Assembly: GCA_032250835.1 (NCBI GenBank)
Contig: JAVVEA010000005.1
Span: forward strand, 64,001 to 128,000
DNA: 64,000 bases
DNA from: a bacterium
GTDB lineage: Bacteria > SAR324 > XYD2-FULL-50-16
Direction of reading: 5' to 3'
Shown here: positions 1 through 64,000 of the stretch, in pieces
Layout: each line of letters opens with the position of its first letter
How positions within the stretch are numbered: position 1 is the first letter of the stretch
Program-made: the position numbers and the translations under genes
Notes under the pieces: generated by a model
Told to the model about the DNA's origin: nothing
Database searches by the model: none
The model's input: only the letters and a program-made list of their open reading frames with translations

Positions 1-138
1 AAATTACAGTTGGACGAAGCCCAGTTCCGCTGGATGCTCAATGAAGACGCCATGGCCACCGAAAAGCTGGCCGACGGAATCCGTCGCTTTGGCGCGGATA
101 TCGTAACTTTAGAAGCCTTCTTGCAACAAAACAGCTAA
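1..138 (+). CDS. tal: Transaldolase, C-terminal end (partial, runs in from left edge)
   Basis: Frame 1 translates [33 protein letters not shown]...*, the typical transaldolase C-terminus; TAA at 136-138. Confidence 0.85.
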
Positions 139-145
139 GGACCCC

Positions 146-1036
146 ATGGAACGACTGGCCAGTAAACCGATCCGCGAAGCTATTGAGGTAGACCTAAAAA
201 AAGAGGTCGCCCGGATCAAAGAAGAAGCAAAAATAGAAGTTTGCCTTGCGGTGATCTTGGTCGGTGATGACCCGGCCAGTCACGTTTACGTGGCCAGCAA
301 GGAAAAGGCCTGTGGCCGTTTGGGCATCAAGAGCATCGTCATGAGGCTCCCAGCCGAAACCAGCCAAGCCGAATTATTGGCGCTAATCGACCAGTATAAC
401 AAGGACCCGGACATCCACGGCATCTTGTGTCAAGTCCCCTTGCCCAAGCATTGTAACGAATCCGAGATGATCGAAGCCATCGCCCCCCAAAAGGATGTGG
501 ATTGCTTCCATCCCTACAACCTGGGCCTATTAGCGGCAGGCACGCCCAAATTCATGCCCTGCACGCCCTTTGGCGTCCTCCAAATTTTAAAGCGGAGCCA
601 GATCCAAACGTCCGGTAAAAAGGTGGTCATCGTCGGGCGTAGCAATATTGTGGGGCGGCCTTTGTCCATTTTGTTGTCCCTTAAGGAATGGAATGCTACG
701 GTGACGCTCTGTCATTCGGGCACCGCCGATTTGGCGGCCGAATGCCGCCAAGCGGATATTCTAATCGCCGCTATCGGGCGGCCTGACTTTATCACCAAAG
801 AATTCGTCAAGCCCGGTGCCGTTTTGATCGACGTGGGCATCAACCGAGTTGAAGACCCCGAACACCCCAAGGGTGCACGCTTGGTCGGCGACATCGATTA
901 TGAAGGGGTCTCTTCCATCGCCAGCGCCTGCACGCCGGTCCCTGGCGGAGTGGGGCCCATGACGATCAACATGTTAATGTACAACGTGGTCAACGCCGCC
1001 CGCTTCCAGCTGGGCCTAGAGGCCTATAAACTTTAA
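146..1036 (+). CDS. folD: Bifunctional methylenetetrahydrofolate dehydrogenase/cyclohydrolase
   Basis: LAVILVGDDPASHVYV, KDVDCFHP, PCTP, GRSNIVGRP, TPVPGGVGPMT motifs. Confidence 0.97.
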   Translation: MERLASKPIREAIEVDLKKEVARIKEEAKIEVCLAVILVGDDPASHVYVASKEKACGRLGIKSIVMRLPAETSQAELLALIDQYNKDPDIHGILCQVPLPKHCNESEMIEAIAPQKDVDCFHPYNLGLLAAGTPKFMPCTPFGVLQILKRSQIQTSGKKVVIVGRSNIVGRPLSILLSLKEWNATVTLCHSGTADLAAECRQADILIAAIGRPDFITKEFVKPGAVLIDVGINRVEDPEHPKGARLVGDIDYEGVSSIASACTPVPGGVGPMTINMLMYNVVNAARFQLGLEAYKL

Positions 1037-1045
1037 GGAAGGTCT

Positions 1046-2341
1046 TTGAACCAAAGCGCCACCAAAAGCCTGCGGGTCCTGCCCAACGGATTGAAGCTTT
1101 ATTGTTTGGCCCACCCGGGCATCAAAACCCTGACCATGCACGCCTGGGTATTTACAGGCTCGGCCTTTGAGTCGCCCGAGGTCAACGGGGTCAGCCACTT
1201 CTTGGAGCATATGCTCTTTAGGGGCAATGCCCAGCTAGGTAACTCCGTAGAGATGAGCTTGGCCATTGAGCGCCTGGGCGGGGAAATGAACGCCGCCACC
1301 GGCTTTGACCACACCGAATATTGGTTGGAGTGCCACCGGGACTACCTGGACCAAGCGCTATCGAACTTCGCTGCCTTTTTGTGTTACCCCAGTTTTGAAC
1401 AGATCGATACGGAACGAGCGATTATTTTAGAAGAGATCAAAAGCGACTTCAACGAGAAGGAGCAACTGATCGACCCCGACCAGCTTTCTGCCCAAGCGAT
1501 TTGGCCCGGTCAGGCCATGGGCCTTCCGGTCTCGGGCACCCAAGCTTCCGTTTCGGCCCTTGAGGTGCCTCACTTACGCGGCTGGTACGAGCAGTATTAC
1601 ACGGCCAACAACATGATCTTAGGCATCTCCGGCGACTTTGACCCCGCCCGAGCCGAAGAGATGTTTTCGCACCATCTAGCGCAACTTCCTCCGGGCCGCC
1701 GCTACCAATACCAACCGCCGGTTAGCCGCATCCTGGCCGAGACCCAATTCACTTGGTCGGTTGAGCCAGACAATCAGTACAACCTCGCCTGGAGCTTCCT
1801 GCACGACCACCTAACGCCTCGGCACCGGGTTTTGCTGCAATTGATCTCGCGCATGCTCGACGATGGGTCTTCTTCTAGGCTGCAACGGATCATCCGTGAA
1901 GAGTTGGGGCTGGTCTACGACATCCACCTCTCGCCTAGCTTTTATGACGGCGGGGCTGCTTTGGTCTTACAGGCAACGGTAGGTAAGGAACGTTTAGGGG
2001 AGTTGGTAGACGCGCTGGTGGTGCTCTTAAATGAAGTGATCCAAAAGGGCTTTGGCCCCGAAGAGCTACATTTATCAAAGCTCCGGTTACAGACTGCCTT
2101 AGACTGCTTTAGTGACACCGCCGAAGGGCGTTTGCACGAAATGGTGGCCCCGGAGTTGTACCCCGCTTACCTGCCCTTAGACAGCCTGACCCATTTATTG
2201 GCGGAAATTGATCTCGAAGAGGTCAACCAGATGGCCGCCAAGGTTCTTTCCAACAAAGAATCGGCCTTCGTTTTTGTGGGCCCCGAACCAGGACCGCTGA
2301 AAGGAAAAATCCAAGACAAACTAGCCCCTTGGAGCCTTTAA
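1046..2341 (+). CDS. M16 (pitrilysin/insulinase) family zinc peptidase
   Basis: Inverted zinc motif HFLEH, NAATG, IREELGLVYDI; TTG start. Confidence 0.9.
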   Translation: MNQSATKSLRVLPNGLKLYCLAHPGIKTLTMHAWVFTGSAFESPEVNGVSHFLEHMLFRGNAQLGNSVEMSLAIERLGGEMNAATGFDHTEYWLECHRDYLDQALSNFAAFLCYPSFEQIDTERAIILEEIKSDFNEKEQLIDPDQLSAQAIWPGQAMGLPVSGTQASVSALEVPHLRGWYEQYYTANNMILGISGDFDPARAEEMFSHHLAQLPPGRRYQYQPPVSRILAETQFTWSVEPDNQYNLAWSFLHDHLTPRHRVLLQLISRMLDDGSSSRLQRIIREELGLVYDIHLSPSFYDGGAALVLQATVGKERLGELVDALVVLLNEVIQKGFGPEELHLSKLRLQTALDCFSDTAEGRLHEMVAPELYPAYLPLDSLTHLLAEIDLEEVNQMAAKVLSNKESAFVFVGPEPGPLKGKIQDKLAPWSL

Positions 2342-2419
2342 ACAACATCCCGCCTTAACTTGGCGCTACCGACGGGCAAGCTAGCCTAATGGCCCTCAAC
2401 CTGACCCACAGTTAACCCT

Positions 2420-3679
2420 ATGTCTTTGTTTAGAAAAGCCGCCAAAATCCAGAAGCCGAGCCCCAGCGCTACGGCTGCTTTAAACAGCCAATTGGTGCTG
2501 CACATTTCGTCGATCTTTTCCTTGGCCGTTGATTCGGGCGACGACATCACCATGCTCAAGGACCGGGTTGCCAGCACCTCGGCCCAAACCACCGAGCTTT
2601 CAGCGACGACCGAAGAGTTAGACCGCAACACCCGTGACGTACTAGAATTAGTTAAAGAAACCAGTGAATCAGCCCGAGCGATGTCCGACGCTTCGAAAGA
2701 AGGCGGCAAGGTAGTTAACGAAATGTTGACCGCCAACCGGGCTCTGGCCGGGGCTACCGAAGAGTCCACCAGCCTGATCCACGAATTAAGCCAAGACAGC
2801 GAGCGGATCGGCAAGGCCGTGACCATCATCGATTCCGTGGCCAACCAGACCAACCTACTCAGCCTCAACGCCGCGATTGAGGCGGCTAAAGCGGGAGAAC
2901 AGGGTAAGGGTTTTGCGGTGGTGGCCGACGAAGTCCGCACCTTGGCGGGCCGGGCCGCAGAAGCGAGCCGTAGCATCCGAGAATCGGTGGAAGTGGTCCA
3001 AGATAAAGTCAAAAAAACCTTGGCCAAGTTTGACCAGATTTCACAAATGGCCCAAAACAACCTCACCCATTCGGATGCCATCCAAGAAGCCTTTGAGGCG
3101 ATCATGCAGATGGCCGACAGCGTCACCGAGGTGGCGGGTAAGTTAGACACCAGCATGGAAGAGCAAGCCAGTGCGATCAGCGAAACGGCTCGCACCGTAG
3201 AAGCGCTTTCCGAAGAACTCCGCGAAGAGGCCGACCGACTCGAAGACAGCTTAGACCCGGCGGTCCATCAGATGGTTAAAGAGACGGGGTTGATGGACCA
3301 GGCGGTCTTTAAACTAGATATTAGTGACAAAGACCTGCTCGAAACGGCGATCAAAGACCACCAACGTTGGGTGCATCGGATAAAGCGGATGTTAAAAGGA
3401 GAAATCCACCTAAGCGCCGATGCCAGCTTGGCAGACCCGCATAAATGCCGTTTAGGGAAATGGTATTTCAACCTGGAGCACCCGCGCATTCAAGCCCAAG
3501 CAGAGGCGAAGCGACTCTTTGAGGCAATGGACGCGCCCCATGCCCGCATCCACCAAACCTTCTACAACCTGATCCAAGCCCACCAACAGGGTAAAAACAC
3601 CTCTTCGCTAGAAGCGGATTTGAAGCAATGCTCTGAGGTGATTGTGGGCAACCTAGAAAAGCTGGCGGAGATCATCTAA
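2420..3679 (+). CDS. Soluble methyl-accepting chemotaxis protein with C-terminal CZB (chemoreceptor zinc-binding) domain
   Basis: MCP hairpin [34 protein letters not shown] ligands DHQRW...[10 protein letters not shown]...PHARIH; no clear TM helix. Confidence 0.9.
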
Positions 3680-4272
3680 ATTTTTTGCAAAATATAGGCG
3701 CGAAAACAGGGAAACAGGACCTTCTTCCAAGCCAACCGCTTCAGGCCCACTTCAGCAAACCGGGCTTCGAGTTGATCAAAGTTAAAGGCCCCTTCGGGCG
3801 GGATGCCAAAGCCAAAGACCCGCCGGAAGAAAGCCGCCGAAGTCCCATTGGGCTCTTCGATCAGCAAATAGCCGCCCGGCTTGAGCAAACCGGCAATCTC
3901 TGCTGCGGCGCGCCGCCAATCTTCTAGGTGGTGCAACAACCCAAAAGCAAAGGCAAAATCAAAAGATTCGGGCTTTAAACCCAATTGGTGGACATCGGCC
4001 AAAACCCACAAGGCTTCGGTGGGGTAGCGGCGGGCTAACTCTAGTTGCCGGGGCATGACGTCGCAAGCAACCAAACGGTTCGGGCGGTAGGTTTGCGCTA
4101 GGAAATAACTGCTGTAGCCGGAACCGCAGGCTAGGTCTACCAAGGTCTTGCCGCTGGGGTCCACCTGTTGATCGGCCAGCAATTGGCGGAAGAGGCGAAA
4201 TTCCAAATGCCGTAACAACCCCTTGCGCAGCGGGTTGTTCATGGCCAGCATTTCTATAAAGTTCAGCTGCAT
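3676..4272 (-). CDS. Class I SAM-dependent methyltransferase
   Basis: VDLACGSGY motif [19 protein letters not shown]; start placed at ATG 4272, overlapping the aroA TGA (TGATG). Confidence 0.85.
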
Positions 4273-5588
4273 CAGCCCATTTGACGGACTAAGACACGGT
4301 CCTGCTCGGTGAGCGGCTTGAGCAGCGGGAAGAGGGTCTGGAAATAGCGGGGGAAGGTCTTGGTGACACAAGCGGGTTCCAAAAGCTTCACACCCGGCAG
4401 CTTCAGCCCCGCCAAGGAAAAGCACATGGCCATGCGGTGGTCGTCGTAGGTCTCCAACTCCGCGCCTTGTAAATTACCACCGCCGGTGATGGCCAAGCCA
4501 TCCTCAAACTCTTCGGCCACCGCCCCCAGCTTACGCAGCTCTGTGCAAACCGCTGTGATCCGGTCACATTCCTTGATCCGCATATTGGCCACATTGCGGA
4601 TCACCGTGCGGCCTTCGGCGAAGAGAGCGACCACCGCCAAGGTAGGGGCCACGTCGCTCATGCTGTTCATGTCCACCTCAACGGCCTTTAGGGGCCCGCC
4701 CTGAAGGACCACGCCGTCCGACTCCCAGCTCAAGGTACAGCCCATTTGCTCTAAAATGTAAATCAACCCCAAGTCTCCTTGGGTGCTATCCCTTTGCAGA
4801 CCCCGCACCTTAACCCGTCCACCGGTAACGGCGGCGAGGCCGAAAAAATAGCTCGCCGAACTGGCGTCGCCTTCAATCTCATAATCGCGCCCCTGATAGC
4901 CCTGACGCCCCGGAACCCGCAAGACCTGTTCACCTTCCCAATGGCTTTGGGCCCCGAAATCACTCATGATCTGGCGGGTCATCTCGACGTAGGTACGAGA
5001 AACCAAAGGGCCGTCGATCTCGATGCGGGTATCGCCTCCGGCGCAGGGGGCGGTCAACATCAAGGCGCTTAAGTACTGGCTGGACTTGTCACCGCGGATG
5101 GTGACCTGCCCGCCGGTGAATTTCCCTTGCACCCGCAACGGAGGGCAGCCAGTCCCTTCTAGGTCCAAAACCTCCACCCCCAGGGGCTTAAGCCCCTCAA
5201 TCAAGTCCCCAATGGGGCGTTGGCGCATCCGCGCATTGCCGTCGAGTCGGTAAGGCCCCTGACCGAGCCCTAAGGCAGCGGTCAAAAAGCGGGCGGCAGT
5301 ACCGGCGTTTTCTACATATAGTTCTCCCCCAAAAGGCGCAAAGGACCCCGCCGCGCCCAGCACAGACAACCATTCGCCTTGGGCCTCTAGATCGACGCCT
5401 AGGGCCTCTAAGGCTTTAGACATATAGTGGGTGTCGTCGCTGTGCAACATGCCGCCCAAGCGGCTTCGGCCCTCGGCCAATCCGGCGATCAGCAAAGCGC
5501 GGTTGGTCAGGCTTTTGGAGCCGGGCACACGCAGGTCCGCGTCTACCGGTCCCGAATTGGGGATGATCAAACTGTTGGGAAGGTCCAT
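4272..5588 (-). CDS. aroA: 3-phosphoshikimate 1-carboxyvinyltransferase (EPSP synthase)
   Basis: PGSKSLTNR, NAGTAARFL, SSQYLSAL, RIKECDR, DDHRMAM motifs. Confidence 0.97.
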   Translation of the reverse strand: MDLPNSLIIPNSGPVDADLRVPGSKSLTNRALLIAGLAEGRSRLGGMLHSDDTHYMSKALEALGVDLEAQGEWLSVLGAAGSFAPFGGELYVENAGTAARFLTAALGLGQGPYRLDGNARMRQRPIGDLIEGLKPLGVEVLDLEGTGCPPLRVQGKFTGGQVTIRGDKSSQYLSALMLTAPCAGGDTRIEIDGPLVSRTYVEMTRQIMSDFGAQSHWEGEQVLRVPGRQGYQGRDYEIEGDASSASYFFGLAAVTGGRVKVRGLQRDSTQGDLGLIYILEQMGCTLSWESDGVVLQGGPLKAVEVDMNSMSDVAPTLAVVALFAEGRTVIRNVANMRIKECDRITAVCTELRKLGAVAEEFEDGLAITGGGNLQGAELETYDDHRMAMCFSLAGLKLPGVKLLEPACVTKTFPRYFQTLFPLLKPLTEQDRVLVRQMG

Positions 5589-5644
5589 TAGGGCTCCATG
5601 GGTTGGCCCCCAAAGTAGCCCAAGACCCCTAACTTGGCAAGCTG

Positions 5645-7096
5645 TCAGGGGATCAAGATATGCGCGTCGCCGAACTCAGGCTGGCTGGCAAAGGGGATTT
5701 GGGCGGGGTCTAAGGGCTGGCTGGTGTGGCTGAACAATAACGTCGCCGAGCCATCCTGGGCAAAGTCCTGGGGCTCCCCATGCACAAAGCCGCCGCCGAC
5801 ATCTACTTTTTTCAGGTCTAGGGGCTGGTCATAAGATTCTAACAGCGCGTCTTTGAATTTCTCAAAGGCTTTTGGGTTCGGTGCCGACCTGGCGAAGTCC
5901 TCTAAGACCTTACGGCTGGCAATATCCGTCAAATGGCCATAGGTCCGGTAACCTTCGGGCCCTTTGGCGCGCACCAAAAACAACGTAGTGTCGATGGGGT
6001 GGGCCGAAGGCAGGGCTTTAACCTCCAATCCCTTCAGGCGATTCCAGGCCCCAGGGATCAGGGGTTCAAACTGCAACTTTGCCCGCAGGCGGCTTTCGGC
6101 GGTGCCCGTTAAGGCGGCATATTTTTTCAGCAGACTCAAAAAAATCCGTGGCGTCGCCACAATTTTCAACTCAGGATTGCGCTTGAGCAACGAGAAAAAT
6201 CCACCAAAATGGTCGTCATGAACATGGGTGACCAGCACGCCTTCTAAGTCCTTGGCGCTTAGCCCCAAAGCTTTAATATTCTCGGCCACAAAAGGTCCCG
6301 CATCCATCAGGAACTTGCGGTTTTTATATAAGATCAGGCTCCCCATACAGGGGCGGTCTGGGTCCCATCCGTCCCCGTTGCCCACGTGAACCACTGCAAA
6401 ACGGGCTTGGGGTAAGGCGACTTTAGGCAACCGGTAACTGGGCGCAAAGCGTTCGCCCCGCTTTAGGCTGAGGTCCAGTTCGGCCCGTTGCCCTTGAAAA
6501 TCCACCACGAAGCGGTTGCCGCCTAATCGGGTGAGGATCAGCCCAGGGGCAAGCTCAAGCGTTTCTTGGTCGAAGGCCACTAGGTCCATCAGGTCCCCGG
6601 TCTCAGCGAACCGACCGTAGGCAAACTGCCGCTTCATTTCCAGATACAACTGCTTCTCCGCTACGGGCAGTTGCAATTCATCGTATTCGGACTCTAAATA
6701 CAGCCCATAGTTGCCCCGCTTGATGTATTCGGCCTGGGCAGCCAAAGCATTTGAGGCCCCAACCAGCCGAGGACGGCCAAACTTTTTTTGGGCCGGATGT
6801 CCCGGAATGCCAAGCCCCTGCTTGTAAAGCATGTGCAGCACCGGGAACTCCGCTAGGTTGGCCACTTCGCCTGCCTGGATCAATTGTTCCCCTAACAGCA
6901 AGGCATTAGGACCGGTTTCGCAAATCACGCCGCTTAAGTTTTGTTCGCTCACAAAACCTTGGACCCGCAGATGTTTGATCGCATCGGGCGGGGAACCGCA
7001 GAGCATACGTAGGCCTACTGCGGGCACCTGCAAATAGTAGCAGCCCGGCTGGATGCGGTCGAGTTGGAGGGCGTTCGCAATCGCCTTAGAGCTCAT
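5645..7096 (-). CDS. Metallo-beta-lactamase-fold hydrolase with long N-terminal extension
   Basis: THVHDDHFGG (HxHxDH) motif, AHPIDT, KKVDVGGGFVHG, SHT. Confidence 0.8.
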   Translation of the reverse strand: MSSKAIANALQLDRIQPGCYYLQVPAVGLRMLCGSPPDAIKHLRVQGFVSEQNLSGVICETGPNALLLGEQLIQAGEVANLAEFPVLHMLYKQGLGIPGHPAQKKFGRPRLVGASNALAAQAEYIKRGNYGLYLESEYDELQLPVAEKQLYLEMKRQFAYGRFAETGDLMDLVAFDQETLELAPGLILTRLGGNRFVVDFQGQRAELDLSLKRGERFAPSYRLPKVALPQARFAVVHVGNGDGWDPDRPCMGSLILYKNRKFLMDAGPFVAENIKALGLSAKDLEGVLVTHVHDDHFGGFFSLLKRNPELKIVATPRIFLSLLKKYAALTGTAESRLRAKLQFEPLIPGAWNRLKGLEVKALPSAHPIDTTLFLVRAKGPEGYRTYGHLTDIASRKVLEDFARSAPNPKAFEKFKDALLESYDQPLDLKKVDVGGGFVHGEPQDFAQDGSATLLFSHTSQPLDPAQIPFASQPEFGDAHILIP

Positions 7097-7628
7097 CTTT
7101 TAAGTATTGATCCACCAGCACACTGGGGGCAAAGGTGGTTTCGCGGTATAGGGTGATGTGGTCCTGACGGGCCCAGCGGAAGAAATTATCAAAAATATAA
7201 CCCAACATGGGGTCCATATTCTGGGGGTCTTCTACGTTGCGCGCCGCCTGGGCAAAGTAAATGAGGTTGTGGAAGTCCGCTCTGGGGATGCCCACTAAGT
7301 CGTTGATCTTGGCCAGATAGACCTTTTCTGCATCGTGCAGCAGTCCATCGGCCATGGCCATCGAAATTAGGTCCAAAAGAAAGCTGTACTGCATCTTCTT
7401 TTGGCGTAACTCCTCAAAACCCGACTGGATCTCGGCTTCACTCAATTGTACTTTACTTACCAATTGGTCGTGTTCTGCCGCCGAGATACCGAAGCGGGTG
7501 AACATGCTTTCGAGTAGTTCCACTTCAGATTCATCTAGACTGCCGTCTACCGCCGCCATATGGGCCACTAAACGTAGGTAGAGGGACCTGGTTTGGGCGG
7601 GAAATTTCGTGATGTCGGCCAGCGTCAT
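7086..7628 (-). CDS. TerB-family (tellurite resistance-like) protein
   Basis: Two AxxDG-x-L-xxxE motifs (AAVDGSLDESE, AMADGLLHDAE). Confidence 0.8.
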   Translation of the reverse strand: MTLADITKFPAQTRSLYLRLVAHMAAVDGSLDESEVELLESMFTRFGISAAEHDQLVSKVQLSEAEIQSGFEELRQKKMQYSFLLDLISMAMADGLLHDAEKVYLAKINDLVGIPRADFHNLIYFAQAARNVEDPQNMDPMLGYIFDNFFRWARQDHITLYRETTFAPSVLVDQYLKDEL

Positions 7629-7768
7629 GGTTTTCTTGGGTTGGGGTTGGTAGTTTTGGCTTGGTGGATATACAAAAATTCTGCCATAACGGAGCCATCA
7701 GCCCGGTACGACCCAACTAGGGCAACTATATATGATGATTTTCTTTTTGACCTCCCCCTATTTTACCA

Positions 7769-8836
7769 ATGACCTTAAAAGAATTGGCAAAGCGGCTTAA
7801 CCTGGACTTTCACGGCGACGAAAATCTGGTTCTGACCCATTTAAGCGGCTTCGAAGAGATCAGCGCCGGGGCCTTGGCCTTTTTGATGGACTCTAAAGCG
7901 CTACCCACCCCTGGCGGGGTCTTCAACCAAAAACAAAAAGACTTGGCCCAAGTAGCCGCCGACCAACCCTGTGCGGTGATCGTGCCCTTAGGGACCGAAG
8001 CCCGTGACATGAACTTAATCTGGGCGGCAGACCCCTTGGCCGCCCACTGCCAAGCGGCCAATATCTTACAATCGCCGCCCCAAGCCAGCGGCAAAATCCA
8101 CCCCCGGGCCTGGGTTGACCCGAGCGCCCAAATTGGTGAAAACGTCACCCTTGACGCCGGGGTGGTGGTCTACGAAGGGGCACAAATCGGCCAGGGGAGC
8201 GTGCTCCGGGCCAACGTGGTGGTGATGGCCGGAGCCCGATTGGGCGAAGATTGTTTGATCTACCCTAATGTCACCATCCGCGAGGGCTGCCAATTGGGCG
8301 ACCGGGTGATCTTACACGCCGGGGTGGTAATCGGTGCCGACGGGTATGGCTATTACCAGCGCGAAGGAAAAAACCACAAAATCCCCCAGGTTGGGGTGGT
8401 GGTGCTCGAATCGGATGTTGAGATCGGTGCCAACAGTTGCGTGGACCGCGCCCGGTTCAGCCAAACCCGCATCGGCGCGAACAGTAAATTAGATAACTTG
8501 GTCCATATCGCCCACAACGTAGAAGTCGGGGCCGAGTCGCTGATTACCGCCCAATCAGGCATCGCCGGCAGCACCAAAACCGGCACTCACTTGATGATGG
8601 GCGGCCAGTCAGGCATCCGCGACAACCTAAGCATCGGCAACCGAGTGACGCTGTTAGCGCGCACTTTAGTGACCGCCAAGGCTCAGGACGGCGAAACCCT
8701 GGCCGGTATGCCCGGACGAGCCTTTGACAAATGGCGGCACCAGCAAGCCAGTTTGGCGCATTTAGACCGGCTCTTAGAGCGGATCAAGGCCTTAGAAGAA
8801 TGGATGCAGCACTGGCGCTCTACGGAGCCCAAGTAA
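7769..8836 (+). CDS. lpxD: UDP-3-O-(3-hydroxyacyl)glucosamine N-acyltransferase
   Basis: Hexapeptide repeats; IGADGYGY, KIPQVG, EIGANSCVDRA, KLDNLVHIAHNV. Confidence 0.95.
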   Translation: MTLKELAKRLNLDFHGDENLVLTHLSGFEEISAGALAFLMDSKALPTPGGVFNQKQKDLAQVAADQPCAVIVPLGTEARDMNLIWAADPLAAHCQAANILQSPPQASGKIHPRAWVDPSAQIGENVTLDAGVVVYEGAQIGQGSVLRANVVVMAGARLGEDCLIYPNVTIREGCQLGDRVILHAGVVIGADGYGYYQREGKNHKIPQVGVVVLESDVEIGANSCVDRARFSQTRIGANSKLDNLVHIAHNVEVGAESLITAQSGIAGSTKTGTHLMMGGQSGIRDNLSIGNRVTLLARTLVTAKAQDGETLAGMPGRAFDKWRHQQASLAHLDRLLERIKALEEWMQHWRSTEPK

Positions 8837-8924
8837 TAACTCGATCTAAGGTTACCCTTGGATTTTCTGGTCCAATTGCCTATCCTAGAAGGAACACACC
8901 AAACAACTCCTACTGATAGGTTCC

Positions 8925-9836
8925 ATGAATCTGCAATTGATCGAAAAGGTTGTCCCCGCTGATGGGGAAGTATACAAGCCCAGTGACCCCTTCTTGGCTC
9001 CGGTGGTCGAGAACCGCCGCTTAACCCCGGAAGACTCTGAAGACGTGCGGCATATTGTGCTCGACATCAGCCGTTCCGGCATGCGCTACGTTGAAGGCCA
9101 ATCGATCGGCATCGTCCCCCCCGGAGTGGACGAAAAGGGCAAGCGCCACCGCCCACGCCTTTACAGCATCGCTTCGGCCCGTTGTGGAGAGATCGGCTGC
9201 GACATCGACAACAAAGCCACCACCGTTACCCTCTGCGTCAAGCGGGTGGTCTATCAAGACGAATCGGGCCAGGAGGTGCGCGGCTTAGCCAGCAACCACC
9301 TCTGCGACGCGCAGCCCGGCGACGACCTTCAGATGACCGGCCCCATTGGGCGCAAGTTTTTGTTGCCCGCCGACGACTCCAACCACTTGATCATGATCGC
9401 CGTAGGCACCGGCATCGCCCCCTTCCGCGCCTTTGTGCAATACATCTACGGCGACCATGGCAGCTGGGGCGGTAAGGTAAAGCTTTTTTACGGTGCCAAG
9501 ACCGGCCTAGAGACGCTCTACATGAACGAACAGAGCAACGACATCGGCCAATATTACACCCAAGAAACCTTTGAGGCGATCCGCGCCCTTTCGCGCGAAG
9601 AAACCACCGAATCGGGCAAGCGAGTCTACGTACAAGACAAAATTGCGCGGCAAAAAGACGAACTTTGGACCCTGATCAAAGAAGGCCATTTTTGCCTCTA
9701 TATCTGCGGCCTCAAGGGGATGGAAGAAGGCGTGGACCAAGTTTTAAGCGGCTGGGCCAGTGCCGAAGGTTTGGATTGGGAAGAAATGAAAAAAGGCTTT
9801 AAGGACAATGGCCGGTGGAACGTTGAGGTATACTAG
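8925..9836 (+). CDS. petH: Ferredoxin--NADP+ reductase (plastidic-type)
   Basis: RLYSIAS, GLASNHLC, GTGIAPFR, YICGLKGM and C-terminal WNVEVY. Confidence 0.9.
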   Translation: MNLQLIEKVVPADGEVYKPSDPFLAPVVENRRLTPEDSEDVRHIVLDISRSGMRYVEGQSIGIVPPGVDEKGKRHRPRLYSIASARCGEIGCDIDNKATTVTLCVKRVVYQDESGQEVRGLASNHLCDAQPGDDLQMTGPIGRKFLLPADDSNHLIMIAVGTGIAPFRAFVQYIYGDHGSWGGKVKLFYGAKTGLETLYMNEQSNDIGQYYTQETFEAIRALSREETTESGKRVYVQDKIARQKDELWTLIKEGHFCLYICGLKGMEEGVDQVLSGWASAEGLDWEEMKKGFKDNGRWNVEVY

Positions 9837-11227
9837 TGTTGCAAGACCAATATGATGTAGTGGTGATCGGCTCGGGCCCGGCTGGCGAAAAGGCAGCCCT
9901 CGAAGCCGCCGCGCTGGGGGCCAAAACCTTAATTATCGAGCGTTGGGGCGCGCCGGGCGGAGCGGGGACCCTTTCGGGGACCTTGCCTTCAAAAAGCCTG
10001 CGTGAAACGGTGCAGTACGTAGACTCCCTCACCCATGACGAGATCAACGGGATCGCCAGCGAATTGGGCCGCCCGCTGACTATCAAAGAGCTGATGCACC
10101 GCAAAAATCGGGTGATCGACCAGCGGGTGGACAGCATCTACCGCGCCTATGAGGGTGCTGGGGTCACCTTCATCTCAGGGGCCGGGAAGCTGGTGGGCAC
10201 CCATCAGGTAGCCATCACCCCCCGCCCTAGCCACGGCCCCTCCCAGGTTACCGCCAAGTCGATCATCATCGCGGTGGGAACCTCCCCCTACCACCCACCG
10301 GACATCGACTTCGACCACTTCCGCATCTTAGATTCCGATAAGATCTTAAACCTCGAAGAAATGCCTAAGAGCCTAATCGTCTATGGTGCCGGGGTGATCG
10401 GCAGCGAATATGCCAGCATCTTCGCCAAGTTGGGCTGCTCGGTGACCATCGTGGAGCCTCGGGGTAAGCTGATGGACTTCTTAGACGCCGACCTTTCGGT
10501 CTCGGTGGCCCGCGCCTTCATGAACCATGGGGTAGCGCTCAAGCTCGGGCGGCACTACAAAGCAATCGAAGGGAGCGCCGATCAGGTCTTGCTCCGCTTA
10601 GAAAACGGTGAAGAGGTGCGCGGCGACTATTTGCTCTACGCCAATGGCCGCCAAGGACAGGCCGAGGGAATGGGCCTAGAGGCCCAAGGGATCGAGCTCA
10701 ACCACCGCAAACAGCTAAGTGTCAACGAAAATTACCAAACCAAACTGCCCCATATCTACGCAGTCGGCGACATCATTGGCTTGCCCAGCTTGGTTTCGAT
10801 CAGCAATGAAGAAGGCCGCATGGCCGCGCGCCACGCAATCTTAGGCGAACCGGGACACCGGATCACCGGGCACTTCCCTTGCGCCATCTACACCATCCCC
10901 GAAGTCAGCATGATGGGCCCCACCGAACAGGAGCTTGAAGCCGACGGGGTGGACTATGTAGTGGGCCGCGCCTTCTTTGGCGAACTGGCCCGAGGCCTGA
11001 TCATGGGCGTTCATGAGGGGATGATCAAATTGATCTTCGAGCGCAGTAGCCGCAAATTACTGGCAGTGCACCTCTTCGGCGAGGGCGCTTCGGAATTGGT
11101 GCATATCGGCCAAGCAGTGATGTGCTTCGGCGGCAAACTGGACTATTTCACCGACGAAATCTTCAACTTCCCCAGCCTAGCCAGCGGTTACAAAGTCGCC
11201 GCCCACAACGCCTTGCAGCATTTTTAG
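9836..11227 (+). CDS. sthA: Soluble (Si-specific) pyridine nucleotide transhydrogenase
   Basis: GSGPAGE, GTLPSKSLRE (no redox CxxxxC), GAGVIGSEYAS, IYTIPEVS, FNFPSLA; GTG start overlaps the FNR TAG. Confidence 0.9.
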   Translation: MLQDQYDVVVIGSGPAGEKAALEAAALGAKTLIIERWGAPGGAGTLSGTLPSKSLRETVQYVDSLTHDEINGIASELGRPLTIKELMHRKNRVIDQRVDSIYRAYEGAGVTFISGAGKLVGTHQVAITPRPSHGPSQVTAKSIIIAVGTSPYHPPDIDFDHFRILDSDKILNLEEMPKSLIVYGAGVIGSEYASIFAKLGCSVTIVEPRGKLMDFLDADLSVSVARAFMNHGVALKLGRHYKAIEGSADQVLLRLENGEEVRGDYLLYANGRQGQAEGMGLEAQGIELNHRKQLSVNENYQTKLPHIYAVGDIIGLPSLVSISNEEGRMAARHAILGEPGHRITGHFPCAIYTIPEVSMMGPTEQELEADGVDYVVGRAFFGELARGLIMGVHEGMIKLIFERSSRKLLAVHLFGEGASELVHIGQAVMCFGGKLDYFTDEIFNFPSLASGYKVAAHNALQHF

Positions 11228-11355
11228 GAGGTTAGGCTAGCGCCGTTAAGCCACTCGCCAAAGGGAACCCAAATCCCCCTTGACCCTAAATTCGGCCTAG
11301 GGGGCATACCTATTTCCTGTTTCAAGCAATAAATTGCTATACTGTCACCTGATTT

Positions 11356-11481
11356 ATGGATAAATACCACCGCATATTGGGCCGGATCGTCGCCGACGGC
11401 GAAGACCTCACCGCCTGCCTGATCCGCCGTAGCCTAGCCCACCCCAACCACAGGGAGCGGCGGGCGGGGTGGTGCGGGTGA
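11356..11481 (+). pseudogene. C-terminal fragment of a thermonuclease (SNase-like) gene
   Basis: Translates MDKYHRILGRIVADGEDLTACLIRRSLAHPNHRERRAGWCG*, matching the DKYxRxL...DG...L...GLA pattern of SNase-family C-termini; N-terminal half absent. Confidence 0.6.
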
Positions 11482-11577
11482 GCCCACTTGCTCCCCCATG
11501 CGATGTTGCTTTGGTTTGCTTCTTTGATAAGCCAGTACTCACCTTGCGTTCCATTGCCGAACCCAACTTTCGACCCA

Positions 11578-12231
11578 TTAGTATGCCTCTTTTTCCTTTG
11601 GCAGCAAGGTTAATAGCGTTGGAGCCGCCCGGTTCAAATGCTCAGCATGAAACGTGTACGTATCGGCTGGTACGCCGCATAAAATCGAGTTTTGTAGGCA
11701 ATCGGTTGCTGTGTGGTAGGCCGACTTCACGTGTTTCTGGAAGTCGGGGGAATTCCTTTCAATATCAGAGAATGACGGCATGGGGCTTACCTCCCAAAGA
11801 TTCATAGGAAATTTGCAGGATTGACCTAGCACCAGTTAGTGTATTTTTTGGCTAGAGTCATTCACCCAATGTTTTGTATTTTTATGGACCTCAGGGAATG
11901 CTTGTATCGCTTGGGCACGAGCCACAGCTTGCGCACCCTCCCTTTGCTCTTTGAGGGTCCATAGGACGCCGATGAACGCCATGAAGCTCAAGAGCGGGTT
12001 GGTGATCCCGCCAAAGAAGTCTCCGATTGTTCCCATCGAAGGGGGGCGATCCGGCCAAAGGCCCTGCTCAGGTCGCCAAAACCAAAATGCGACAAAAGGC
12101 GCAAAGAAGGTAAAGGCACCGCCTACTCCCAAAAGATGAAGCGCTCGCCGGTTTACCAAAGCCTTCAATTTTCCCCAGAAAATGGAAATCGCCCGCTTGT
12201 CCAGCCACTTAAAAATCTTGTCCCGCATCAA
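11578..12231 (-). pseudogene. Membrane protein with putative abortive-infection-type N-terminus, interrupted by an in-frame TAA
   Basis: GTIGDFFGGITNPLLSFMAFIGVLWTLKEQR two-TM motif. The TAA at 11838-11836 is followed in frame by 85 more sense codons (including ORF 11578-11832). Confidence 0.55.
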
Positions 12232-12626
12232 GCCCCCTTCTGTTCCAACAGCATCCGGGCCCCTTCGGCCAGCAACGCGCTGCGGTCTTCTCCGGTGGTT
12301 GCGCGGTAGGCGTCCAAGTCGGCCAGCACGTCGGCGGGCAGCATGATGTTGACGCGCTCCTTGGGGCGGTATTTGTGCAGCAGCTTTTCGTCCACCGGGA
12401 TCGGCACCAAGAACTCGCCCGGCTCCAAGGTGGGGGCCAAGTCTTCGGACTTCGAGGCGCGGGGCAATTTGGGGAACTCGACCAAGATCAAGGCCAGCGC
12501 GTCGGTCGCCATTTCAAAGCCTTCCTCTAGGTCGTGCCCCTGAGTGAGTGCGCCTTCCACATCGGGGAAGCGGATAAAAAAGCCGCCTTCTTCGACGGGC
12601 TGAAAAATGGCAAGATAGGTTTTCAT
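12228..12626 (-). CDS. hicB: Type II TA antitoxin HicB (RNase H-like N-terminus + ribbon-helix-helix)
   Basis: GGFFIRFPDVEGALTQGHDLEEGFEMATDAL; C-terminal ERVNIMLP...LD...RSALLAEGA RHH. Confidence 0.93.
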   Translation of the reverse strand: MKTYLAIFQPVEEGGFFIRFPDVEGALTQGHDLEEGFEMATDALALILVEFPKLPRASKSEDLAPTLEPGEFLVPIPVDEKLLHKYRPKERVNIMLPADVLADLDAYRATTGEDRSALLAEGARMLLEQKGA

Positions 12627-12653
12627 AGCTTCCTTTAGTTTAGGGCCGGACCC

Positions 12654-12824
12654 CTATTTCAGTCCGGCTTGTTTTTGAATCGCTTTGGCCAGCATTTCGT
12701 TGATTTCCCGGTGCCGGGGAACCGAAACAGCTTGGTTGTCTTTGGTCCACTTGCTGTGGTTCCCGCCTTCGGTCTTGATCCATCCGGCCTTTTTCAGTTG
12801 TTTTTCCAAATCTTTCAGTTTCAT
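12654..12824 (-). CDS. hicA: Type II TA toxin HicA (56 aa; below the ORF-track cutoff)
   Basis: Read by hand: MKLKDLEKQLKKAGWIKTEGGNHSKWTKDNQAVSVPRHREINEMLAKAIQKQAGLK*, with GxH catalytic His and VPRH motifs; directly upstream of hicB. Confidence 0.92.
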   Translation of the reverse strand: MKLKDLEKQLKKAGWIKTEGGNHSKWTKDNQAVSVPRHREINEMLAKAIQKQAGLK

Positions 12825-12847
12825 TTCTTCCCTTGTTGGTATGCCTT

Positions 12848-12904
12848 AATAATACACAAATACACATAAGACCACAAGCCTTGTTCTGTGTATTTGTGTG
12901 TATT
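12848..12904 (-). promoter_or_regulatory. hicAB sigma70-type promoter overlapped by an inverted-repeat operator
   Basis: Minus strand TTGTGG-N17-TATTAT. ACACAAATACACA (12854-12866) and TGTGTATTTGTGT (12887-12899) form a perfect 13-bp inverted repeat. Confidence 0.65.
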
Positions 12905-13046
12905 TTCCAGGTTCAACAAAGAAGCCCCTGGAAGGTGAAAATCTACTGGGGGTTTGGTCACGAGAAACAGGGGGCAAACAAAAACAAAGAAATCTGGTGG
13001 CAGTATATATATTTTAGGCCCCTGGACATAGGGCGATTTGGGTTCC

Positions 13047-13466
13047 CTTTGGCGAGCGGCTTAGAGCCCCTAGCCGCGCTAAGCAGCTTCGAGGCCGAAT
13101 GCCGAGGGCTGCGTGGGTAGCAATGCGAGCCAGCGAGTATTGCCCAGCCAAAAGCCAACTGTTCGAGCTTCGAGCGTTAGGGAGTCGGCTTCATCGACGG
13201 TTAACATAAACAACACTCGCCGGCTCGCGTCGCTACGCCCGCAGCCCTCTCTTCGTTCGGTGCTGCCTGGCGAGAGCGAGTTTTGGCTTTTAGCGTAGCT
13301 TGGCGTAGGGGCTCTTAGCGGCGAGCCTTTGGGGGCTGGTTTTTTTGCTTCATTTTCGTTGGGTGTTGGCTTCGCCAACGGTTTAGGCTGCGCGACACTC
13401 GCTGGCTCGCGTCGTCACACAAGTCGCCCTCGGCCTGCGGCCTCGAAGCTCCTTAGTGAGCCAAAG
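13047..13466. repeat. Nested imperfect inverted-repeat element (three related arms)
   Basis: 13079-13153 vs reverse complement of 13382-13456 about 60/75 ungapped; 13104-13140 vs reverse complement of 13213-13249 31/37. Confidence 0.85.
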
Positions 13467-13611
13467 AAAGAAGTCCCATCTCTTAATTTCTTCCAGCAAT
13501 TTTGTGCTTCCCATCGCCTAGAAGGGAAGAGTCTTGCGCTTTTTTGTAAAATCAAGTGACTAAAATCAGGCGGCAGTACACCTATTTCCAATAAATCAAA
13601 AATCCGCCACC

Positions 13612-14130
13612 TCACCGATAATTCCGCTCTAACCCCCGCTCAATTTGGCGGGCTAAATCGACGGAGCGGACCAGTAGGCTCATTTCGTGGTTGTAGCGCA
13701 GGGCGGACTCGGTCAGGTTGTGGCTGCCCACAAAACAATATTCGCCGTCCACCACCGCCACCTTGGCGTGGCTGCGTCGTTCGGGGCGGTCAAAATGCAC
13801 CAGAATCCCCCGGGCCTTGAGCCATTTGGCGGCCTGTCGGTTGGAGCGGTCCAAGCTGTCGTTTTTTCCGGTCTCCTCTAAAAACACCTCTACCTTCACC
13901 CCCCGCTTACGGGCCGCCGCCAGCTCATGCGCCAATTCTGCCGTGCGGCCTTTGGGGCGTAGCCTGAAGACGTAGGTGGCCAGCACCACCCGGCTTTGGG
14001 CCGAGTGGATCTGACGGATTAAGGCGGGCGCGAAGTCGGCGGCTTCGAGCAGTTGAGCTTCCTGAGCCTTACCCGAGCCCGCCCAGAGGGCGCAGAGCAG
14101 GATTAGCAGTAGCTTTTTCTTAAGTCTCAT
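13612..14130 (-). CDS. Secreted single-domain phospholipase D-family (Nuc-like) protein
   Basis: Signal peptide MRLKKKLLLILL...AQE; one HKD motif HAKVAVVD...GSHNLT...NHE. Confidence 0.85.
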   Translation of the reverse strand: MRLKKKLLLILLCALWAGSGKAQEAQLLEAADFAPALIRQIHSAQSRVVLATYVFRLRPKGRTAELAHELAAARKRGVKVEVFLEETGKNDSLDRSNRQAAKWLKARGILVHFDRPERRSHAKVAVVDGEYCFVGSHNLTESALRYNHEMSLLVRSVDLARQIERGLERNYR

Positions 14131-14144
14131 TGTAGCCTTTATAC

Positions 14145-15941
14145 ATGGAAAACCCCTTGCCCACACAACCAGAAATCCCCTCTAAAGAGTCGGTCACCAG
14201 CAAACTGCTGCGCCTCGTCTGGGCCCAGAAGACCCGCCTGGGCTTCGGTGTGTTGTTTATGCTGATCTACGCCCTTTTTACGGTAGCACCAGCCAAGTAC
14301 ATGAAAGACATCGTCGATGCCCTAGGCTCCGGCGAAGTACCCAGCCAAAGCAAGTTTATTCTGGTGGGCTTGGGGATTATTCTCGTTTATTTCTTTAAGG
14401 GCCTGTCCTTTTATGGGCAAAACTACCTGATGAACAGCATGAGCCAGCGGATGATCCGCAAGCTCCGGGGCGATATGTTTGAGCGGGTCTTAAACCTGCC
14501 GGTAGCCTTCCACAACCGCTCTACCACCGGCGACCTGCTCTCGCGCTTCACCACTGACCTCTCGACACTCTCCGAAGCGGTCAAAACTGGCATCTCCGGC
14601 CCGCTGCGTGACCTGCCCCAGATTTTGATTCTTTTAGGCATTATGGCCTACCGCAGCTGGCAGCTCTTTTTCCTGACCTTAGTCTTGCTGCCGCCTGCGG
14701 GCTTTTTGATCCAAAAGTTTGGCCAGCAAAACAAAGAAGTAACCGACAAGCGCCAAAGCAAGTTTGGCGAGTTGACCAGCCTGCTGAACGAAACCATCAG
14801 CGGCATCCGCGTGGTCCAAGCCTTTGGCATGGAGCACTACGAATCGCGCCGCTTTAAGGCCGAGAACCACCGACTTTTCCGCTTCTTTTTGCAGACCGTA
14901 CGCATCAACTCCTATTCTTTCCCGATTTTAGAACTGATCGGCGGCATCTGCGGCGCGGCCATTCTGACCTACGGCGGCTATTTGATCATCCACGACGAGA
15001 TCACCGGCGGCGACTTTGCCAGCTTCATCGTCGCCTTTTTCATGATGAACGAGCCGATCAAGAAATTTAACGGCTTCACCCTCAAGATCCAAGAGGGCTT
15101 GGCCGCCGCCCAACGGGTATATCAGATTCTAGAGGCCAACAACCCGATCAAGGAAGGGGCCGGAACTGCCCTCTTGGCCCCTTTCAAAAAAGATATCCGC
15201 ATCCAGATCAAAGAATTTTGTTACGATCCGGGCAAACCGATTTTGCGCAACATCGACCTGACCTTGCCCTACGGCAGCATCACCGCCTTGGTCGGTTCTT
15301 CGGGCTCCGGTAAAACCACCTTGGCCAACCTGCTGCCCCGCTTTTACGACATCCCCCGTAGTCAAGGCGGGATTATGATAGACGGCGTAGACATCCGCGA
15401 CGTCACCTTAGACAGCCTACGCGCCCAAATTGCCCTGGTCACCCAAGAGATCGTGTTGTTCAACGACAACATCAAAAACAATATCTCCTACGGCAAACTC
15501 GGTTGCACCGAAGCCCAACTGGTACAGGCCGCAAAAATTGCCTATGCCTATGACTTCATCATGGCTTTTGAAAAGGGCTTTGAAACCGAAATTGGCGAAG
15601 GCGGGCGGTTGTTATCGGGCGGGCAGCGGCAGCGGCTTTCCATTGGCCGGGCTTTGGTCAAAGACGCGCCGATCTTGATTTTAGACGAGGCCACCAGCGC
15701 CTTAGACACCGAGTCCGAAAAGGAAGTGCAGGCGGCCATCGAAAACCTGATGCGCAACCGCACCAGCTTGGTGATCGCCCACCGCCTTTCGACGGTGCAG
15801 CACGCAGACGTGATCCACGTCTTAAAAAATGGAGAGGTGATTGAGTCCGGCAACCACCGCAGCCTGTTAGAGCAAAAAGGAGAATACTTTAGGCTCTACC
15901 AGATGCAATTCCGCGACGAACCCACCGAAAAGGCTGGCTAA
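14145..15941 (+). CDS. msbA: Lipid A exporter MsbA-type ABC transporter
   Basis: Six-TM domain + GSSGSGKTT, LSGGQRQR, ILDEATSALD. Confidence 0.85.
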   Translation: MENPLPTQPEIPSKESVTSKLLRLVWAQKTRLGFGVLFMLIYALFTVAPAKYMKDIVDALGSGEVPSQSKFILVGLGIILVYFFKGLSFYGQNYLMNSMSQRMIRKLRGDMFERVLNLPVAFHNRSTTGDLLSRFTTDLSTLSEAVKTGISGPLRDLPQILILLGIMAYRSWQLFFLTLVLLPPAGFLIQKFGQQNKEVTDKRQSKFGELTSLLNETISGIRVVQAFGMEHYESRRFKAENHRLFRFFLQTVRINSYSFPILELIGGICGAAILTYGGYLIIHDEITGGDFASFIVAFFMMNEPIKKFNGFTLKIQEGLAAAQRVYQILEANNPIKEGAGTALLAPFKKDIRIQIKEFCYDPGKPILRNIDLTLPYGSITALVGSSGSGKTTLANLLPRFYDIPRSQGGIMIDGVDIRDVTLDSLRAQIALVTQEIVLFNDNIKNNISYGKLGCTEAQLVQAAKIAYAYDFIMAFEKGFETEIGEGGRLLSGGQRQRLSIGRALVKDAPILILDEATSALDTESEKEVQAAIENLMRNRTSLVIAHRLSTVQHADVIHVLKNGEVIESGNHRSLLEQKGEYFRLYQMQFRDEPTEKAG

Positions 15942-16528
15942 GTTAGCCGAGCCACGAACTCCGCCCAATCTAAAACCCGCTCCCAATCTTCATCCGGTAA
16001 GCTCTGGTTGTGCGGGCGCTGCATCAGGTAAACCTGCGCTTGGGGGAAGGCAGTCTTTACATCGCGGCAGTTTTGGGGATGGTCGTCTAAGAAGACTACC
16101 TGCCGGTTTTGGTCGCGGATTTGCTCGATCACCTGGGCTTTGCTGGGGTAATTTTCGATCCCAAAGCTATAATGGCCCCCCATGTTCAAGCTAACAAAGT
16201 TGAGCCCATGGTGTTGTAGGTTATCAAACCGGGGGGCATATTGTTCTTGGGGCAGGTTGGTCACAAAGTGGACCGGAAAACGCGCCGATAACTGATTAAA
16301 GCTGTTCTGGTCGGCGAGCAACTGTAACCGGTTGAACCGTCCCGAAGCCATAAAGGCATCCCAAGTCACTTGGATGTCCAGGCTACTCAAAGCGTCATCC
16401 TCTAATTCCCAGCTCGTGGGCCGGTAACCTAAAGGCAAATCTGGCAGCAGGGTATCGCGGATGTAATCCATAAAGGTGGCCTCAAAGTCGAGGATCACGC
16501 CGTCTACATCCAGAAACAACTCAAACAT
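15938..16528 (-). CDS. HAD-superfamily hydrolase, 5'(3')-deoxyribonucleotidase-like
   Basis: LDVDGV motif I, FVTN motif II, K, FLDDHPQN motif IV; ATG 16528 overlaps the SRAP gene end. Confidence 0.75.
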   Translation of the reverse strand: MFELFLDVDGVILDFEATFMDYIRDTLLPDLPLGYRPTSWELEDDALSSLDIQVTWDAFMASGRFNRLQLLADQNSFNQLSARFPVHFVTNLPQEQYAPRFDNLQHHGLNFVSLNMGGHYSFGIENYPSKAQVIEQIRDQNRQVVFLDDHPQNCRDVKTAFPQAQVYLMQRPHNQSLPDEDWERVLDWAEFVARLT

Positions 16529-17225
16529 GTTCGTCACCCACAAAGGTCAATTGTCCGCCGCCGGAGACCGGCTCGATCATATCGGGGCGGTCATTGCTGG
16601 GGTTGTTGACCGCGCGGCTCACTTCAAAGGCCTTCATCTGTGAAGCGTCGAAGGGTCTGAAAATATTGGGCAAGTCCGCAGGTTCTAGGTCGAGCCAGCG
16701 CCGAAAGTCCTTAGCGCGCAATATCACCGGCATGCGGTGGTGTAGCGGACGGACCAGTTCGTTGGCTTCGGTGGTCAAAATGGCGCAGGATAGACGCTCG
16801 CTCTTGCCGCCCGGAGCGGTCCAACAATCCCACACACCAGCCATCACAAAAGGTTCGCCGTCTGTCAGTTGGAAGAGGAATGGTTTCTTGCCTTCGGAGC
16901 TTTTTTTCCATTCATAAAACCCATCGGCAACGACCAGACAGCGGCGCTTGGAAAAGGACTCTTTGAAGCTGCGCTTTTCATGGAGCGTTTCGCAGCGGGC
17001 ATTGATCAGCGGCTTCGCGCTAGGGCCTTCGGCCCAACGGGGGATCAGGCCCCATTCAAACCACCCGGCTTGGTATTGGTTAGGGACGCGGTCCTTGGCT
17101 AGGCTCAATACCTCCTGACCTGGGCTCACATTAAAGCGCGGCACAATCGAGGGGTCAAAGTCGATCTCGCTGAAGGCCGCTTCCAGTTGTTCGAGCGTTT
17201 TGGATAAAGCGTATCTGCCGCACAT
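16521..17225 (-). CDS. yedK: SOS response-associated peptidase (SRAP/YedK/HMCES family)
   Basis: N-terminal MCGRY, RFNVSP, INARCET, RRCLVVADGFYEW, HHRMPVIL. Confidence 0.95.
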   Translation of the reverse strand: MCGRYALSKTLEQLEAAFSEIDFDPSIVPRFNVSPGQEVLSLAKDRVPNQYQAGWFEWGLIPRWAEGPSAKPLINARCETLHEKRSFKESFSKRRCLVVADGFYEWKKSSEGKKPFLFQLTDGEPFVMAGVWDCWTAPGGKSERLSCAILTTEANELVRPLHHRMPVILRAKDFRRWLDLEPADLPNIFRPFDASQMKAFEVSRAVNNPSNDRPDMIEPVSGGGQLTFVGDEHV

Positions 17226-17294
17226 AAAGGCTTCTTTAAAAGGTTAGCCTTTAGTCTAGCTGGGCCGATGCCTTCGGGCAAGCCTTGAGCAGCG

Positions 17295-18083
17295 CTACAA
17301 AACCGGGATCAAGCCCAGCGAGACGGCGCGGGCAACAGCGTGGGTCTTATTAAACACATCCAAACGTTCGTAGATCGCCGAAAGGTGGTTGTGGACGCTG
17401 CGTTCGCTATACTGGGTCACTTCGGCCACCTGTTTGATGCTCAAGCCGCGTTGGGAGAGATTCAACACTTCCTTTTGGCGTGGGGTCAGGAGGCTTTGGT
17501 GGCGGCGCTTCTGCTTGCGCCGCAGGGCGTCAAAGGCGAAAGGCAGGGTCAGTCCCAACTGAGCCAATCGGCCCGGTTCGGGCACAAACCTCGGGCCCCA
17601 TACCGTGCAAAATAAAACCTGAGCCCCTTCTTCGCGCTGCAACGCGGTCGCAGCTCCTTGGTAAACCCCCAGCTGGGTGCACAGGCGGTTCATGAAATTT
17701 TGGGCCCCTTGGCCAGCCAATTCGTCTGGTGCTAAGGCCGAGTTCTGTTCCAGCCAATATTCCCAGGTCCGCACCCGGCCATCTTGAGGCCCTGCCAGCA
17801 AAGCAGAAAAGATGGGGTCCTCACACCAATAGGCCTGAGAAACGTATTCCTTACGCCAAGGGCGCGGGACCTCAAAGCAGCTATTTAGTTCTAGTAGTTG
17901 GCCCTGATCGCCCCGGCTAGCTAACATAAAGGCCCATTGTTCAAAGCCAAGCAAATGGCCTAAGCGCAAAAAAGCTCTCTGAAGGGCTCGATTGCTCTGG
18001 GCTTGGGAAAGCTCTATGGAGGCTTCTAGCAAAACACCCGAATCGGGTAGGGGGGATAAATACTTGGGGTTTAGTGGTTCCAC
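17295..18083 (-). CDS. LuxR-family regulator (autoinducer-binding domain + HTH)
   Basis: PRPWRKEY...EDPIF...W signature; C-terminal LTPRQKEVL...SERSVHNHLSAIYERLDV...AVARA. Confidence 0.88.
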   Translation of the reverse strand: MEPLNPKYLSPLPDSGVLLEASIELSQAQSNRALQRAFLRLGHLLGFEQWAFMLASRGDQGQLLELNSCFEVPRPWRKEYVSQAYWCEDPIFSALLAGPQDGRVRTWEYWLEQNSALAPDELAGQGAQNFMNRLCTQLGVYQGAATALQREEGAQVLFCTVWGPRFVPEPGRLAQLGLTLPFAFDALRRKQKRRHQSLLTPRQKEVLNLSQRGLSIKQVAEVTQYSERSVHNHLSAIYERLDVFNKTHAVARAVSLGLIPVL

Positions 18084-18336
18084 AATGATTCCCGCAGCGT
18101 CTTAAACAATTAGCTAAAATAAAAAACCATCTATTTACACCCGCAGTGTTACAAATGTTGCGGTCCTCTACAAGCTTTTCTCGATAGGACTAAGTGAATC
18201 CCCACACAGCCTTTAAGGGTGGATAATAATAGCCTTAAACACAAAAGTTAATCTAGTTAATCGGAGCTTAACAAAATGGCTTCAACAAATACTTCGATAG
18301 CTGTTAGCCTCCGTAAAAAATACTCAGGGGATTTAG

Positions 18337-18915
18337 ATGGCTCTTTCGGAATCCGAAAAAATAGAATTTGAGGAAGTGGTTTCCCGCTTTTTAAGCGCCG
18401 ACAGCCCCGAGGCATTCCGCGCCGCTACCGACTATTTAAGATCCCTGGTCCCCTTCCGCCATTTTGCCACTGCGTTGATCCCGATTGAGCCGTCAGGGCT
18501 CAACATGGATCTTGAATGGGCTTTTAGTAGCTATCCCCCGGACTTTGTCCAAGCCTACCTAGAGAACCACCATCATCTGATGGATCTTGCGGTATTGGAA
18601 AACTTTCGGCCCGAGCAGTTTGGACAGGTGCGCCGCTGGAGCGATATCTACCAGCTAGTTGAAGACGAACCCGACCGCTACCCGGCCGAAACGATGCGTA
18701 TGCATTATCAATTTTTGGAATTTGTGGCCCAATGGGGAATTTTAGCCGACGGCTACACGATGGGCTATAAAGGCTTTCATGCCGGAGTGGGCAAGGAGCT
18801 AGGCAGTATCTTCTCCATCGCCGACGACCTAGAGTTTAGCGAGCGCAACCAAGCCCTGTTAGACCAGCTGCGCCCCCATATCCACCAAGGCTTGGTGCAT
18901 GTGTTTTTACGCTAA
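18337..18915 (+). CDS. Stand-alone autoinducer-binding-domain protein (no HTH)
   Basis: [22 protein letters not shown]...RRWSD...GY...LRPHIHQGL; ends where the LuxR HTH would begin. Confidence 0.72.
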
Positions 18916-20714
18916 ATATAATACTCTAAGATTTGGAACTGGTTGAGTAGTTCCAACACCGACCCGACCGCGCTGCTAGGGTCCGCCTCGGCAGCCAAGC
19001 TCAAATCAGGACGGAATTTGTCGGAACCGTCGGCCCCGACCTGTACCACCAAGATTTCATTCGGCGCGTTCAGCGTCTTGAGTTGTTCTAAGTCATAATC
19101 ATCCACCCCAGCCAACGCGGTGATGAAGATCTGGCCCGAGTCGGTCATGATCCGCGCCAGTTCGCCTAAGCGACGGATTTCTTCGGAGCGGTCCTTTCCT
19201 TGGGCCGCCAAGTCGCGGTCCAAGCCCTCGTTGAGATTGCTGTCGGCTAGATAATAGGCCTTGCGCCCCTCGGCGAAGAGACGGCGCTCTAACTCTACGG
19301 CAATTTTACGCTTGCCCACCCCTGGCGGTCCCGAGAAGACCACAAACTTGGCGCGGTGCAAAAAGGCGGCGGCCCGGTTTTCCGGCGTGATTTGTCCCCG
19401 CTGCCAAGCGGCTTCACGCTCGCGCACATGGGCCTCGGCCAGGGTTTCTTCAGACTCCGAGGCCTCTAAAATGATCCCTCCGCCAGCGATCTCAAAGCCA
19501 TCAACCAACACAAACCGCCCAGTACCGTCTAGTTCGGCAGCTCGGTCGAAGGCGATCGGTTTGAGGGCTTCAAAAATACATTCGCCCACGTCGTGACGCT
19601 CCACCACCTGTTTGTTGACCACGCTCGACAGGTCCGATGCGTCCAACACGTTGCGGATCTCGACCAGCCGTACCGGCACCCGCCGGGTCGCCAGTTTGAG
19701 TTTGTAGTTCTTACCCCGGATCAGCGGAGCCCGGCCCATCCAAAAGAGGTTCGCCCTAAACCGGCGGCCCATTTGGGGTTGGGGTTCGGACTTCTTGCAC
19801 ATCAGCTCCCCAGGCGGCACATAAACCTGGGTTGCCAGGGTGAACCCCGTTGCCTCCCCGGCTTTTGCTTGGGTCGCTGGGCTCGCGTTAAAGGATTCGA
19901 TGCTGGTGATACGGCTTTCTTTACCTGAAGGCAAGAAGATCACCTCGTCACCTACCGCCACCTTGCCCGTCTCGATGCTGCCTGCAAAGATGCGGCGGTC
20001 GTCGCCTTGAGCGGTGAATTTATAGACATCTTGCACCGGGAAACGCAGCGGCAGTTGTTCTTTGACGTCTTCGGGTTCCGGCTCAAAGGCGTCGAGCTGC
20101 TGCAACACGCTCAAGCCACTGTACCAGGGCATCTTATCCGAAGGCCCCACCATCAGGTCCCCTTCGCGCGCGGCGATGGGGATGAAGGCCAAGGGCTCAA
20201 CATTGAGCTCTTTAAGGAACTGGGCATATTCCTGGCGGGTCGACTCGAAGGCTGCTTCAGAATAGTCCACCAGGTCCATTTTATTGACCAAGACCACCAA
20301 CTTTTTGATCCCCAACATGCTCACCAAATAGCCATGCCGACGGCTGTTCTCTTGCACCCCTTCTTTGGCGTCAATCACCAACAGGGCGGCCTCAGCGGCA
20401 GCGGCACCGGTGACCATGTTTTTGAGGAACTCGATATGCCCCGGTGCGTCCAAAACAATGTAATGCCGCCGCTCGGTCTTAAAGAAACAGCGGGCCATGT
20501 CGATGGTGATGCCTTGGGCCTGCTCATCCGCCAAGGCATCTAATAAAAAGGCGTATTCAAAGGGCCGAGCGTTTTGCTCGCATTGACGCCGAACCTGATC
20601 CAACTTACCCTGGGGCAGGCTGTTGGTGTCCGCCAAGAGGCGGCCAATCACCGTTGATTTGCCGTGGTCCACATGGCCGACGATCACAATATTCATTCGT
20701 TCTTGGGCTAACAT
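18912..20714 (-). CDS. cysNC: Sulfate adenylyltransferase subunit 1 fused to an APS kinase-like domain
   Basis: [28 protein letters not shown]-terminal CysC-like domain with divergent P-loop GPPGVGKR. Confidence 0.92.
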
Positions 20715-20722
20715 CCTGGCTC

Positions 20723-21604
20723 CTACATGTATCCCTGGCGGCGCAGCGACTCAAGGCCTCCGGCCCCTTCTTTGTCCTGGGCACGTCCCGAGCGTTCGGC
20801 AATATCGGCAAACTTGCCGGTTTTTAATTCGGTGATGATTTCGGGCACCGTCGTGGCGGTGGACTCGACCTTGCCGGTGCAGGGCCAGCAGCCTAGGGAG
20901 CGGCACCGTTCGCCGCTGCCTTGGTCAAAGTACAGATCAATGATGGGGATCTTTTCGCGTTCGATGTATTCCCAAATGTTCAGTTCCGTCCAATCTAACA
21001 ACGGGTGGATACGCAAGTGCGTGCCCGGCGCGAAGTCGGTCTTGTATTGGTTCCAAAGCTCCGGCGGCTGGTCGGCCACGTCCCAATCGTTTTCTTGGTC
21101 CCGGGGACTAAAGACCCGCTCTTTACTACGGCTGCCTTCTTCATCGGCGCGCACCCCAACGATCACCCCGGTATAGGCCTCATGGTTCTGATCCGGCACA
21201 TAACCGCCCTGTTGGTGGTTGTAACGGTAACGCGGCCATTCGCCCGAAAGGGTGTGCTTGAGTGCCTCGGTTTTGAGATTCTTGCAGCAGGCCAACCGGT
21301 CGACATTGCCGTCTGGGAAGGTAGCCTTGGCGTCGAGGGCGTCACGGTTTTCGCCGTAGACCATATTTAAGTTCCACTCCTTGGCCGCCCGGTCGCGGTA
21401 GGCGATCATTTCGGGCATTTTATAATGGGTGTCGATATGCAGCAACGGGAAGGGCACATGACCAAAAAAAGCCTTGCGCGCCAACCACAGCAACACCGTG
21501 CTGTCCTTGCCAATCGACCAAAGCATCACCAGATTTTTGATCTCCCGGTAGGCCTCACGTAAAATATAAACGCTGTGGGCCTCTAATCGGTCCAGATGGT
21601 CCAT
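20723..21604 (-). CDS. cysD: Sulfate adenylyltransferase subunit 2
   Basis: [49 protein letters not shown]; start at MDHLDRLE. Confidence 0.95.
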
Positions 21605-21761
21605 GGGTTCCTCTACTGAAAACAAAACACCGCCAGCCGCCGGGACAATAGGTCCCAACGCTGGTCAATGCATTAAAATAACAATGAAAATGAATCTTCT
21701 CTTGGGCCCAAAATTTAGGCCAAAAACTCCGCTAGTTTCTCCTTTTCTCAGCTAGCCCGGT

Positions 21762-22478
21762 TCAAGCCGTCTGGGGGCGGTGGTGCAAACCACATTCTTT
21801 ATGTTCCGGCTCTTCCCACCACCAACGCCCCGAACGCAGGTCTTCACCGGGCGCTACCGCACGGGTGCAAGGTTGGCAGCCGATACTAGGATAGCTGTGG
21901 GCATGCAACGCATGGGTCGGCACCTTGGCGCTCCCCAGGGCCTCCCACAACGTCGCTTCGGTCCAATCCACCAGCGGGTTGATCTTAAACAGCCCGTTGC
22001 CTGCGTCCCATTCCACCCGTTCCAAAGAGGTCCGGGTTAAGCCCTGCTCGCGGCGTTGTCCGGTGATCCAGGCCTTGGCTCCCGCTAAGGCGCGCTGAAG
22101 CGGTAATACTTTGCGCACCCGGCAACAGGCTTGGCGCGCGGCCACGGAACGATAAAACCCATTGGCCCCTTGGGCCGCCAAGAGTTCTTCCACATCTGAA
22201 GCTTCGGGAAAATAACTTTCGTAACGAAAGTTATAGGCCCGTTCGGTGGCGGCCATTAGGTCGTAAGTTTCCTGAAAATGACGCCCCGTATCTAAGGTAA
22301 AGACACGGGCCTTGGGCTCCAAGCCTAAGAGATAATGGGTCAGCATTTGGTCTTCGGCCCCCATACTAGAAGCCAAAACCAAGTCTGGGGCCCCAAAGGT
22401 TTTCAACGCCCAAGCCAAGGTTTCCAAGACCGTCTGCCCTTCGGTTTGGTTTTGAAACTCCGCCAATCTATGCTTCAT
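21762..22478 (-). CDS. cysH: Assimilatory APS/PAPS reductase (Fe-S type, likely APS reductase)
   Basis: LDTGRHF, ACCRVRK, YPSIGCQPCT, KECGLH. Confidence 0.92.
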   Translation of the reverse strand: MKHRLAEFQNQTEGQTVLETLAWALKTFGAPDLVLASSMGAEDQMLTHYLLGLEPKARVFTLDTGRHFQETYDLMAATERAYNFRYESYFPEASDVEELLAAQGANGFYRSVAARQACCRVRKVLPLQRALAGAKAWITGQRREQGLTRTSLERVEWDAGNGLFKINPLVDWTEATLWEALGSAKVPTHALHAHSYPSIGCQPCTRAVAPGEDLRSGRWWWEEPEHKECGLHHRPQTA

Positions 22479-22479
22479 C

Positions 22480-24888
22480 TCATGCCTTTAAGATCAATAC
22501 AGACCAATGTCCGTCGGCGGTCTGATCTTGGGCCAAAATTTCATGGCCCTCTAACTTGACCGATTCGGGTACGTTGATGATCGGTTGCCCATCGTCTAAC
22601 AAGACTTCAAGGGTCTGGCCTGAAGGCATCGCCGCCAGGGCAATCTTGGTTTTAACAAAATTCATGGGGCAACCAACGCCCCTAAAGTCCTTATATACGT
22701 CGGCGCGGGACTCGGGCTGGGCCGTGGGGGCCTCGGCTTCGGCTTTGGTTTCGGGCTCTTTTTCCTCCACCAAATCTAACCCCTGTAACTGCTCGAGGTT
22801 AAAGCGCAAGCTGTCGTCCATGGCTTCGTAAAGCTTCTTCATGTGCTCGCCTAGATTAATCACCTCACCGGCCCATTTGTCTAAAGCGTCCAGGTCCTTC
22901 ACCTTGGCCAAATCAACGGGCTCCTGGTATAGCTTGGGCACCAATCCGGCCCCAATGAAATGCTCCGAAAAGGCGTCGAAGATTTCTTCATCGCTAAAGG
23001 CCTCCACCCCACGGGTCACCAACAGCGAATGGGCCGCCGAGCTAGCCAAGCGGTACAGGTGTAGCTTGCGCTCTGAGCCCCTCAGACCCGCTTCCAAAAG
23101 CTTAGTCGCCTGCTCGATGGTTTCGAAGTCCACTTCGATCATGTCGAACAACCCCGCCGAGCATTCGGCCTTGCGGCCCTTAAGCAGCGTGAAGCGTTGT
23201 TCGTCGCCCCAATCGGTATAATAAGAGGCATCTTCGCTGGCCGCAGGGACGGCGTCAGTGAAGCTTGCCGCCAAGTTCAACAGGTCTTCGACCGCTTCAT
23301 CGGCGTTTAGGTAGTCTCGGATCACCGGCCACTGAGCCTTCTTGTCATTCCAGCCCTTTAAGAAGTCCACCGTAAAGGCGGGCAGGTCCTTAGCGGGCAC
23401 CGAAGCAATACGGCGGGCTACTTGGATCGTTTCGGCGTCCAACTTGCTGCCAATTTGGATCATATAGGCCGGGTAGATGTCTTGGCCGACCTTGCCGGTC
23501 TTGCCGAAGTAACCAATATCCCCCACATGATTGTTACCACAGGCGTTAGGGCAGCCGGAGCTGTACAATTTCAAGTCCCCTAGGGCGTCTAAGTCCAAAT
23601 CGCTGGCCAATAGCGCCTTTTGTACCGCCTCTAAGGCCGGCCGCGATTGGGTCATACCCAAAGAACAGGTCGCAGCACCGGTGCAGGTGACCATGTTGCC
23701 CAACAACTCAGGTTCGGCCCGCAAAAAGAGGCTGGACAGGGGCTGTAGCGCATTAAACAGGGTCCCCAAATGAGCCTCGGGGATGTTGCGCAGATAGGCA
23801 TTTTGTTCCGCCGAAAGGCGCAGGCTGTTTTGCCCGAACTTGGCGGCCAATTGGCCCAAGGCCTTGGCGTCGCTATTTTGCAAGTTCCCGTGGCGCAGCG
23901 GCAGCCGCACCTGGAACAGGCCCGCTTGTTTTTGGTGGCGTACATTGCGCTTGCGCCACAGCGAGAAAGCATGTTCGTCTACCGGCCGCTCGGCGGCCAA
24001 ATCGGCCGACAATTCAGCCCGATTTTCAAGCGGCTTTAAGACCAGCTCTTTGCCCGGTTCCTGCTGTTCCATGGCGTAATAATAAAAGAACAGCCGCTCA
24101 AACTCTTGTTTGCCTAGCTTTTCATAGAGCCATTTGATCTTGGCTTTGCTGCGTTGGCGGCGGTTGCCGTGCTGGTCAAACATCCTTTTGAGCGCCTTGG
24201 TCACGTAATAGACCCGGTGCTCAGGAATCCAGTCCAGCAACAAATGCCCGGGCTTTACCGACGATCCGGTACCGCCTGCCACCCAGACCTCAAAACCTTG
24301 GCTCCCCTCTCTTTCCTTAGCCCAAAAGCCCAAGCAGGTCAGTTTGACCTTGCCGGGATCACTCTTCTTGCCCGAGAAGGCTACCTTAAACTTACGGGGC
24401 AGGTTTAAGCTGTCCGGCTCCGCGACCATCCGGGTGGTCAGTTCGAAGAGGTAAGGACTGACGTCAAAGACCTCATCAGGGTCCACCCCAGCGTCATGGG
24501 GGGCCATCATGTTACGTACCGTGTTGCCTCCGCCCGCGCGACCCGAAAGCCCCACTTCAGCGAGGCTGTGGACCACGGTCATGACATTTTCTAAGTCCAC
24601 AAACGAAAGCTGCAAGCCGCCGCGAGTGGTCACCGCCATCTGGGGCGCGCCATATTGGGCCGAAACCTCGGCCGCGCGGACCAGTTGCTCGGGGCTCAAG
24701 GCACCACCGGGGCAGCGCAGACGGATCATGAAGGTTCCTTCTTGGCGCTGCTCGTAGACGCCATGGGCCACCCGTAGACCCTTAAACTTGACGCCGCTCA
24801 AGGTACCGGATTTAAAGTCGGCCACCTGCTGGCCAAAGGCCTTAAGATCCTCGCCCAGTTGGGGCGGTAGCTCGAAAAATCTCATCAA
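22480..24888 (-). CDS. sir: Ferredoxin-type sulfite reductase with C-terminal TusA sulfurtransferase domain
   Basis: GVYEQR, LPRKFK, siroheme/Fe-S motifs CTGAATC and SGCPNAC; C-terminal DFRGVGCPMNFVKTK (TusA). Confidence 0.9.
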   Translation of the reverse strand: MMRFFELPPQLGEDLKAFGQQVADFKSGTLSGVKFKGLRVAHGVYEQRQEGTFMIRLRCPGGALSPEQLVRAAEVSAQYGAPQMAVTTRGGLQLSFVDLENVMTVVHSLAEVGLSGRAGGGNTVRNMMAPHDAGVDPDEVFDVSPYLFELTTRMVAEPDSLNLPRKFKVAFSGKKSDPGKVKLTCLGFWAKEREGSQGFEVWVAGGTGSSVKPGHLLLDWIPEHRVYYVTKALKRMFDQHGNRRQRSKAKIKWLYEKLGKQEFERLFFYYYAMEQQEPGKELVLKPLENRAELSADLAAERPVDEHAFSLWRKRNVRHQKQAGLFQVRLPLRHGNLQNSDAKALGQLAAKFGQNSLRLSAEQNAYLRNIPEAHLGTLFNALQPLSSLFLRAEPELLGNMVTCTGAATCSLGMTQSRPALEAVQKALLASDLDLDALGDLKLYSSGCPNACGNNHVGDIGYFGKTGKVGQDIYPAYMIQIGSKLDAETIQVARRIASVPAKDLPAFTVDFLKGWNDKKAQWPVIRDYLNADEAVEDLLNLAASFTDAVPAASEDASYYTDWGDEQRFTLLKGRKAECSAGLFDMIEVDFETIEQATKLLEAGLRGSERKLHLYRLASSAAHSLLVTRGVEAFSDEEIFDAFSEHFIGAGLVPKLYQEPVDLAKVKDLDALDKWAGEVINLGEHMKKLYEAMDDSLRFNLEQLQGLDLVEEKEPETKAEAEAPTAQPESRADVYKDFRGVGCPMNFVKTKIALAAMPSGQTLEVLLDDGQPIINVPESVKLEGHEILAQDQTADGHWSVLILKA

Positions 24889-25289
24889 TCCTCCAAGATT
24901 TCGATCAATTCCGGTTCCACTTCTTGGCCCCGGATTCGAAAGGACTTAACGTCCGGTTGCTCGGCAGCTAGCGAGACGATCACATAACTGATGTTGGGAT
25001 CGTAGGCTAAGCGCTTGTCTTCTTCGCTGGGCCGCGCCGGAGTTTCCGGGTGGCTGTGGTACACCGCCGCTTGTTTGAGCCCCTTAGCGCGCATGTCTTT
25101 GACGGCGGCAAATTGTTCTTTAGGGTCCATACTGAAATGTTCATTGGACGCATCGGTATTGACCAGTTCGTAGTGCGCCGAAACCACTCCGTCGGCTTCA
25201 GCCAGATAACCACAAGCCTCATTGGGCAGTTCCCGTTGGGCCTGGGCAATGATCGCAGCCCAGACCGACCGTTTGATCTTCATCTTCAA
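24885..25289 (-). CDS. JAB/Mov34 (M67) metalloprotease, sulfur-carrier processing (HcyD/Mec-like)
   Basis: PNEACG and YHSHPETPARPSEED JAMM motif. Confidence 0.92.
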   Translation of the reverse strand: MKMKIKRSVWAAIIAQAQRELPNEACGYLAEADGVVSAHYELVNTDASNEHFSMDPKEQFAAVKDMRAKGLKQAAVYHSHPETPARPSEEDKRLAYDPNISYVIVSLAAEQPDVKSFRIRGQEVEPELIEILED

Positions 25290-26101
25290 GCCTTCAGTTT
25301 TAAGTCACAAAGGGGCGTTTCCGCTTCGGTCAACTCAGTGATCACCGGGTGCTCCCCACAGACCGGGCAATTTTTTTGTTTCTTCAGCTTCACCTTGCGG
25401 AAGTCCATATCCAGCGCATTAAAACTCAAGAGCGCATCGGTGCACAGGTTGCCCGCGCCGGTGATGAATTTTAAGGCCTCGGCGGCTTGCATGGTGCCCA
25501 ACATCCCGGCAATGGCACCCAAGACACCGGCCTGAGAGCAGGTAGGGACCGATCCGGCTGGAGGCGGCTCACGAAAGACGCAGCGATAACAGGCGCTTTG
25601 GCCCGGTAAGATGGTCATCATCTGCCCCGTAAAGCGCAGGATGCCGCCATGGGACAGGGGCTTTTTGGCCATCACACAGGCGTCATTGATCAGGAACTTG
25701 ATCCCGAAAGTATCGGTGCCATCGATGATGAAATCATAGGGTTCAATCAGCTCCAAGATATTTTCGGCGGTGGCCCACAGCTGGTGCTGGTTGACCTTGA
25801 GTTCCGGATTGATGGCCAACATCTTTTCAGCCGCCGACTTAACCTTGGGCTGATCCACGTCTTTGGTGAAGTGGATCACTTGGCGTTGTAGGTTCGAAAG
25901 GTCCACCACGTCGGCGTCCACCATGCCGATCTCACCGACCCCGGCTGCCGCCAGATACAACGCTATGGGGCTGCCCAGCCCGCCCGCGCCGATCACCAAA
26001 ACCTTAGCTTGCATCAGCTTAGCTTGGCCTTCGACACCCACTTCTTTTAAGATGATGTGCCTAGAGTAGCGCTCTAATTGTTCTTCCGTAAAATCAATCA
26101 T
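25286..26101 (-). CDS. ThiF/MoeB-family adenylyltransferase (HcyF-like)
   Basis: RYSRHI, GAGGLGS, SNLQRQ, CYRC and CPVC zinc motifs, PTCSQAGV. Confidence 0.92.
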   Translation of the reverse strand: MIDFTEEQLERYSRHIILKEVGVEGQAKLMQAKVLVIGAGGLGSPIALYLAAAGVGEIGMVDADVVDLSNLQRQVIHFTKDVDQPKVKSAAEKMLAINPELKVNQHQLWATAENILELIEPYDFIIDGTDTFGIKFLINDACVMAKKPLSHGGILRFTGQMMTILPGQSACYRCVFREPPPAGSVPTCSQAGVLGAIAGMLGTMQAAEALKFITGAGNLCTDALLSFNALDMDFRKVKLKKQKNCPVCGEHPVITELTEAETPLCDLKLKA

Positions 26102-27330
26102 AACTGGTCTAACGCTTGGGTTAAGTCGTCTTTAAGGTCCTTTAGGTCTTCTATGCCTACGGACAGACGGATTAGGGATTCCCCTACGCCCATCACCTGC
26201 CGCTGTGTTTCGCTATATTCACAGAAGATGGTCGAAGCGGGGTGCAGGATCATGGTCTTATTGTCGTTGATATTGGTTGCCCGCTTAATCAAGTTGACCC
26301 CATCGATCACCGCAAAACAAGCCTCTTTATCCTTTAAATCGAAGGTCAACAAACCGCCATAACGCCCACCGAATTGGGCCTTGGCTAGCTGATGGAATTT
26401 TGAGCTAGGCAAGCCGGGGTAGTTGACCGAAGCCACCTTTGGGTGGGCCTCTAACATCTCGGCTAAGGCCAGGGTGTTTTCGCAACTACGCTCGATGCGC
26501 AGCGCCAGCGTCTCTAAGCCCAAAGATTGCTGGGCGGCGTTGTGCGGTGCCAGACAGCCGCCTAGGTTGCGGAAGACCTGGGTGCGCAGGGTTGCCAACA
26601 TCGCCATCGGCCCCATCCGCTTGGCCGCTTCGCCCAACTTGGGGTGGCGCTTCCAGTCGAAGGTTCCGTTGTCGATCAACAATCCACCCACCGTGGTGGC
26701 CCCACCACTGATGTATTTGGTCGAAGACAGCAGATCCACATCGACCCCGTGGGCCTTAGAGTCAAACAGATAGGGGGTGGTTACGGTGCTGTCCACCGCT
26801 AAGGGCACGCCCTTGGCCTGGGTGATCGCGCTGAGCGCCTTCATGTCGGCCACTTCCATCTGCGGGTTGGTGATGATCTCTAAAAAGACCATGCCCGTCT
26901 TTTCGTCTATAGCCGCTTCCACTTCGGCGGGGTTGGTCATGTCCACATAGCGGACCTCTAGACCCCAAGGACCCAGGCTGTGCTCAAAGAGCGAAACGGT
27001 GTTGCCAAAGAGGTGGCGGCTGGTGACGAGGTTGCCGCCTTGCCAACAAAGGGTCAGCACCAAATTACTGATCGCCGCCATCCCCGAAGACAAGGCCAAT
27101 ACGCCCAAACCACCGCTGAGCAAGCGAACTTTTTGTTCCAGCTCTTCGATGGTCGGGTTGCTGATGCGGGTATAGACGTGGGCGGCCCGGCGGCCCTGAA
27201 AGGCCTGAGCGATCTCCTGAGCGCTGGCGTGCTCAAAGGAGACGGTCTCGTAGATCGGCATGCGCAGGCTGCCGTGGCTATCTGCCTTGGGCCGCTTCGC
27301 GTGGATTGCTTTGGTGGTGAACCCGTTCAT
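26098..27330 (-). CDS. metY: O-acetylhomoserine sulfhydrylase (PLP-dependent, MetY family)
   Basis: YTRISNPT, SSGMAAI, SSTKYISG (PLP Lys), HPASTI, RLSVGIED; start at MNGFTT. Confidence 0.85.
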   Translation of the reverse strand: MNGFTTKAIHAKRPKADSHGSLRMPIYETVSFEHASAQEIAQAFQGRRAAHVYTRISNPTIEELEQKVRLLSGGLGVLALSSGMAAISNLVLTLCWQGGNLVTSRHLFGNTVSLFEHSLGPWGLEVRYVDMTNPAEVEAAIDEKTGMVFLEIITNPQMEVADMKALSAITQAKGVPLAVDSTVTTPYLFDSKAHGVDVDLLSSTKYISGGATTVGGLLIDNGTFDWKRHPKLGEAAKRMGPMAMLATLRTQVFRNLGGCLAPHNAAQQSLGLETLALRIERSCENTLALAEMLEAHPKVASVNYPGLPSSKFHQLAKAQFGGRYGGLLTFDLKDKEACFAVIDGVNLIKRATNINDNKTMILHPASTIFCEYSETQRQVMGVGESLIRLSVGIEDLKDLKDDLTQALDQL

Positions 27331-27334
27331 GGCT

Positions 27335-27541
27335 TTATGCCCCTCCGCCCATAAAATAAAGAAAGTCCACCTCGGCACCATCGGCGAGGGGGGTGGTGGC
27401 GTAGTTTTCTTTCTCTACAAATTCGCCGTTGAGCTGTACCGAAACCATATCGGGATTTTCTACCTTTTGTTCACTCAGCAACTGAGCCAAAGTGATGCCT
27501 TCGTTTACTGCCGTGGTTTCGCCGTTCAACTGGATATTCAT
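27335..27541 (-). CDS. ThiS-like sulfur carrier protein with blocked C-terminus (HcyS-like)
   Basis: 68 aa beta-grasp fold: MNIQLNGE...VQLNGEFV...DFLYFMGGGA. Confidence 0.92.
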   Translation of the reverse strand: MNIQLNGETTAVNEGITLAQLLSEQKVENPDMVSVQLNGEFVEKENYATTPLADGAEVDFLYFMGGGA

Positions 27542-27555
27542 GCTGCAACTCCGTT

Positions 27556-27612
27556 ACTTGATTAAGTTGATCAGGTTAGTCATGTTTTAGACTAAAGGAA
27601 AATAAATGTCAA
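27556..27612 (-). promoter_or_regulatory. Promoter of the sulfur operon with a downstream imperfect palindrome (candidate Rrf2/CymR operator)
   Basis: TTGACA at 27612-27607, then 17 bp, then TAAAAC; palindrome ACTTGATTAAGTTGATCAGGT at 27556-27576. Confidence 0.55.
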
Positions 27613-27694
27613 TCCATTTTTCACCCCAATTAAGCAGGGACAAAAAAAGGAGGACCTACCGTAAAAAGCTTCCGGCTCGCCGTCTAAGTATAGA

Positions 27695-28060
27695 TCAGAC
27701 TTCGGGCTGAAAGCTCTCAACCAGCTTGACAAAGGGGTCCAATTGGAAAGGTTTGGAAATATAATCAATACAGCCTGCTTCTAAGGCGGCGCGCTTATCA
27801 GAAGGCATGGCGTAGGCCGTCAGGGCGACTACCGGGATTCGGGCGGTGGTGGGGTCGGTTTTGAGACGGCGGGTCGCCTCAAGCCCGTCGATGGTGGGCA
27901 ATTGAATGTCCATTAAGATCAGATCCGGCTGATTCTCTTGAGCCAAGACCAGCCCCGCTTCGGCTTCCAGCGCCCAGAGTACTTCGTGCCCTTTGGCCTC
28001 TAAGACCGTGCGCACCACCAACATATTCGATTCGTTGTCTTCTACTAGAAGCACTTTCAT
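27695..28060 (-). CDS. Single-domain response regulator (DivK-like)
   Basis: LLVEDN, DLILMDIQLP, ALTAYAM, YISKPF. Confidence 0.92.
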   Translation of the reverse strand: MKVLLVEDNESNMLVVRTVLEAKGHEVLWALEAEAGLVLAQENQPDLILMDIQLPTIDGLEATRRLKTDPTTARIPVVALTAYAMPSDKRAALEAGCIDYISKPFQLDPFVKLVESFQPEV

Positions 28061-28070
28061 AAGAGGCCCT

Positions 28071-30236
28071 TTAAGCGGGATTTTTAGACCGGCCATCTAG
28101 CACCTGACGCACCAGATTGACGAACTCGGCCGGACGGTGGGGGCTTTTTTGTAAAACCGCGCTGACATTGCTTTTTAGTTGCTTATAGTCAGAGGCATCT
28201 AAATCTTTTGCCGTCAAAATCAAAATCGGGATTTCGGCAGTCTTGGGGTCGGCCCAGAGCGCTTGGGCCATTTCAAATCCGCTACGTCCAGGCATCATCA
28301 AGTCCAAGACCACCAAATCAGGCGGGGTTTCTTTTAACATTTCTAAACCCTGGTTGACGCTGGTCGCCGTAAAAACTTGGTGCCCCTGTTCGCGCAGCAG
28401 CTCCCCAAAGAGTGTCTGGATGTTGTTTTCATGGTCCACAATCAGCACCTTCTCGGCCAAACCGCCCCGGCGAGCGATCCCAAATTTTGATAACGCTTGG
28501 ATCAGTTCGGGACGATTTAAGGGCTTCGGTAAGATCAAGGTCGCTTGGTCTTTAGGGGCTGATTCTTCGCTCAGGTGGCTGACCACCAAGACCGGCGTGT
28601 TCGTTAAGCTGGGTTCGGCGCGTAGCCTCTGGAGCAGGTCCCACCCATCTCGGTCAGGCAGCCGAATATCTAAGCTGATCAAATCGGGGCGGTGGCGTTT
28701 GGCTAAATCAAACCCTTCAAGGGCGCTCGCCGCTTGTAAAGCCACAAAGCCCAGTTGCTCAAATTCTTGGCGGATTTGTTCGCGATCCTCGGCGGTGTCT
28801 TCAATCAGCAAAACCAATTGACGGCCCGAAAAATCGACTTCCCCAGCAGGTTTTTGCCTCGATAGCAGTTCCGCAGGCGGGAAGACGCCCGGCAACATCA
28901 CCGAGAAGCGGCTTCCCTGAAGGGGTTTGCTTTGGAGTTCCACAAAACCGCCCATATGCTTGACAATACGCTGCACCAAAGCCAAGCCCAGACCGGTACC
29001 CGCGAAGCGCTTGGTGTAAGGTTGCTCCAGCTGAACAAAGGGTTGGTAGAGTTTGATTTGGTCTTCAGGCGCGATGCCGATGCCCGTATCACGCACCCAA
29101 AACTCAAGCCAACCTTCTTGAGGCCCCAGACTAGGAGCCTGACCCAAACGCTCATGCCACCTGACGCCCAGTTCAACCTCGCCGTGATCGGTGAATTTGA
29201 CGGCATTGCTCAAGAGATTGAGTAACACCTGCCGCAATAGGTTGGGGTCATACCAAAAATCGACCTGCAACTGCCGGTCATTTGGCTGCGTTACCGAGAG
29301 CTTAAGCCCCTTAGACTCGGCCTGACCGCGCAGGTGAGAGGCGCAGTAGTCCAACAGCTGATCCACCCTGAGCACCGCTGGCTGAGCATGCAACTGACCG
29401 GCTTCTATTTTGGAAAGGTCTAAGAGATCGTTGACTAGGTTTAAGAGATGTTCGCCGCTTTGGTTGATGTTGTTGACGAACTCTCGCTGTGTGTCGGACA
29501 ATTCACCGCCCAAGCCGCTGAGCATGATTTCCGAAAAGCCGTTGATGGAATTAAGCGGGGTGCGGATCTCATGGCTCATGTTGGCCAAAAACAAGCTTTT
29601 TTGGCGGTTCGCCGCTTCGCTCAATTCAACCATCCGGCGCGACTGCTCGCCAAAACGCTGCATCAGCCAAAACAACAAGCCCCCGAAGAGGGCCACTAAG
29701 CCCAAGAGAAACAAAACAGCATGACCGATCTGGCGCTTGCTCCTTTCAATGGCCATCTGCAATTTGGTTTCGACCAAATCGGCCTGCTCGATCAAGCGCT
29801 CGTAGGTAAGGTCAAATTCTTGGTCCAACTCAGAGCCAATCCCGCTAGTTGAAGCGGCGTTCCAGCGTTGCTGGGCCAGCTTGCGGAACTGGGCCAAAAG
29901 CACTTGGGTGGCCTTAACCTCCTGGATCACCGGCTCGTCGCCTGAAGCGACAAAACGCCCCTCAAAGTTGTCGCCCCCTTGGAGCATCGCCTGGGCATAC
30001 CAGTCGGCCTGATCGAGCATATCCCAAACAATCTCAACCGAGCGGCTTTGGTCCCCGCTCAGGACTTCCTCCAGCCAAAGGTGGGCGGTGGTGACCTTTA
30101 GCTGGATCTCCATGGCTGCGTCCACCAAGGGCGCGTGTTTAGAAAGAACGGATTGGGCCAGCCAAAAACCGCTAAGGATGAGCAGGAAGATCCCCGCAAA
30201 TAGCGATGCGGCAATGAGTCGATACCGATTTAGCAT
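28071..30236 (-). CDS. Hybrid sensor histidine kinase (2 TM, HisKA/HATPase, two receiver domains)
   Basis: FLANMSHEIRTPL H-box, NLLSNAVKFT, DTGIGI, GTGLGL; two REC domains. Confidence 0.93.
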   Translation of the reverse strand: MLNRYRLIAASLFAGIFLLILSGFWLAQSVLSKHAPLVDAAMEIQLKVTTAHLWLEEVLSGDQSRSVEIVWDMLDQADWYAQAMLQGGDNFEGRFVASGDEPVIQEVKATQVLLAQFRKLAQQRWNAASTSGIGSELDQEFDLTYERLIEQADLVETKLQMAIERSKRQIGHAVLFLLGLVALFGGLLFWLMQRFGEQSRRMVELSEAANRQKSLFLANMSHEIRTPLNSINGFSEIMLSGLGGELSDTQREFVNNINQSGEHLLNLVNDLLDLSKIEAGQLHAQPAVLRVDQLLDYCASHLRGQAESKGLKLSVTQPNDRQLQVDFWYDPNLLRQVLLNLLSNAVKFTDHGEVELGVRWHERLGQAPSLGPQEGWLEFWVRDTGIGIAPEDQIKLYQPFVQLEQPYTKRFAGTGLGLALVQRIVKHMGGFVELQSKPLQGSRFSVMLPGVFPPAELLSRQKPAGEVDFSGRQLVLLIEDTAEDREQIRQEFEQLGFVALQAASALEGFDLAKRHRPDLISLDIRLPDRDGWDLLQRLRAEPSLTNTPVLVVSHLSEESAPKDQATLILPKPLNRPELIQALSKFGIARRGGLAEKVLIVDHENNIQTLFGELLREQGHQVFTATSVNQGLEMLKETPPDLVVLDLMMPGRSGFEMAQALWADPKTAEIPILILTAKDLDASDYKQLKSNVSAVLQKSPHRPAEFVNLVRQVLDGRSKNPA

Positions 30237-30333
30237 GGGATCCTTTAAATCATCGGAACATTCCAGCCACAGTATAAACGAAACCGGACAAGCTTTCTAG
30301 GGTAAAGAGGATTGCCGTAGAACAACTTGGATT

Positions 30334-30750
30334 TTAGATGTGGTACATAACGTTTTCCAGCAGGGCTTGCTGGCGGAGAATCAAATCGGCCAAGGTGATG
30401 GAAAAATCCTTACGGATCTTTTCTTCGGTTTGTTTGAAGAGTTCGTTGATCGCGTCTAGGCCGCTGGTTGAATCTCCCGAAAGCTGCACACCGCCTTCTA
30501 AGATGTCGACCAAGTCCAAGACGGTGACCTTTGCGGGGTCTTGGGCTAGTTGGTAACCGCCTTTTTTGCCACGGACCGAAGAGACGATTCCGGCATTTAC
30601 CAGACGGTTAAAAATTTGCTCAAGATATTGGCGGGGTATGTTTTTTGAGGAGGCAATATCCTTGATCTGCACCAACCCACCCCCGTGGTTTTCCCCCAGG
30701 GCGAGCACCGCCAAGATTCCGTATCTACATTTGCTGCTGATCGACAACAT
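30334..30750 (-). CDS. Rrf2-family transcriptional regulator (CymR-like, no Fe-S cysteine triad)
   Basis: IPRQYLEQIF...SVRGKKGGYQLA...LEG; lacks the C-terminal IscR Cys ligands. Confidence 0.9.
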   Translation of the reverse strand: MLSISSKCRYGILAVLALGENHGGGLVQIKDIASSKNIPRQYLEQIFNRLVNAGIVSSVRGKKGGYQLAQDPAKVTVLDLVDILEGGVQLSGDSTSGLDAINELFKQTEEKIRKDFSITLADLILRQQALLENVMYHI

Positions 30751-30763
30751 GCCAACTCCTTTT

Positions 30764-30801
30764 ACATGATCAGAATACTCTAATTTAACTGATCACGTCA
30801 A
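30764..30801 (-). promoter_or_regulatory. Promoter with an inverted repeat upstream of the Rrf2 gene
   Basis: Minus strand TTGACG-N18-TATTCT overlapped by TGATCAG...CTGATCA arms. Confidence 0.5.
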
Positions 30802-30804
30802 TTT

Positions 30805-31287
30805 TTACACTTTCTGACTGGACCGACGCCGCTGGTCGGCAACGGCTTTGACTCGCTCACCTAGCTCCCAAAGCTCTTTTTCTTCGTCTGTCTCAACTAG
30901 AAGCGGCGGGATCGGCTGGGGTTGGCCTGCTTCGTTGAGTGCTACGAAGTTAAAGAGCCCGGTATTGCTAAGGACCTTTGCTTTTCGGTGCTGTACATCC
31001 TGGCAAAACACATCCACCTTGATCACCATAGAGCTGCGCCCGGTGTGGATCACCCGCGCGACGATGTCTAAGACATCGCCGACCTTAGGCGAATGGGAAA
31101 AGTCCAAGCTCTCTACCGAAGCCGTGACCGCCGGAAAACCGGCGTAACGAAAGGCTGCATAATAGCTAACTTTGTCCATCCAGGCCAACAACCGCCCCCC
31201 GAAAAGGGATTGGAAGTGATTGCTGTCTTCGGGGAAGACAATTTCAATGGTGCTGACCGGTTCGGCTTTTTTTAAACTTTGGGTCAT
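30805..31287 (-). CDS. Acyl-CoA thioesterase (hotdog fold, YciA-like)
   Basis: PEDSNHFQSLFGGRLLAWMD, VTASVE, GRSSM. Confidence 0.9.
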   Translation of the reverse strand: MTQSLKKAEPVSTIEIVFPEDSNHFQSLFGGRLLAWMDKVSYYAAFRYAGFPAVTASVESLDFSHSPKVGDVLDIVARVIHTGRSSMVIKVDVFCQDVQHRKAKVLSNTGLFNFVALNEAGQPQPIPPLLVETDEEKELWELGERVKAVADQRRRSSQKV

Positions 31288-31291
31288 GCCT

Positions 31292-32566
31292 TTAATTCGA
31301 GATGGGGTTAAGCTCCCAGGGGTAATCGATGAATACAGTAGTCGCCGTCCCTTCTTCGCCGACGGCTACGTCAAAACGATAGACCAGACCGGAGATCACC
31401 GCGCGTAATCCTGCGCCTATTGAAGATTTCATATTTGAGTTGAGTTCGTCCACTCTATCGGACACGGTCCCCCGTTCGGCAAAGAAGGCGAACTGGAAGA
31501 TGGTGCGGATGCCGCCTAAAACCCAAAAGTTAATGGGTTTTTCTTCATCCGAGAAGTTCAACCGATACTCGACCCCTTGGAACATGGCGTTACCCGCCCG
31601 GAAGCGGCTCTGCGGGTAGGCCCGCATTTGGTTGGTGCCGCCTAAAGGGTTGGCGGTGCCCCAAAGATTGGCGTCACGTTGCTCGCTCACCTGGGCCGTT
31701 TCGGCAGCATAGCAGGCTTGGTAATAGGGGCTGGCGGGGTCGCAACTCAGGCCATATTTAGCCCGCAGTTGGTCCATATCGGTGATCCCCGAGCGGGTCA
31801 CCGAAGCGTGGCTGCGGAAGGCATTGAGCACCAAGGTGTCGCCGTTAAACATAGGAATATATCCGGTGTAATTCCAACTGGTCACAAAATAGTCGGAGCT
31901 ATCTGGATTGGTTACTTGGGGGTCATCGATGCGCACCCCCATCCGGTAGCCTTTGCGCGGGTCTAAGCGGTGGTCGGTCAGGTCCAAGATCAACCCGTAG
32001 TTTTTGCCCTGGCTAGAGCGCACGCTGTTGTCGATGCTGGCAAATTCATTGCCGTCGGCGTCAAAGACTTTGGTCAACTGACTCTTAAAGTCACCGAGTT
32101 GATAAAAGCCTTCGATCCGTCCGTCCCAAAGACGCAGCTTCAGTTTGGCGAAATTGCCCCAGCTATGCGCTTGGGGTTGGATGTATAGTTCCGGGTCCGA
32201 ATCGATGCCTCGATTGAAGCTCTTAAAGGGAATCTCCCCGTCAAAATGCCCGGTGGAAAGCCAGAGCTTGTCGGTAAAAAGCGGGAGTTGGTCGACCAGA
32301 TAAACCAGCAGGTCAAAGTCCCCGCCCGGTGCCGACTGAACCACCATGGCATCGGTGGATTGATAGAAGTTACTGGCCAACCCGGTAAAGGTCATGGACT
32401 GGCCGATCCCCTCAATGGCGATAGGCGTCGGCGCGGCCATCCAGCCGAAACTATCCTGGTACATCATGCCGCGCCGCTCGGGCACATAGTCCTGGGGCTC
32501 CCAGGCCGAAGCAGTACCGACCAGACACAACCAGAACCCAGCCAACCCAACGATTCGTTTCCACAT
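31292..32566 (-). CDS. Outer-membrane beta-barrel protein, Omp85/BamA-TamA-like, without POTRA domains
   Basis: Signal peptide; LGGTNQMRAYPQSRFRAGN (loop-6 RG/AY motif), VEYR, GAGLR. Confidence 0.65.
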   Translation of the reverse strand: MWKRIVGLAGFWLCLVGTASAWEPQDYVPERRGMMYQDSFGWMAAPTPIAIEGIGQSMTFTGLASNFYQSTDAMVVQSAPGGDFDLLVYLVDQLPLFTDKLWLSTGHFDGEIPFKSFNRGIDSDPELYIQPQAHSWGNFAKLKLRLWDGRIEGFYQLGDFKSQLTKVFDADGNEFASIDNSVRSSQGKNYGLILDLTDHRLDPRKGYRMGVRIDDPQVTNPDSSDYFVTSWNYTGYIPMFNGDTLVLNAFRSHASVTRSGITDMDQLRAKYGLSCDPASPYYQACYAAETAQVSEQRDANLWGTANPLGGTNQMRAYPQSRFRAGNAMFQGVEYRLNFSDEEKPINFWVLGGIRTIFQFAFFAERGTVSDRVDELNSNMKSSIGAGLRAVISGLVYRFDVAVGEEGTATTVFIDYPWELNPISN

Positions 32567-32589
32567 CTTTTTTTAGACCGGTTATATAT

Positions 32590-34029
32590 CTATTGAGCCT
32601 CCAAAGCCCGCTGGACCATATGGACGCAGCGCTCTTTACCGAAAATATCGGCCACCAAGGGCAACTCGGGGCCATGCTCCACTAAGGTGATCGCTAAGCG
32701 CATCGGCACCCAGAGGGCTTTTCCCTTTTGGCCCGAAGCCTTCTGCACCGCCTTCATCACTTGACCGAAGTTTTCGGCATTGAGCTGCTCTAGTGAAGCG
32801 ACTTCTTCTAAGAAAGCCCGGTAGACGGCCTTGCTTTCTTCGGTTTTGATGGTCGCTAAAAGTGCGGGGTCTTTGACTTGGGCCTGATCGTTTAAAAACA
32901 ATTCAAGTCGGTCGGCAATGTCAGACAAGAGCACCAAAGAGTCGCGGCTGACCTCGACCATCTTCGCCAATTGTTCGGCTGGCAGAGCTTTGGCGGCTTC
33001 AGGAAGGTAGGGAGCCAGCAGTTCCATCAGTTCCTCTAAGCTTTTCAGCTTTATATGCTGCTGGTTCATCCAACCTAACTTTTGTAGGTCAAAAACCGAG
33101 CCCGCCTTGCCCACTCGGGACATACTGAACTCTTTAACCAGCTCGTCCATGCTGAAGATTTCCCGCTCGTCCCCAGGGTTCCAGCCCAAGAGCGCCACAA
33201 AATTAACCAACCCTTCCTTCAGGTAGCCTTTATCGCGGAAGTCTTCGGTGGCTACGTCTCCCTGGCGCTTGCTCAGCTTGCTGCGGTCCGGGTTGAGCAA
33301 TAGCGGCAGATGATAAAACTTCGGCGGCTCCCAACCAAAATACTCATATAGTTGTAAATGTTTCGGCGTCGAGGGCAACCATTCTTCCCCACGGATCACG
33401 TCGGTGATCTGCATCAAGTGATCGTCCACCACGCTGGCCAAGTGGTAGGTCGGGAACCCGTCGGTTTTTAAGATCACCTGGTCATCAATCTGGGAAGGGG
33501 CAAAGCGCACCTGACCGCGGACTTGATCGTCTATATAATAGTCCCCTTTAGAGTGGATGATTTTCATCCGCACCACATAGGGCATGCCCGCGTCCAGCTT
33601 TTCGGTTACCTCGCCTGGCTGCAACCGGCGGCAGCGGCCATCGTAGCGGGTCGGCTGCTTGCGCTTTAGTTGTTGCTCGCGCATTTCGGTTAGTTCTTCT
33701 TCACTGCAAAAACATGGGTAGGCATGCCCTGCGTCCACCAACTGGTCTACATGCTGGCGGTAAAGCTCTAGGCGCTCGCTCTGCACATAGGGGCCCAGCT
33801 CGCCGCCTTGGGTGGGGCCTTCATCAAAGGTGATCCCCGCCCACTCTAAGGAGCGGATTAGGTTTTCTTCGGCTCCTTCGACCTTGCGGCTCTGGTCGGT
33901 GTCCTCAAATCGCAGGATCAGCTTACCCCCCAAAGAGCGCGCAAACAAAAAATTAAAGAGACAGGTGCGCAAACCGCCGACGTGCAAAAAACCAGTCGGG
34001 CTAGGAGCAAAGCGAACGCGTGGGGCCAT
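32590..34029 (-). CDS. gltX: Glutamate--tRNA ligase
   Basis: RFAPSPTGFLHVG, KLSKR, PTYHLASVVDD; start at MAPRVR. Confidence 0.97.
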   Translation of the reverse strand: MAPRVRFAPSPTGFLHVGGLRTCLFNFLFARSLGGKLILRFEDTDQSRKVEGAEENLIRSLEWAGITFDEGPTQGGELGPYVQSERLELYRQHVDQLVDAGHAYPCFCSEEELTEMREQQLKRKQPTRYDGRCRRLQPGEVTEKLDAGMPYVVRMKIIHSKGDYYIDDQVRGQVRFAPSQIDDQVILKTDGFPTYHLASVVDDHLMQITDVIRGEEWLPSTPKHLQLYEYFGWEPPKFYHLPLLLNPDRSKLSKRQGDVATEDFRDKGYLKEGLVNFVALLGWNPGDEREIFSMDELVKEFSMSRVGKAGSVFDLQKLGWMNQQHIKLKSLEELMELLAPYLPEAAKALPAEQLAKMVEVSRDSLVLLSDIADRLELFLNDQAQVKDPALLATIKTEESKAVYRAFLEEVASLEQLNAENFGQVMKAVQKASGQKGKALWVPMRLAITLVEHGPELPLVADIFGKERCVHMVQRALEAQ

Positions 34030-34101
34030 GAGTCTCCTGAACAATCAAGGGGTGTCAAAGTTGGACTGCTTTTTGAATAGCTAATAGAGAAATCGAGTCT
34101 A

Positions 34102-35184
34102 TTGGCAATGGGCAAAAAAGAAAACCCCCTCCCCGGGTTTTTCCTTAAACCTTACGAATCCAGAGTGTGGGGACCTATGCATCAGTATATTGAATCGGTA
34201 AGAAGCGAAACCGAAGCGGCCTCTGGCCCGGAATCTTATCTGGCCGGGGCGCTCTTTATGCGCCTGCAGCAAGCCTTTGAGTATGAGGACGACGGCGAAA
34301 ACCGCTTGGAAAGCCGTGATGGCTATGAGTTGGTCCAGCATAAAGCGATCAACTGCCTCAAAGGCCGCCATGAATTCAAGATTGCCGACGAGGTGCTCTC
34401 TTGGCAAGCTTCGCTGCTGCGCCATGTGACCCATGAGCTATACGATTGGTGGATCCAGTATAAAAACGACAAATTCCAGGCTCCGAGCTTTTTTGCCGAC
34501 GGCCAGGGCTGTATGGCCATTGAAGCGGCCTGTGAAAAGATCGGCCTGAACCCGACCGAAGAATTCACCCAGGTCTTGGAAGTAGAGCACCTGTTGGTGA
34601 AGCTAACCACCGGGCCCAACAAGATGTTGCTGGAGCTCAAGCGTTTTTGGGAATTTAAGTGGTCTAACAAAGAAGCCAAGACCTCGCCTTTTACGGCAAA
34701 ACGGATCGAAGCCGAGCGCAGCCATGTGACGCTGGCGAAGATCGCCAAAGTTTTAGACGACATCGCCGACCGCTTCGCAGGCCACGCCCGACGCCAAGCC
34801 GGCGGACATCACCTCATGTGGATCAACGCGGCCACCGAGCTACGCGCCTTGACTGCATTGCTCAAGGGCTTCTTGGATTTTGAACACCATGAAAACCTAG
34901 AATCTTCTTTAAGCCAATGGATCGACGGGCTCTTCCCGAACCGCTTGGCCGACGGCACGCCCAATCCGCTCTTCCAAAGTGAATTGCACCACGAGGTGGT
35001 CCAGAAGATGACCCAAGCGACCCAAGTATTGGTCAATTTTCTGCTAAGAAAAGACGACTCCTTTACCCGGCGTGATGAGATCATGGTGCCCTTTGTGTTG
35101 GAGAAACTTGAGGCAATCAAGCGAACTTGCTTGACTTTTCTGCCCCAAGCCGAGGTAGGAGAACAGGCGGGGACCCGCATCTAA
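34102..35184 (+). CDS. Hypothetical protein (predicted alpha-helical)
   Basis: Intact 360-aa ORF divergent from gltX; no motif recognised; start uncertain. Confidence 0.7.
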   Translation: MAMGKKENPLPGFFLKPYESRVWGPMHQYIESVRSETEAASGPESYLAGALFMRLQQAFEYEDDGENRLESRDGYELVQHKAINCLKGRHEFKIADEVLSWQASLLRHVTHELYDWWIQYKNDKFQAPSFFADGQGCMAIEAACEKIGLNPTEEFTQVLEVEHLLVKLTTGPNKMLLELKRFWEFKWSNKEAKTSPFTAKRIEAERSHVTLAKIAKVLDDIADRFAGHARRQAGGHHLMWINAATELRALTALLKGFLDFEHHENLESSLSQWIDGLFPNRLADGTPNPLFQSELHHEVVQKMTQATQVLVNFLLRKDDSFTRRDEIMVPFVLEKLEAIKRTCLTFLPQAEVGEQAGTRI

Positions 35185-35192
35185 TCAGCTGA

Positions 35193-35218
35193 ACTGGAAG
35201 GAGTTTTCTCCTTCCAGT
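35193..35218. terminator. Perfect 11-bp hairpin after the 34102-35184 gene (possible terminator or mRNA-stability hairpin)
   Basis: ACTGGAAGGAG-TTTT-CTCCTTCCAGT; no poly-U tail. Confidence 0.45.
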
Positions 35219-35267
35219 CGCAACCTGCCCGGATCACTGCGCTTTTAAAAATCACCCAGATTTTCCT

Positions 35268-35296
35268 TTGACCTGCCCCGGCAATCTGCCTATTCT
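35268..35296 (+). promoter_or_regulatory. sigma70-type promoter for the 35326 gene / fmt / hflX operon
   Basis: TTGACC-N17-TATTCT, 30 bp upstream of ATG 35326. Confidence 0.55.
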
Positions 35297-35325
35297 GGGG
35301 GTCAACTTCCACTGACCCCTGATTT

Positions 35326-36834
35326 ATGCTGCACTTTCAAGGAATCCGAACCAACCGCCAAGGTGTACCCGAACGCTATAGCGTCCGCTATGACCTAATG
35401 GCTTCGCTCGAAGCGCTCCTGGTGATCATCGAGCACCACCAAGGAGACGCTGAGGCGGTGATGGCTTCCATTGACGCCAGCCTGAACGACCACTTCCGCC
35501 ACAGCGCTCCTTTAGGCAACGCCAGAGGTGAGCACCGCCGCGCGACCGCCCAGTGGTTCCGCGCCCGCGACATGGCTCAATTCCTTTTTAAGGAACCAGC
35601 GCTGCGCCGCCTGAAGCTAAACTCCCTACGTTTATTATTGGAGCCGCGCCCCCTAGAAGATAAGTGGCAGCTGATCAAGGAAAGCTTGGTCCAAGGGATT
35701 CAGGAGCTTGAGCCCCAATTTGCTCATGCGCTCCTGCTTGAGCCCGACTCAGACCTACACCGCCTGCTCGAAACCTTGGGCCTGTTCTTTTTGGATCAAG
35801 ACCCCGAATTGCCCCCCATGAACCTTGAGATGGAGTTCCTGCGCGGCGACTTCCCCAAACGCATTTGGCGGCGCAAAGGCAACCTCAGCCCAAGCCCCAG
35901 CCCCTTCTGGCAGCCCCAGAACCGGCTTTGCGATGCGCTGGTTTTAGAGCAGCTGGTCTTAGAGCAACTCTTTGAAGAGCGGGTCCATCAGGCCTTAAGC
36001 CATGCCTATGAGCCCGAAGGGACCATCACCCAGAACACCGGACCCATCTCGCTGCGCTTTGAAGAGGAGGGACAAACCTTAGAACTGATCCCCCAAAGCC
36101 CGGCGGAAACCTTGTTGTTATTGCAGCGCGAGGTCCAACGCCAGCACAGCTTTGAAGGCAGCAAGCACCTCTTGGCCCTGATGCGGCAACTGGCCGAAGC
36201 CCAAAGCCCACAGTTCCGCTTCGACAAAAAATCCCACTTCGAACTCTTAGGCCGCCTCAAACAGGGCCAAGAAATCAGCTTGCGCCAACAGCAGCTTTTA
36301 GACGACGTCTTAGCCGCCATGAGCCGCGTCAAAGTACGCCGCCAGCAGACCCTCGAGACGATCGAAACCCCGCTATTGATGCGCTGGGCCGAGATCGAAT
36401 CCCCCCAGGGTCCCGGTGCCATAGAGCTACTCTTAGACCCGATCTTATACCACGGTCTTGGGCTGGGCCAACAGCTGCGGCTGATCCCGCGCGAGGTTTT
36501 CTTAGAAAGCACCCAGAGCCACGGCTTAATCCCCGGCCTGATGGCCTATTTGACCGGTTGGTGGTTGGTACAGTATCCTGAACGCAAAGGGGTCTTTAAC
36601 TGCCGTGCAGACAAGCTAATCGAAGCCTTTACGCTAAAAAAGTCGGCGACCCAAAAGGCCAAATTCCAAGCAAAGATCAAATCGGAACTGAAATATATGG
36701 CCGAGAAAAAATATATTGGTGCCTTTGAAGTGAGCCCCCACGCCAATCCCTTTGAAGAGGAATACCAGATCACCGCGCCGCTCGCGCTGCTGGAAACCCT
36801 GCGCCCGGTTGGGCCTGCCGCACTCAACGCCTAG
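35326..36834 (+). CDS. Hypothetical protein; C-terminal half resembles tandem winged-helix plasmid replication initiators
   Basis: Intact 502-aa ORF whose stop overlaps the fmt start; the fold call is by pattern only. Confidence 0.65.
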   Translation: MLHFQGIRTNRQGVPERYSVRYDLMASLEALLVIIEHHQGDAEAVMASIDASLNDHFRHSAPLGNARGEHRRATAQWFRARDMAQFLFKEPALRRLKLNSLRLLLEPRPLEDKWQLIKESLVQGIQELEPQFAHALLLEPDSDLHRLLETLGLFFLDQDPELPPMNLEMEFLRGDFPKRIWRRKGNLSPSPSPFWQPQNRLCDALVLEQLVLEQLFEERVHQALSHAYEPEGTITQNTGPISLRFEEEGQTLELIPQSPAETLLLLQREVQRQHSFEGSKHLLALMRQLAEAQSPQFRFDKKSHFELLGRLKQGQEISLRQQQLLDDVLAAMSRVKVRRQQTLETIETPLLMRWAEIESPQGPGAIELLLDPILYHGLGLGQQLRLIPREVFLESTQSHGLIPGLMAYLTGWWLVQYPERKGVFNCRADKLIEAFTLKKSATQKAKFQAKIKSELKYMAEKKYIGAFEVSPHANPFEEEYQITAPLALLETLRPVGPAALNA

Positions 36835-37763
36835 TGGCCAAAATTCTCTTCATGGGCACGCCGGACTTTGCCCTGCCTTGCCTGGACGCCCTGATCCATT
36901 CCCACCACCAAGTGAGCTTAGTGCTCTGCCAGCCGGACCGCAAGAAGGGCCGGGGGCATAAAATGCTCGCCCCGCCGGTCAAGGAACGCGCGCTGGCCGC
37001 TGGGATCGAGGTCTTCCAACCCGAAAAAATCCGCCACCAACCTGAGGTCTTAGCGCGCCTGCAAGCTGAAGAGGCCGACTTTTTTGTGGTCGTTGCCTAT
37101 GGGAAGATTTTGCCCCAAGAGGTCTTAGACCTGCCCAAAAAGGGTTGCATCAACGTACATGCCTCCTTATTGCCCAAATTGCGCGGCGCAGCACCGATCC
37201 AATTTAGCCTTTTAGAGGGCCACCAGCAGACCGGTGTCTGTACCATGTTGATGGACGCAGGCATGGATACCGGGGCTTTGCTGCAATGCGCCGAAACGCC
37301 TATCGGCCCCAACGAGACCGCCGAAACACTGACCCCGCGTTTGGCGGGGATGGGGGCCAAATTATTACTCGAAACCTTAGACCGCTTCGACCAACTCACG
37401 CCCCGGCCTCAAGCCGAAAGCGAAGCAACCTACGCCCGTTTGATCACCAAAGAAGACCGCCAGCTTGACTGGAGCCAACCGGCCCGCGATCTCTTCAACC
37501 GATTCCGCGCCCTTAGCCCGGTTCCGGGCGTGGTCACGCAGTTTAAAGGCAAAGGTTTGGCCCTGTTGGACTGCCGTCTGGCCAAAGGCCACGGTGCCCC
37601 TGGCGAGGTGATCGAGATCGGCCCCGAAAGCTTTAAGGTCGCTTGCGGCAGCGGAGCCTTAGAAATCGTCGAACTACGGCCAGAGTCCAAAAAGTCTCTT
37701 TCGGCACAAGATTTTACCCATGGTTACCAATTACAGATCGGCCAGATCCTGGGAGGGCAATGA
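36834..37763 (+). CDS. fmt: Methionyl-tRNA formyltransferase
   Basis: FMGTPDFA, VVAYGKIL, INVHASLLPKLRGAAPIQ, MDAGMDTG. Confidence 0.97.
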   Translation: MAKILFMGTPDFALPCLDALIHSHHQVSLVLCQPDRKKGRGHKMLAPPVKERALAAGIEVFQPEKIRHQPEVLARLQAEEADFFVVVAYGKILPQEVLDLPKKGCINVHASLLPKLRGAAPIQFSLLEGHQQTGVCTMLMDAGMDTGALLQCAETPIGPNETAETLTPRLAGMGAKLLLETLDRFDQLTPRPQAESEATYARLITKEDRQLDWSQPARDLFNRFRALSPVPGVVTQFKGKGLALLDCRLAKGHGAPGEVIEIGPESFKVACGSGALEIVELRPESKKSLSAQDFTHGYQLQIGQILGGQ

Positions 37764-39034
37764 TCGATGAAGCGGTGGGACCACAACGCGCGTTGTTGGT
37801 GTCGGTGCATATCAAGGGCGAAGACCTCTCTTTAGCCGAGGAATCGCTCAAAGAACTAGAAAACCTAGCGCTCACCTTGGATTTTGAGGTCGTCGGGCAG
37901 GTGATCCAATCACGCAGTTCGCCGGACTCAAGGACCTTTTTAGGCCAAGGTAAGCTTGAAGAGATCCAGCAACTGGCCGAGTCCGCTGAGGCCAACCTGC
38001 TGATTGTGGACCATGAGTTGAGCCCGAACCAGGGTAAGAACCTGGAGCGAGAAATGGGTTTTATGGTGATCGACCGGACCCAGCTGATTTTAGAAATCTT
38101 CTTTGATCACGCCAAAACCCCCGAAGCCAAAGCCCAGGTGGAGTTGGCCCAACTCAAATACATGTTGCCTCGTTTGGTGGGCATGTGGGCCCACTTGGAC
38201 CGTGAAAAAGGCGGCATCGGGGCCAGCCGGGGGACCGGGGAAAAACAGATCAACATCGACCGGACCATCATCCGCAACCGCATTGCCAAGCTAGAAAAAA
38301 TCCTCCGCCAAGCCCAAAAAGACCGCGGGGTTCAGTCCAAAAGCCGGCGTGACTGTTACCAAGTAGCCATAGTGGGCTACACCAACGCCGGCAAGACTAC
38401 CTTAATGCACGAGCTTTCGGGCTTAAACCAGACCGGTGAAAACAAACTCTTTGCGACCCTAGAGTCCCGCACCCGGCAGTTAGAGGGCTTTTCAAACCCC
38501 GATCTGCTGCTTTCGGACACCGTTGGTTTTATCCAAAACTTGCCCCATGGCTTGGTTGCCAGCTTCCGCTCGACCCTTTCGGTGGTCCGCGAAGCCGACC
38601 TGTTGATGCACGTCGCCGACGCCAACAGCCCCATTTTAAGCCAACACCTTGAGACCACCTTTAACGTCTTAGGCGAGATTGGTGCCGGCGAGGTGCCCCA
38701 GATCTTGGTCTTTAACAAAGCCGACTTGGTCACCGATCCCGAGCGACTGGTTTGGCTCAAGAGCCGCTACCCCGGCAGCATCGCCGTCTCTAGTTTTGAC
38801 CGCGAGGGTTTGGCCCAACTCCTAAAGCTTATCCAGGGGCATTTTGCTAAGAATTTCATTTCCCAAGAGCTGCTCATCCCCTATAATCGCTCCGAATGGG
38901 TGAACCGGGTGCACCAGCTGGCCCAGGTGAAATCTCAGGCCTATGAGGAAGAAGGGGTGCGCATAACCTACCGCACTACGGCGGCGAACCAGAAGATGCT
39001 CGAATCGTTGATGCGAAATCAGGAGAACAAATGA
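37760..39034 (+). CDS. hflX: GTPase HflX
   Basis: LILEIF, AQVELAQL, GYTNAGKTT, DTVGFI, NKAD; ATG 37760 overlaps the fmt stop. Confidence 0.95.
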   Translation: MIDEAVGPQRALLVSVHIKGEDLSLAEESLKELENLALTLDFEVVGQVIQSRSSPDSRTFLGQGKLEEIQQLAESAEANLLIVDHELSPNQGKNLEREMGFMVIDRTQLILEIFFDHAKTPEAKAQVELAQLKYMLPRLVGMWAHLDREKGGIGASRGTGEKQINIDRTIIRNRIAKLEKILRQAQKDRGVQSKSRRDCYQVAIVGYTNAGKTTLMHELSGLNQTGENKLFATLESRTRQLEGFSNPDLLLSDTVGFIQNLPHGLVASFRSTLSVVREADLLMHVADANSPILSQHLETTFNVLGEIGAGEVPQILVFNKADLVTDPERLVWLKSRYPGSIAVSSFDREGLAQLLKLIQGHFAKNFISQELLIPYNRSEWVNRVHQLAQVKSQAYEEEGVRITYRTTAANQKMLESLMRNQENK

Positions 39035-39591
39035 AATATTGGTTGATTGCTTGTCTGCTTTTATTGCCCAGCTTCGCTGGCGCGGCCCCCCAAGAGGGCT
39101 CTATCTTGCCCCCATTGGTCTTAGAGGGTGACAATGGCGGCTTGGTCCAAGGCGGAGCCTTCCGCTCAGAAGACTTTAAAGGCAAAATTGTGGTCCTTTT
39201 TTACGTAGATCCAGACGAAAAAGACCTCAACCAGCCAGCCGTAGAAGCCCTAGCTGCACTGCCCAAGGTAGACGCGGTGCAGAGCGTTGCGGTCATCAAC
39301 TTGGCGGCCACCTGGCTGCCCAATTCGGTGATTGCCAGCAAGCTGGAAACGAGCCAAAAAGAACACCCTTTGACCATCTATGCCAAGGACTTGGAAAAAG
39401 TTTTGGTGAAGCAGTGGAACGCCGGGGACGACACTTACATGATCGCGTTGATCGGTGCCGACGGCAAAGTGCTCTTTGCCAAAGATGGCAAGCTGAACGA
39501 CGGCGACATCAACCGGTTGGTCAATACCCTCAAGCAGGCAGCTCAAGCTTTGACGGGGAAATCCATGGAAGACCTTCCGCCGAAAGGCTGA
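39031..39591 (+). CDS. YtfJ-family periplasmic thioredoxin-fold protein
   Basis: Signal peptide; LFYVDPDEKDLN, AVINLAATWLP. Confidence 0.7.
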   Translation: MKYWLIACLLLLPSFAGAAPQEGSILPPLVLEGDNGGLVQGGAFRSEDFKGKIVVLFYVDPDEKDLNQPAVEALAALPKVDAVQSVAVINLAATWLPNSVIASKLETSQKEHPLTIYAKDLEKVLVKQWNAGDDTYMIALIGADGKVLFAKDGKLNDGDINRLVNTLKQAAQALTGKSMEDLPPKG

Positions 39592-40369
39592 TCAAATACC
39601 CCCCCTCCTTTACTGAGCCTCCGGCATTGACGGACCAAAAGTCCGTCTCTGCAAAGGGCTGAAAGGCCCAACTGTGGTGGATATGGCCATGCAAATAGCC
39701 CCGCACCCCCGGCTGCTTCAGCAATTGAAGCACTTCTTTTCTGCCCGCTAAGCTGTGGCTAAAAGCTTCGGACTGCCCGCCGGGGTAGACCAAGGGATAA
39801 TGCCCGTACAAAAGCTTTTGGTGGTTCGGGTAGGCGGCCAGTAGGTCACGGTAGGCCTGTAGATTCCAAGCCAGTTTTCCCTTCGAATGCAGTCCCGTGG
39901 GCCGCGACATGGGCAGCTCTAAAAACATCCACCCCTGCGGGTCGATCAAGAAGTGGGGGCCCTGGTGTTCGGTGTCGATGAAAGGGAAGCAATCGCCAAA
40001 GTGCAACTCTAATAGCTTTTCTTGCGTTGCGCTGCGGGTGTAGCGGTCATGATTGCCCGCGGTCAGCAGGACTCTACCGGGCACTTTCGAAAGCAGGGGT
40101 TCGAGCGCCGCGCGGGCTTCTAAAAATTCAGCCGAGGTGGAGAGATGGGTTAGATCACCCGAGAGGATCAGGTAATCAAAATCCAGATCCATACAATATT
40201 CAATCAGCGCCAACTTGCGCTCCTCAGCAAAGCGCCGTTTGCGGTTGAATTTACGGTTGGCAAAGCCCAGCAAGCGTTTATTAAAGAGCCCGCCTTCGCG
40301 CTGAAGTAAACCCAAGCTCAGCTGGCCATCGCCAAAATGTAAATCCGAAAGGTGTAAGACCTGGAGCAT
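39530..40369 (-). CDS. Calcineurin-like metallophosphoesterase
   Basis: SDLH, SGDLT, GNHD, HYP, HGHIH. Confidence 0.9.
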   Translation of the reverse strand: MLQVLHLSDLHFGDGQLSLGLLQREGGLFNKRLLGFANRKFNRKRRFAEERKLALIEYCMDLDFDYLILSGDLTHLSTSAEFLEARAALEPLLSKVPGRVLLTAGNHDRYTRSATQEKLLELHFGDCFPFIDTEHQGPHFLIDPQGWMFLELPMSRPTGLHSKGKLAWNLQAYRDLLAAYPNHQKLLYGHYPLVYPGGQSEAFSHSLAGRKEVLQLLKQPGVRGYLHGHIHHSWAFQPFAETDFWSVNAGGSVKEGGYLISLSAEGLPWISPSKLELPA

Positions 40370-40371
40370 CG

Positions 40372-41568
40372 TTAGCGCCCTCGGTCTGCGCTGATCTTAT
40401 ACCGCCGATTTGCGATGCGAGCCCCACTTAAGCCCAAACTGGATTTGCGCCGCGCCAAGTCCAAGGCCTTTTGCGCTTCCGCCTGACTTAGGTAAAAGCC
40501 CGCCTCTAGTTGATAAAGATACCCATTGGCATCTTTTTTCTGGGAAAGATAAAGCACGTCAAAATACCCGCCCACCTGGGCCATCTCGCTCAAGCCTTCA
40601 CCTAGACTGCGGTAGCTGGCCAGATCCAGGCAATAGGGGCGGCTGCGCTGCACCCCAAAATCCATCACCTCTAAATCCACCTCATCGAACTCGGGCAACA
40701 CCGGCCAGAGTTGGTGCTGGATCAAAGGTTCTTCAGGGAAGGCCCCTTGGATTTCGTTGGCCAATTGGACCGTTTCATATTCAGACTCGTAAAAGCCCAC
40801 CCGCAGCTTGTATAAAAACTGGTCGCCCTCTTTGGTCGGCCGGGGTTCGTCGCTGCGGCTCCAATAGACATAATATCCCTGATTAACCAAGGCCTCAGCT
40901 AAGGGCCAAGCCTTGGCGATTTCCTTGGCTGGCAGGCTAACTAGCTGGAGCGCGTAGCGGAACTTACGGGAGCGGTCAAAGCTGATCTGGCCGTTTTCGC
41001 CGCGCCCCTCTTCCTGGCTAACGATCAGCCGGGTTTCATTTTCAATGCGGTAGCTAAAATGTCCGGGCTCCACCGAGGCCAAGGGCAAGAAGGTCTTGCG
41101 TTGGCGCATCACCGCCACCACCCGAGGCTTGGACAGTTCGGTATAGACATAGGGCCGCTGCTGCAACTGCCAATGCCCTGAAGAAACCTCAAAAAGCCGA
41201 GCGGCGATCAGCTCGGCCTCGGGGCGCTCGGGCAGCACTTGATCCTCTCCGGGCAGCGGTTCGGCAGCGACCACCCGCTTGGGCTTGATCTTAGACCTCA
41301 AGATTCGCACGCCCGAATCAGTGGTGATGTCGTCGATGGCATCGCTACTCGCCTCATCGCCCGCCAAAGCGACCGCCGCATCGGCGCTGGCCTCGACCGG
41401 GGACTGAGCTTCAACCAAGCTGGCATTGGGGTCTTCTTTGCCGACGATCAATAGGTTCGCTAACAGCAACAAGCCCAAGGTCGAGGCGATTGCCAGCGGA
41501 ATCCCCCAGACCAGCCGAGCGTCGCCGCTTTCAAAGGCCCTCAGTTTTTCTGCCAAGATTTTGAACAT
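40372..41568 (-). CDS. Membrane-anchored protein with C-terminal SPOR-like repeats
   Basis: One N-terminal TM; YALQLVSL...YKLRVGFYES and YCLDLASY...YQLEAGFYLS. Confidence 0.6.
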   Translation of the reverse strand: MFKILAEKLRAFESGDARLVWGIPLAIASTLGLLLLANLLIVGKEDPNASLVEAQSPVEASADAAVALAGDEASSDAIDDITTDSGVRILRSKIKPKRVVAAEPLPGEDQVLPERPEAELIAARLFEVSSGHWQLQQRPYVYTELSKPRVVAVMRQRKTFLPLASVEPGHFSYRIENETRLIVSQEEGRGENGQISFDRSRKFRYALQLVSLPAKEIAKAWPLAEALVNQGYYVYWSRSDEPRPTKEGDQFLYKLRVGFYESEYETVQLANEIQGAFPEEPLIQHQLWPVLPEFDEVDLEVMDFGVQRSRPYCLDLASYRSLGEGLSEMAQVGGYFDVLYLSQKKDANGYLYQLEAGFYLSQAEAQKALDLARRKSSLGLSGARIANRRYKISADRGR

Positions 41569-42657
41569 CTATAAAAACTCCGGTTCCACTTCCATCAACC
41601 CCAAGGCACTCTTGGCGCTAGCTCCTAAACTCAAAGGCTCTTCGCACTTCCCGCGCCCGGCCTGCAAATAGGCCCAAGCGGTGCGCCCGATCATGGCGGC
41701 GTTATCGGTGCAGTGCACCCGGCTGGGGTAATATAGCTCTAAACCCCGCCGCTGGGCCAAAGACATCATCGCCGCACGGATCCCGCTGTTGGCGGCGACC
41801 CCTCCGGTCAAGACCAAGCGCTTGGCTTCGATGCGCCCTAAGGCCTGCTCAAAACGTTCGGTCACAATCTGCGCCACGCAATTTTGGAAGCTCGCCGCTA
41901 TATCGGCCAGCGCCAAGCGGTGGGACGCCTCAAAGTTCAGGTAGTCAGCGTATCCGAGCAGCCGTTTTTTTTCCACCCGTAATTTGCGGGCCTCCGCCTC
42001 GTTTCTAACCGCTGTTTTCAGGCCGCTAAAGCTGAAGTTAAAGGTCTTTTTCCCTTTAAAAGGGATGGGGAACTGGATGCTAGCGCTTTCTGATTCTTGG
42101 GCGATTCGGTCGATGATCGGGCCGCCGGGGTAGGCAAAACCCAGCATTTTGGCCACTTTGTCGTAGGCCTCGCCCAGGGCGTCGTCTAAAGTTTTGCCCA
42201 ACAACTTATACTCGCCTAAGCCCTCGGCCCAGACTAGATGGGTGTGCCCGCCTGAGGCAATCAGGGCCAGATAGGGAAAGTCCAGTTGGGGATGGTCCAA
42301 GAAAGGGGCCAACAAATGCCCCTCGAGGTGATCCACCGGCACCAAGGGGAGATTCCAAGACCAAGCCAAGGCTTTAGCCCAACTTAAGCCCACCAAAACC
42401 GAACCGACCAATCCCGGCGCCTGGGTCACCGCCACCGCGCTCAAGTCAGCAGGGTCTAGGCCCCGCTCCTGGCGTAGGTGTTCCATCATCAGCGGTAAGG
42501 TGACCAAATGTTTGCGCGAGGCAATCTCCGGCACTACGCCGCCAAACTTAGCATGCCAGTCGATCTGCGAACTGAGGGCTTCAAAAACCACTTGGCCCTG
42601 TCGGTCGATCAACGCCAAGGCGGAATCGTCACAGGAAGTTTCAATGGCCAGGATCAT
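41569..42657 (-). CDS. tsaD: tRNA N6-adenosine threonylcarbamoyltransferase
   Basis: ILAIETSCDD, GGVVPEIASRKH, HLEGH, SGGHT, SFSGLKT, CTDNAAMI. Confidence 0.97.
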   Translation of the reverse strand: MILAIETSCDDSALALIDRQGQVVFEALSSQIDWHAKFGGVVPEIASRKHLVTLPLMMEHLRQERGLDPADLSAVAVTQAPGLVGSVLVGLSWAKALAWSWNLPLVPVDHLEGHLLAPFLDHPQLDFPYLALIASGGHTHLVWAEGLGEYKLLGKTLDDALGEAYDKVAKMLGFAYPGGPIIDRIAQESESASIQFPIPFKGKKTFNFSFSGLKTAVRNEAEARKLRVEKKRLLGYADYLNFEASHRLALADIAASFQNCVAQIVTERFEQALGRIEAKRLVLTGGVAANSGIRAAMMSLAQRRGLELYYPSRVHCTDNAAMIGRTAWAYLQAGRGKCEEPLSLGASAKSALGLMEVEPEFL

Positions 42658-43286
42658 GGGCCCTCCGGGAATTGCCAAGCGCCGATGTAGGACGTTAATT
42701 TTTTATCCATTTCCGAATAGCCTGGATAAGCCCGTTCCTTGGCCCGGAACTCAGGCGTGTGGGCCAAGATCCGTCCGTTCTCGCGGCGGATGCCAACCGA
42801 CCGGTGCAGCAACTCATGAAAGGCCAAGTAATCCAAGATTTCCAGGGGCGCGTCTAGGCGGTCAAAGATCAAGGAAAAGGCGATCTCATCTTTGGTTGAA
42901 TTAAAATGGGCCATTTTACGGATCGTGAACTTGCCCAGCCAACGAACCTGCGGATAGCTGGTCATCTCGGGAAAATGCAGCTGTTGGACCCGCAAGACCC
43001 GCGCCGTCAAATCCTGGAAAACCCCCTGGCCCCGGCAGCGCTTTTTGGCCACTTCGGGCTTAAAATCAGGCCGCAGAATTTGTACATCCCGGGCGAAGCC
43101 ATAGGCAAAGCCGTCGGCCGGATGCAGGCGACGCCGCTTGACCCAAGGCTGCCAGAGCCCTAACATCTGTTGGTTGGTTTTATGTAAATCCAATAGCCCT
43201 TCAATGGGCCGCCCTTTGAGCAATTGACGGCGCAGGCCCGTGGCGTAGGGCTGGAAGGAGGGTGTTTTGGTCTTGAGCAGGTTCAT
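42654..43286 (-). CDS. YgjP/SprT-like zinc metallopeptidase-domain protein
   Basis: LDYLAFHELLH...HTPEF motif. Confidence 0.7.
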   Translation of the reverse strand: MNLLKTKTPSFQPYATGLRRQLLKGRPIEGLLDLHKTNQQMLGLWQPWVKRRRLHPADGFAYGFARDVQILRPDFKPEVAKKRCRGQGVFQDLTARVLRVQQLHFPEMTSYPQVRWLGKFTIRKMAHFNSTKDEIAFSLIFDRLDAPLEILDYLAFHELLHRSVGIRRENGRILAHTPEFRAKERAYPGYSEMDKKLTSYIGAWQFPEGP

Positions 43287-43331
43287 GGACTCAATGTAAA
43301 GACTGGCGCAGTGCCGGTCAAGGAAAGCAAT

Positions 43332-43682
43332 ATGGAAAGCCTCTGGAAAGGGAAAGCCGGTCCGCCGGAGCGGGAAGTGCGGTTAGAAATCCTACGATTT
43401 GGCCGAGATTATCTGGCCTGTCTAGGCGGCGGCGAGTCCCACTTGGGGGCGGTCGCCTGGGGCGGGGGTGGCTCCTTGGTGGATTACCCCCACAAAGAAG
43501 GTCCCATCGCCCGCGCCCTGGCCGCTGATTTAGGCCAGTTCTTAGACGCCCAAGTCCTAGTGGTCGCGGGATTACACTTTGCCGATCTCACCAAGCCGGG
43601 CATCCAAGAGGTCTTGACCAACGCCCGCCTGATCTGCCAGCGCTTTAAAGAGGATTGGCAGTCTGCAAAAACTGGGTCTTAA
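43332..43682 (+). CDS. Small protein of the LpdD / PAC-like family
   Basis: GGGESHLGAVA...HKEGPIA...VVAGLH pattern. Confidence 0.55.
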   Translation: MESLWKGKAGPPEREVRLEILRFGRDYLACLGGGESHLGAVAWGGGGSLVDYPHKEGPIARALAADLGQFLDAQVLVVAGLHFADLTKPGIQEVLTNARLICQRFKEDWQSAKTGS

Positions 43683-44400
43683 GACCCAGTTCCTGTTCCA
43701 AGTACGCGCCTAAGGCCTTGATCCCTAAGGTCTCGGTGGCATAGTGCCCCGCGGCGATGTAGTGGGCCCCGGCGTCCTGGGCCTGACCGAAGTTAAATTC
43801 ACTGCCTTCGCCGGTCAAGTAGGCCTGGGCCCCCGCTGCCACGGCAGCCTCGAAATATTTCTGGGCTCCTCCGCTGCAAATCGCCAACCGCTCGATTTGC
43901 TTGGGCCCGAAATCAAGCCAAACCGGGGCGCGGCCCAAGGTTTCGGTGAGCCGCTCAGTAAGGCTTTGTTTCTGGTTATATGCCGGGCGGCCCATCAACA
44001 GCATGGGACGGCCCGAATCACCTAAAACCCACTCTAAATCTTGCATCCCCAAGGCTTCGGCCAGTTGGGCGTTATTACCCAATTGGGGGTGATAGTCCAA
44101 AGGCAGGTGGTAACTCGCCGCCGCCACACCCGAAACCAACAGGGACCGGAGCTTGCGGGCAAAGGGACCAACCACCCTGGGGTCGTTCCCATCCCAAAGA
44201 ATCCCATGATGCGTGATCATCAACTCGGCACCTAGGTCTAAGGCCTGCTCGATCAATTCAGAGGTCAGCGAAACCCCTAGAGCCACCAAGCGGACCTCGC
44301 GCCCGTCTCCCTCGACCTCCATTCCGTTGGGGCAATAGTCTTTAAACTCTTGGATCTTGAGCAGTTGGTCGCAGAATTTGATCACTTCGGCTTGGTTCAC
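43645..44400 (-). CDS. Nif3-like dinuclear metal-centre protein (YbgI family)
   Basis: DYCPNG, THHG, YHLPLD, GHYATE; GTG start. Confidence 0.92.
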   Translation of the reverse strand: MNQAEVIKFCDQLLKIQEFKDYCPNGMEVEGDGREVRLVALGVSLTSELIEQALDLGAELMITHHGILWDGNDPRVVGPFARKLRSLLVSGVAAASYHLPLDYHPQLGNNAQLAEALGMQDLEWVLGDSGRPMLLMGRPAYNQKQSLTERLTETLGRAPVWLDFGPKQIERLAICSGGAQKYFEAAVAAGAQAYLTGEGSEFNFGQAQDAGAHYIAAGHYATETLGIKALGAYLEQELGLKTQFLQTANPL

Positions 44401-45134
44401 GGGACCTCCTTGACGCAACGAAAGCCCAAGTAGCTAGCCTTATAGGTTGCCGGACTAGGGGCCTGTTCCTGGTTTTTTAATTGTTGGGGGGTGGAGCCGT
44501 AAGATCCGCCTTTGATCACCATTTCCGCGTACAGGTCTTCGCGGGGTTGGTCGTCGCCCCGAAAGATCAGCGGTTGCCCGTCACGGGCGCGGGTATGGGT
44601 CCATTCCCAAAGGTTTCCGGTCATGTCCAGCAAACCTTCTGGCGTGGCCCCTTGGGGGTAGCTGCCCACCACCGATTCTCGCTCATGGCCGTCATCGACA
44701 CGCCAAAGGTGCCAGGGGGTTTTGCAGCGTTTGTCACAGATATTGGCTTGGCTCCCGTCAGGAGCGCTATCGCCCCAGGCATATAGACGGGTCGGGCCTG
44801 CCGCCAGGGTCCATTCGCGCGCGCTAGGTAGGCGCTTGCCCAAGTTTTGGCAAAACTGGGCCGCCTCGAACCAATCCACTAAGTTGGCCGGGGTCCGGCG
44901 TTCCTTAGGGAACTTGTGCTGGTATTGGGGCACGTCCTTAAAGCGGGTTTCTTGGCGGAATTTGATCAATTCGCCGACCGTCACCTCAGTGCGGTCCATC
45001 AAAAAGGGCTTCACGTCGCTATAAGCGGCTCCCCCCTCAATCTGGGCCGGGTCGATCAAGACCATGTCCGCCGCCCAAAGAACCGGGGCGCTCCAAAGCC
45101 CGATCAGACTAATCAACAGGCCATAAAATTTCAT
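44397..45134 (-). CDS. Formylglycine-generating-enzyme (SUMF1) domain protein, secreted
   Basis: RTEVT, KRLPSAREW, LLDMTGNLWEW, KGGSY, LGFRC. Confidence 0.88.
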   Translation of the reverse strand: MKFYGLLISLIGLWSAPVLWAADMVLIDPAQIEGGAAYSDVKPFLMDRTEVTVGELIKFRQETRFKDVPQYQHKFPKERRTPANLVDWFEAAQFCQNLGKRLPSAREWTLAAGPTRLYAWGDSAPDGSQANICDKRCKTPWHLWRVDDGHERESVVGSYPQGATPEGLLDMTGNLWEWTHTRARDGQPLIFRGDDQPREDLYAEMVIKGGSYGSTPQQLKNQEQAPSPATYKASYLGFRCVKEVP

Positions 45135-46341
45135 CGATGCATTCCAGGCTATGGTTCCAGGCGTCTTGTTGCTTTGCTAAAATCTCTAAGCCCCTTTGGG
45201 CCATCTGTTTTAACCTTTCGGGCTGGGCGGCCAGCGCGGCCAACTCGGCCCCTTGCTGCAACTGCACCAAGCCACCCCCCTCACAGAGCAGCGCCACCGC
45301 TTCGGTAAAGTTGGCCGTATTGGGCCCCACCACGGTGGGTTTGCCTAAGCCTACGGGCTCAATCATGTTTTGCCCACCCCGTTGGTTGAAACTTCCGCCC
45401 ACAAAGACCAAGTCGGCTAAGGCATAAAGGGTCTTTAAAACCCCTATCCGGTCCACTAGGTAAATCCCGTGCCCTGGGTAGCGGCCCTGGCTGGCTAAAT
45501 GAACCTCAAAGCCCGCTTGCTCCAACTGAGCCACAAACTCCGGGGCTTTCTCGGGGTGCCGGGGCACCAACAGGGCCCGAAACTGGTTCCGCTCTTCGCT
45601 CATTTGGCGGATCGCCGGGATCAACTCGGGCAGTTCGTCGGGCCCGAGGCTACCGCCGACCCACACAAACTCGCCGCCCTTTAAGCCACAGGCTTGGCTC
45701 CACTCCGATACCTGGGCGGCAGATGGCGGTTCGGTGAGGCCCAATTTGAGGTTTCCGGCCAATCGGCTCTGGGCCCCAAAGGCCAAAAAACCTTCGTGGC
45801 TGAGTCGGTCACAAGCCAAAATCAATTGGATTTTCTGCAACATAGGCCGGTAGGCCCAGTCTAGTTTCTGGTAGGTCTTTAGGGCCTCAGGGCCCATGCG
45901 GCCATTGACCATCAAGATCGGGATCTTTAAGGGGCCAATCAAGTTGGGCCAAAGCTCCGTCTCCACCAGCACCAAAAGGTCGGGTCCTAACCGCGCCACC
46001 AATGACTGGGTGAGCCAACTAAAATCAAAGGGTTTATACCAGACCCACTCGCCCCGGCTTTGGGCCATCTCTAAGGCAGGCTGGCGGTTGGTGGTGAAGA
46101 GGCAGGTCACCTCGCGGCGCTGGCGCAACCGGCGGGCCAACTCTAAAGCTAAGCCCATCTCGCCCACCGAGGCGGCGTGTATCCAAATCCGGGGCCCCGC
46201 TTTGGGGCCTAAGGGCCGGGGCAGGCAAAAGAAGCTCCGCCTAAACTGGTGGCGCAGCTTCGGCACCAGCAAGCCGCCCAGCAGCAAACAGGGCGAGCAA
46301 GCCAGCATCAGGATCAGATACAATCCATCAAAGAGCGTCAT
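45109..46341 (-). CDS. waaA: 3-deoxy-D-manno-octulosonic acid transferase
   Basis: WIHAASVGE, ETELWPN, VPRHPE, FVGGS...GGQNMIEP. Confidence 0.93.
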   Translation of the reverse strand: MTLFDGLYLILMLACSPCLLLGGLLVPKLRHQFRRSFFCLPRPLGPKAGPRIWIHAASVGEMGLALELARRLRQRREVTCLFTTNRQPALEMAQSRGEWVWYKPFDFSWLTQSLVARLGPDLLVLVETELWPNLIGPLKIPILMVNGRMGPEALKTYQKLDWAYRPMLQKIQLILACDRLSHEGFLAFGAQSRLAGNLKLGLTEPPSAAQVSEWSQACGLKGGEFVWVGGSLGPDELPELIPAIRQMSEERNQFRALLVPRHPEKAPEFVAQLEQAGFEVHLASQGRYPGHGIYLVDRIGVLKTLYALADLVFVGGSFNQRGGQNMIEPVGLGKPTVVGPNTANFTEAVALLCEGGGLVQLQQGAELAALAAQPERLKQMAQRGLEILAKQQDAWNHSLECIDEILWPVD

Positions 46342-46344
46342 GCC

Positions 46345-47379
46345 CTAGCGGACCGAAAGTTCCTTCACCGCCCGGACCATCGCCCGCAGGTGGTCAGGAT
46401 TCACTTCTTTGTCGATCCCGTGGCCCAGGTTGAAGATATGGCCCGAGTCTTTGCCCCATTTATCGAGCAGAATCTTGACTTCGGCGCGGATCGTTTCGGG
46501 CTTGGCGAAGAGGATATTGGGGTCTAGGTTTCCCTGAATCGCCACTTTGCCGCCAATGTTCGCCTTGGCTTGGCCTAGGTCGGCCATCCAGTCCAGACCC
46601 ACCACGTCGGCCCCGGTCGCGGCCATTTGGTCGTGCAAATGGGCACCGCCGTTGATGTAATAACAACGGGGCACCTCGCCTTGTTTCTTGAGGCCCTTGA
46701 AGATTTTCTGGACCCAGGGGAAGACCAAGCGGCGGTAATGATCGGGGCTCAAGCTACCGGCCCAGGTATCAAACAACTGGACCATCTGGGCCCCGGAGTC
46801 GATCTGGTAATTCAAGTAGTTGATCGTCATGTCGGTGAGCTTATCCATCAGCTTCGCCGCCAATTCGGGCTGGTCAAAAAAGAGCGCCTTGGTCTTAGCG
46901 AAAAGCTTGCTGCCTTCACCTTCGACGGCGTAACAAGCCAGCGTAAAGGGAGCCCCGGCAAAACCGATGACCGGCACCCGACCGGCCACTTCCTGGGTCA
47001 AAAGCTGGAGGATCTTCCCTACATAAGGCGTGCCCTCATCGGGATCGGGCACCCGTAGAGCCTCGATATCGGCGGCGCTGCGCAGCGGGTTGGCGAACTT
47101 AGGCGAGGGGTTAAAGCTCAGCTCCATCCCCATCCCTTCTAAGGGGGTCAGGATGTCCGAAAACATAATCACCGCGTCCACCTCGATCAAATCTAAAGGC
47201 TGGATGGTCACCTCGGTGGCCAGTTCTACGTTCTTGCAGAGTTGCAGGAAACTTCCGGCCTGAGCGCGGGTGGCCCGGTATTCGCTCAGGTAACGTCCCG
47301 CTTGGCGCATCACCCAAACCGGGGTCCGCTCGATCGGTTGTTTAAAGGCCGCACGCAGCAGCAAGTCGTTTTGGATCAT
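46345..47379 (-). CDS. hemE: Uroporphyrinogen decarboxylase
   Basis: PVWVMRQAGRYL, FSDIL, GFAGAPFTLACY, FNLGHG; start at MIQND. Confidence 0.96.
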   Translation of the reverse strand: MIQNDLLLRAAFKQPIERTPVWVMRQAGRYLSEYRATRAQAGSFLQLCKNVELATEVTIQPLDLIEVDAVIMFSDILTPLEGMGMELSFNPSPKFANPLRSAADIEALRVPDPDEGTPYVGKILQLLTQEVAGRVPVIGFAGAPFTLACYAVEGEGSKLFAKTKALFFDQPELAAKLMDKLTDMTINYLNYQIDSGAQMVQLFDTWAGSLSPDHYRRLVFPWVQKIFKGLKKQGEVPRCYYINGGAHLHDQMAATGADVVGLDWMADLGQAKANIGGKVAIQGNLDPNILFAKPETIRAEVKILLDKWGKDSGHIFNLGHGIDKEVNPDHLRAMVRAVKELSVR

Positions 47380-47380
47380 C

Positions 47381-47962
47381 TTATTCCTCAAAATGATGGG
47401 CTTGGTAACAATATAGGGTAAAAGGGCCGCTGCGCCAGTAATCACCGGGAAGTGAGGCCTTTTGGCACAAGGCCGTCATAAACTCTTCTTTGCTGGCCAC
47501 CTTCTCCCATACCTGGGGCAAAAAGGTGGCGCGGTGTCCCTGGGCCTCTAAGATCACCCCGTCCACATGGGGCCGCAGGGCTTCTAGTTGGCCTTCGATG
47601 CCTTCAGCTTCCACCGGTTCTGGGTCGCTCAGTAAGGAAATCTCCAGGCTAATTTGGTTCAACTCGCTGCGGTTCAAGGGCTCAAAACGCGGGTCCTCAA
47701 AGGCGGCGGCGCGGGCCATCTGGGGCACCAGCTCGATCAAGGGCGACTGGGCAGCCAGCTGGCCGATACAGCCCCGCAGTTCACCTTGCAGTGTCAGGGT
47801 CACAAAACAACCGCGGACCAGTTCAAAGTCCGGTTCCCAATAGTCCTCGGCGTCATACTCTTTTTGGAGCAACCGGTGCTCCAACTCAGCGCGGGCCAGG
47901 GCTAGCAGTTTCTTTTTCTGTTCATCGTTGAGAAATTTAGGCTTCAAAATGATATGTTTCAC
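47381..47962 (-). CDS. amrA: AMMECR1-domain protein (AmmeMemoRadiSam protein A)
   Basis: GCFVTL...LRGCIG, AAFEDPRF, ATFLPQVW; start uncertain. Confidence 0.88.
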   Translation of the reverse strand: MKHIILKPKFLNDEQKKKLLALARAELEHRLLQKEYDAEDYWEPDFELVRGCFVTLTLQGELRGCIGQLAAQSPLIELVPQMARAAAFEDPRFEPLNRSELNQISLEISLLSDPEPVEAEGIEGQLEALRPHVDGVILEAQGHRATFLPQVWEKVASKEEFMTALCQKASLPGDYWRSGPFTLYCYQAHHFEE

Positions 47963-49115
47963 CTAAGTGTTTTACGCTCAACCGGTTGGCCCCATCGCTG
48001 GCTTCCACCCGGCCCGCAAGCAGGGCTTCGATCCCGTCGGCTTGAGCCATGGCCACCAAGGCTTCGGCGATTTCAGCCGGTACAAAGGCCTCTAAACGTG
48101 CGCCTAGGTTATAGACCGGCAACATATCTTTGAAGCTATAGCCATTGGCCTCTTGGATCAACTTAAAGATCGCCGGCGGGTCAAAGAGTTGGTCTTTGAT
48201 GTAATGTAACCCTTTACCGAACTTAAGGCATTTGGTCTGCCCCCCACCGGAGCAATGGACTAGGCCGTGGATCTTGGGGCCATAAGCGTCCAGCATCTTC
48301 TTGATCAAGGGGGCGTAGGTCCGCGTCGGGCTTAAGAGCGCTTGGCCCACGCTCAGCGGGGTGCCCGCCAAGGGGTCGCTCAACTGGGACTTTCCGCAAT
48401 AGACCAATTCCTCGGGTACTTCGGGGGCGAACGTTTCGGGGTAGCGGGCGGCGTAGCCATGAGCCAAGCCGTCGTGCCGGGCGGCGGTCAAGCCATTGGA
48501 GCCGATCCCGCTGTTATATCCTGATTCCCAACGGGCTTGGCCAAAGCTGGCAAAGCTAACAATGGCGTCACCGACCGAAACCCGGTCCAGGTCCACCACT
48601 TGGGCGCGGGGCAGCCGTACCATCAAGGTTGAATCAACGATCAAGGTCCGCACCAAGTCGCCCACATCGGCGGTCTCGCCGCCGGCTAAGGTGATGCCGA
48701 TCCCTTCGGCGCTTAAGCGCTCAATCTGTTCTTGGTAGCCCTGGATCACCTCGGCGATCACCTCACCGGGCACCTTCAGCTTGTTGCGGCCAATGGTATT
48801 GCTTAAGATGAAGCCGCTGGTCGCGCCCACACAGGCCAAATCGTCTAGGTTCATGACCAAAGAGTCTTGGGCAATGCCGCGGAAGACCGATAGGTCGCCG
48901 GTCTCTTTCCAGTAGAGATAAGCCAAGCTCGACTTGGTCCCCGCCCCGTCGGCGTGCATCATCATGCAGGCCTCTGGGTCCCCTGCCAGCAGGTCCGGCA
49001 AGACTTGGCAGAAGGCCCCCGGAAAGAGGCCCTTGTCTAGGCCTTGGATGGCCGCATGGACTTCGCTTTTGGCCGAGGACACCCCTCGTTTGAGATATAG
49101 ATCTGATTCGCTCAT
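47937..49115 (-). CDS. purM: Phosphoribosylformylglycinamidine cyclo-ligase (AIR synthase, long form)
   Basis: HADGAGTKS, MNLDDLACVGA, GGETAD, GIGSNG, LLSPTRTY, HCSGGG. Confidence 0.88.
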   Translation of the reverse strand: MSESDLYLKRGVSSAKSEVHAAIQGLDKGLFPGAFCQVLPDLLAGDPEACMMMHADGAGTKSSLAYLYWKETGDLSVFRGIAQDSLVMNLDDLACVGATSGFILSNTIGRNKLKVPGEVIAEVIQGYQEQIERLSAEGIGITLAGGETADVGDLVRTLIVDSTLMVRLPRAQVVDLDRVSVGDAIVSFASFGQARWESGYNSGIGSNGLTAARHDGLAHGYAARYPETFAPEVPEELVYCGKSQLSDPLAGTPLSVGQALLSPTRTYAPLIKKMLDAYGPKIHGLVHCSGGGQTKCLKFGKGLHYIKDQLFDPPAIFKLIQEANGYSFKDMLPVYNLGARLEAFVPAEIAEALVAMAQADGIEALLAGRVEASDGANRLSVKHLGETYHFEA

Positions 49116-50044
49116 CCTGCCGCCAGTTCTAGGGCTTTGTTTTTAAATTCTGTTTCTGTCTCGCTGGCCATCAGTTCCTTACGCGCTGTCTTGGCGTCGC
49201 GGAACCCGTTGATGTAGCCGCCCAAATGTTTGCGGAATTCCACCAAGGCCTTGTGCTCGCTTTGGGTGCGGCGCAGCAGGTTGAAGTGCTCGATCATCAC
49301 CTCCACCTTGTCTTTTAAGCTCACGGCTTCGCGCGCTGCCTGGGGCCAAAAAACCCAAGGATTGCCCATCGAGGCCCGGCCAATCATGTAGCCGTCCAAG
49401 TTGCCCAGTTGGGCCAGGGCCTGCTCGGGACTTTTCAGGTCGCCATTGCCCACCACCGGGATGCTGAGCGCGTCTTTAGCCCGGTAGATCGGTCCCCAAT
49501 CGGCGACACCTCGGTAGGCCATCTTGGCGGTCCGGCCGTGTAGCGTCAAGAGTTGGCAGCCCGCATCTTGCAATTGTTTGGCAAAGGGGATCAAGCCTTC
49601 GGCATCAGCCCAGCCCAGCCGGGTCTTGACGGTGACCGGGAGTTTGGTGGCCTTGGCCGTGGCTTCGACGATCCTCAAGGCCAAGTCCGGTTCCTTAAGC
49701 AACGCTGCGCCGGTTCCATTTTTGACAATCCGCTTCGAGGGGCAACCAAAGTTGATGTCGATGGCGGTAATGCCCATGTCCTCAATCTGCTTTGCAATCA
49801 AGGCAAAGGTATCGGGGTCGCGGCCAAAGAGTTGGACAATATAAGGCAATTCACGGGGCTCAAAATCCAGGCGGCTTTTGACGAAGTCGCTGTGGACAAT
49901 GCCGTTGACGTTGGTGAATTCCGAATAGAGCAATACCTCCGGGTTCAGGCGGCGCACCACCTGCCTAAAGGCCATATCGGTCACACCGTCCATCGGGGCC
50001 AGAGCGACAATGGGGCGTTTTAAAGAGTCAATCGGATGGGTCAA
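49112..50044 (-). CDS. dusB: tRNA-dihydrouridine synthase (DusB-like)
   Basis: LAPMDGVTD, IDINFGCP, HGRT, GNGD, MIGRA. Confidence 0.88.
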   Translation of the reverse strand: MTHPIDSLKRPIVALAPMDGVTDMAFRQVVRRLNPEVLLYSEFTNVNGIVHSDFVKSRLDFEPRELPYIVQLFGRDPDTFALIAKQIEDMGITAIDINFGCPSKRIVKNGTGAALLKEPDLALRIVEATAKATKLPVTVKTRLGWADAEGLIPFAKQLQDAGCQLLTLHGRTAKMAYRGVADWGPIYRAKDALSIPVVGNGDLKSPEQALAQLGNLDGYMIGRASMGNPWVFWPQAAREAVSLKDKVEVMIEHFNLLRRTQSEHKALVEFRKHLGGYINGFRDAKTARKELMASETETEFKNKALELAAG

Positions 50045-50336
50045 GGTTGCCTTTCACATACTCCTCCCACTCAACGGGCAGGAGGTATTTTTTCTTGTTG
50101 TTACATTCCTTACAGGCGGGCACTAAGTTGCCTTTGACGCTCAACCCACCCCGACTGACGGGGATCTTGTGGTCCATCGTCAACTCGGTGGCGTTGACCC
50201 TTTTTCCGCAATAATAACAAACGCCGCGCCCGCGCAGGTTCTTCCACCATTGAGAATGCCGGAGCTCGCGTGCCTTGGCTTTTTCTCGTTTGAGGTGGGC
50301 TTCGTCAACGGAAATAAAGTCGCCTTCAAATTTCAC
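50028..50336 (-). CDS. Small HNH endonuclease-domain protein
   Basis: CYYCG...TMDHKIPVSRGG...NLVPACKECN. Confidence 0.9.
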   Translation of the reverse strand: MKFEGDFISVDEAHLKREKAKARELRHSQWWKNLRGRGVCYYCGKRVNATELTMDHKIPVSRGGLSVKGNLVPACKECNNKKKYLLPVEWEEYVKGNLDPSD

Positions 50337-51043
50337 TTACATTCCCCCACCGAACCCAAGCCGCAGACCTTCCCATCGATCCATTGGGCCCCTTCTAGCT
50401 GGGCCCCATCAAAATGCGCTCCGGTGATTTTGGCGCCGGTCAGGTCGGCTTCGCGCAGGTCTGCACCCGTTAGGTTGGTGTTTTCTAAACTAGCCCCGAC
50501 CAACTTAGCGCCCCGCAGGTGGGCCCCGATCAGGTTGGCATCGCCTAAAAAGACGTTGCGCAGGTTGGCCCGTTTGAGCCGGGCCCCTCGCAGATCAATC
50601 CCCAGCATCTTGGTTAAGGGCGCAATCAACCCATCCATCCGGGCGTTGTTCAATTCGGCGTAAGAAAGGTCCGAGCCTCCCAGATCCGCACCGACCCAGA
50701 TGGAGTTTGAAGCACTGAGCAGGTTTAAGTCCGCACCGGCGAACTGGGCCCCAGACAGGTCGGCGTTTTCTAGGTTGGCCCAGCGCAGCAGGGTCCCCTT
50801 GGCGCGGATCCCCTTGAGTTGTGCCCCTTTCAGGTCAACCCATTGCAAATTGGCCCGGTCCAAATCGGCTTGGTTGAGGTCCACGCCGCGTAATTGCCAG
50901 CTATTCAGGTCCGCTTCGGCCAGGTTACACCCGGCGCACTTGCGTTCCTTTTCCAGGCGGTCCACATCTTCGGGGAAATAGGCTTGTAGACTCAAGGGCA
51001 TGATGACCACCAAAGCGGCCAAGAGCAGTGATTTCGGTCCCAT
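50333..51043 (-). CDS. Secreted pentapeptide-repeat protein
   Basis: Signal peptide, CAGCNL, tandem A(D/N)Lxx repeats, C-terminal WIDGKVC...C. Confidence 0.9.
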   Translation of the reverse strand: MGPKSLLLAALVVIMPLSLQAYFPEDVDRLEKERKCAGCNLAEADLNSWQLRGVDLNQADLDRANLQWVDLKGAQLKGIRAKGTLLRWANLENADLSGAQFAGADLNLLSASNSIWVGADLGGSDLSYAELNNARMDGLIAPLTKMLGIDLRGARLKRANLRNVFLGDANLIGAHLRGAKLVGASLENTNLTGADLREADLTGAKITGAHFDGAQLEGAQWIDGKVCGLGSVGECK

Positions 51044-51099
51044 AGATTGATCTCTCGAAGTTTTCTTATCCTCTCCGAAATTGCTTCTGCTCGCAACCC

Positions 51100-52683
51100 T
51101 TAAAAGGTTAGGTCCACTTTGAGGCCCCCTTTGGGACTCAGGCTTTGGCTTGATTCGCCTAGCTCTAGAACCCCCCATTGGTAGTCCTGATATTCACCGC
51201 CCACAAACCCGCCTAGCGACAGGTCCAAAGGCAGCGGCCAGCGCAGCCATAAGGCCAAGGTGGTGCTGGTCCCCTTAAACCGCATAGCAGGCTCATTGGC
51301 TGGGGCGTCGGCTTCGCGGGTAAAATCCATGCGGCGGTGGATCAGGCTGATTTCGGGCTCTAAAGGCAGCGTTTCAGAGAGGTCCAAATTGAAGCGGTAA
51401 TGGCGGATTTTGGTCAAATAGTTGGGAGCCGCCGCGATTTCGGCGCGCAGGCGTTCTTTCTCGGCGATTTGTTCGGGGCTATCCCCTTCGCTGATGATGA
51501 TGTTATCCACCTTCCCGTCCACCGACCAGCCAACGTGCAACTCTGCCTTTAAGTCTAAGTCACGGTAGCTCAGCGCCATTTTGTTGATCTCCACTCGGTG
51601 ACGGAAGAAGGCCTCGTCAATATTAACGCCGTACTGCATGGGCATCCACATATATTCTATGGCCCAGGCATCATAGTCAAAACCGCCCATAATATGGTGC
51701 AACTCATTGAGCCTAAAGTCCACCGCCCCCATGTCTTCAGGCTTCCATTTATAGCGTTCCTCGCCCAGTAACAGCCGGTCAAAGTCGTACATGATGCTAA
51801 AGTGCACATAGTCCGCCTTAAGGCGGTAGTAAAACTGGCTCTGGGGCTCTTCATGTAGGCTATAGGGCATCGGGTGGGTACCGGTGACCAAAACCCGCTG
51901 GAACCCAAAGGGCCCTTCGGACAACTGTGACACGAAGCTGGGGATGAAGCTATTGACCCGAGAGCGACTCGCCCCGTAGCGGGTGCCCGAAACAAACCAA
52001 AGGCCGAGACTGTTAAAGTTTTGGTAAACCTGAGGAACAGCGTAGAAAACCTTGTTTTCCCGGTATTCTTCCACCACTTTATAGGCCCCTTGCATCCGGT
52101 CTAATTCCCGGCGGATCAACAGTGGATCGCCCAAGAGTTGCTGCGGATTGATCCGGTTTTCTTTGGGTTGAGCGGCGCAATGGGCAAAGGGATAGGGATG
52201 GGCAAAGCTAGCCTGCTGGCCGCTAGTGGAGCCAAAACTAAGCGGTTTAAGTTCTTCTTGACGGACGATGTCCCAAATTGCGTCGCGCCGGATAATGGTT
52301 TCGCGGCCGTTGAGGCTCAAAAAGCTAATTTCTTGTTCGCTAAAATCTATCGGCCAGCCTTGCACCAATGGCTTTAAAACCCCCTGGTGCCTTGTGCGCA
52401 CCTCCAAGGGGGCTAAAGCCGGGCGGTCAATCTGAGGCAAAAACAACTCACCCATAGGGTAAGAGGCCATGTAGATCACGTCGAAGCGGTCGATCTCTTC
52501 AAACTTCCCCTTTAAATCTAAAAGGGTTAATTTCTCTTCCCCAACATCCAAAATCACCCCAACCGAACGGTTGCAGGCTCCTTTGTATAAGGCGGTGATG
52601 TTGAGCGCTTGGGCGGCCTGGGGGAGGCCTACCGCCCAAAGGAGCACCGCCCCCAGCGCCATGGATTTATAAAATAAATTCAA
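51100..52683 (-). CDS. Hypothetical secreted/outer-membrane protein (paralog of 52667-54265)
   Basis: Signal peptide, aromatic alternating C-terminal strands ending KVDLTF; start uncertain. Confidence 0.65.
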   Translation of the reverse strand: MNLFYKSMALGAVLLWAVGLPQAAQALNITALYKGACNRSVGVILDVGEEKLTLLDLKGKFEEIDRFDVIYMASYPMGELFLPQIDRPALAPLEVRTRHQGVLKPLVQGWPIDFSEQEISFLSLNGRETIIRRDAIWDIVRQEELKPLSFGSTSGQQASFAHPYPFAHCAAQPKENRINPQQLLGDPLLIRRELDRMQGAYKVVEEYRENKVFYAVPQVYQNFNSLGLWFVSGTRYGASRSRVNSFIPSFVSQLSEGPFGFQRVLVTGTHPMPYSLHEEPQSQFYYRLKADYVHFSIMYDFDRLLLGEERYKWKPEDMGAVDFRLNELHHIMGGFDYDAWAIEYMWMPMQYGVNIDEAFFRHRVEINKMALSYRDLDLKAELHVGWSVDGKVDNIIISEGDSPEQIAEKERLRAEIAAAPNYLTKIRHYRFNLDLSETLPLEPEISLIHRRMDFTREADAPANEPAMRFKGTSTTLALWLRWPLPLDLSLGGFVGGEYQDYQWGVLELGESSQSLSPKGGLKVDLTF

Positions 52684-54265
52684 TGGACCCCACCAAGGAA
52701 TACTGGTTTTCCTGGAACCGGCTCGAAGAACCAAAATCCAGTTGGTAGTCGCGCAAGAAGAAATTCAGCTGGCCAGTCAAGACCACATAGCTCCCAAAGC
52801 GTTGTCTGGCATACATCAACGTCTTGATCTGATTTCCTTTAAAACTGCGGTCCTGCTCTTTAAAGACCTCTCGGTAATCTACCTGCTGCAAAATCGCCGC
52901 ACCGCCAAAGGTGATTTCGGGGTCCCAGCGGTAGTCATAATTGCTTCGCAGGTAAAAGACATCAAAACTGAAGCGTTGCAACTGGGCACGCAACTGGGAT
53001 TCTGAATCTAAGGCCAAGCTCGCGCTGATCATCGCGTCGGAGTCGTTTAGGCGCAGCTGTCGCTCATCGGGTTCATCCGCCTCGGCGTGGCTTTTGGCCC
53101 AGATCAGCTTAAAGGAGGATTTAGGGTGCTGGAACATAAACCGGAAGATCGGCGTGGCCTCGGTAGCTAAGACTTCTCGAAAAAGCCCGCCTGCGTTGAG
53201 CCCATAAATGGGATAATATACCCCCGCCGCCAGCGAAAAAGGCCCGTAATCTATCCCCGAAAGGGCTAAATAGTTGAAGCTTTCATTAACCGCCGCTTCT
53301 TTAGCGACGACCTTTTTGTAATAGTCCAGCGCAAAGGCCCGATTGGCGACCATGAACCCACTACCCGCCGCCAGGGCCATCGGGTTGCCCACAAAGCTGG
53401 CGTTGAAGAAATGGGATTTTAGGTCCGTCTGCATCACAAAAACCGGCTCTACTTGGGGCAGCCATTCTACCTGCTTGGTGCCCAAAACCGTCAGGCCTTG
53501 GTGGCTGTAAGGACGACCGGCGGACCATTGGAAGTAAAAGGGGAAAAAGGAGGGGAGTTCCTCATTGCTGTTAGGAACCGTCAGCGGCAGGCCAAACTTG
53601 GTTTCCTCATCAAAAACAAAGGGCCTTGCGTAAAACTGGGTGCGTTCTTGAAAACGCCGCAAATTGGTGAAGCCCTCTTGATAGGCCCCAAAGAACTGGC
53701 TGATGCGGATTTGATCGCTGATCACCCGGGTCGGAAAGAGCGGCTCGCCGGGTCCCGGAGCCTCTTGGTCGTGGCACTGCGAAAGCCCCTGACCCAGACG
53801 GGGCGAAACGGGCTGGGCTTTGGTCGGCGCTAGCTCGGCGGTGAGATGGACGGGCGCTTTAATCCGCACGATTTGGTCGATGCCCACCAAGGAGGTCTTG
53901 CCGTTGGTGTCGTAATAAACCACCAACTCTTCTAAGAACCGGATGGGCCAGCCAGTGAAGGCCGGACCGCCCCGGTGCTTTAGGTGGATTTCGCGTAACT
54001 CCGATTGCAACCGACCGGTCAGGCGGACTTGGGAGATCGGGTTTTCCAGTGCATTGTAGACTAGGATATGGCGTACTTCTTCGCGCCGGATACTGTTGAG
54101 GCGGCCATCTAAGCCCAACAGGTCGATTTGCTGGGCGTCTGTGTAGATGATCAACCCAGCCGGGCCTTCGCACTGGGCGTCCAGCAATCGATAGAGTTCG
54201 ATGGCCTGCGTGGCGGGAACCTGGACCAACAAAAGCGCCAGGAAGGCTAAAATTATCCGGTTCAT
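52667..54265 (-). CDS. Hypothetical secreted/outer-membrane protein (paralog of 51100-52683)
   Basis: Signal peptide; shares GWPIxF and LDxxG...IxR motifs with its neighbour; ends SIEFIL. Confidence 0.65.
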   Translation of the reverse strand: MNRIILAFLALLLVQVPATQAIELYRLLDAQCEGPAGLIIYTDAQQIDLLGLDGRLNSIRREEVRHILVYNALENPISQVRLTGRLQSELREIHLKHRGGPAFTGWPIRFLEELVVYYDTNGKTSLVGIDQIVRIKAPVHLTAELAPTKAQPVSPRLGQGLSQCHDQEAPGPGEPLFPTRVISDQIRISQFFGAYQEGFTNLRRFQERTQFYARPFVFDEETKFGLPLTVPNSNEELPSFFPFYFQWSAGRPYSHQGLTVLGTKQVEWLPQVEPVFVMQTDLKSHFFNASFVGNPMALAAGSGFMVANRAFALDYYKKVVAKEAAVNESFNYLALSGIDYGPFSLAAGVYYPIYGLNAGGLFREVLATEATPIFRFMFQHPKSSFKLIWAKSHAEADEPDERQLRLNDSDAMISASLALDSESQLRAQLQRFSFDVFYLRSNYDYRWDPEITFGGAAILQQVDYREVFKEQDRSFKGNQIKTLMYARQRFGSYVVLTGQLNFFLRDYQLDFGSSSRFQENQYSLVGSIEFIL

Positions 54266-54936
54266 GGTAAAGTGATATTTTTCACAAATCGTTCAAATAA
54301 GTCGTCTAACTGAGGCAATACCCACTCACGACCGGGCAATTCCGCTGTGTCCCAGGCCTGGGCTACCAATTGAGGGGTCAAGCAGGCTAAAGCGGGCCCA
54401 GAGATTTCGGCGAAACTGACGTGCCAAGGTTCGGGGGCCACGCCGCCTAAATCACGGGCATAGGGGCGGAAAAAACCAAAGGGGCTTAGGTTATGATCCA
54501 GCCACCGGTTTAATTTTTCGAAAACCCCGCCGTTGGCGTATTCTTCGGGCAGTAGCTGCACCTGATAACCCGGCGGGAGGGCGGCCAAATCGATCAAGTC
54601 CAATTCGCTGCCCCAATGGTGCCGACTAGCACCGGGCAGAGCCGACCAACGCAGAATCGCCAAAACCAAGGCCTCAGGGGAGAGGGACTCAAAGTCCAGA
54701 ACCTTTCCCTGGGTATCATAAAGCGGGCGTTGGCCCGTTAGCTTAAGCCGCCAGATTCTCGCCTGGCTCTCAAAATCACGAAAGCCCGAAAAGACCCCTA
54801 GTTCGATCCCTTCCTTGCGGGCTTTTTGACGTAGGTCGATAAAAGCGCGCACCGCCAAGGGCGCGGCGGCAAAGCGCGGCTCTTGCACCTGAAGTATATG
54901 CTGGCGGGTTTTCCCGGTCAACTCGGCGGGCGTCAT
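54262..54936 (-). CDS. M15-family D-Ala-D-Ala carboxypeptidase (VanY-like)
   Basis: SGFRDF, SALPGASRHHWG..LD, EPWH. Confidence 0.9.
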   Translation of the reverse strand: MTPAELTGKTRQHILQVQEPRFAAAPLAVRAFIDLRQKARKEGIELGVFSGFRDFESQARIWRLKLTGQRPLYDTQGKVLDFESLSPEALVLAILRWSALPGASRHHWGSELDLIDLAALPPGYQVQLLPEEYANGGVFEKLNRWLDHNLSPFGFFRPYARDLGGVAPEPWHVSFAEISGPALACLTPQLVAQAWDTAELPGREWVLPQLDDLFERFVKNITLP

Positions 54937-55568
54937 GAGGGATATAAGACCTCTTTTAAATCGCGCTGGGGAAGTTTGGACAGTTGGCTGAAGATGGCTT
55001 CGACCTGTTGCCGCGTTTCTTCTAAGCTGCCGGAGTTATCCACCACATAGTCGGCGCGGGCTCGCTTTTCTTCGAGTGGTAATTGGGCCTGAATGCGCCG
55101 CTCGATCTCAACTAGGTTCATGCCGCGCCCCTCGACCAACCGGCGGACCTGTTCGGCAGGCTCCAAGGCAACCAAGATCGTGGCGGCAAAGCGAGATTGG
55201 AGGTTTTTTTCAAATAATAGGGGGATTAGGTAACAGACCCGGGCGTCGGGGTCTTGTTGGAACAACTGCCGCAACAGCCGCTTTTTTTCATGGGCGATGC
55301 GCCGGTGGGTGATCGCTTCTAGCTCGCGCAGTAAAGGCAGCTCATTAAAAACGATTTCCGCCACCCTCTGGCGGTCCATTTCGCCGTTGGGCAAGAGGAT
55401 CTTAGGACCTAACAGGTCGACCACCTCTTCTAAGCCCTCACTCCCCTTGGCCACCACCTTGCGGGCTAGTTGGTCTGAATCAATGATGCGCCAGCCTAAG
55501 GCTTCAACCATCGGGGCCAGCGTGCTTTTCCCCGAGCCGATTCCTCCGGTCAAGGCCACCAAGATCAT
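54933..55568 (-). CDS. coaE: Dephospho-CoA kinase
   Basis: LTGGIGSGKST, IDSDQLAR, IPLLFE, VDNSG. Confidence 0.95.
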   Translation of the reverse strand: MILVALTGGIGSGKSTLAPMVEALGWRIIDSDQLARKVVAKGSEGLEEVVDLLGPKILLPNGEMDRQRVAEIVFNELPLLRELEAITHRRIAHEKKRLLRQLFQQDPDARVCYLIPLLFEKNLQSRFAATILVALEPAEQVRRLVEGRGMNLVEIERRIQAQLPLEEKRARADYVVDNSGSLEETRQQVEAIFSQLSKLPQRDLKEVLYPS

Positions 55569-55569
55569 C

Positions 55570-56109
55570 TCAGTTCTCCCGTAGGTACCCAATCAAAGAC
55601 CCAAACCAACGCGTCAGGGTCAGGTAATATTTAACCAAAATCAAGGCCAGGAAATACCAAACCAGCAGACTGTGGGAAATATGCAGTAATTCTAACCCAG
55701 GCCATCCGCCCAGGTGCAGACGGGTTTTAAGGTGCAACAGTAAGCCCAATAGGGCAATCAAGCCGAGGGTAGAAAAAAACATCAGGTCCACCCAATGCCG
55801 GGGGCCTCGGCTTTTTATCTCGCGGATTTGGTCGCGGGCGGCGCTGCCTGCTTGTTTGAGCGCCACCTTCGGCGCGGTACGTCCCTGTATCCGGTCGTAA
55901 ACCAAAGCGACCAATACGGTGATCAACAAGATGCCAAAGGCCCGGTGGAACAATTGCATCTCGATGCGCCCAAAGGACTCTAAGATTTCTAAACGCCGCA
56001 GACCCAAGGCGGTCAGGTAACAAAGCAGGATCGCCGAGGGCAAGCCAAAACGGCGGAACTGGCGGATGCCAAATTCGTAGGCTGAAAAACGCAGCGATTG
56101 GAGATTCAT
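55570..56109 (-). CDS. Four-TM membrane protein, cytochrome b-like subunit of the hydrogenase-like complex
   Basis: Four hydrophobic segments with His in TM2 (LFHRAFG) and TM4 (LHISHSL); third gene after the small and large subunits. Confidence 0.6.
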   Translation of the reverse strand: MNLQSLRFSAYEFGIRQFRRFGLPSAILLCYLTALGLRRLEILESFGRIEMQLFHRAFGILLITVLVALVYDRIQGRTAPKVALKQAGSAARDQIREIKSRGPRHWVDLMFFSTLGLIALLGLLLHLKTRLHLGGWPGLELLHISHSLLVWYFLALILVKYYLTLTRWFGSLIGYLREN

Positions 56110-56115
56110 CGGCTC

Positions 56116-57576
56116 CTATTGGGTAGCGTCCAGGGCCATCGCATAATAGCTATGTAAAATGCGGTTGGCGGTCAGCGGTTTGATCGGGTTGTTCTCACTC
56201 AGTCGGTTCAACTCAGACTCGACCAAGCCGGTCTTGCCGAATTCGTCACGGCTGCTGAGCGTCCAGTTGGCCGGTGCCACGATCCGGTATCCGGTGATGG
56301 CTCCTTCGCCGATAAAGACCTGGTGCATCAAGCTACCCGAAGGCGCTTCGACCAGCCCCGTCCCGGTCCCACGCCCAGAGAAGGCAAGGGGCCGTTGTAG
56401 GTTGAGCTTTTGGCTAAAATCAAAACCCATCAGACTCTTAAAGAGGCTTAACATCAAAAAGCGCCCTTCAAAAGCTTCGGCCAGCAAGCGTGAGGCCGCG
56501 CTATTAGCGCGGTCGGAGCTAAGGCCTAGGTCTTCGATCCAAGCCGAGATGCTGTCGGAAATCTGCACGTTGCCGCCGCCGTAGTGGGTCACCAACATCC
56601 GCGCCAGGGGACCGGTCTGCATCACTTCGATTTCGTACCGGGCGGCTTTGATCCAGGTTTTCGCCTCTTTTTTGTTGAGGTCATAAATCAGATCGTTGGA
56701 CAGGCTCTTATTGTCCGCCGAACGGTAATAAGTGTCCACGAAAGATTCGGTCACCTTAGCGGCATTCAGGGGCTCCAATTTACCGTCCAGGTAAACACCG
56801 GAGGTATAATAAGAGGGGTCATCTTTGGCGTTTTCGATGTCCATGGAACCGAAGCTGATGAGCTGTTGGTTCTCGCCTAGTCCCTGGGCCAACTCCGGGG
56901 TTGCGCCGATCAAGGCCCGCAGATCGCCCGGCCAAGTTACCTCTACTGTTTGTTTGATGCCTTCGAGCAGCCGCAACAACCGCATCACCTGGTCTCGACT
57001 GACTTGCTGGTTAGTCACCCCGCCGGGGATCAAGTTCATCACGATCGGGAACTTTCCGCCTAGAAGCCCCAAACATTGTTGTAGCTTGCCTAAACAGGTC
57101 ACTACCTGGGGCAAATGGCTCAAAATCAGCCGCCCGCTTTCATGGCCTAAATCGCCCGGGGCTTCTTCACGCATCGCTAAAGCCGGAAAAAAGCTAGCCC
57201 GCAGCAGGCCTTGGGCCTTAAAGTGACGCTGGTTCAGATAGTCCGGCAGGACTTCAAAATAGAAATGAGAAATATGGGCGTGTAAAGTGGAGAGCTGCAG
57301 CATGATCTGGCGGATCTTCTGGCCCCCGTAGGTAGGCTTGATCTGGAGAAAGTTTTCCAGCGCTAAGGCAGCCGCCAAACCGTGAGCCACCCCGTTTTTG
57401 GCCGAAAGGGTCTGGGTCAGTTGGACTGCCTCCAAAGGAGACTTGCCAAAGAGCCGCCCTTCCATGTGCAGGGTGCGGCCCGACTGCAATAAAACCCGCC
57501 CTTCTTCGCCGTCGGTCTCCACCGAAACCTTCAACAGGCCTTCAATATTAGGAACCCGTTCGATCAATGATTTCAA
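56116..57576 (-). CDS. [NiFe]-hydrogenase large-subunit homolog lacking all Ni/Fe ligands
   Basis: Recognisable scaffold (NIEG, HFY...LPDY, PGGVT, WIKAARY, GPLARM, EAPSG.L.H, Y.IVAP.NW). L1 reads TQTLSAKNGVAH and L2 reads RILHSYYAMALDATQ. Confidence 0.9.
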   Translation of the reverse strand: MKSLIERVPNIEGLLKVSVETDGEEGRVLLQSGRTLHMEGRLFGKSPLEAVQLTQTLSAKNGVAHGLAAALALENFLQIKPTYGGQKIRQIMLQLSTLHAHISHFYFEVLPDYLNQRHFKAQGLLRASFFPALAMREEAPGDLGHESGRLILSHLPQVVTCLGKLQQCLGLLGGKFPIVMNLIPGGVTNQQVSRDQVMRLLRLLEGIKQTVEVTWPGDLRALIGATPELAQGLGENQQLISFGSMDIENAKDDPSYYTSGVYLDGKLEPLNAAKVTESFVDTYYRSADNKSLSNDLIYDLNKKEAKTWIKAARYEIEVMQTGPLARMLVTHYGGGNVQISDSISAWIEDLGLSSDRANSAASRLLAEAFEGRFLMLSLFKSLMGFDFSQKLNLQRPLAFSGRGTGTGLVEAPSGSLMHQVFIGEGAITGYRIVAPANWTLSSRDEFGKTGLVESELNRLSENNPIKPLTANRILHSYYAMALDATQ

Positions 57577-58547
57577 GACTCATCCTCCCGGTCGTCGATC
57601 TGGTATTTGCGGGCCGAGCGTTTGGTTGCTCCGTGGATTCCTAAGCCCACCAAGGTTACCCCAAAGGCCCCGTAGGCCAAATCTTCGGCATGACGGACCC
57701 AGCCAGACTGGACCCCGGCAATCCGGTGGCTCAGTTGGCCGAAAAGACCCTGACCATGGTGCGAGGGGTAGTCGGGTTCCGAACAGCCGGTGCAGGGGCT
57801 GCCTACCGAAACACACCATTCATCGCTGCCGTTCCATTGGACGATGGGGCAGTCATTATAGGTGACCCGGCCTTTGCAGCCTAAGAGATAAAGACAACCT
57901 TCGCGTTCGCCGTGGTAGCGTACATAATCGCCCTTTTCAAAGTCGCCCCGGTATTCACAGCGGTCACAGACCAACTGTTCAAAAAACATGCGGGGCCGGC
58001 GGTGTTCGTCTAGTTCAGGTAGGCCATACATCAACAAATGGTTGAGTAAACCCAGCAGATGACGAGATTGGGCCGGTTGGCCAGGGATGCGGATCACCGG
58101 GGCGGGAGCACCCGAAAGAATCTGTCCGTTGAGGTCTAAATACCCGCCGGGCTTTTCGGCCAAATAGCTAGCTTCATTCCCCAAAAGGACCACGACCTTC
58201 GCGCGGGTGATCCAAGCATGTAAGATTTGGTTGACCCGGTCTAAGGCATCGTCGGGGAAAGCGCCTTCCAAAATGAGGATCGGTGGGCTTTGGTCTTCCT
58301 GGGGTTCTTCTCCTTCGGCCTCTAGACGGCGGAAGTAGCGCGCCAAGAAGGAAGGATATTCCTCTAGGCCCCACAGCCCGAGGCTGTGCGTCTCTGCGCT
58401 GTTGCCTTTCAGCCAGACCAAGGGTTCGGCTGCGCCCACTTCTTCCTGGGCCAACAAGTTGCTCAAGTTGGCGCTGAGGAAAGAAAGGCTCAAGGCCCCG
58501 GTGCCCAGCAGGCGGATAAAGTCTCTTCTGTTGTGTTGGTGGCTCAT
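57573..58547 (-). CDS. [NiFe]-hydrogenase small-subunit homolog (Tat signal, C-terminal TM); proximal cluster ligands absent
   Basis: NRRDFIR Tat motif; CDRC, CLYLLGCKG, NDCP, WC, PCTGCSEP retained; WLKGNSAETHS, GNEAS, PGQPA in place of the Cys motifs. Confidence 0.9.
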   Translation of the reverse strand: MSHQHNRRDFIRLLGTGALSLSFLSANLSNLLAQEEVGAAEPLVWLKGNSAETHSLGLWGLEEYPSFLARYFRRLEAEGEEPQEDQSPPILILEGAFPDDALDRVNQILHAWITRAKVVVLLGNEASYLAEKPGGYLDLNGQILSGAPAPVIRIPGQPAQSRHLLGLLNHLLMYGLPELDEHRRPRMFFEQLVCDRCEYRGDFEKGDYVRYHGEREGCLYLLGCKGRVTYNDCPIVQWNGSDEWCVSVGSPCTGCSEPDYPSHHGQGLFGQLSHRIAGVQSGWVRHAEDLAYGAFGVTLVGLGIHGATKRSARKYQIDDREDES

Positions 58548-58552
58548 AGAAT

Positions 58553-59488
58553 TTATTGACCGGTTCTTTCCCTTTGATACCGGTACAAAGGCGCTCCGTA
58601 AAGGTCAAAAAACCGCGCCGAGAGCCGCTCGCGATTGGCCTGAAGGTACAAGAAACCCTGGCCGGGGTGTAGGAAAAGCGAGCCGGAACGCCCCTGGGGC
58701 GACTGGGACCCCTTGTAGGGATAACCGCCACCACCGGAGATCAAAAAATCGGTGCCCTCAGGATTGAGCTGAATATGCTCTAAATGATGTTCATGGCCCG
58801 AGAGCAACAAATCCACTTGCTCCCCCAGCCAGACATCCCAAAGCCAACGCAGCATCGCCGGTGCATCGCCATGATCCCCTGAACCATAAAGATTGTGGTG
58901 GGCAAAAACCAAACGCCAAGACTGAGCCGGAGCCAAGTCCAGTTGGTCCTTGAGCCAACCCCAACCGAAGGGGCGGCAGTTGGAGTTGAGTCCATACAAC
59001 TCCACCGGTCCCGCGCTGAGGTGGTATTTAAAGTCCGGCATGCGCCACTTGAGGCTATGTAAGCTGTATTCACGCTGGGCCAGGACGGAGCCTTTGGCGT
59101 CGTGGTTGCCTAAAACCACCAGAAAAGGCAGGTCCAAGTCGGCGTAGACCGACTCAAAATGACTGACCCATTGGGGGTCGGCTAGGCTGGTGACTCCTTT
59201 GGGGTAAAAGTTATCGCCCAAATAGAGGACCAAGTCGCAGCCCAGTTCAGCGCAAACCTTGGCGATTGATTGGGCCACTTGGGCTTGCAACCATTCGCCG
59301 GTACCCGCGTCGCCCAAGACAATCAACCGCAGCTCCGCTTTGCCCTTAAAGGTGTCTAGGGACATCAAAGCCCCCTGATCGGCGCAGCCCTTAGCCTGCC
59401 ATTGGGACCTTAGCTGCAGCAACGCCCATAAACCTAACAACAGCAGCACAGCGGCCAAAGCCCAGCGGAAGCGGCCTTTGGGTAACAT
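58553..59488 (-). CDS. Membrane-anchored metallophosphoesterase (purple/tartrate-resistant acid phosphatase-like)
   Basis: GDAG, GDNFY, GNHD, AHH, SGHEH. Confidence 0.9.
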   Translation of the reverse strand: MLPKGRFRWALAAVLLLLGLWALLQLRSQWQAKGCADQGALMSLDTFKGKAELRLIVLGDAGTGEWLQAQVAQSIAKVCAELGCDLVLYLGDNFYPKGVTSLADPQWVSHFESVYADLDLPFLVVLGNHDAKGSVLAQREYSLHSLKWRMPDFKYHLSAGPVELYGLNSNCRPFGWGWLKDQLDLAPAQSWRLVFAHHNLYGSGDHGDAPAMLRWLWDVWLGEQVDLLLSGHEHHLEHIQLNPEGTDFLISGGGGYPYKGSQSPQGRSGSLFLHPGQGFLYLQANRERLSARFFDLYGAPLYRYQRERTGQ

Positions 59489-59494
59489 GGGGAT

Positions 59495-60817
59495 TTACTG
59501 GGGGAAGTCTTTAAAGATCAATTCCATCTCCGCTTCTGCCTGGATCAGCGAGAAGCGTTCCTCTACCGCTTGGCGTAAGAATCGATTGATGGCGTCGATT
59601 TTTCCAATGGCGTAGTCGATCATCTTATTGGAGCCCTTTACATAAGCCCCGATGTTGATCAAATCCTCGGCTTCTTTGAAGGTCGCCAAGGTTTGGACCA
59701 TCCGGCTGGCGTTTTTCTGCATCGCCTTTGAGGTTACCTCTACCATCACCCTGGATTTAGACCGCAAGACGTCTATGGCCGGGTAATGCCCCTGGGCGGC
59801 GATTTCTCGGTCTAAGAGGATGTGGCCATCGACGATAGAGCGCACGGCGTCGCCGATCGGTTCGTTGGGGTCGTCGCCTTCGACCAAAACCGTATAAAAG
59901 CCCGTTAACGAGCCCGATGCCTTGGAATTACCGGCCCGCTCTAAAAGCTTAGGCAGCAGCGCATAGACCGAAGGGGGGTAGCCCTTGGTGGTTGGCGGTT
60001 CGCCGACGGCCAGACCAATTTCGCGTTGGGCCATCGCAAAGCGCGTGACCGAATCCATCATCAAAATCACATCCTGGCCTTGTTCGCGGAACCATTCGGC
60101 GATAGTGGTCGCCAAATAGGCGCCGTGCAGGCGCACCAAAGGGCTATGGTCGCTGGTTGCGGCAATCACGATGCTACGCTTAAGGCCCTCGGGCCCCAGG
60201 TCGCGCTCAATAAATTCCCGCACCTCTCGGCCCCGCTCGCCGATCAGCGCGATCACGTTGACTGCGGCGGTGGTGTTACGGGCCATCATGCCTAGCAATA
60301 CGGACTTACCCACACCCGAACCGGCCAAAATAGCCATCCGCTGTCCCTTACCGGCGGTCAAAAGGCCGTTGATGGCCTTAATGCCCACGTCTAAAGGCTC
60401 CTCGATGCGGCGTCGGTGCATGGGGTTGATCGGATCAGCGTAGAGCGGGGCTTTAAAGCGGGTGAAGATCGGGCCTAGATCGTCAATGGGTTGGCCCGTA
60501 CCGTCCATGCAGCGCCCCAATAGCTCGGGCCCGACGGGCACCAAGGTCTTTTCGACACTAGGGCGGACCACTGAGTCCGGGCCGACGCCCCGGATATCGC
60601 CTAGGGGCATGACAAAAACATACTTCCCCTTAATCCCCACCGCCTCACCGGCCACTTTCTCGCCGGTCTGCCGATCTAAGATGTGGCAGCGCCCGCCGAT
60701 ACGCATGCCGGGGTTGTGGGCGCGGATCATGAAGCCCACCACCTCGTCTACCTTGCCTTCGGGCTGATCGGTGTGCAGTTGGGAGACGCGCTGGCCATAG
60801 TCGTCTAAGGAAAACAT
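59495..60817 (-). CDS. fliI: Flagellar export ATPase
   Basis: AGSGVGKS, IGERGREV, MDSVTRFAMAQREIG, KGYPPSV. Confidence 0.95.
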   Translation of the reverse strand: MFSLDDYGQRVSQLHTDQPEGKVDEVVGFMIRAHNPGMRIGGRCHILDRQTGEKVAGEAVGIKGKYVFVMPLGDIRGVGPDSVVRPSVEKTLVPVGPELLGRCMDGTGQPIDDLGPIFTRFKAPLYADPINPMHRRRIEEPLDVGIKAINGLLTAGKGQRMAILAGSGVGKSVLLGMMARNTTAAVNVIALIGERGREVREFIERDLGPEGLKRSIVIAATSDHSPLVRLHGAYLATTIAEWFREQGQDVILMMDSVTRFAMAQREIGLAVGEPPTTKGYPPSVYALLPKLLERAGNSKASGSLTGFYTVLVEGDDPNEPIGDAVRSIVDGHILLDREIAAQGHYPAIDVLRSKSRVMVEVTSKAMQKNASRMVQTLATFKEAEDLINIGAYVKGSNKMIDYAIGKIDAINRFLRQAVEERFSLIQAEAEMELIFKDFPQ

Positions 60818-60823
60818 AGGCTC

Positions 60824-61900
60824 CTAAGGATTGCTGGGGTCGAACTCAGGAGGCGCTTTCAACTCATTGGGGACCGGGCCTGTTGGGGCGGCCTGCTCGG
60901 CGGGAGCGGCCGGGGGCGCGGTTGCTGGCCCTTGGGCCTTTTCGGCGTTCCGCTCGGCCACAAAATGAGGGTCGAACAGTGAGCGGCGCTCATCTAGGCA
61001 ATCACCTAAGACCCGCTCGATTTCTTCAAACTGCTGGTTGAGGTCCATCTGAACGCGGGCGAAGTCAGTCTCGACCACCGGACCGCTGGCTGAAACGCTC
61101 TCGCTTTTGCGGAAGGTCAAATATTGCCCTTCTTCCAGATAGGCTTCTAATTCCGGCTTGTGTTTGGCCAAAAAGTCGTATTCCACGGGATGCACGGTGA
61201 TGCGCACCTTGCCCAGGCCTTCAAAGTGCTTGAGCGCTGTTTTGATCAGGTTCAAAACAAATTCAGGCCGGGTCTTTAACTCTTCATGGACCACCTTCTT
61301 AGCCATCAACAAAGTCTGTTGGACTATTTCGGTTTCGTGCTGGTGGGCCAGGGTGATGCGGAGATCTTTCAACTCGGCCAACAAGTCCGTCACCTGCACC
61401 GCCAATTCAGCGCTATCCTTACGGGCTAATTCCAGCCCCGCTTCATAGCCTTTGGCGTGGCCCACTTCATAGGCGGCCCGTTCGATTTCCTCTACCGAGG
61501 CCTCGGCCTTTTCCACCATCGCCAGGGCGTCTTTTTCGGCTTCTTCGCGCCGGATCTGGGCATGAGCTAAGGTTTCTTCAGCCTCGGACAAGGCTAAATC
61601 GGCATTGCGCATGATCAGCTTCGCCTGTCGGTCGGCCTCGCTGCGGATGCGCTTGGAGTATTCCTCGACGTTGGTCAGTAAGCTGCCCTCTTCAACAAAG
61701 GCATTGGAGGTAAACTTGCTGGCGTCGCGGGTATCTAGGCGGATCGTGGCCTTGGCGCTTTTGGTGATCAGTGATTCGGGCTCGAAGGCCCGGACCTCTG
61801 GGTCCTCCTCGGGGCCTCCGAAACTCTGCATCACCTCTACCTGCGGGGCGTCGTCCTCGCTGATGTCCTCGAATTGTGGGGGAAGGAACTGGTTTTCCAT
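60824..61900 (-). CDS. fliH: Flagellar assembly protein FliH
   Basis: Coiled coil with AYEVGHAKGYEAG (GxxxG) repeats, RITVHPVEY; lies between fliF and fliI. Confidence 0.85.
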   Translation of the reverse strand: MENQFLPPQFEDISEDDAPQVEVMQSFGGPEEDPEVRAFEPESLITKSAKATIRLDTRDASKFTSNAFVEEGSLLTNVEEYSKRIRSEADRQAKLIMRNADLALSEAEETLAHAQIRREEAEKDALAMVEKAEASVEEIERAAYEVGHAKGYEAGLELARKDSAELAVQVTDLLAELKDLRITLAHQHETEIVQQTLLMAKKVVHEELKTRPEFVLNLIKTALKHFEGLGKVRITVHPVEYDFLAKHKPELEAYLEEGQYLTFRKSESVSASGPVVETDFARVQMDLNQQFEEIERVLGDCLDERRSLFDPHFVAERNAEKAQGPATAPPAAPAEQAAPTGPVPNELKAPPEFDPSNP

Positions 61901-61921
61901 AGTTGCTTAGAGCCGGTGCTT

Positions 61922-63550
61922 TTAGGGTCCCTTCTTTTCCTTGAGCCAAGTCCGTACCAAAGACGCCGTCTTGAGCGGGTCCTGCTTGGCGATTTCGATG
62001 ATCTTGTCGCGTGGCGGAATCCCCGTTTCCTTTTCGGTCGGGATTTCCAATTCTTCGCCTTCTAGTTCGCCGATGGTAGTGGGCAGACCCATGAGCAGGT
62101 CCAAATCCTCGGGCTTGGCCGAGAGCTTCATCACCATCGGGCGGATCACCATGAAGACCAGGACAATCACAATCAAGCCGACCAAGACGTAGCGGACCAA
62201 GTCGATGATGAACTTGCGGGTCGCTTCGTTTTTCTGCTGCTTGAGGCGTTCCTGCTCGACCAAAGGCTTGGTGAAGCGGATGTTTTGCACCGTAATGGTG
62301 TCGCCCCGTTCGTTGTTAAAGCCCACGGTCTGTTTAGCGATCTGTTCGATCATCTGCAGGTCGGCGGGGCTCCATGACTTATATACAGGGCTACCGACCA
62401 CGTCGCCGTTTTCGTCGCGGACATACTCATACTTACCGTCCAACAAAACCGCCACGCTCATGCGCTTGATCTCGCCGGGGGCCTTTTTCTTGACTACATG
62501 CCGGGTGGAGTTGACGTAGTTGGTGCGCTTGACCCGCTTGTCTAAGTCGCTGACGTTGGCGATCTCGCTGGCACCGGCGCGTACTTCGGGGCTGTTGCTG
62601 GTTACGCCGGGCACGCCTACGGGAATGCTGCGGCTACCGGTGGCCTTTTCGTTGGTCGCTTCTTCACTAACCACCGCGCTTAAGTCGGGGTCCACTAAGT
62701 CTTCGGTGATTTCAGAGATATTAAAGTCCATCTCCACCGAGGCGCGCACCTCTACACGGTCCTTGCCGGTCACCTTTTCCAGCTGGCTTAAAAGCTTTTG
62801 CTCTAAGCGCAGTTCCACCAGCTGCTGGTGGCCAAAATTCTTATTGCGCATCTCTGAGCCGTCCTCGTCACCTACTTTAGAAAGCAGGTTACCGCTGGTA
62901 TCCGAAACGCGTACATCCTCCATAGACAGGTCTGGAACAGCACCGGCCACGAGGTTAACAATGGTGTTGACGCCCTTGCTGTTCAGGCGGTTGTTCGGGG
63001 CCATCTCGACCACTACCGAAGCGGTGGTGCGGCGGTCCTCGTCAATGAACAGGCTTTGTTCCGGGATGGCGACGGAGACCTTGGCGTTCTCGATGATGTC
63101 GATCAGGCTGATCAACCGGGCCAATTCCCCTTCTAAGGCGCGCTTGTACTGGACTTTCTGTTGGAATTCGGTGGCACCGAAGTTGGCTTCGTCGAAGATC
63201 TCAAAGCCCACCAAGCCACCCATCTGGAGGCCCGAAGAAGCAATCTGCAGCCGCACCTTGTCCACATCATCCACTGGCACCAAAATACCCCCACCACCGG
63301 GCTGCAAGACATACTGCACGTTCAGTTCGTCCAGTTTCTGGACGATCTTGGCGGTGTCGCCTTGCTTGAGGCCCGAAACCAAGGGTGCGTAGGTGATTTG
63401 GGAAGAAAAGAAGACGAAGGCGATCAGGCCTAATACAATACCCCCAAGGCTAGAGAAGAGGAATATCTTCTTACCTGTGGTCAGGCTTGCAAAAAAATTT
63501 TGAAACTGGGACTGAAAGTCGTCGACCAGTCCTACAGTCTGTTCGGCCAT
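61922..63550 (-). CDS. fliF: Flagellar M-ring protein
   Basis: VGFEIFD...GATEFQQKVQYKRALEGELAR, GVPGVTSN, GFNNERGD, two TMs. Confidence 0.95.
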   Translation of the reverse strand: MAEQTVGLVDDFQSQFQNFFASLTTGKKIFLFSSLGGIVLGLIAFVFFSSQITYAPLVSGLKQGDTAKIVQKLDELNVQYVLQPGGGGILVPVDDVDKVRLQIASSGLQMGGLVGFEIFDEANFGATEFQQKVQYKRALEGELARLISLIDIIENAKVSVAIPEQSLFIDEDRRTTASVVVEMAPNNRLNSKGVNTIVNLVAGAVPDLSMEDVRVSDTSGNLLSKVGDEDGSEMRNKNFGHQQLVELRLEQKLLSQLEKVTGKDRVEVRASVEMDFNISEITEDLVDPDLSAVVSEEATNEKATGSRSIPVGVPGVTSNSPEVRAGASEIANVSDLDKRVKRTNYVNSTRHVVKKKAPGEIKRMSVAVLLDGKYEYVRDENGDVVGSPVYKSWSPADLQMIEQIAKQTVGFNNERGDTITVQNIRFTKPLVEQERLKQQKNEATRKFIIDLVRYVLVGLIVIVLVFMVIRPMVMKLSAKPEDLDLLMGLPTTIGELEGEELEIPTEKETGIPPRDKIIEIAKQDPLKTASLVRTWLKEKKGP

Positions 63551-63760
63551 GAGGGCTCTGCAGAAAGGGGTTTACCGATCCTTGCCAGAAATCGGCGTCA
63601 AAGCAAATGGTTTCTGCCCGCATCCCTTCGGGTCTGGCTCAAATCAAGCCTTGCCAATCCGTCGGCTTCCTTGCCGGTCGGGCCCCGTCAAGAGCCCGAA
63701 GATTGGTCTATAGTCTATCGTTTGTGCAAACAATAGGCCAACAGGTTTTTTTAAAGATCC

Positions 63761-64000
63761 TTAAACCTGCATCCGCATCATTTCCTCATAAGCACTGACC
63801 ACCTTGTTGCGGACGGCCATTAATAACTTCAATGAGGTCTCTGCTTTTTCCATGGCGACCATGGTGCCCGGGATGTCTTTATTGCGCCCGGCGGCCATCT
63901 CGGCAATTTTATGGTCCGTCTGGATCTGATCTTGATTGACTTGATCAAAGATGTCTTTGAAATTGTCAACGATCGCTTTACTGGCCCCAGATTTCTGGTG
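63761..64000 (-). CDS. fliE: Flagellar hook-basal body protein FliE (partial; start beyond right edge)
   Basis: Read by hand: ...MVAMEKAETSLKLLMAVRNKVVSAYEEMMRMQV*. Confidence 0.93.
   Translation of the reverse strand, partial: HQKSGASKAIVDNFKDIFDQVNQDQIQTDHKIAEMAAGRNKDIPGTMVAMEKAETSLKLLMAVRNKVVSAYEEMMRMQV

What the first reader, a model, noticed from the sequence alone, without database searches (positions are those of the whole stretch)
55570..58547. Intact 'pseudo-hydrogenase': a three-subunit membrane [NiFe]-hydrogenase architecture with no NiFe site
Seen: three uninterrupted, closely packed ORFs in the order of membrane-bound uptake hydrogenases. They are a Tat-exported, TM-anchored Fe-S small subunit, a 486-aa large subunit and a 4-TM His-containing membrane subunit. 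Every catalytic-side metal ligand is missing: all four large-subunit Cys, the canopy Arg and all proximal-cluster Cys. The membrane-side electron wire (medial and distal Fe-S, candidate heme His) is kept. No hyp maturation or HyaD endopeptidase gene is in this window. Established: L1/L2 CxxC motifs are obligatory for H2 activation. Inference: the loss is coordinated and confined to one side of the complex, with no frameshifts. This points to a repurposed complex rather than decay, for example a periplasm-to-quinone electron conduit, a redox sensor, or an enzyme with a new substrate or cofactor, conceptually like NuoD in complex I. I do not know of a described family with this combination.
Basis: partly seen in the sequence, partly recalled or inferred. 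Interest (0 to 1): 0.93.

Follow-up and report, generated by a model that had tools for sequence, protein, structure and literature searches.

The report
Hydrogenase-derived membrane complex without nickel site
A three-gene membrane complex built like a hydrogen-oxidising enzyme has lost its entire hydrogen-splitting metal centre, yet is intact and conserved across two families of SAR324 bacteria, so it probably does a different, still unknown, electron-transfer job.

Summary
On the minus strand lie a Tat-signal small-subunit homologue (57573-58547), a 486-aa [NiFe] large-subunit homologue (56116-57576; PF00374 E 2e-49) and a 4-helix membrane protein (55570-56109). All four Ni/Fe cysteines, the canopy arginine and all four proximal-cluster cysteines are absent. 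Eight cysteines for two [4Fe-4S] clusters and two histidines for one heme b are invariant.

This is not decay. The same module, with the same losses, occurs in 37 of 88 SAR324-phylum genomes searched. It forms one clade in a rough tree. dN/dS is 0.05-0.09 in the one pair whose dS was least saturated. It is kept in genomes where I found no genuine hydrogenase large subunit and, in four of five, no HypD. The window's own genome also carries three genuine hydrogenases and a hyp cluster on other contigs.

Best reading (about 0.45): an H2-independent periplasmic redox module in which the quinone pool, heme b and two [4Fe-4S] clusters exchange electrons. The large subunit would be a non-catalytic partner cut off from the wire. 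A new pocket lined by Ser, Asp/Glu, Glu and His is not excluded (about 0.2).

Six full-text searches found no description. I rate it a new variant of a known kind, with interest 0.72. Function is untested and no RNA data were available.

The parts
57573..58547 (-). SSU': homologue of the [NiFe]-hydrogenase small subunit. It has a twin-arginine signal (RRDF at residues 7-10). Its N-terminal domain lacks all four proximal-cluster Cys. Its C-terminal domain has eight invariant Cys, enough for two all-Cys [4Fe-4S] clusters (distal 194/197/218/224, medial 233/245/252/255). It ends in a transmembrane helix.
   Evidence: PF14720 E 2.4e-23 and TIGR00391 E 1.2e-33, below the curated cut-off. PDB phmmer. 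Alignments. Cys positions. Foldseek of the low-confidence AF2 model (mean pLDDT 55.5) gives NiFe small subunits as top hits, E 6.6e-12.
56116..57576 (-). LSU': homologue of the [NiFe]-hydrogenase large subunit with no Ni/Fe ligands. The replacements are S58, N61, M480 and D483, and the canopy Arg is S413. It ends at the position of the L2 His. Second-sphere residues E12, H65, D112, R363, E370 and H418 are retained.
   Evidence: PF00374 E 2.1e-49 and NF033181 E 5e-57, far below the curated cut-off. Alignments. The ESM Atlas's own model has pTM 0.91 and TM 0.91 to a PF00374 cluster.
55570..56109 (-). MEM: four-helix membrane subunit, a divergent member of the Ni-hydrogenase cytochrome b / b561 family. 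H55 (helix 2) and H146 (helix 4) are invariant, which predicts a single bis-His heme b on the periplasmic side.
   Evidence: The window's own protein has no Pfam hit, but 15 of 22 family members match PF01292, best E 1.3e-10. Alignment A2. AF2 model with pLDDT 85.5. Foldseek top hits are HyaC 4gd3_A (TM 0.60, E 0.047), FdnI 1kqf_C and CybB 5oc0. hhalign to the genome's own HupC is weak, E 0.01.
58553..59488 (-). Upstream neighbour 5 bp away: a calcineurin-like metallophosphoesterase with an N-terminal hydrophobic segment. It is syntenic in part of subclade A only and is probably not part of the module.
   Evidence: PF00149 E 2.2e-13. Orthologues lie upstream in L026, L028 and L029, that is 3 of the 17 loci searched, and in L010 and L015 by inspection.
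54933..55592 (-). Downstream neighbour: dephospho-CoA kinase (CoaE), overlapping the end of MEM by 23 bp. It is syntenic in part of subclade A only and is probably not part of the module.
   Evidence: PF01121 E 1.2e-47. Synteny in L026, L028 and L029 and in L012, L013 and L015.

Best explanation
SHOWN. This is an intact, selected, three-subunit descendant of a periplasmic, membrane-bound (group-1-like) [NiFe]-hydrogenase. It has lost every ligand of the NiFe centre and of the proximal Fe-S cluster, so by the established requirement for those ligands it cannot activate H2 in the known way.

INFERRED, assembly. The Tat signal on SSU' carries a folded SSU'/LSU' dimer to the periplasm. The C-terminal helix of SSU', together with MEM, anchors the dimer in the membrane.

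INFERRED, electron path. The parts that remain form a short wire: one periplasm-side heme b in MEM, then the distal all-Cys [4Fe-4S], then the medial all-Cys [4Fe-4S].

INFERRED, coupling. MEM has lost the ligands of the cytoplasm-side heme. Electron exchange with the quinone pool would therefore occur at the periplasmic face, and no transmembrane redox loop would form.

INFERRED, role. The complex would act as an H2-independent module that passes electrons between quinol/quinone and an unidentified periplasmic partner or substrate. LSU' would be a non-catalytic pseudoenzyme subunit. It would be kept because the small subunit needs it for folding, export or stability, and it would be cut off from the wire because the proximal cluster is gone.
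For: Homology and losses:
- Among 56 non-redundant LSU' sequences there is no Cys at C1, C2 or C4, one Cys at C3, and no canopy Arg.

Retained wire:
- All eight Cys of SSU' are invariant in 17 of 17 sequences.
- H55 and H146 of MEM are invariant in 22 of 22 sequences.
- MEM belongs to the PF01292 family (15 of 22 members match).
- The best fold match of MEM is the Hyd-1 cytochrome b.

Selection:
- dN/dS for the pair L017-L019 is 0.05 (LSU'), 0.05 (SSU') and 0.09 (MEM).
- Cys-less sequences form one clade with two subclades that share only 28-30% identity.
- The gene order is conserved in both subclades.

Distribution:
- A strong match (E <= 1e-150) occurs in 37 of 88 phylum genomes searched. 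By family: f1 16 of 18 plus the window's genome, f3 1 of 1, f7 19 of 19, f6 0 of 45.

Independence from H2 metabolism:
- In G006, G010, G034, G035 and G044 the only PF00374 matches are LSU' itself, plus a weak hit to a ~401-aa ORF in G006 and G010.
- HypD was not found in G006, G010, G034 or G035. G044 was not in that search.
- G035 and G044 are single-contig genomes of 1.6-1.7 Mb.

LSU' isolated from the wire:
- The former proximal-cluster positions of SSU' are not conserved between the two subclades, apart from an acid at one of them. That argues against a replacement cofactor bridging the gap.

SSU'(150-324) with MEM, complex prediction:
- Verdict was weak support: score 0.43 against a best of 3 controls of 0.00.
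- The mark was reached by 58 of 80 solved complexes and 2 of 110 mismatched pairs.
- At a score of 0.60 or under it was reached by only 7 of those 80 and by both mismatches that passed.
- The runs agree in at least 85% of contacts, and the partner's pLDDT is at least 72.
- A like complex (Hyd-1 with its cytochrome b) is solved, so the pass may only reflect that likeness.
Against: - No donor, acceptor or partner gene is conserved next to the module in both subclades, so the wire has no identified second end.
- The medial cluster is normally buried, and how a partner would reach it is unknown.
- LSU' is about as constrained as SSU': dN/dS is 0.05 for both, and cross-clade identity is 28-30% versus 31-33%. 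It also keeps residues of the hydrogenase proton path and second sphere, and it has an invariant acid at the former bridging Cys. This is more conservation than a mere cap might need.
- Heme and Fe-S content, topology and quinone reactivity are all predicted, not measured.
- The window's own MEM gives no Pfam match, and the fold match is weak (E 0.047).
- The SSU' model is of low confidence.
Confidence: 0.45

Rival explanations
1. LSU' is a new catalytic or ligand-binding subunit. The former NiFe pocket, now lined by Ser (ex-C1), small residues (ex-C2 and ex-Arg), an invariant Asp/Glu (ex-C4), E12 and H65, binds a non-thiolate metal ion or a small molecule. The complex would then be a new enzyme or receptor.
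For: - The acid at ex-C4 is present in 56 of 56 sequences (D 51, E 5). Ser is at ex-C1 in 51 of 56. E12 is kept in 54 of 56, H65 in 55 of 56 and H418 in 56 of 56.
- The canopy Arg is always replaced, mostly by small residues (A 23, G 20, S 9, T 2, E 1, L 1). That would enlarge the pocket rather than fill it.
- LSU' is under purifying selection as strong as SSU'.
Against: - Nearly all conserved LSU' residues are also conserved in genuine hydrogenases.
- The seven family-specific conserved positions are Leu, Met or Gln, and no new Cys/His/Asp constellation appears.
- The proximal cluster is gone with no conserved replacement, so a redox reaction in LSU' would have no wire.
- The retained acid and Ser may simply stabilise the metal-free fold.
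Confidence: 0.2
2. The complex has a mainly non-redox or structural role, for example as a periplasmic membrane-anchored scaffold or docking platform. The Fe-S clusters and heme would be kept only for folding.
For: - No partner or substrate gene is conserved beside it.
- The wire has no obvious second end.
- In subclade A the module sits just downstream of flagellar export genes, with FliI upstream in 6 of the 17 loci searched.
Against: - All eight cluster Cys and both heme His are invariant across sequences that share only 14-33% identity. This is typical of functional redox centres.
- The distal His-to-Cys change and the fourth medial Cys are fixed in all members, which suggests tuned clusters.
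Confidence: 0.15
3. It is an accessory to the genuine hydrogenases of the same cell, acting as an assembly factor, a decoy for Tat or maturation proteins, or a redox or H2 sensor.
For: - The window's genome carries a full uptake-hydrogenase and hyp cluster, a HupUV-like pair and a third [NiFe] enzyme.
- Sensor hydrogenases also lack the C-terminal extension.
Against: - The module is present in five genomes where no genuine large subunit was found, and HypD was not found in four of them.
- It is never adjacent to hydrogenase, hyp or kinase genes in the loci read.
- It is on a different contig from those genes in this genome.
- Sensor hydrogenases keep the NiFe Cys, as the genome's own HupV-like protein does.
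Confidence: 0.05
4. It is a decaying pseudogene cluster, or alternatively a still H2-active enzyme with unconventional ligands.
For: - All canonical ligands are missing.
- It evolves faster than the genuine enzyme between the same genomes. G000 versus G003 gives 65/70/61% identity for LSU'/SSU'/MEM against 83/86/72% for HupL/S/C.
Against: - No frameshifts or stops were seen in any of the 37 strong matches.
- dN/dS is 0.05-0.2.
- The replacement motifs are themselves conserved.
- H2 activation without any of the four Cys and the Arg has no precedent (established knowledge, recalled).
- The module is present where HypD was not found.
Confidence: 0.03

Closest known systems
Membrane-bound respiratory (group 1) [NiFe]-hydrogenases with a cytochrome b anchor, such as E. 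coli Hyd-1 HyaABC, R. eutropha MBH HoxKGZ, and this genome's own HupSLC on contig C43
   Same: - Gene order is small subunit, large subunit, cytochrome b.
- The small subunit has a Tat signal and a C-terminal membrane helix.
- The folds of all three subunits match.
- Medial and distal cluster sites are present.
- Many second-sphere residues of the large subunit are kept.
   Different: - There are no NiFe ligands, no canopy Arg and no proximal cluster.
- The distal His ligand is Cys.
- The medial site has four Cys, as I recall for [NiFeSe] enzymes and the P238C variant.
- One heme His pair is present instead of two.
- There is no C-terminal extension and no adjacent protease or hyp genes.
Complex I subunits NuoD/NuoB and the group-4-related Ehr and Mbx complexes, which are hydrogenase-derived modules without a NiFe site (recalled, not tested here)
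   Same: A large-subunit homologue that lost its Ni/Fe cysteines is kept as part of a membrane redox complex. This is a precedent for repurposing rather than decay.
   Different: - Those complexes are cytoplasm-facing and derive from group 4.
- They keep the proximal cluster (N2) and lack medial and distal clusters.
- They are joined to antiporter-like subunits.
- Here the pattern is the reverse: the complex is periplasmic, Tat-exported and group-1-like, the proximal cluster is lost, and the medial and distal clusters are kept.
Regulatory (sensor) hydrogenases HupUV/HoxBC
   Same: The large subunit ends at the L2 His without an extension. They are not energy-conserving.
   Different: - Sensors keep all four Cys, as the genome's own HupV-like protein does.
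- Sensors have no Tat signal or membrane anchor.
- Sensors work with a histidine kinase.
Prokaryotic cytochrome b561 / Ni-hydrogenase cytochrome b family (PF01292: HyaC, FdnI, CybB)
   Same: - MEM has a four-helix bundle.
- The helix-2 His and one helix-4 His are conserved.
- 15 of 22 family members match the Pfam model.
   Different: - MEM is shorter (165-195 aa).
- The helix-1 His of the RxxHW motif and the second helix-4 His are not conserved, so one heme is predicted rather than two.
- The window's own copy is below Pfam detection.

Membership tests
[NiFe]-hydrogenase large subunit (catalytic, PF00374) | Sequence and fold homology to the family | tested here: met
   PF00374 E 2.1e-49. PDB relatives at E 6.5e-28. 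ESM Atlas model TM 0.91 to a PF00374 cluster.
[NiFe]-hydrogenase large subunit (catalytic, PF00374) | N-terminal (L1) Cys-x-x-Cys that binds Ni/Fe | tested here: not met
   The positions hold S58 and N61. There are 0 Cys at either position in 56 family sequences.
[NiFe]-hydrogenase large subunit (catalytic, PF00374) | C-terminal (L2) Cys-x-x-Cys followed by His | tested here: not met
   The positions hold M480, D483 and Q486. Across the family, C3 has 1 Cys in 56 and C4 is D 51 / E 5.
[NiFe]-hydrogenase large subunit (catalytic, PF00374) | Canopy Arg over the active site (PRG motif) | tested here: not met
   The position holds S413. There is no Arg at this position in 56 sequences.
[NiFe]-hydrogenase large subunit (catalytic, PF00374) | Dependence on Hyp maturation and Ni content | not testable with these tools
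   Indirect only. HypD was not found in four genomes that carry the module: G006 (96% complete), G010 (98%), G034 (93%) and G035 (89%).
[NiFe]-hydrogenase small subunit | C-terminal domain with medial and distal cluster ligands | tested here: met
   PF14720 E 2.4e-23. Eight Cys are invariant. The distal His is replaced by Cys and the medial site has a fourth Cys.
[NiFe]-hydrogenase small subunit | N-terminal domain with four Cys for the proximal cluster | tested here: not met
   No Cys at the four aligned positions in any of the 18 SSU' sequences. There is no Pfam hit on the N-terminal half. NCBIfam scores are far below the cut-offs.
[NiFe]-hydrogenase small subunit | Twin-arginine signal peptide (periplasmic types) | tested here: met
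   R7 and R8 are invariant in 17 of 17 sequences. The motif was read by eye; no signal-peptide predictor was run.
Ni-hydrogenase cytochrome b / b561 (PF01292) | Match to the family model and a four-helix fold | tested here: inconclusive
   The window's own MEM has no hit. 15 of 22 orthologues match, best E 1.3e-10. Foldseek's top hit is HyaC, but at E 0.047.
Ni-hydrogenase cytochrome b / b561 (PF01292) | Four His ligands for two hemes b | tested here: not met
   Only H55 and H146 are invariant. The helix-1 His position aligns to non-His residues in this copy. The standard ligand pattern is recalled from FdnI and HyaC.
Complex-I-like, Ehr or Mbx (group-4-derived NiFe-less modules) | Cytoplasmic NuoB-like subunit that keeps the proximal cluster, plus antiporter-like membrane subunits | tested here: not met
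   A Tat signal is present, the proximal Cys are absent, the nearest relatives are periplasmic group-1 enzymes, and the only membrane partner is a 179-aa cytochrome-b-like protein.

The most novel reading that the evidence does not exclude
The large subunit has not merely lost its NiFe centre. Its pocket has been rebuilt with an invariant carboxylate, Ser, Glu and His into a new, non-thiolate metal-binding or substrate-binding site. The whole assembly would then be a previously unknown periplasmic, quinone-linked enzyme or receptor that evolved from a hydrogenase. That would be a second, independent repurposing of the hydrogenase scaffold, alongside the one that gave rise to complex I.
Probability: 0.2. 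Interest if true: 0.9.

Novelty: new variant of a known kind. Interest (0 to 1): 0.72.

Why it matters
Hydrogenase surveys usually identify enzymes by family membership. Several sources label these proteins "Ni,Fe-hydrogenase I large subunit", which would wrongly credit H2 oxidation to SAR324 and Lambdaproteobacteria genomes.

The known NiFe-less descendants of hydrogenases (complex I, Ehr, Mbx; recalled) come from the cytoplasmic group 4 and keep the proximal cluster. This family comes from the periplasmic respiratory type and shows the opposite pattern of retention. It is kept even in 1.6-1.7 Mb genomes where I found no genuine hydrogenase. It therefore offers an independent natural experiment on how a complex metalloenzyme scaffold is reused.

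It is also a defined target: three genes, two clusters and one heme. It may reveal a new route of periplasmic electron transfer in a widespread uncultured phylum.

Tried and rejected
Tools that were unavailable or gave nothing:
Names and sources of the other Cys-less lineages could not be obtained.
- A metagenome-contig scan with P0031 found no relative.
- The look-up of sequencing runs listed no RNA holder, and the only holder was a DNA run with a small share (0.13) of the words. Expression is therefore untested, and read laying was not used.

Weak or low-value results:
- hhalign of the MEM family against the single HupC sequence was weak (probability 4%, E 0.01). I used it only to map helices 1 and 2.
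- The AF2 model of SSU' was poor (mean pLDDT 55.5). I used it only for a fold search.
- The AF2 models were not available as coordinates, so I could not inspect the pocket or measure distances.
- dN/dS was not computable or was saturated for most pairs (dS above 1.5 or undefined). Even the best pair has dS of 1.2-1.4.

Ideas rejected:
- Decay, because the module is conserved.
- An accessory to genuine hydrogenases, because it occurs without them.
- A functional link to the flanking metallophosphoesterase or CoaE, because synteny holds only in part of subclade A.

Literature:
- Searches returned no paper describing the family. I saw only listings and abstract starts, plus one passage of PMC8780430, which was irrelevant.
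- Subscription journals and supplementary files were not searchable.


Full report
**1. What is there**

Three co-directional ORFs lie on the minus strand.
- SSU' is at 57573-58547 (324 aa).
- LSU' is at 56116-57576 (486 aa, TTG start). It overlaps the SSU' stop by 4 bp.
- MEM is at 55570-56109 (179 aa), 6 bp downstream of LSU'.

The module is embedded in a longer same-strand array: fliF, a fliH-like gene, fliI, a metallophosphoesterase, the three genes, coaE and a VanY-like peptidase.

Family matches:
- LSU' matches PF00374 at E 2.1e-49, and SSU' matches only the C-terminal small-subunit domain PF14720, at E 2.4e-23.
- NCBIfam hydrogenase models match both proteins, but far below their curated cut-offs.
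- The nearest solved relatives are periplasmic [NiFe] and [NiFeSe] hydrogenases.

**2. The losses are real**

I aligned LSU' to the genome's own HupL and to 4u9h_L.
- The two L1 cysteines are S58 and N61.
- The canopy arginine is S413.
- The two L2 cysteines are M480 and D483.
- The chain ends at Q486, where the L2 His normally sits.

In SSU' none of the four proximal-cluster positions holds Cys. The protein has exactly eight Cys, and all eight are invariant in 17 sequences.
- Four of them correspond to the distal cluster. The usual His ligand is replaced by Cys.
- Four correspond to the medial cluster. There is an extra Cys where [3Fe-4S] enzymes have Pro. That assignment is recalled, not tested.
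- Two all-Cys [4Fe-4S] clusters are therefore predicted.

The twin-arginine motif and the C-terminal hydrophobic helix are conserved.

**3. The membrane subunit**

The window's MEM has no Pfam match. However, 15 of 22 orthologues match PF01292, the Ni-hydrogenase cytochrome b family, with a best E of 1.3e-10.
- An AF2 model (pLDDT 85.5) is a four-helix bundle.
- Its best PDB matches are the Hyd-1 cytochrome b (4gd3_A, TM 0.60, E 0.047), FdnI and CybB. The E-values are weak, but all three belong to one family.
- Only H55, G122 and H146 are invariant.
- By the positive-inside pattern, read by eye, both His lie at the periplasmic ends of helices 2 and 4. That position corresponds to the periplasm-side heme of FdnI and HyaC (recalled).
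- The helix-1 His of the RxxHW motif is not conserved and is absent here. No second helix-4 His exists.
- One heme is therefore predicted.

A complex prediction of SSU'(150-324) with MEM gave weak support.
- The score was 0.43, against a best of three controls of 0.00.
- The mark was reached by 58 of 80 solved complexes and 2 of 110 mismatched pairs.
- At a score of 0.60 or under it was reached by only 7 of those 80 and by both mismatches that passed.
- The runs agree in at least 85% of contacts, and the partner's pLDDT is at least 72.
- Because Hyd-1 with its cytochrome b is solved, this shows likeness at most.

**4. It is a conserved family, not a wreck**

A search of 1.84 billion representative proteins returned 150 best hits.
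- 21 full-length Cys-less sequences form one clade with two subclades in a FastTree tree of 115 sequences. The tree was midpoint-rooted and I did not examine support values.
- A further Cys-less sequence, P0031, is their sister.

Source names and record titles place all of them in SAR324 / Candidatus Lambdaproteobacteria metagenome-assembled genomes, or in unclassified ones. The names given are "hypothetical protein" or "Ni,Fe-hydrogenase I large subunit".

In 56 non-redundant LSU' sequences:

| Position | Residues found |
|---|---|
| C1 | S 51, G 5 |
| C2 | S 33, A 10, N 7, T 3, G 2, L 1 |
| Canopy Arg | A 23, G 20, S 9, T 2, E 1, L 1 |
| C3 | S 23, Q 18, others 15 (including one Cys) |
| C4 | D 51, E 5 |

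The order SSU'-LSU'-MEM holds in all 11 loci. It also holds in 9 loci of subclade A and 8 of subclade B. In subclade B, MEM was found by position and hydrophobicity, not by BLAST.

dN/dS (NG86) for the closest pair, L017-L019, is 0.05 for LSU', 0.05 for SSU' and 0.09 for MEM, with dS of 1.2-1.4. The other computable pairs give 0.09-0.21 with saturated dS, and several pairs were not computable.

Between the same genomes the module evolves faster than the genuine enzyme.

| Genome pair | LSU' / SSU' / MEM identity | HupL / HupS / HupC identity |
|---|---|---|
| G000 vs G003 | 65 / 70 / 61% | 83 / 86 / 72% |
| G000 vs G007 | 64 / 60 / 47% | 75 / 77 / 58% |

Horizontal transfer of either cluster would distort this comparison.

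**5. Distribution and independence from hydrogen metabolism**

Of the 88 phylum genomes searched with the family profile, 37 have a match at E <= 1e-150 that runs to the end of the profile.

| Family | Genomes with the module |
|---|---|
| f1 | 16 of 18, plus the window's genome |
| f3 | 1 of 1 |
| f7 | 19 of 19 |
| f6 | 0 of 45 |
| f2, f4, f5 | 0 of 4 |

- The two f1 genomes without it are 68% and 79% complete.
- Weaker matches (1e-34 to 1e-83) in f6 and elsewhere stop short of the C-terminus. I did not check them for Cys.

The window's genome (97% complete) also has genuine hydrogenases on other contigs.
- Contig C43 carries a full uptake cluster: hypA, hypB, hupS, hupL, hupC, hupD, hypF, hypE and hypD.
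- The small subunit of that cluster has the Cys-rich proximal motif that I recall from O2-tolerant enzymes.
- C43 also carries a HupUV-like pair.
- Contig C17 carries a third [NiFe] enzyme.

The module does not depend on these genes.
- In G006, G010, G034, G035 and G044 the only PF00374 matches are the LSU' locus itself, plus a weak hit to a ~401-aa ORF in G006 and G010. I take that ORF to be NuoD-like but did not check it.
- HypD was not found in G006, G010, G034 or G035. G044 was not in that search.
- G035 and G044 are single-contig genomes of 1.6-1.7 Mb.
- "Not found" refers to the genomes searched, at their stated completeness.

**6. How it most likely works**

Shown: the loss of all NiFe and proximal ligands, the retention of two cluster sites and one heme site, the Tat motif and anchor, and purifying selection.

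Inferred:
- The complex is exported by Tat as a folded SSU'/LSU' dimer.
- It sits on MEM at the outer face of the membrane.
- It moves electrons along heme b, the distal cluster and the medial cluster.
- With no cytoplasm-side heme, exchange with the quinone pool would take place at the periplasmic face, without a transmembrane loop.
- With no proximal cluster and no conserved replacement, the former active site is probably too far from the medial cluster for electron transfer. The distance is recalled from hydrogenase structures and was not measured here. LSU' is then a non-catalytic partner.

Points that do not fit this reading:
- LSU' is as constrained as SSU'.
- Almost all of its conserved residues are those also conserved in real hydrogenases. 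The seven family-specific ones are Leu, Met or Gln.
- The former bridging Cys is always Asp or Glu.

A rebuilt polar pocket that binds a metal or ligand therefore cannot be excluded. No donor or acceptor gene is conserved beside the module in both subclades, so the other end of the wire is unknown.

**7. Comparison and novelty**

- It works like, and descends from, a group-1 membrane-bound hydrogenase. It fails the defining tests of a catalytic member.
- It resembles complex I, Ehr and Mbx only in principle, because the pattern of retained clusters is reversed.
- Six full-text searches found no description. I saw listings and abstract starts only, and one irrelevant passage.
- Subscription journals and supplements were out of reach, so an existing mention cannot be ruled out.
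- I rate it a new variant of a known kind, namely a hydrogenase-derived complex without its NiFe site.

**8. Limits**

- There are no expression data.
- No coordinates were available to inspect the pocket.
- The SSU' model is poor.
- The function is entirely predicted.

Noticed in passing
Proteins P0031, P0149, P0039/P0041/P0080, P0033, P0036/P0067: Other PF00374 representatives outside the SAR324 clade also lack the L1 Cys and the canopy Arg. They either lack the L2 Cys or end just before L2. P0031 is sister to the family, while the others are scattered among genuine hydrogenases in the rough tree. Loss of the NiFe site in group-1-like large subunits may have happened several times, or some of these may be truncated gene calls.
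   Followed up: partly
G000 contig C43:33800-45200 and C43:53583-56002; C17:24244-25600 (outside the window): The same genome has three genuine [NiFe] hydrogenases. One is a complete uptake-hydrogenase and hyp cluster whose small subunit has the Cys-rich proximal motif I recall from O2-tolerant enzymes. The second is a HupUV-like pair without a C-terminal extension. The third is a further [NiFe] large subunit with both CxxC motifs.
   Followed up: partly
G000 contig C43:52150-52554 (L002:65-469, minus strand): The last ~45 residues of a 134-aa ORF repeat the C-terminus of the HupV-like large subunit located 1 kb away, including its L2 motif. It looks like a duplicated 3' fragment of that gene.
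   Followed up: no
window 59495-63550 (minus strand), and the corresponding parts of L026, L028, L029, L031, L033, L034: In subclade A the module lies just downstream of the flagellar genes fliF, a fliH-like gene and fliI. FliI orthologues (68-82% identity) are upstream in 6 of the 17 loci searched. This is probably conserved genome order rather than a functional link.
   Followed up: partly
window 50333-54265 (minus strand): Two adjacent, similar-sized ORFs of 544 and 532 aa with N-terminal hydrophobic segments lie here. Next to them is a 281-aa protein made of repeats that look like pentapeptide repeats by eye. None of these was analysed.
   Followed up: no
G035 and G044 (single-contig genomes, 1.6-1.7 Mb, family f7): These small genomes keep the Cys-less module although no genuine hydrogenase large subunit was found in them. 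HypD was also not found in G035. They would be good genomes for phylogenetic profiling of partner genes.
   Followed up: partly

Follow-up and report, generated by a model that had tools for sequence, protein, structure and literature searches.

A cysteine-free relative of membrane-bound group-1 [NiFe] hydrogenases with a probable role outside hydrogen metabolism

Three genes on the reverse strand between positions 58547 and 55570 of the window, the 64,000-nucleotide stretch of DNA that was analysed, are read here as encoding a degenerate complex that descends from a membrane-bound group-1 [NiFe] hydrogenase and no longer metabolises hydrogen. The complex very probably serves a purpose other than the splitting of H2. 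On the best reading of the evidence as a whole, given a probability of about 0.6, its large subunit would be a non-catalytic scaffold, and the complex would be a module anchored in the membrane that transfers electrons through Fe-S clusters and heme.

All three genes lie on the reverse strand. The first (57573..58547) encodes a small-subunit homologue of 324 amino acids, which has a Tat signal, has lost the proximal cluster from its N-domain, carries eight Cys in its C-domain and has a hydrophobic putative anchor near its C-terminus. It is followed by the gene for a PF00374-matching large-subunit homologue of 486 amino acids without metal-binding Cys (56116..57576) and by that for a four-helix membrane protein of 179 amino acids (55570..56109), which was tentatively assigned as a diverged HyaC/FdnI-type cytochrome b from the Pfam matches of orthologues and from its fold. 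The TTG start of the large-subunit gene overlaps the stop codon of the small-subunit gene (cTTGA), and a GGAGG ribosome-binding site was read 7 nt 5′ of this start (57584..57588, reverse strand); the overlap suggests translational coupling of the two genes. The large subunit and the membrane protein were present in 15/15 related loci and the small subunit in 14/15, the exception being a locus whose sequence is cut at the large subunit. The three-gene order was identical in clades A and B. A metallophosphoesterase gene upstream of the triad (58553-59488) was set aside as a member of the system because only 5/15 related loci have it, and none of the neighbouring genes of the triad encoded antiporter-like subunits.

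In the window the triad adjoins fliF/H/I, and FliI was found nearby in 8/15 related loci; fliR/flhB-like or flhG-like ORFs, judged by eye, lay near three clade-B loci. A flagellar role was rejected on three counts, namely that FliG is present in 80/88 genomes of the phylum, that it is also present in 42/45 genomes of the bacterial family without the complex, and that two closed genomes carrying the complex are without it.

The open reading frame at 56116-57576 (reverse strand), which translates to 486 amino acids, matched PF00374 at 169.3 bits (gathering cut-off 25.8) and aligned end to end with solved large subunits of group-1 [NiFe] and [NiFeSe] hydrogenases (E 6.6e-28 to 1e-25). The best NCBIfam model, NF033181, scored 193.9, under its cut-off of 600. 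An AlphaFold2 model (pLDDT 74, pTM 0.83) was matched by Foldseek to hydrogenase structures at TM 0.76-0.83, of which 3ze7_B and 4kl8_L were the best and 3ze7_B (E 3.4e-27, TM 0.79) was the top match. A search of the ESM Atlas returned generic hydrogenase clusters only. By NCBIfam, by sequence and by Foldseek, the best matches were all group-1 periplasmic enzymes, which, with the Tat signal, argues against descent from group-4 enzymes of the kind that gave rise to Ehr and complex I.

At the NiFe site none of the four metal-binding Cys is left, and both the active-site Arg and the terminal His have been replaced too. Reading of HMMER and MAFFT alignments confirmed each of the replacements that a sequence-only reading of the window had named. 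In the former L1 motif, TQTLSAKNGVAH (residues 54-65; 57382..57417, reverse strand), Cys1 is Ser58 and Cys2 is Asn61, while His65 is retained; in the former L2 motif, SYYAMALDATQ (residues 476-486; 56119..56151, reverse strand), Cys3 is Met480, Cys4 is Asp483 and the terminal His is Gln486. EAPRG has become EAPSG (residues 410-414; 56335..56349, reverse strand) with the loss of the active-site Arg to Ser413, and VVPSTWN has become VAPANWT (residues 433-439). RIEGH reads NIEGL (residues 10-14) with its Glu retained as Glu12, and RGxE reads LHME (residues 36-39) with the Mg-site Glu39 retained. The stop codon directly follows Gln486, leaving zero residues beyond the canonical terminal-His position, whereas the majority of the canonical sequences aligned with it extend past this point by 12-33 residues. 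Tail length was 0 in all cysteine-free rows.

The same signature, E-S-x-H-x-x-D/E-x without a tail and with no Cys at any of the four ligand positions, was recovered from 24/24 independently assembled loci (the window together with L009-L023 and L027-L034), and an assembly fault or chance is therefore ruled out as its origin. This result also bears out the further proposal that the chain ends at the mature terminus, with no cleavable extension, since all 24 loci are tail-less. Among the protein rows, Cys was absent from the four positions in 14/14 clade-B rows and, likewise, in the 32 clade-A rows save one (P0016), which has a Cys at the third position only.

Conservation among orthologues, the test put forward with the sequence-only reading, gave a mixed result and separated the replacement residues into two sets. 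The Cys1 position was Ser in 32/32 clade-A sequences and Ser (10) or Gly (4) in the 14 clade-B sequences, and the Cys4 position was Asp or Glu in 46/46 sequences of the two clades. Variable positions were Cys2 (N/S/G/L/A/T), Cys3 in clade A (M/Q/S/G/H/N/C/L/K/Y/V), the former active-site Arg (S/G/A/T/E/L) and the terminal residue (Q/K/R/H/L/E). Asn and Met thus fall outside any conserved site, and the suggestion that Ser, Asn, Met and Asp, with His, might form a new four-residue pocket fails, since of its four replacement residues only the Ser and the Asp/Glu are conserved. What remains conserved at the old pocket, as judged from the alignments, is a smaller candidate polar cluster of Glu12 (43/46), His65 (45/46) and Asp/Glu483 (46/46), with or without Ser58. 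The two clades have 50 conserved columns in common. Canonical hydrogenases conserve about 41 of these as well, and only 3, all outside L1 and L2, are specific to the family. The sequence-only reading, whose alternative of a pure scaffold fits this common framework better, is in sum partly supported. Beyond what it described, the change spans the whole three-subunit complex and the whole family.

The small subunit was matched by PF14720 (82.7 bits, cut-off 27), gave no match to PF01058 in the Pfam search and scored 116.8 against TIGR00391, under the cut-off of 179.5. By hhalign it aligned over its full length with the canonical group-1 small subunit of the same genome (probability 99.9). Its twin-arginine motif, NRRDFIR (58512..58532, reverse strand), has RR and F invariant in a 15-row alignment, and 53/65 family members carry RRx[FLIVM] within the first 60 amino acids. 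The proximal-cluster motifs persist only as the remnants LLGNEA, with Cys replaced by Glu125, and IPGQPA, with Cys replaced by Gln (58071..58187, reverse strand). Across 65 family rows the C17 position was Ser in 53, the C20 position was His (44), Gln (12), Asp (6) or Asn (3), and the C149 position was variable; C115 was Glu in 57 and Asp in 5 of these 65 clade-A rows, and Glu or Asp in 5/6 clade-B rows. The N-domain was entirely free of Cys in 48/65 family rows, whereas C17, C115 and C149 are all Cys in each of the 20 canonical rows.

The C-domain has followed the opposite course. The distal- and medial-cluster motifs, VCDRC, GCLYLLGCKG, YNDCP and WCVSVGSPCTGCSEP (57774..57971, reverse strand), contain eight Cys that are invariant in 65/65 clade-A and 6/6 clade-B small subunits (71/71), with the canonical distal His and the canonical medial Pro both replaced by Cys. 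These eight residues would suffice for two all-Cys [4Fe-4S] clusters. Near the C-terminus, the hydrophobic segment AYGAFGVTLVGLGIHGA (57627..57677, reverse strand), a putative membrane anchor, was aligned by hhalign with the canonical anchor, His on His, and lies below the Kyte-Doolittle threshold used. The anchor-segment His is present in 65/65 clade-A rows and 1/6 clade-B rows.

For the membrane protein, the Pfam search gave no match with the window copy; PF01292 matched 3/7 copies tested (the window and 6 orthologues), of which one scored 36.3, above the cut-off of 30.1, and the other two fell below it. The hhalign comparison of the window protein with canonical cytochrome b was weak (probability 2.3%, E 0.02). 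For an AlphaFold2 model (pLDDT 82), the top five Foldseek matches were to Hyd-1 cytochrome b, FdnI and CybB at TM 0.50-0.60 and E 0.055-0.36, with none at E 0.001 or better. On account of these Pfam, profile and Foldseek results, heme binding is treated here as putative. The candidate ligands are His55 in helix 2 (codon 55945..55947) and His146 in helix 4 (codon 55672..55674; both reverse strand), each invariant in 17/17 rows. The hhalign alignment placed His55 on the helix-2 His of canonical cytochrome b and also gave the register of His146. Both residues would lie at the periplasmic ends of their helices by the positive-inside count, since loop 73-104 has 9 Lys and Arg and the two remaining loops have 1-2. 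In place of the second His of canonical helix 4, the window has Lys160 and every aligned row has Lys or Arg; the helix-1 His was read in about 9/16 rows and is absent from the window copy. Thus, of the four di-heme His ligands of the PF01292 type, only the helix-2 and first helix-4 His are invariant. A literature search on the numbering of heme ligands found nothing.

Contact between the membrane and small subunits was predicted with a score of 0.48 against 0.05 for the best of 3 controls, on a scale where the contact mark was reached by 58/80 solved complexes and 2/110 mismatched pairs, and where scores of 0.60 or under came from only 7 of the 80 solved complexes plus both mismatches. At least 65% of contacts agreed between runs, and partner pLDDT was at least 70. 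The prediction lends weak support to a contact of the two subunits, and the score may reflect likeness alone because a like complex, Hyd-1 with its cytochrome b, has been solved.

The family was carried by 37/88 genomes of the phylum, with no stops inside any match. A FastTree phylogeny covering 132 large subunits united the 33 cysteine-free rows, from clade A and clade B alike, in one clade with support of 100; it did not resolve the canonical sister group of this clade. Clades A and B share only about 30% identity, and divergence within the family spans 27-77% identity with length and terminus conserved. Amino-acid identity of the DNA orthologues was at most 65%, so that synonymous sites would be saturated. 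Of the 37 carriers, 19 are without HypD. Eight of those 19 genomes have a completeness of 90% or more, two consist of one contig, and in all 19 the family gene is the sole large-subunit match. A role as partner of a canonical hydrogenase was rejected since these 19 carriers have neither another large subunit nor HypD. Five HypD-less carriers were analysed further: HypE was above its cut-off in 0/5, the family gene was the only full PF00374 match, and NuoH and heme-copper oxidase were each found in 5/5, indicating that a quinone-based chain is present in these genomes. The operon is also kept in two closed genomes of 1.6-1.7 Mb. No RNA run containing the operon was listed; one soil-metagenome DNA run contained 0.13 of its words.

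The mechanism proposed for the preferred reading is as follows. The small subunit would receive its clusters in the cytoplasm, bind the signal-less large subunit and carry it through Tat, as in the canonical enzymes, while nickel insertion and C-terminal proteolysis of the large subunit would be unnecessary. The complex would be held on the periplasmic face by the tail of the small subunit together with cytochrome b, and a single heme b on the periplasmic side would exchange electrons with the distal and medial clusters. Neighbouring redox centres are about 12-13 Å apart in solved hydrogenases; at this spacing the old pocket would be too far from the medial cluster and, because the proximal relay is gone, electrons could not reach the old active site. 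With its old active site out of electron reach, the large subunit would serve the Fe-S subunit as a structural scaffold. The whole would form a membrane-anchored electron-transfer module linking the quinone pool with a putative partner in the periplasm, docked at the distal cluster. Against this reading, the electron chain would end at the medial cluster without obvious purpose, and the conservation of Glu12, His65 and Asp/Glu483 is more than a pure scaffold requires.

A rival reading of that conservation is that the NiFe pocket was rebuilt to bind a metal or a small molecule without Cys, through Glu12, His65 and Asp/Glu483 and perhaps Ser58, and serves new catalysis or sensing; the old proximal-cluster site, with Glu125 and the His/Gln of the small subunit, may have been rebuilt too. 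Carboxylates and His in place of Cys would suit a hard-metal site. In favour of this reading, the acidic residue at the Cys4 position is universal (46/46), Ser occupies the Cys1 position throughout clade A (32/32), Glu12 and His65 are kept at 91-100% in clades only about 30% identical, C115 is Glu/Asp in 62/65 and 5/6 rows and C20 is His in 44/65. A rebuilt site is nevertheless considered unlikely, given the free variation at Cys2, at the Arg, at the terminal residue and, within clade A, at Cys3, the Gly at the Ser58 position in 4/14 clade-B rows, and the mere 3 family-specific conserved columns, none in L1/L2. Glu12 and His65 are conserved in canonical enzymes too and may therefore be structural, and, from the general geometry of hydrogenases, a site in the old pocket would be buried and, without the proximal cluster, unwired to the remaining clusters. 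The more specific proposal that a Tat-exported group-1 hydrogenase has turned into a different periplasmic metalloenzyme or sensor, binding a hard metal or a small molecule at the two former cofactor sites, would parallel complex I, in which the group-4 NiFe pocket became a quinone site; it is regarded as distinctly unlikely.

The lack of a visible end point of the electron chain could also mean that the complex has no redox role and is a structural or regulatory periplasmic module whose Fe-S clusters are kept for folding only. Off-pathway clusters are retained for stability in complex I, and the conserved residues of the family are framework residues. This explanation was judged decidedly improbable in view of the invariance of all eight cluster Cys (71/71 small subunits) and of both periplasmic-side His of the membrane subunit (17/17); the fixed distal His-to-Cys and medial Pro-to-Cys changes, moreover, suggest clusters that are tuned rather than merely tolerated. 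Decay of a hydrogenase operon into a pseudogene remnant would explain the lost catalytic residues and the NCBIfam equivalog scores far under their cut-offs, but it is very hard to reconcile with intact frames in 24/24 loci and 37/88 genomes, deep divergence (27-77% identity) under conserved length and terminus, a gene overlap suggestive of translational coupling and retention of the operon in two closed 1.6-1.7 Mb genomes. Scarcely credible is an enzyme that still converts H2 through unusual metal ligation: the four Cys, the Arg and the proximal cluster have all been lost, the C-terminal extension on which nickel-dependent processing acts is missing, 19/37 carriers are without HypD and HypE was above cut-off in 0/5 genomes, all of which outweigh the retained fold, RIEGH Glu, His65 and Mg-site Glu39. 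The scaffold within an electron-transfer module is the preferred reading.

Hydrogenase homologues without hydrogen chemistry are few, and the family would add a case. What it has retained, namely the hydrogenase fold, two clusters, a single heme and the devices for export and anchoring, would indicate which components of the chassis are of value without catalysis. Surveys of H2 metabolism based on Pfam, and annotation pipelines, would miscount these genes as uptake hydrogenases, with 37/88 genomes of the phylum affected. The large subunit would also offer a natural apo-like protein in which assembly and Tat hitch-hiking could be studied apart from nickel insertion.

The three-gene order is common to the family, E. 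coli Hyd-1 (HyaABC), the Cupriavidus MBH and the genome's own group-1d-type operon (contig C43). Also common to the membrane-bound group-1 enzymes and the family are a small subunit with a Tat signal and a C-terminal anchor (putative in the family), a signal-less large subunit, a four-helix membrane protein (a putative cytochrome b in the family) and full-length homology of both hydrogenase subunits, and the model of the family's membrane protein is closest to Hyd-1 cytochrome b. Unlike these enzymes, the family is without the NiFe ligands, the Arg, the proximal cluster and the C-terminal extension, has Cys in place of the distal His and the medial Pro, retains 2/4 His in its putative cytochrome b and is independent of Hyp genes. 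The periplasmic group 1a [NiFeSe] enzymes of D. vulgaris Hildenborough and Dm. baculatum provided the best NCBIfam and structural matches and are of similar length (~485 amino acids), and the fourth medial-cluster Cys of the family is a feature of NiFeSe enzymes as well; in contrast to these, however, the family has no Sec or Cys ligands and scores 193.9 against the NF033181 cut-off of 600. A tail-less terminus is found as well in some canonical rows (P0033, for example) and in the genome's own 481-amino-acid cytosolic enzyme, but the tail-less hydrogenases of the regulatory and other types keep four Cys and are cytoplasmic, whereas the family combines a Tat signal with the absence of these Cys.

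The homologues that do not metabolise H2 named in the portion of the HydDB description covered are Nuo, Ehr, NARF and HmdII (PMC5037454), and the cysteine-free family falls outside that list. In the portions of the literature searched (including passages of PMC9031357, PMC9012536, PMC11216029 and PMC5037454), no group-1 hydrogenase homologue without the Cys ligands was described. As far as these searches show, the family would be the first non-hydrogenase derived from the periplasmic, Tat-exported group-1 enzymes. A parallel in kind is found in NuoD/NuoB of complex I and in Ehr, where a [NiFe] module has likewise lost its metal-binding Cys and been kept for another role. Complex I, which is central to bioenergetics, and Ehr are of group-4, membrane-bound origin and face the cytoplasm. 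The family differs from both in its Tat-exported group-1 origin and in keeping two predicted clusters and a putative cytochrome b.

The large subunit (56116–57576, minus strand), the middle gene of a tight triad, is a hydrogenase homologue lacking the NiFe-binding cysteines. The ORF of 486 residues matched PF00374 at 169 bits (Pfam cut-off 25.8), aligned end to end with solved large subunits of periplasmic [NiFe] and [NiFeSe] enzymes (E from 6.6e-28) and scored far below the cut-off of the NCBIfam curated hydrogenase models (193.9 versus 600). Its AlphaFold2 model (pLDDT 74, pTM 0.83) superposed on solved [NiFe]/[NiFeSe] structures at TM 0.76–0.83. The ORF begins with TTG, which overlaps the stop codon of the gene before it and is preceded by GGAGG at 7 nt. 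All motif changes listed in the sequence-only reading were confirmed at the aligned positions. L1 is TQTLSAKNGVAH, in which the cysteines are replaced by Ser58 and Asn61 and His65 is retained; L2 is SYYAMALDATQ, with Met480 and Asp483 for the cysteines and Gln486 for the histidine. EAPRG has become EAPSG (Arg to Ser) and VVPxTWN has become VAPANWT, and the glutamates are retained in NIEGL (RIEGH position) and LHME (RGxE position). The stop codon directly follows SYYAMALDATQ, leaving no C-terminal extension.

A protein search with the large subunit returned 30 relatives at E ≤ 4e-66, of which the named ones belong to MAGs designated Candidatus Lambdaproteobacteria, SAR324 cluster or unclassified bacteria; the other 9 matches were canonical cysteine-bearing hydrogenases at no more than 28% identity. 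The pattern E-S-x-H-x-x-D/E-x at eight diagnostic positions, without a C-terminal tail, was present at 24 of 24 loci (the window, 15 from public genome records and 8 from the phylum genome set), and the signature is therefore that of a family and not an artefact. Searching 1.84 billion representatives with a profile revealed a deeper branch, clade B, which has approximately 30% identity to the window protein and is also without the cysteines. In a FastTree analysis of 132 large subunits, the 33 cysteine-free rows of clade B and of clade A, the branch including the window protein, formed one clade with support of 100, placing the family at a single origin. Rows shorter than 430 aa or gapped at the four Cys positions were left out, and clade A was thinned by retaining every second row of P0002–P0031. 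Full-length family matches were found in 37 of 88 SAR324 genomes, 18 at 519 bits or more and 19 at 215–295 bits; the next best match scored 143 bits.

A few other cysteine-poor large subunits were scattered elsewhere in the tree, outside both clades. These homologues (P0063, P0168, P0185, P0130, P0114 and P0146) are without some, or even all, of the four cysteines and occupy separate places, with at least 8 independent changes forced by well-supported branches; NiFe-ligand loss may thus have occurred several times. Some of them could be errors or pseudogenes.

The small-subunit homologue (324 aa, 57573–58547, minus strand, upstream of the large subunit) carries a twin-arginine motif. Only its C-terminal domain was detectable by Pfam; with hhalign it aligned end-to-end, signal and C-terminal anchor included, with the canonical group-1 small subunit of the window's own genome, G000 (probability 99.9). 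In a comparison of 65 clade-A, 6 clade-B and 20 canonical sequences, the proximal-cluster cysteines were all replaced in the family: the C17 position is mostly Ser, C20 is His, Gln, Asp or Asn, C115 is Glu or Asp (62 of 65 rows) and C149 is variable. The N-domain is entirely Cys-free in 48 of the 65 clade-A proteins. The eight distal and medial cluster positions are Cys in 71 of 71 family sequences. These include the canonical distal His and medial Pro positions, which, as judged from sequence, implies two all-Cys [4Fe-4S] clusters that the small subunit would bind.

Downstream of the large subunit, a membrane protein of 179 aa (55570–56109, minus strand) has four hydrophobic helices. It had no Pfam match, and PF01292 (hydrogenase cytochrome b family) was matched by 3 of 7 copies tested, one above the gathering score. 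The closest structures to its model (pLDDT 82) were E. coli Hyd-1 cytochrome b, FdnI and CybB, the top five matches having TM 0.50–0.60 but E of only 0.055–0.36. His55 (helix 2) and His146 (helix 4) are conserved in every one of the 17 rows, and a positive-inside count puts both at periplasmic helix ends. The canonical second helix-4 His aligned with Lys160 (hhalign), which is Lys or Arg in all orthologue rows aligned, and the helix-1 His occurs in only about half of the orthologues. By the FdnI structure, we take the two histidines kept to be those of the heme on the periplasmic side and the two lost to be those of the cytoplasmic heme; judged by these ligands, the protein is a putative heme binder. 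A complex of the membrane protein, the small-subunit C-domain and heme was predicted with a score of 0.48, versus 0.05 for the best of 3 controls (contact agreement between runs at least 65%, partner pLDDT at least 70). Among solved complexes 58 of 80 attained the same mark, and among mismatches 2 of 110 did; at scores of 0.60 or below, just 7 of the 80 passed, plus both mismatches. The prediction weakly supports contact between the two proteins, and its pass may be due to likeness to the solved Hyd-1 complex.

The large subunit and membrane protein were present at 15 of 15 related loci and the small subunit at 14, the fifteenth locus starting at the large subunit. Clade-B loci have the identical gene order. 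In the window, the triad lies in a long minus-strand run (54262–61900) with fliH-like, fliI, metallophosphoesterase, coaE and VanY-type peptidase genes, closely spaced or overlapping; when read from the earliest start codon possible, the coaE ORF shares 23 nt with the end of the membrane-protein gene. Several related MAGs have this gene order too. Flagella and the triad did not co-vary across the phylum genomes. Two adjacent minus-strand ORFs of 544 and 532 aa (51100–54265) with N-terminal hydrophobic, signal-like segments are conserved beside the VanY gene at the related locus L009 (52–60% identity). A minus-strand ORF of 281 aa (50333–51178) consists, by eye, of a hydrophobic N-terminal segment and then mostly pentapeptide-like repeats (ADLxx/ANLxx runs).

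G000 also encodes a complete canonical membrane-bound operon (L001, contig C43, 290–4298) with a 365-aa small subunit, a tailed large subunit of 572 aa, a four-His cytochrome b and a maturation protease. Its small subunit has the six-Cys proximal motif (CTCC, CAFAGC), the pattern of O2-tolerant enzymes. A cytosolic 481-aa [NiFe] large subunit (L002, contig C43, 1498–2943) and HypD are also present, and the cysteine-free complex is thus an addition in this genome, not its sole hydrogenase-like system. Approximately 1 kb downstream of the 481-aa gene, a minus-strand ORF of 134 aa (65–469) ends in a near copy of that protein's last ~37 residues, SFDPCMQCTVH intact, as if the gene's 3′ end had been partly duplicated.

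Across the phylum, HypD tracked the canonical enzymes and not the cysteine-free family, which is independent of the Hyp genes. HypD was absent from 19 of the 37 carriers, each with one large-subunit match only; among the 19 are 8 genomes with a completeness of 90% or more and two closed ones, each a single contig of 1.6–1.7 Mb, genome completeness limiting the absence calls in all but the closed two. In five HypD-less carriers examined, HypE was above cut-off in none, and the family gene was the sole full PF00374 match (one genome had an extra 41-bit partial match). NuoH and heme-copper oxidase were present in the same five, so that a quinone-based chain is available.

We favor, at a probability of roughly 0.6, a mechanism in which the large subunit, having no signal of its own, would be joined to the Fe-S small subunit in the cytoplasm, without a nickel step or proteolysis, and both would be co-exported via Tat. 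The large subunit would serve as a scaffold for small-subunit folding, and a cytochrome b with one heme, together with the small-subunit tail, would anchor the complex. Electron flow would run between heme b on the periplasmic side and the two clusters, distal and medial, the module linking the quinone pool to a putative periplasmic partner. That the complex is under selection and not a hydrogenase is very probable; its electron-transfer role is more tentative, at somewhat under even odds.

A metal site rebuilt without cysteines is a less likely reading of the large subunit. Conservation was compared among 32 clade-A, 14 clade-B and 88 canonical proteins. In fifty columns, conservation was 85% or higher in each of the two cysteine-free clades, approximately 41 of them with the same residues as canonical enzymes; only three were family-specific (Leu114, Gln166, Met180), none within the old L1 or L2 motif. 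The Ser/Asn/Met/Asp pocket suggested from the sequence is not a conserved site: Ser at the Cys1 position throughout clade A (in clade B, 4 of 14 rows have Gly) and an acidic residue at Cys4 (46 of 46 rows) did hold among orthologs, but the Cys2, Cys3 (clade A), Arg and terminal-residue positions vary freely. Glu12 and His65 are retained, and a smaller Glu/His/Asp cluster at the old active site is conserved. Because the proximal cluster is gone, this position has lost its connection to the clusters that remain; neighboring centers in solved enzymes lie approximately 12–13 Å apart, and a redox-active new site in the large subunit is therefore unlikely.

A purely structural or regulatory role, which is to be set against the conserved cluster cysteines and periplasmic-side histidines, is more doubtful still. 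Decay of the triad to a pseudogene has very little probability: none of the 37 family matches among the 88 genomes contains an internal stop, and the closed genomes G005 and G006 (1.6–1.7 Mb, from a related family) retain the triad, NuoH and heme-copper oxidase, with FliG and HypD absent and no HypE above cut-off. Its retention in these reduced genomes suggests that the triad is useful to its carriers. Residual H2 activity, for which the preserved fold could be cited, is the least credible account, given the replaced ligands.

No description of a cysteine-free group-1 complex was found in the published literature searched. The complex works like a stripped version of a membrane-bound group-1 hydrogenase, differing from a functional one in that it has neither the cysteines nor the Arg, lacks the proximal cluster and the linkage to Hyp, and falls short of the curated-model scores. 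In its part on homologues that do not metabolize hydrogen, the HydDB paper (PMC5037454) names Nuo, Ehr, NARF and HmdII. The cysteine-free complex is alike in kind to these, as a hydrogenase homologue not metabolizing hydrogen; however, the [NiFe]-derived families among them have cytoplasm-facing group-4 ancestors, whereas its own ancestors were Tat-exported group-1 enzymes.
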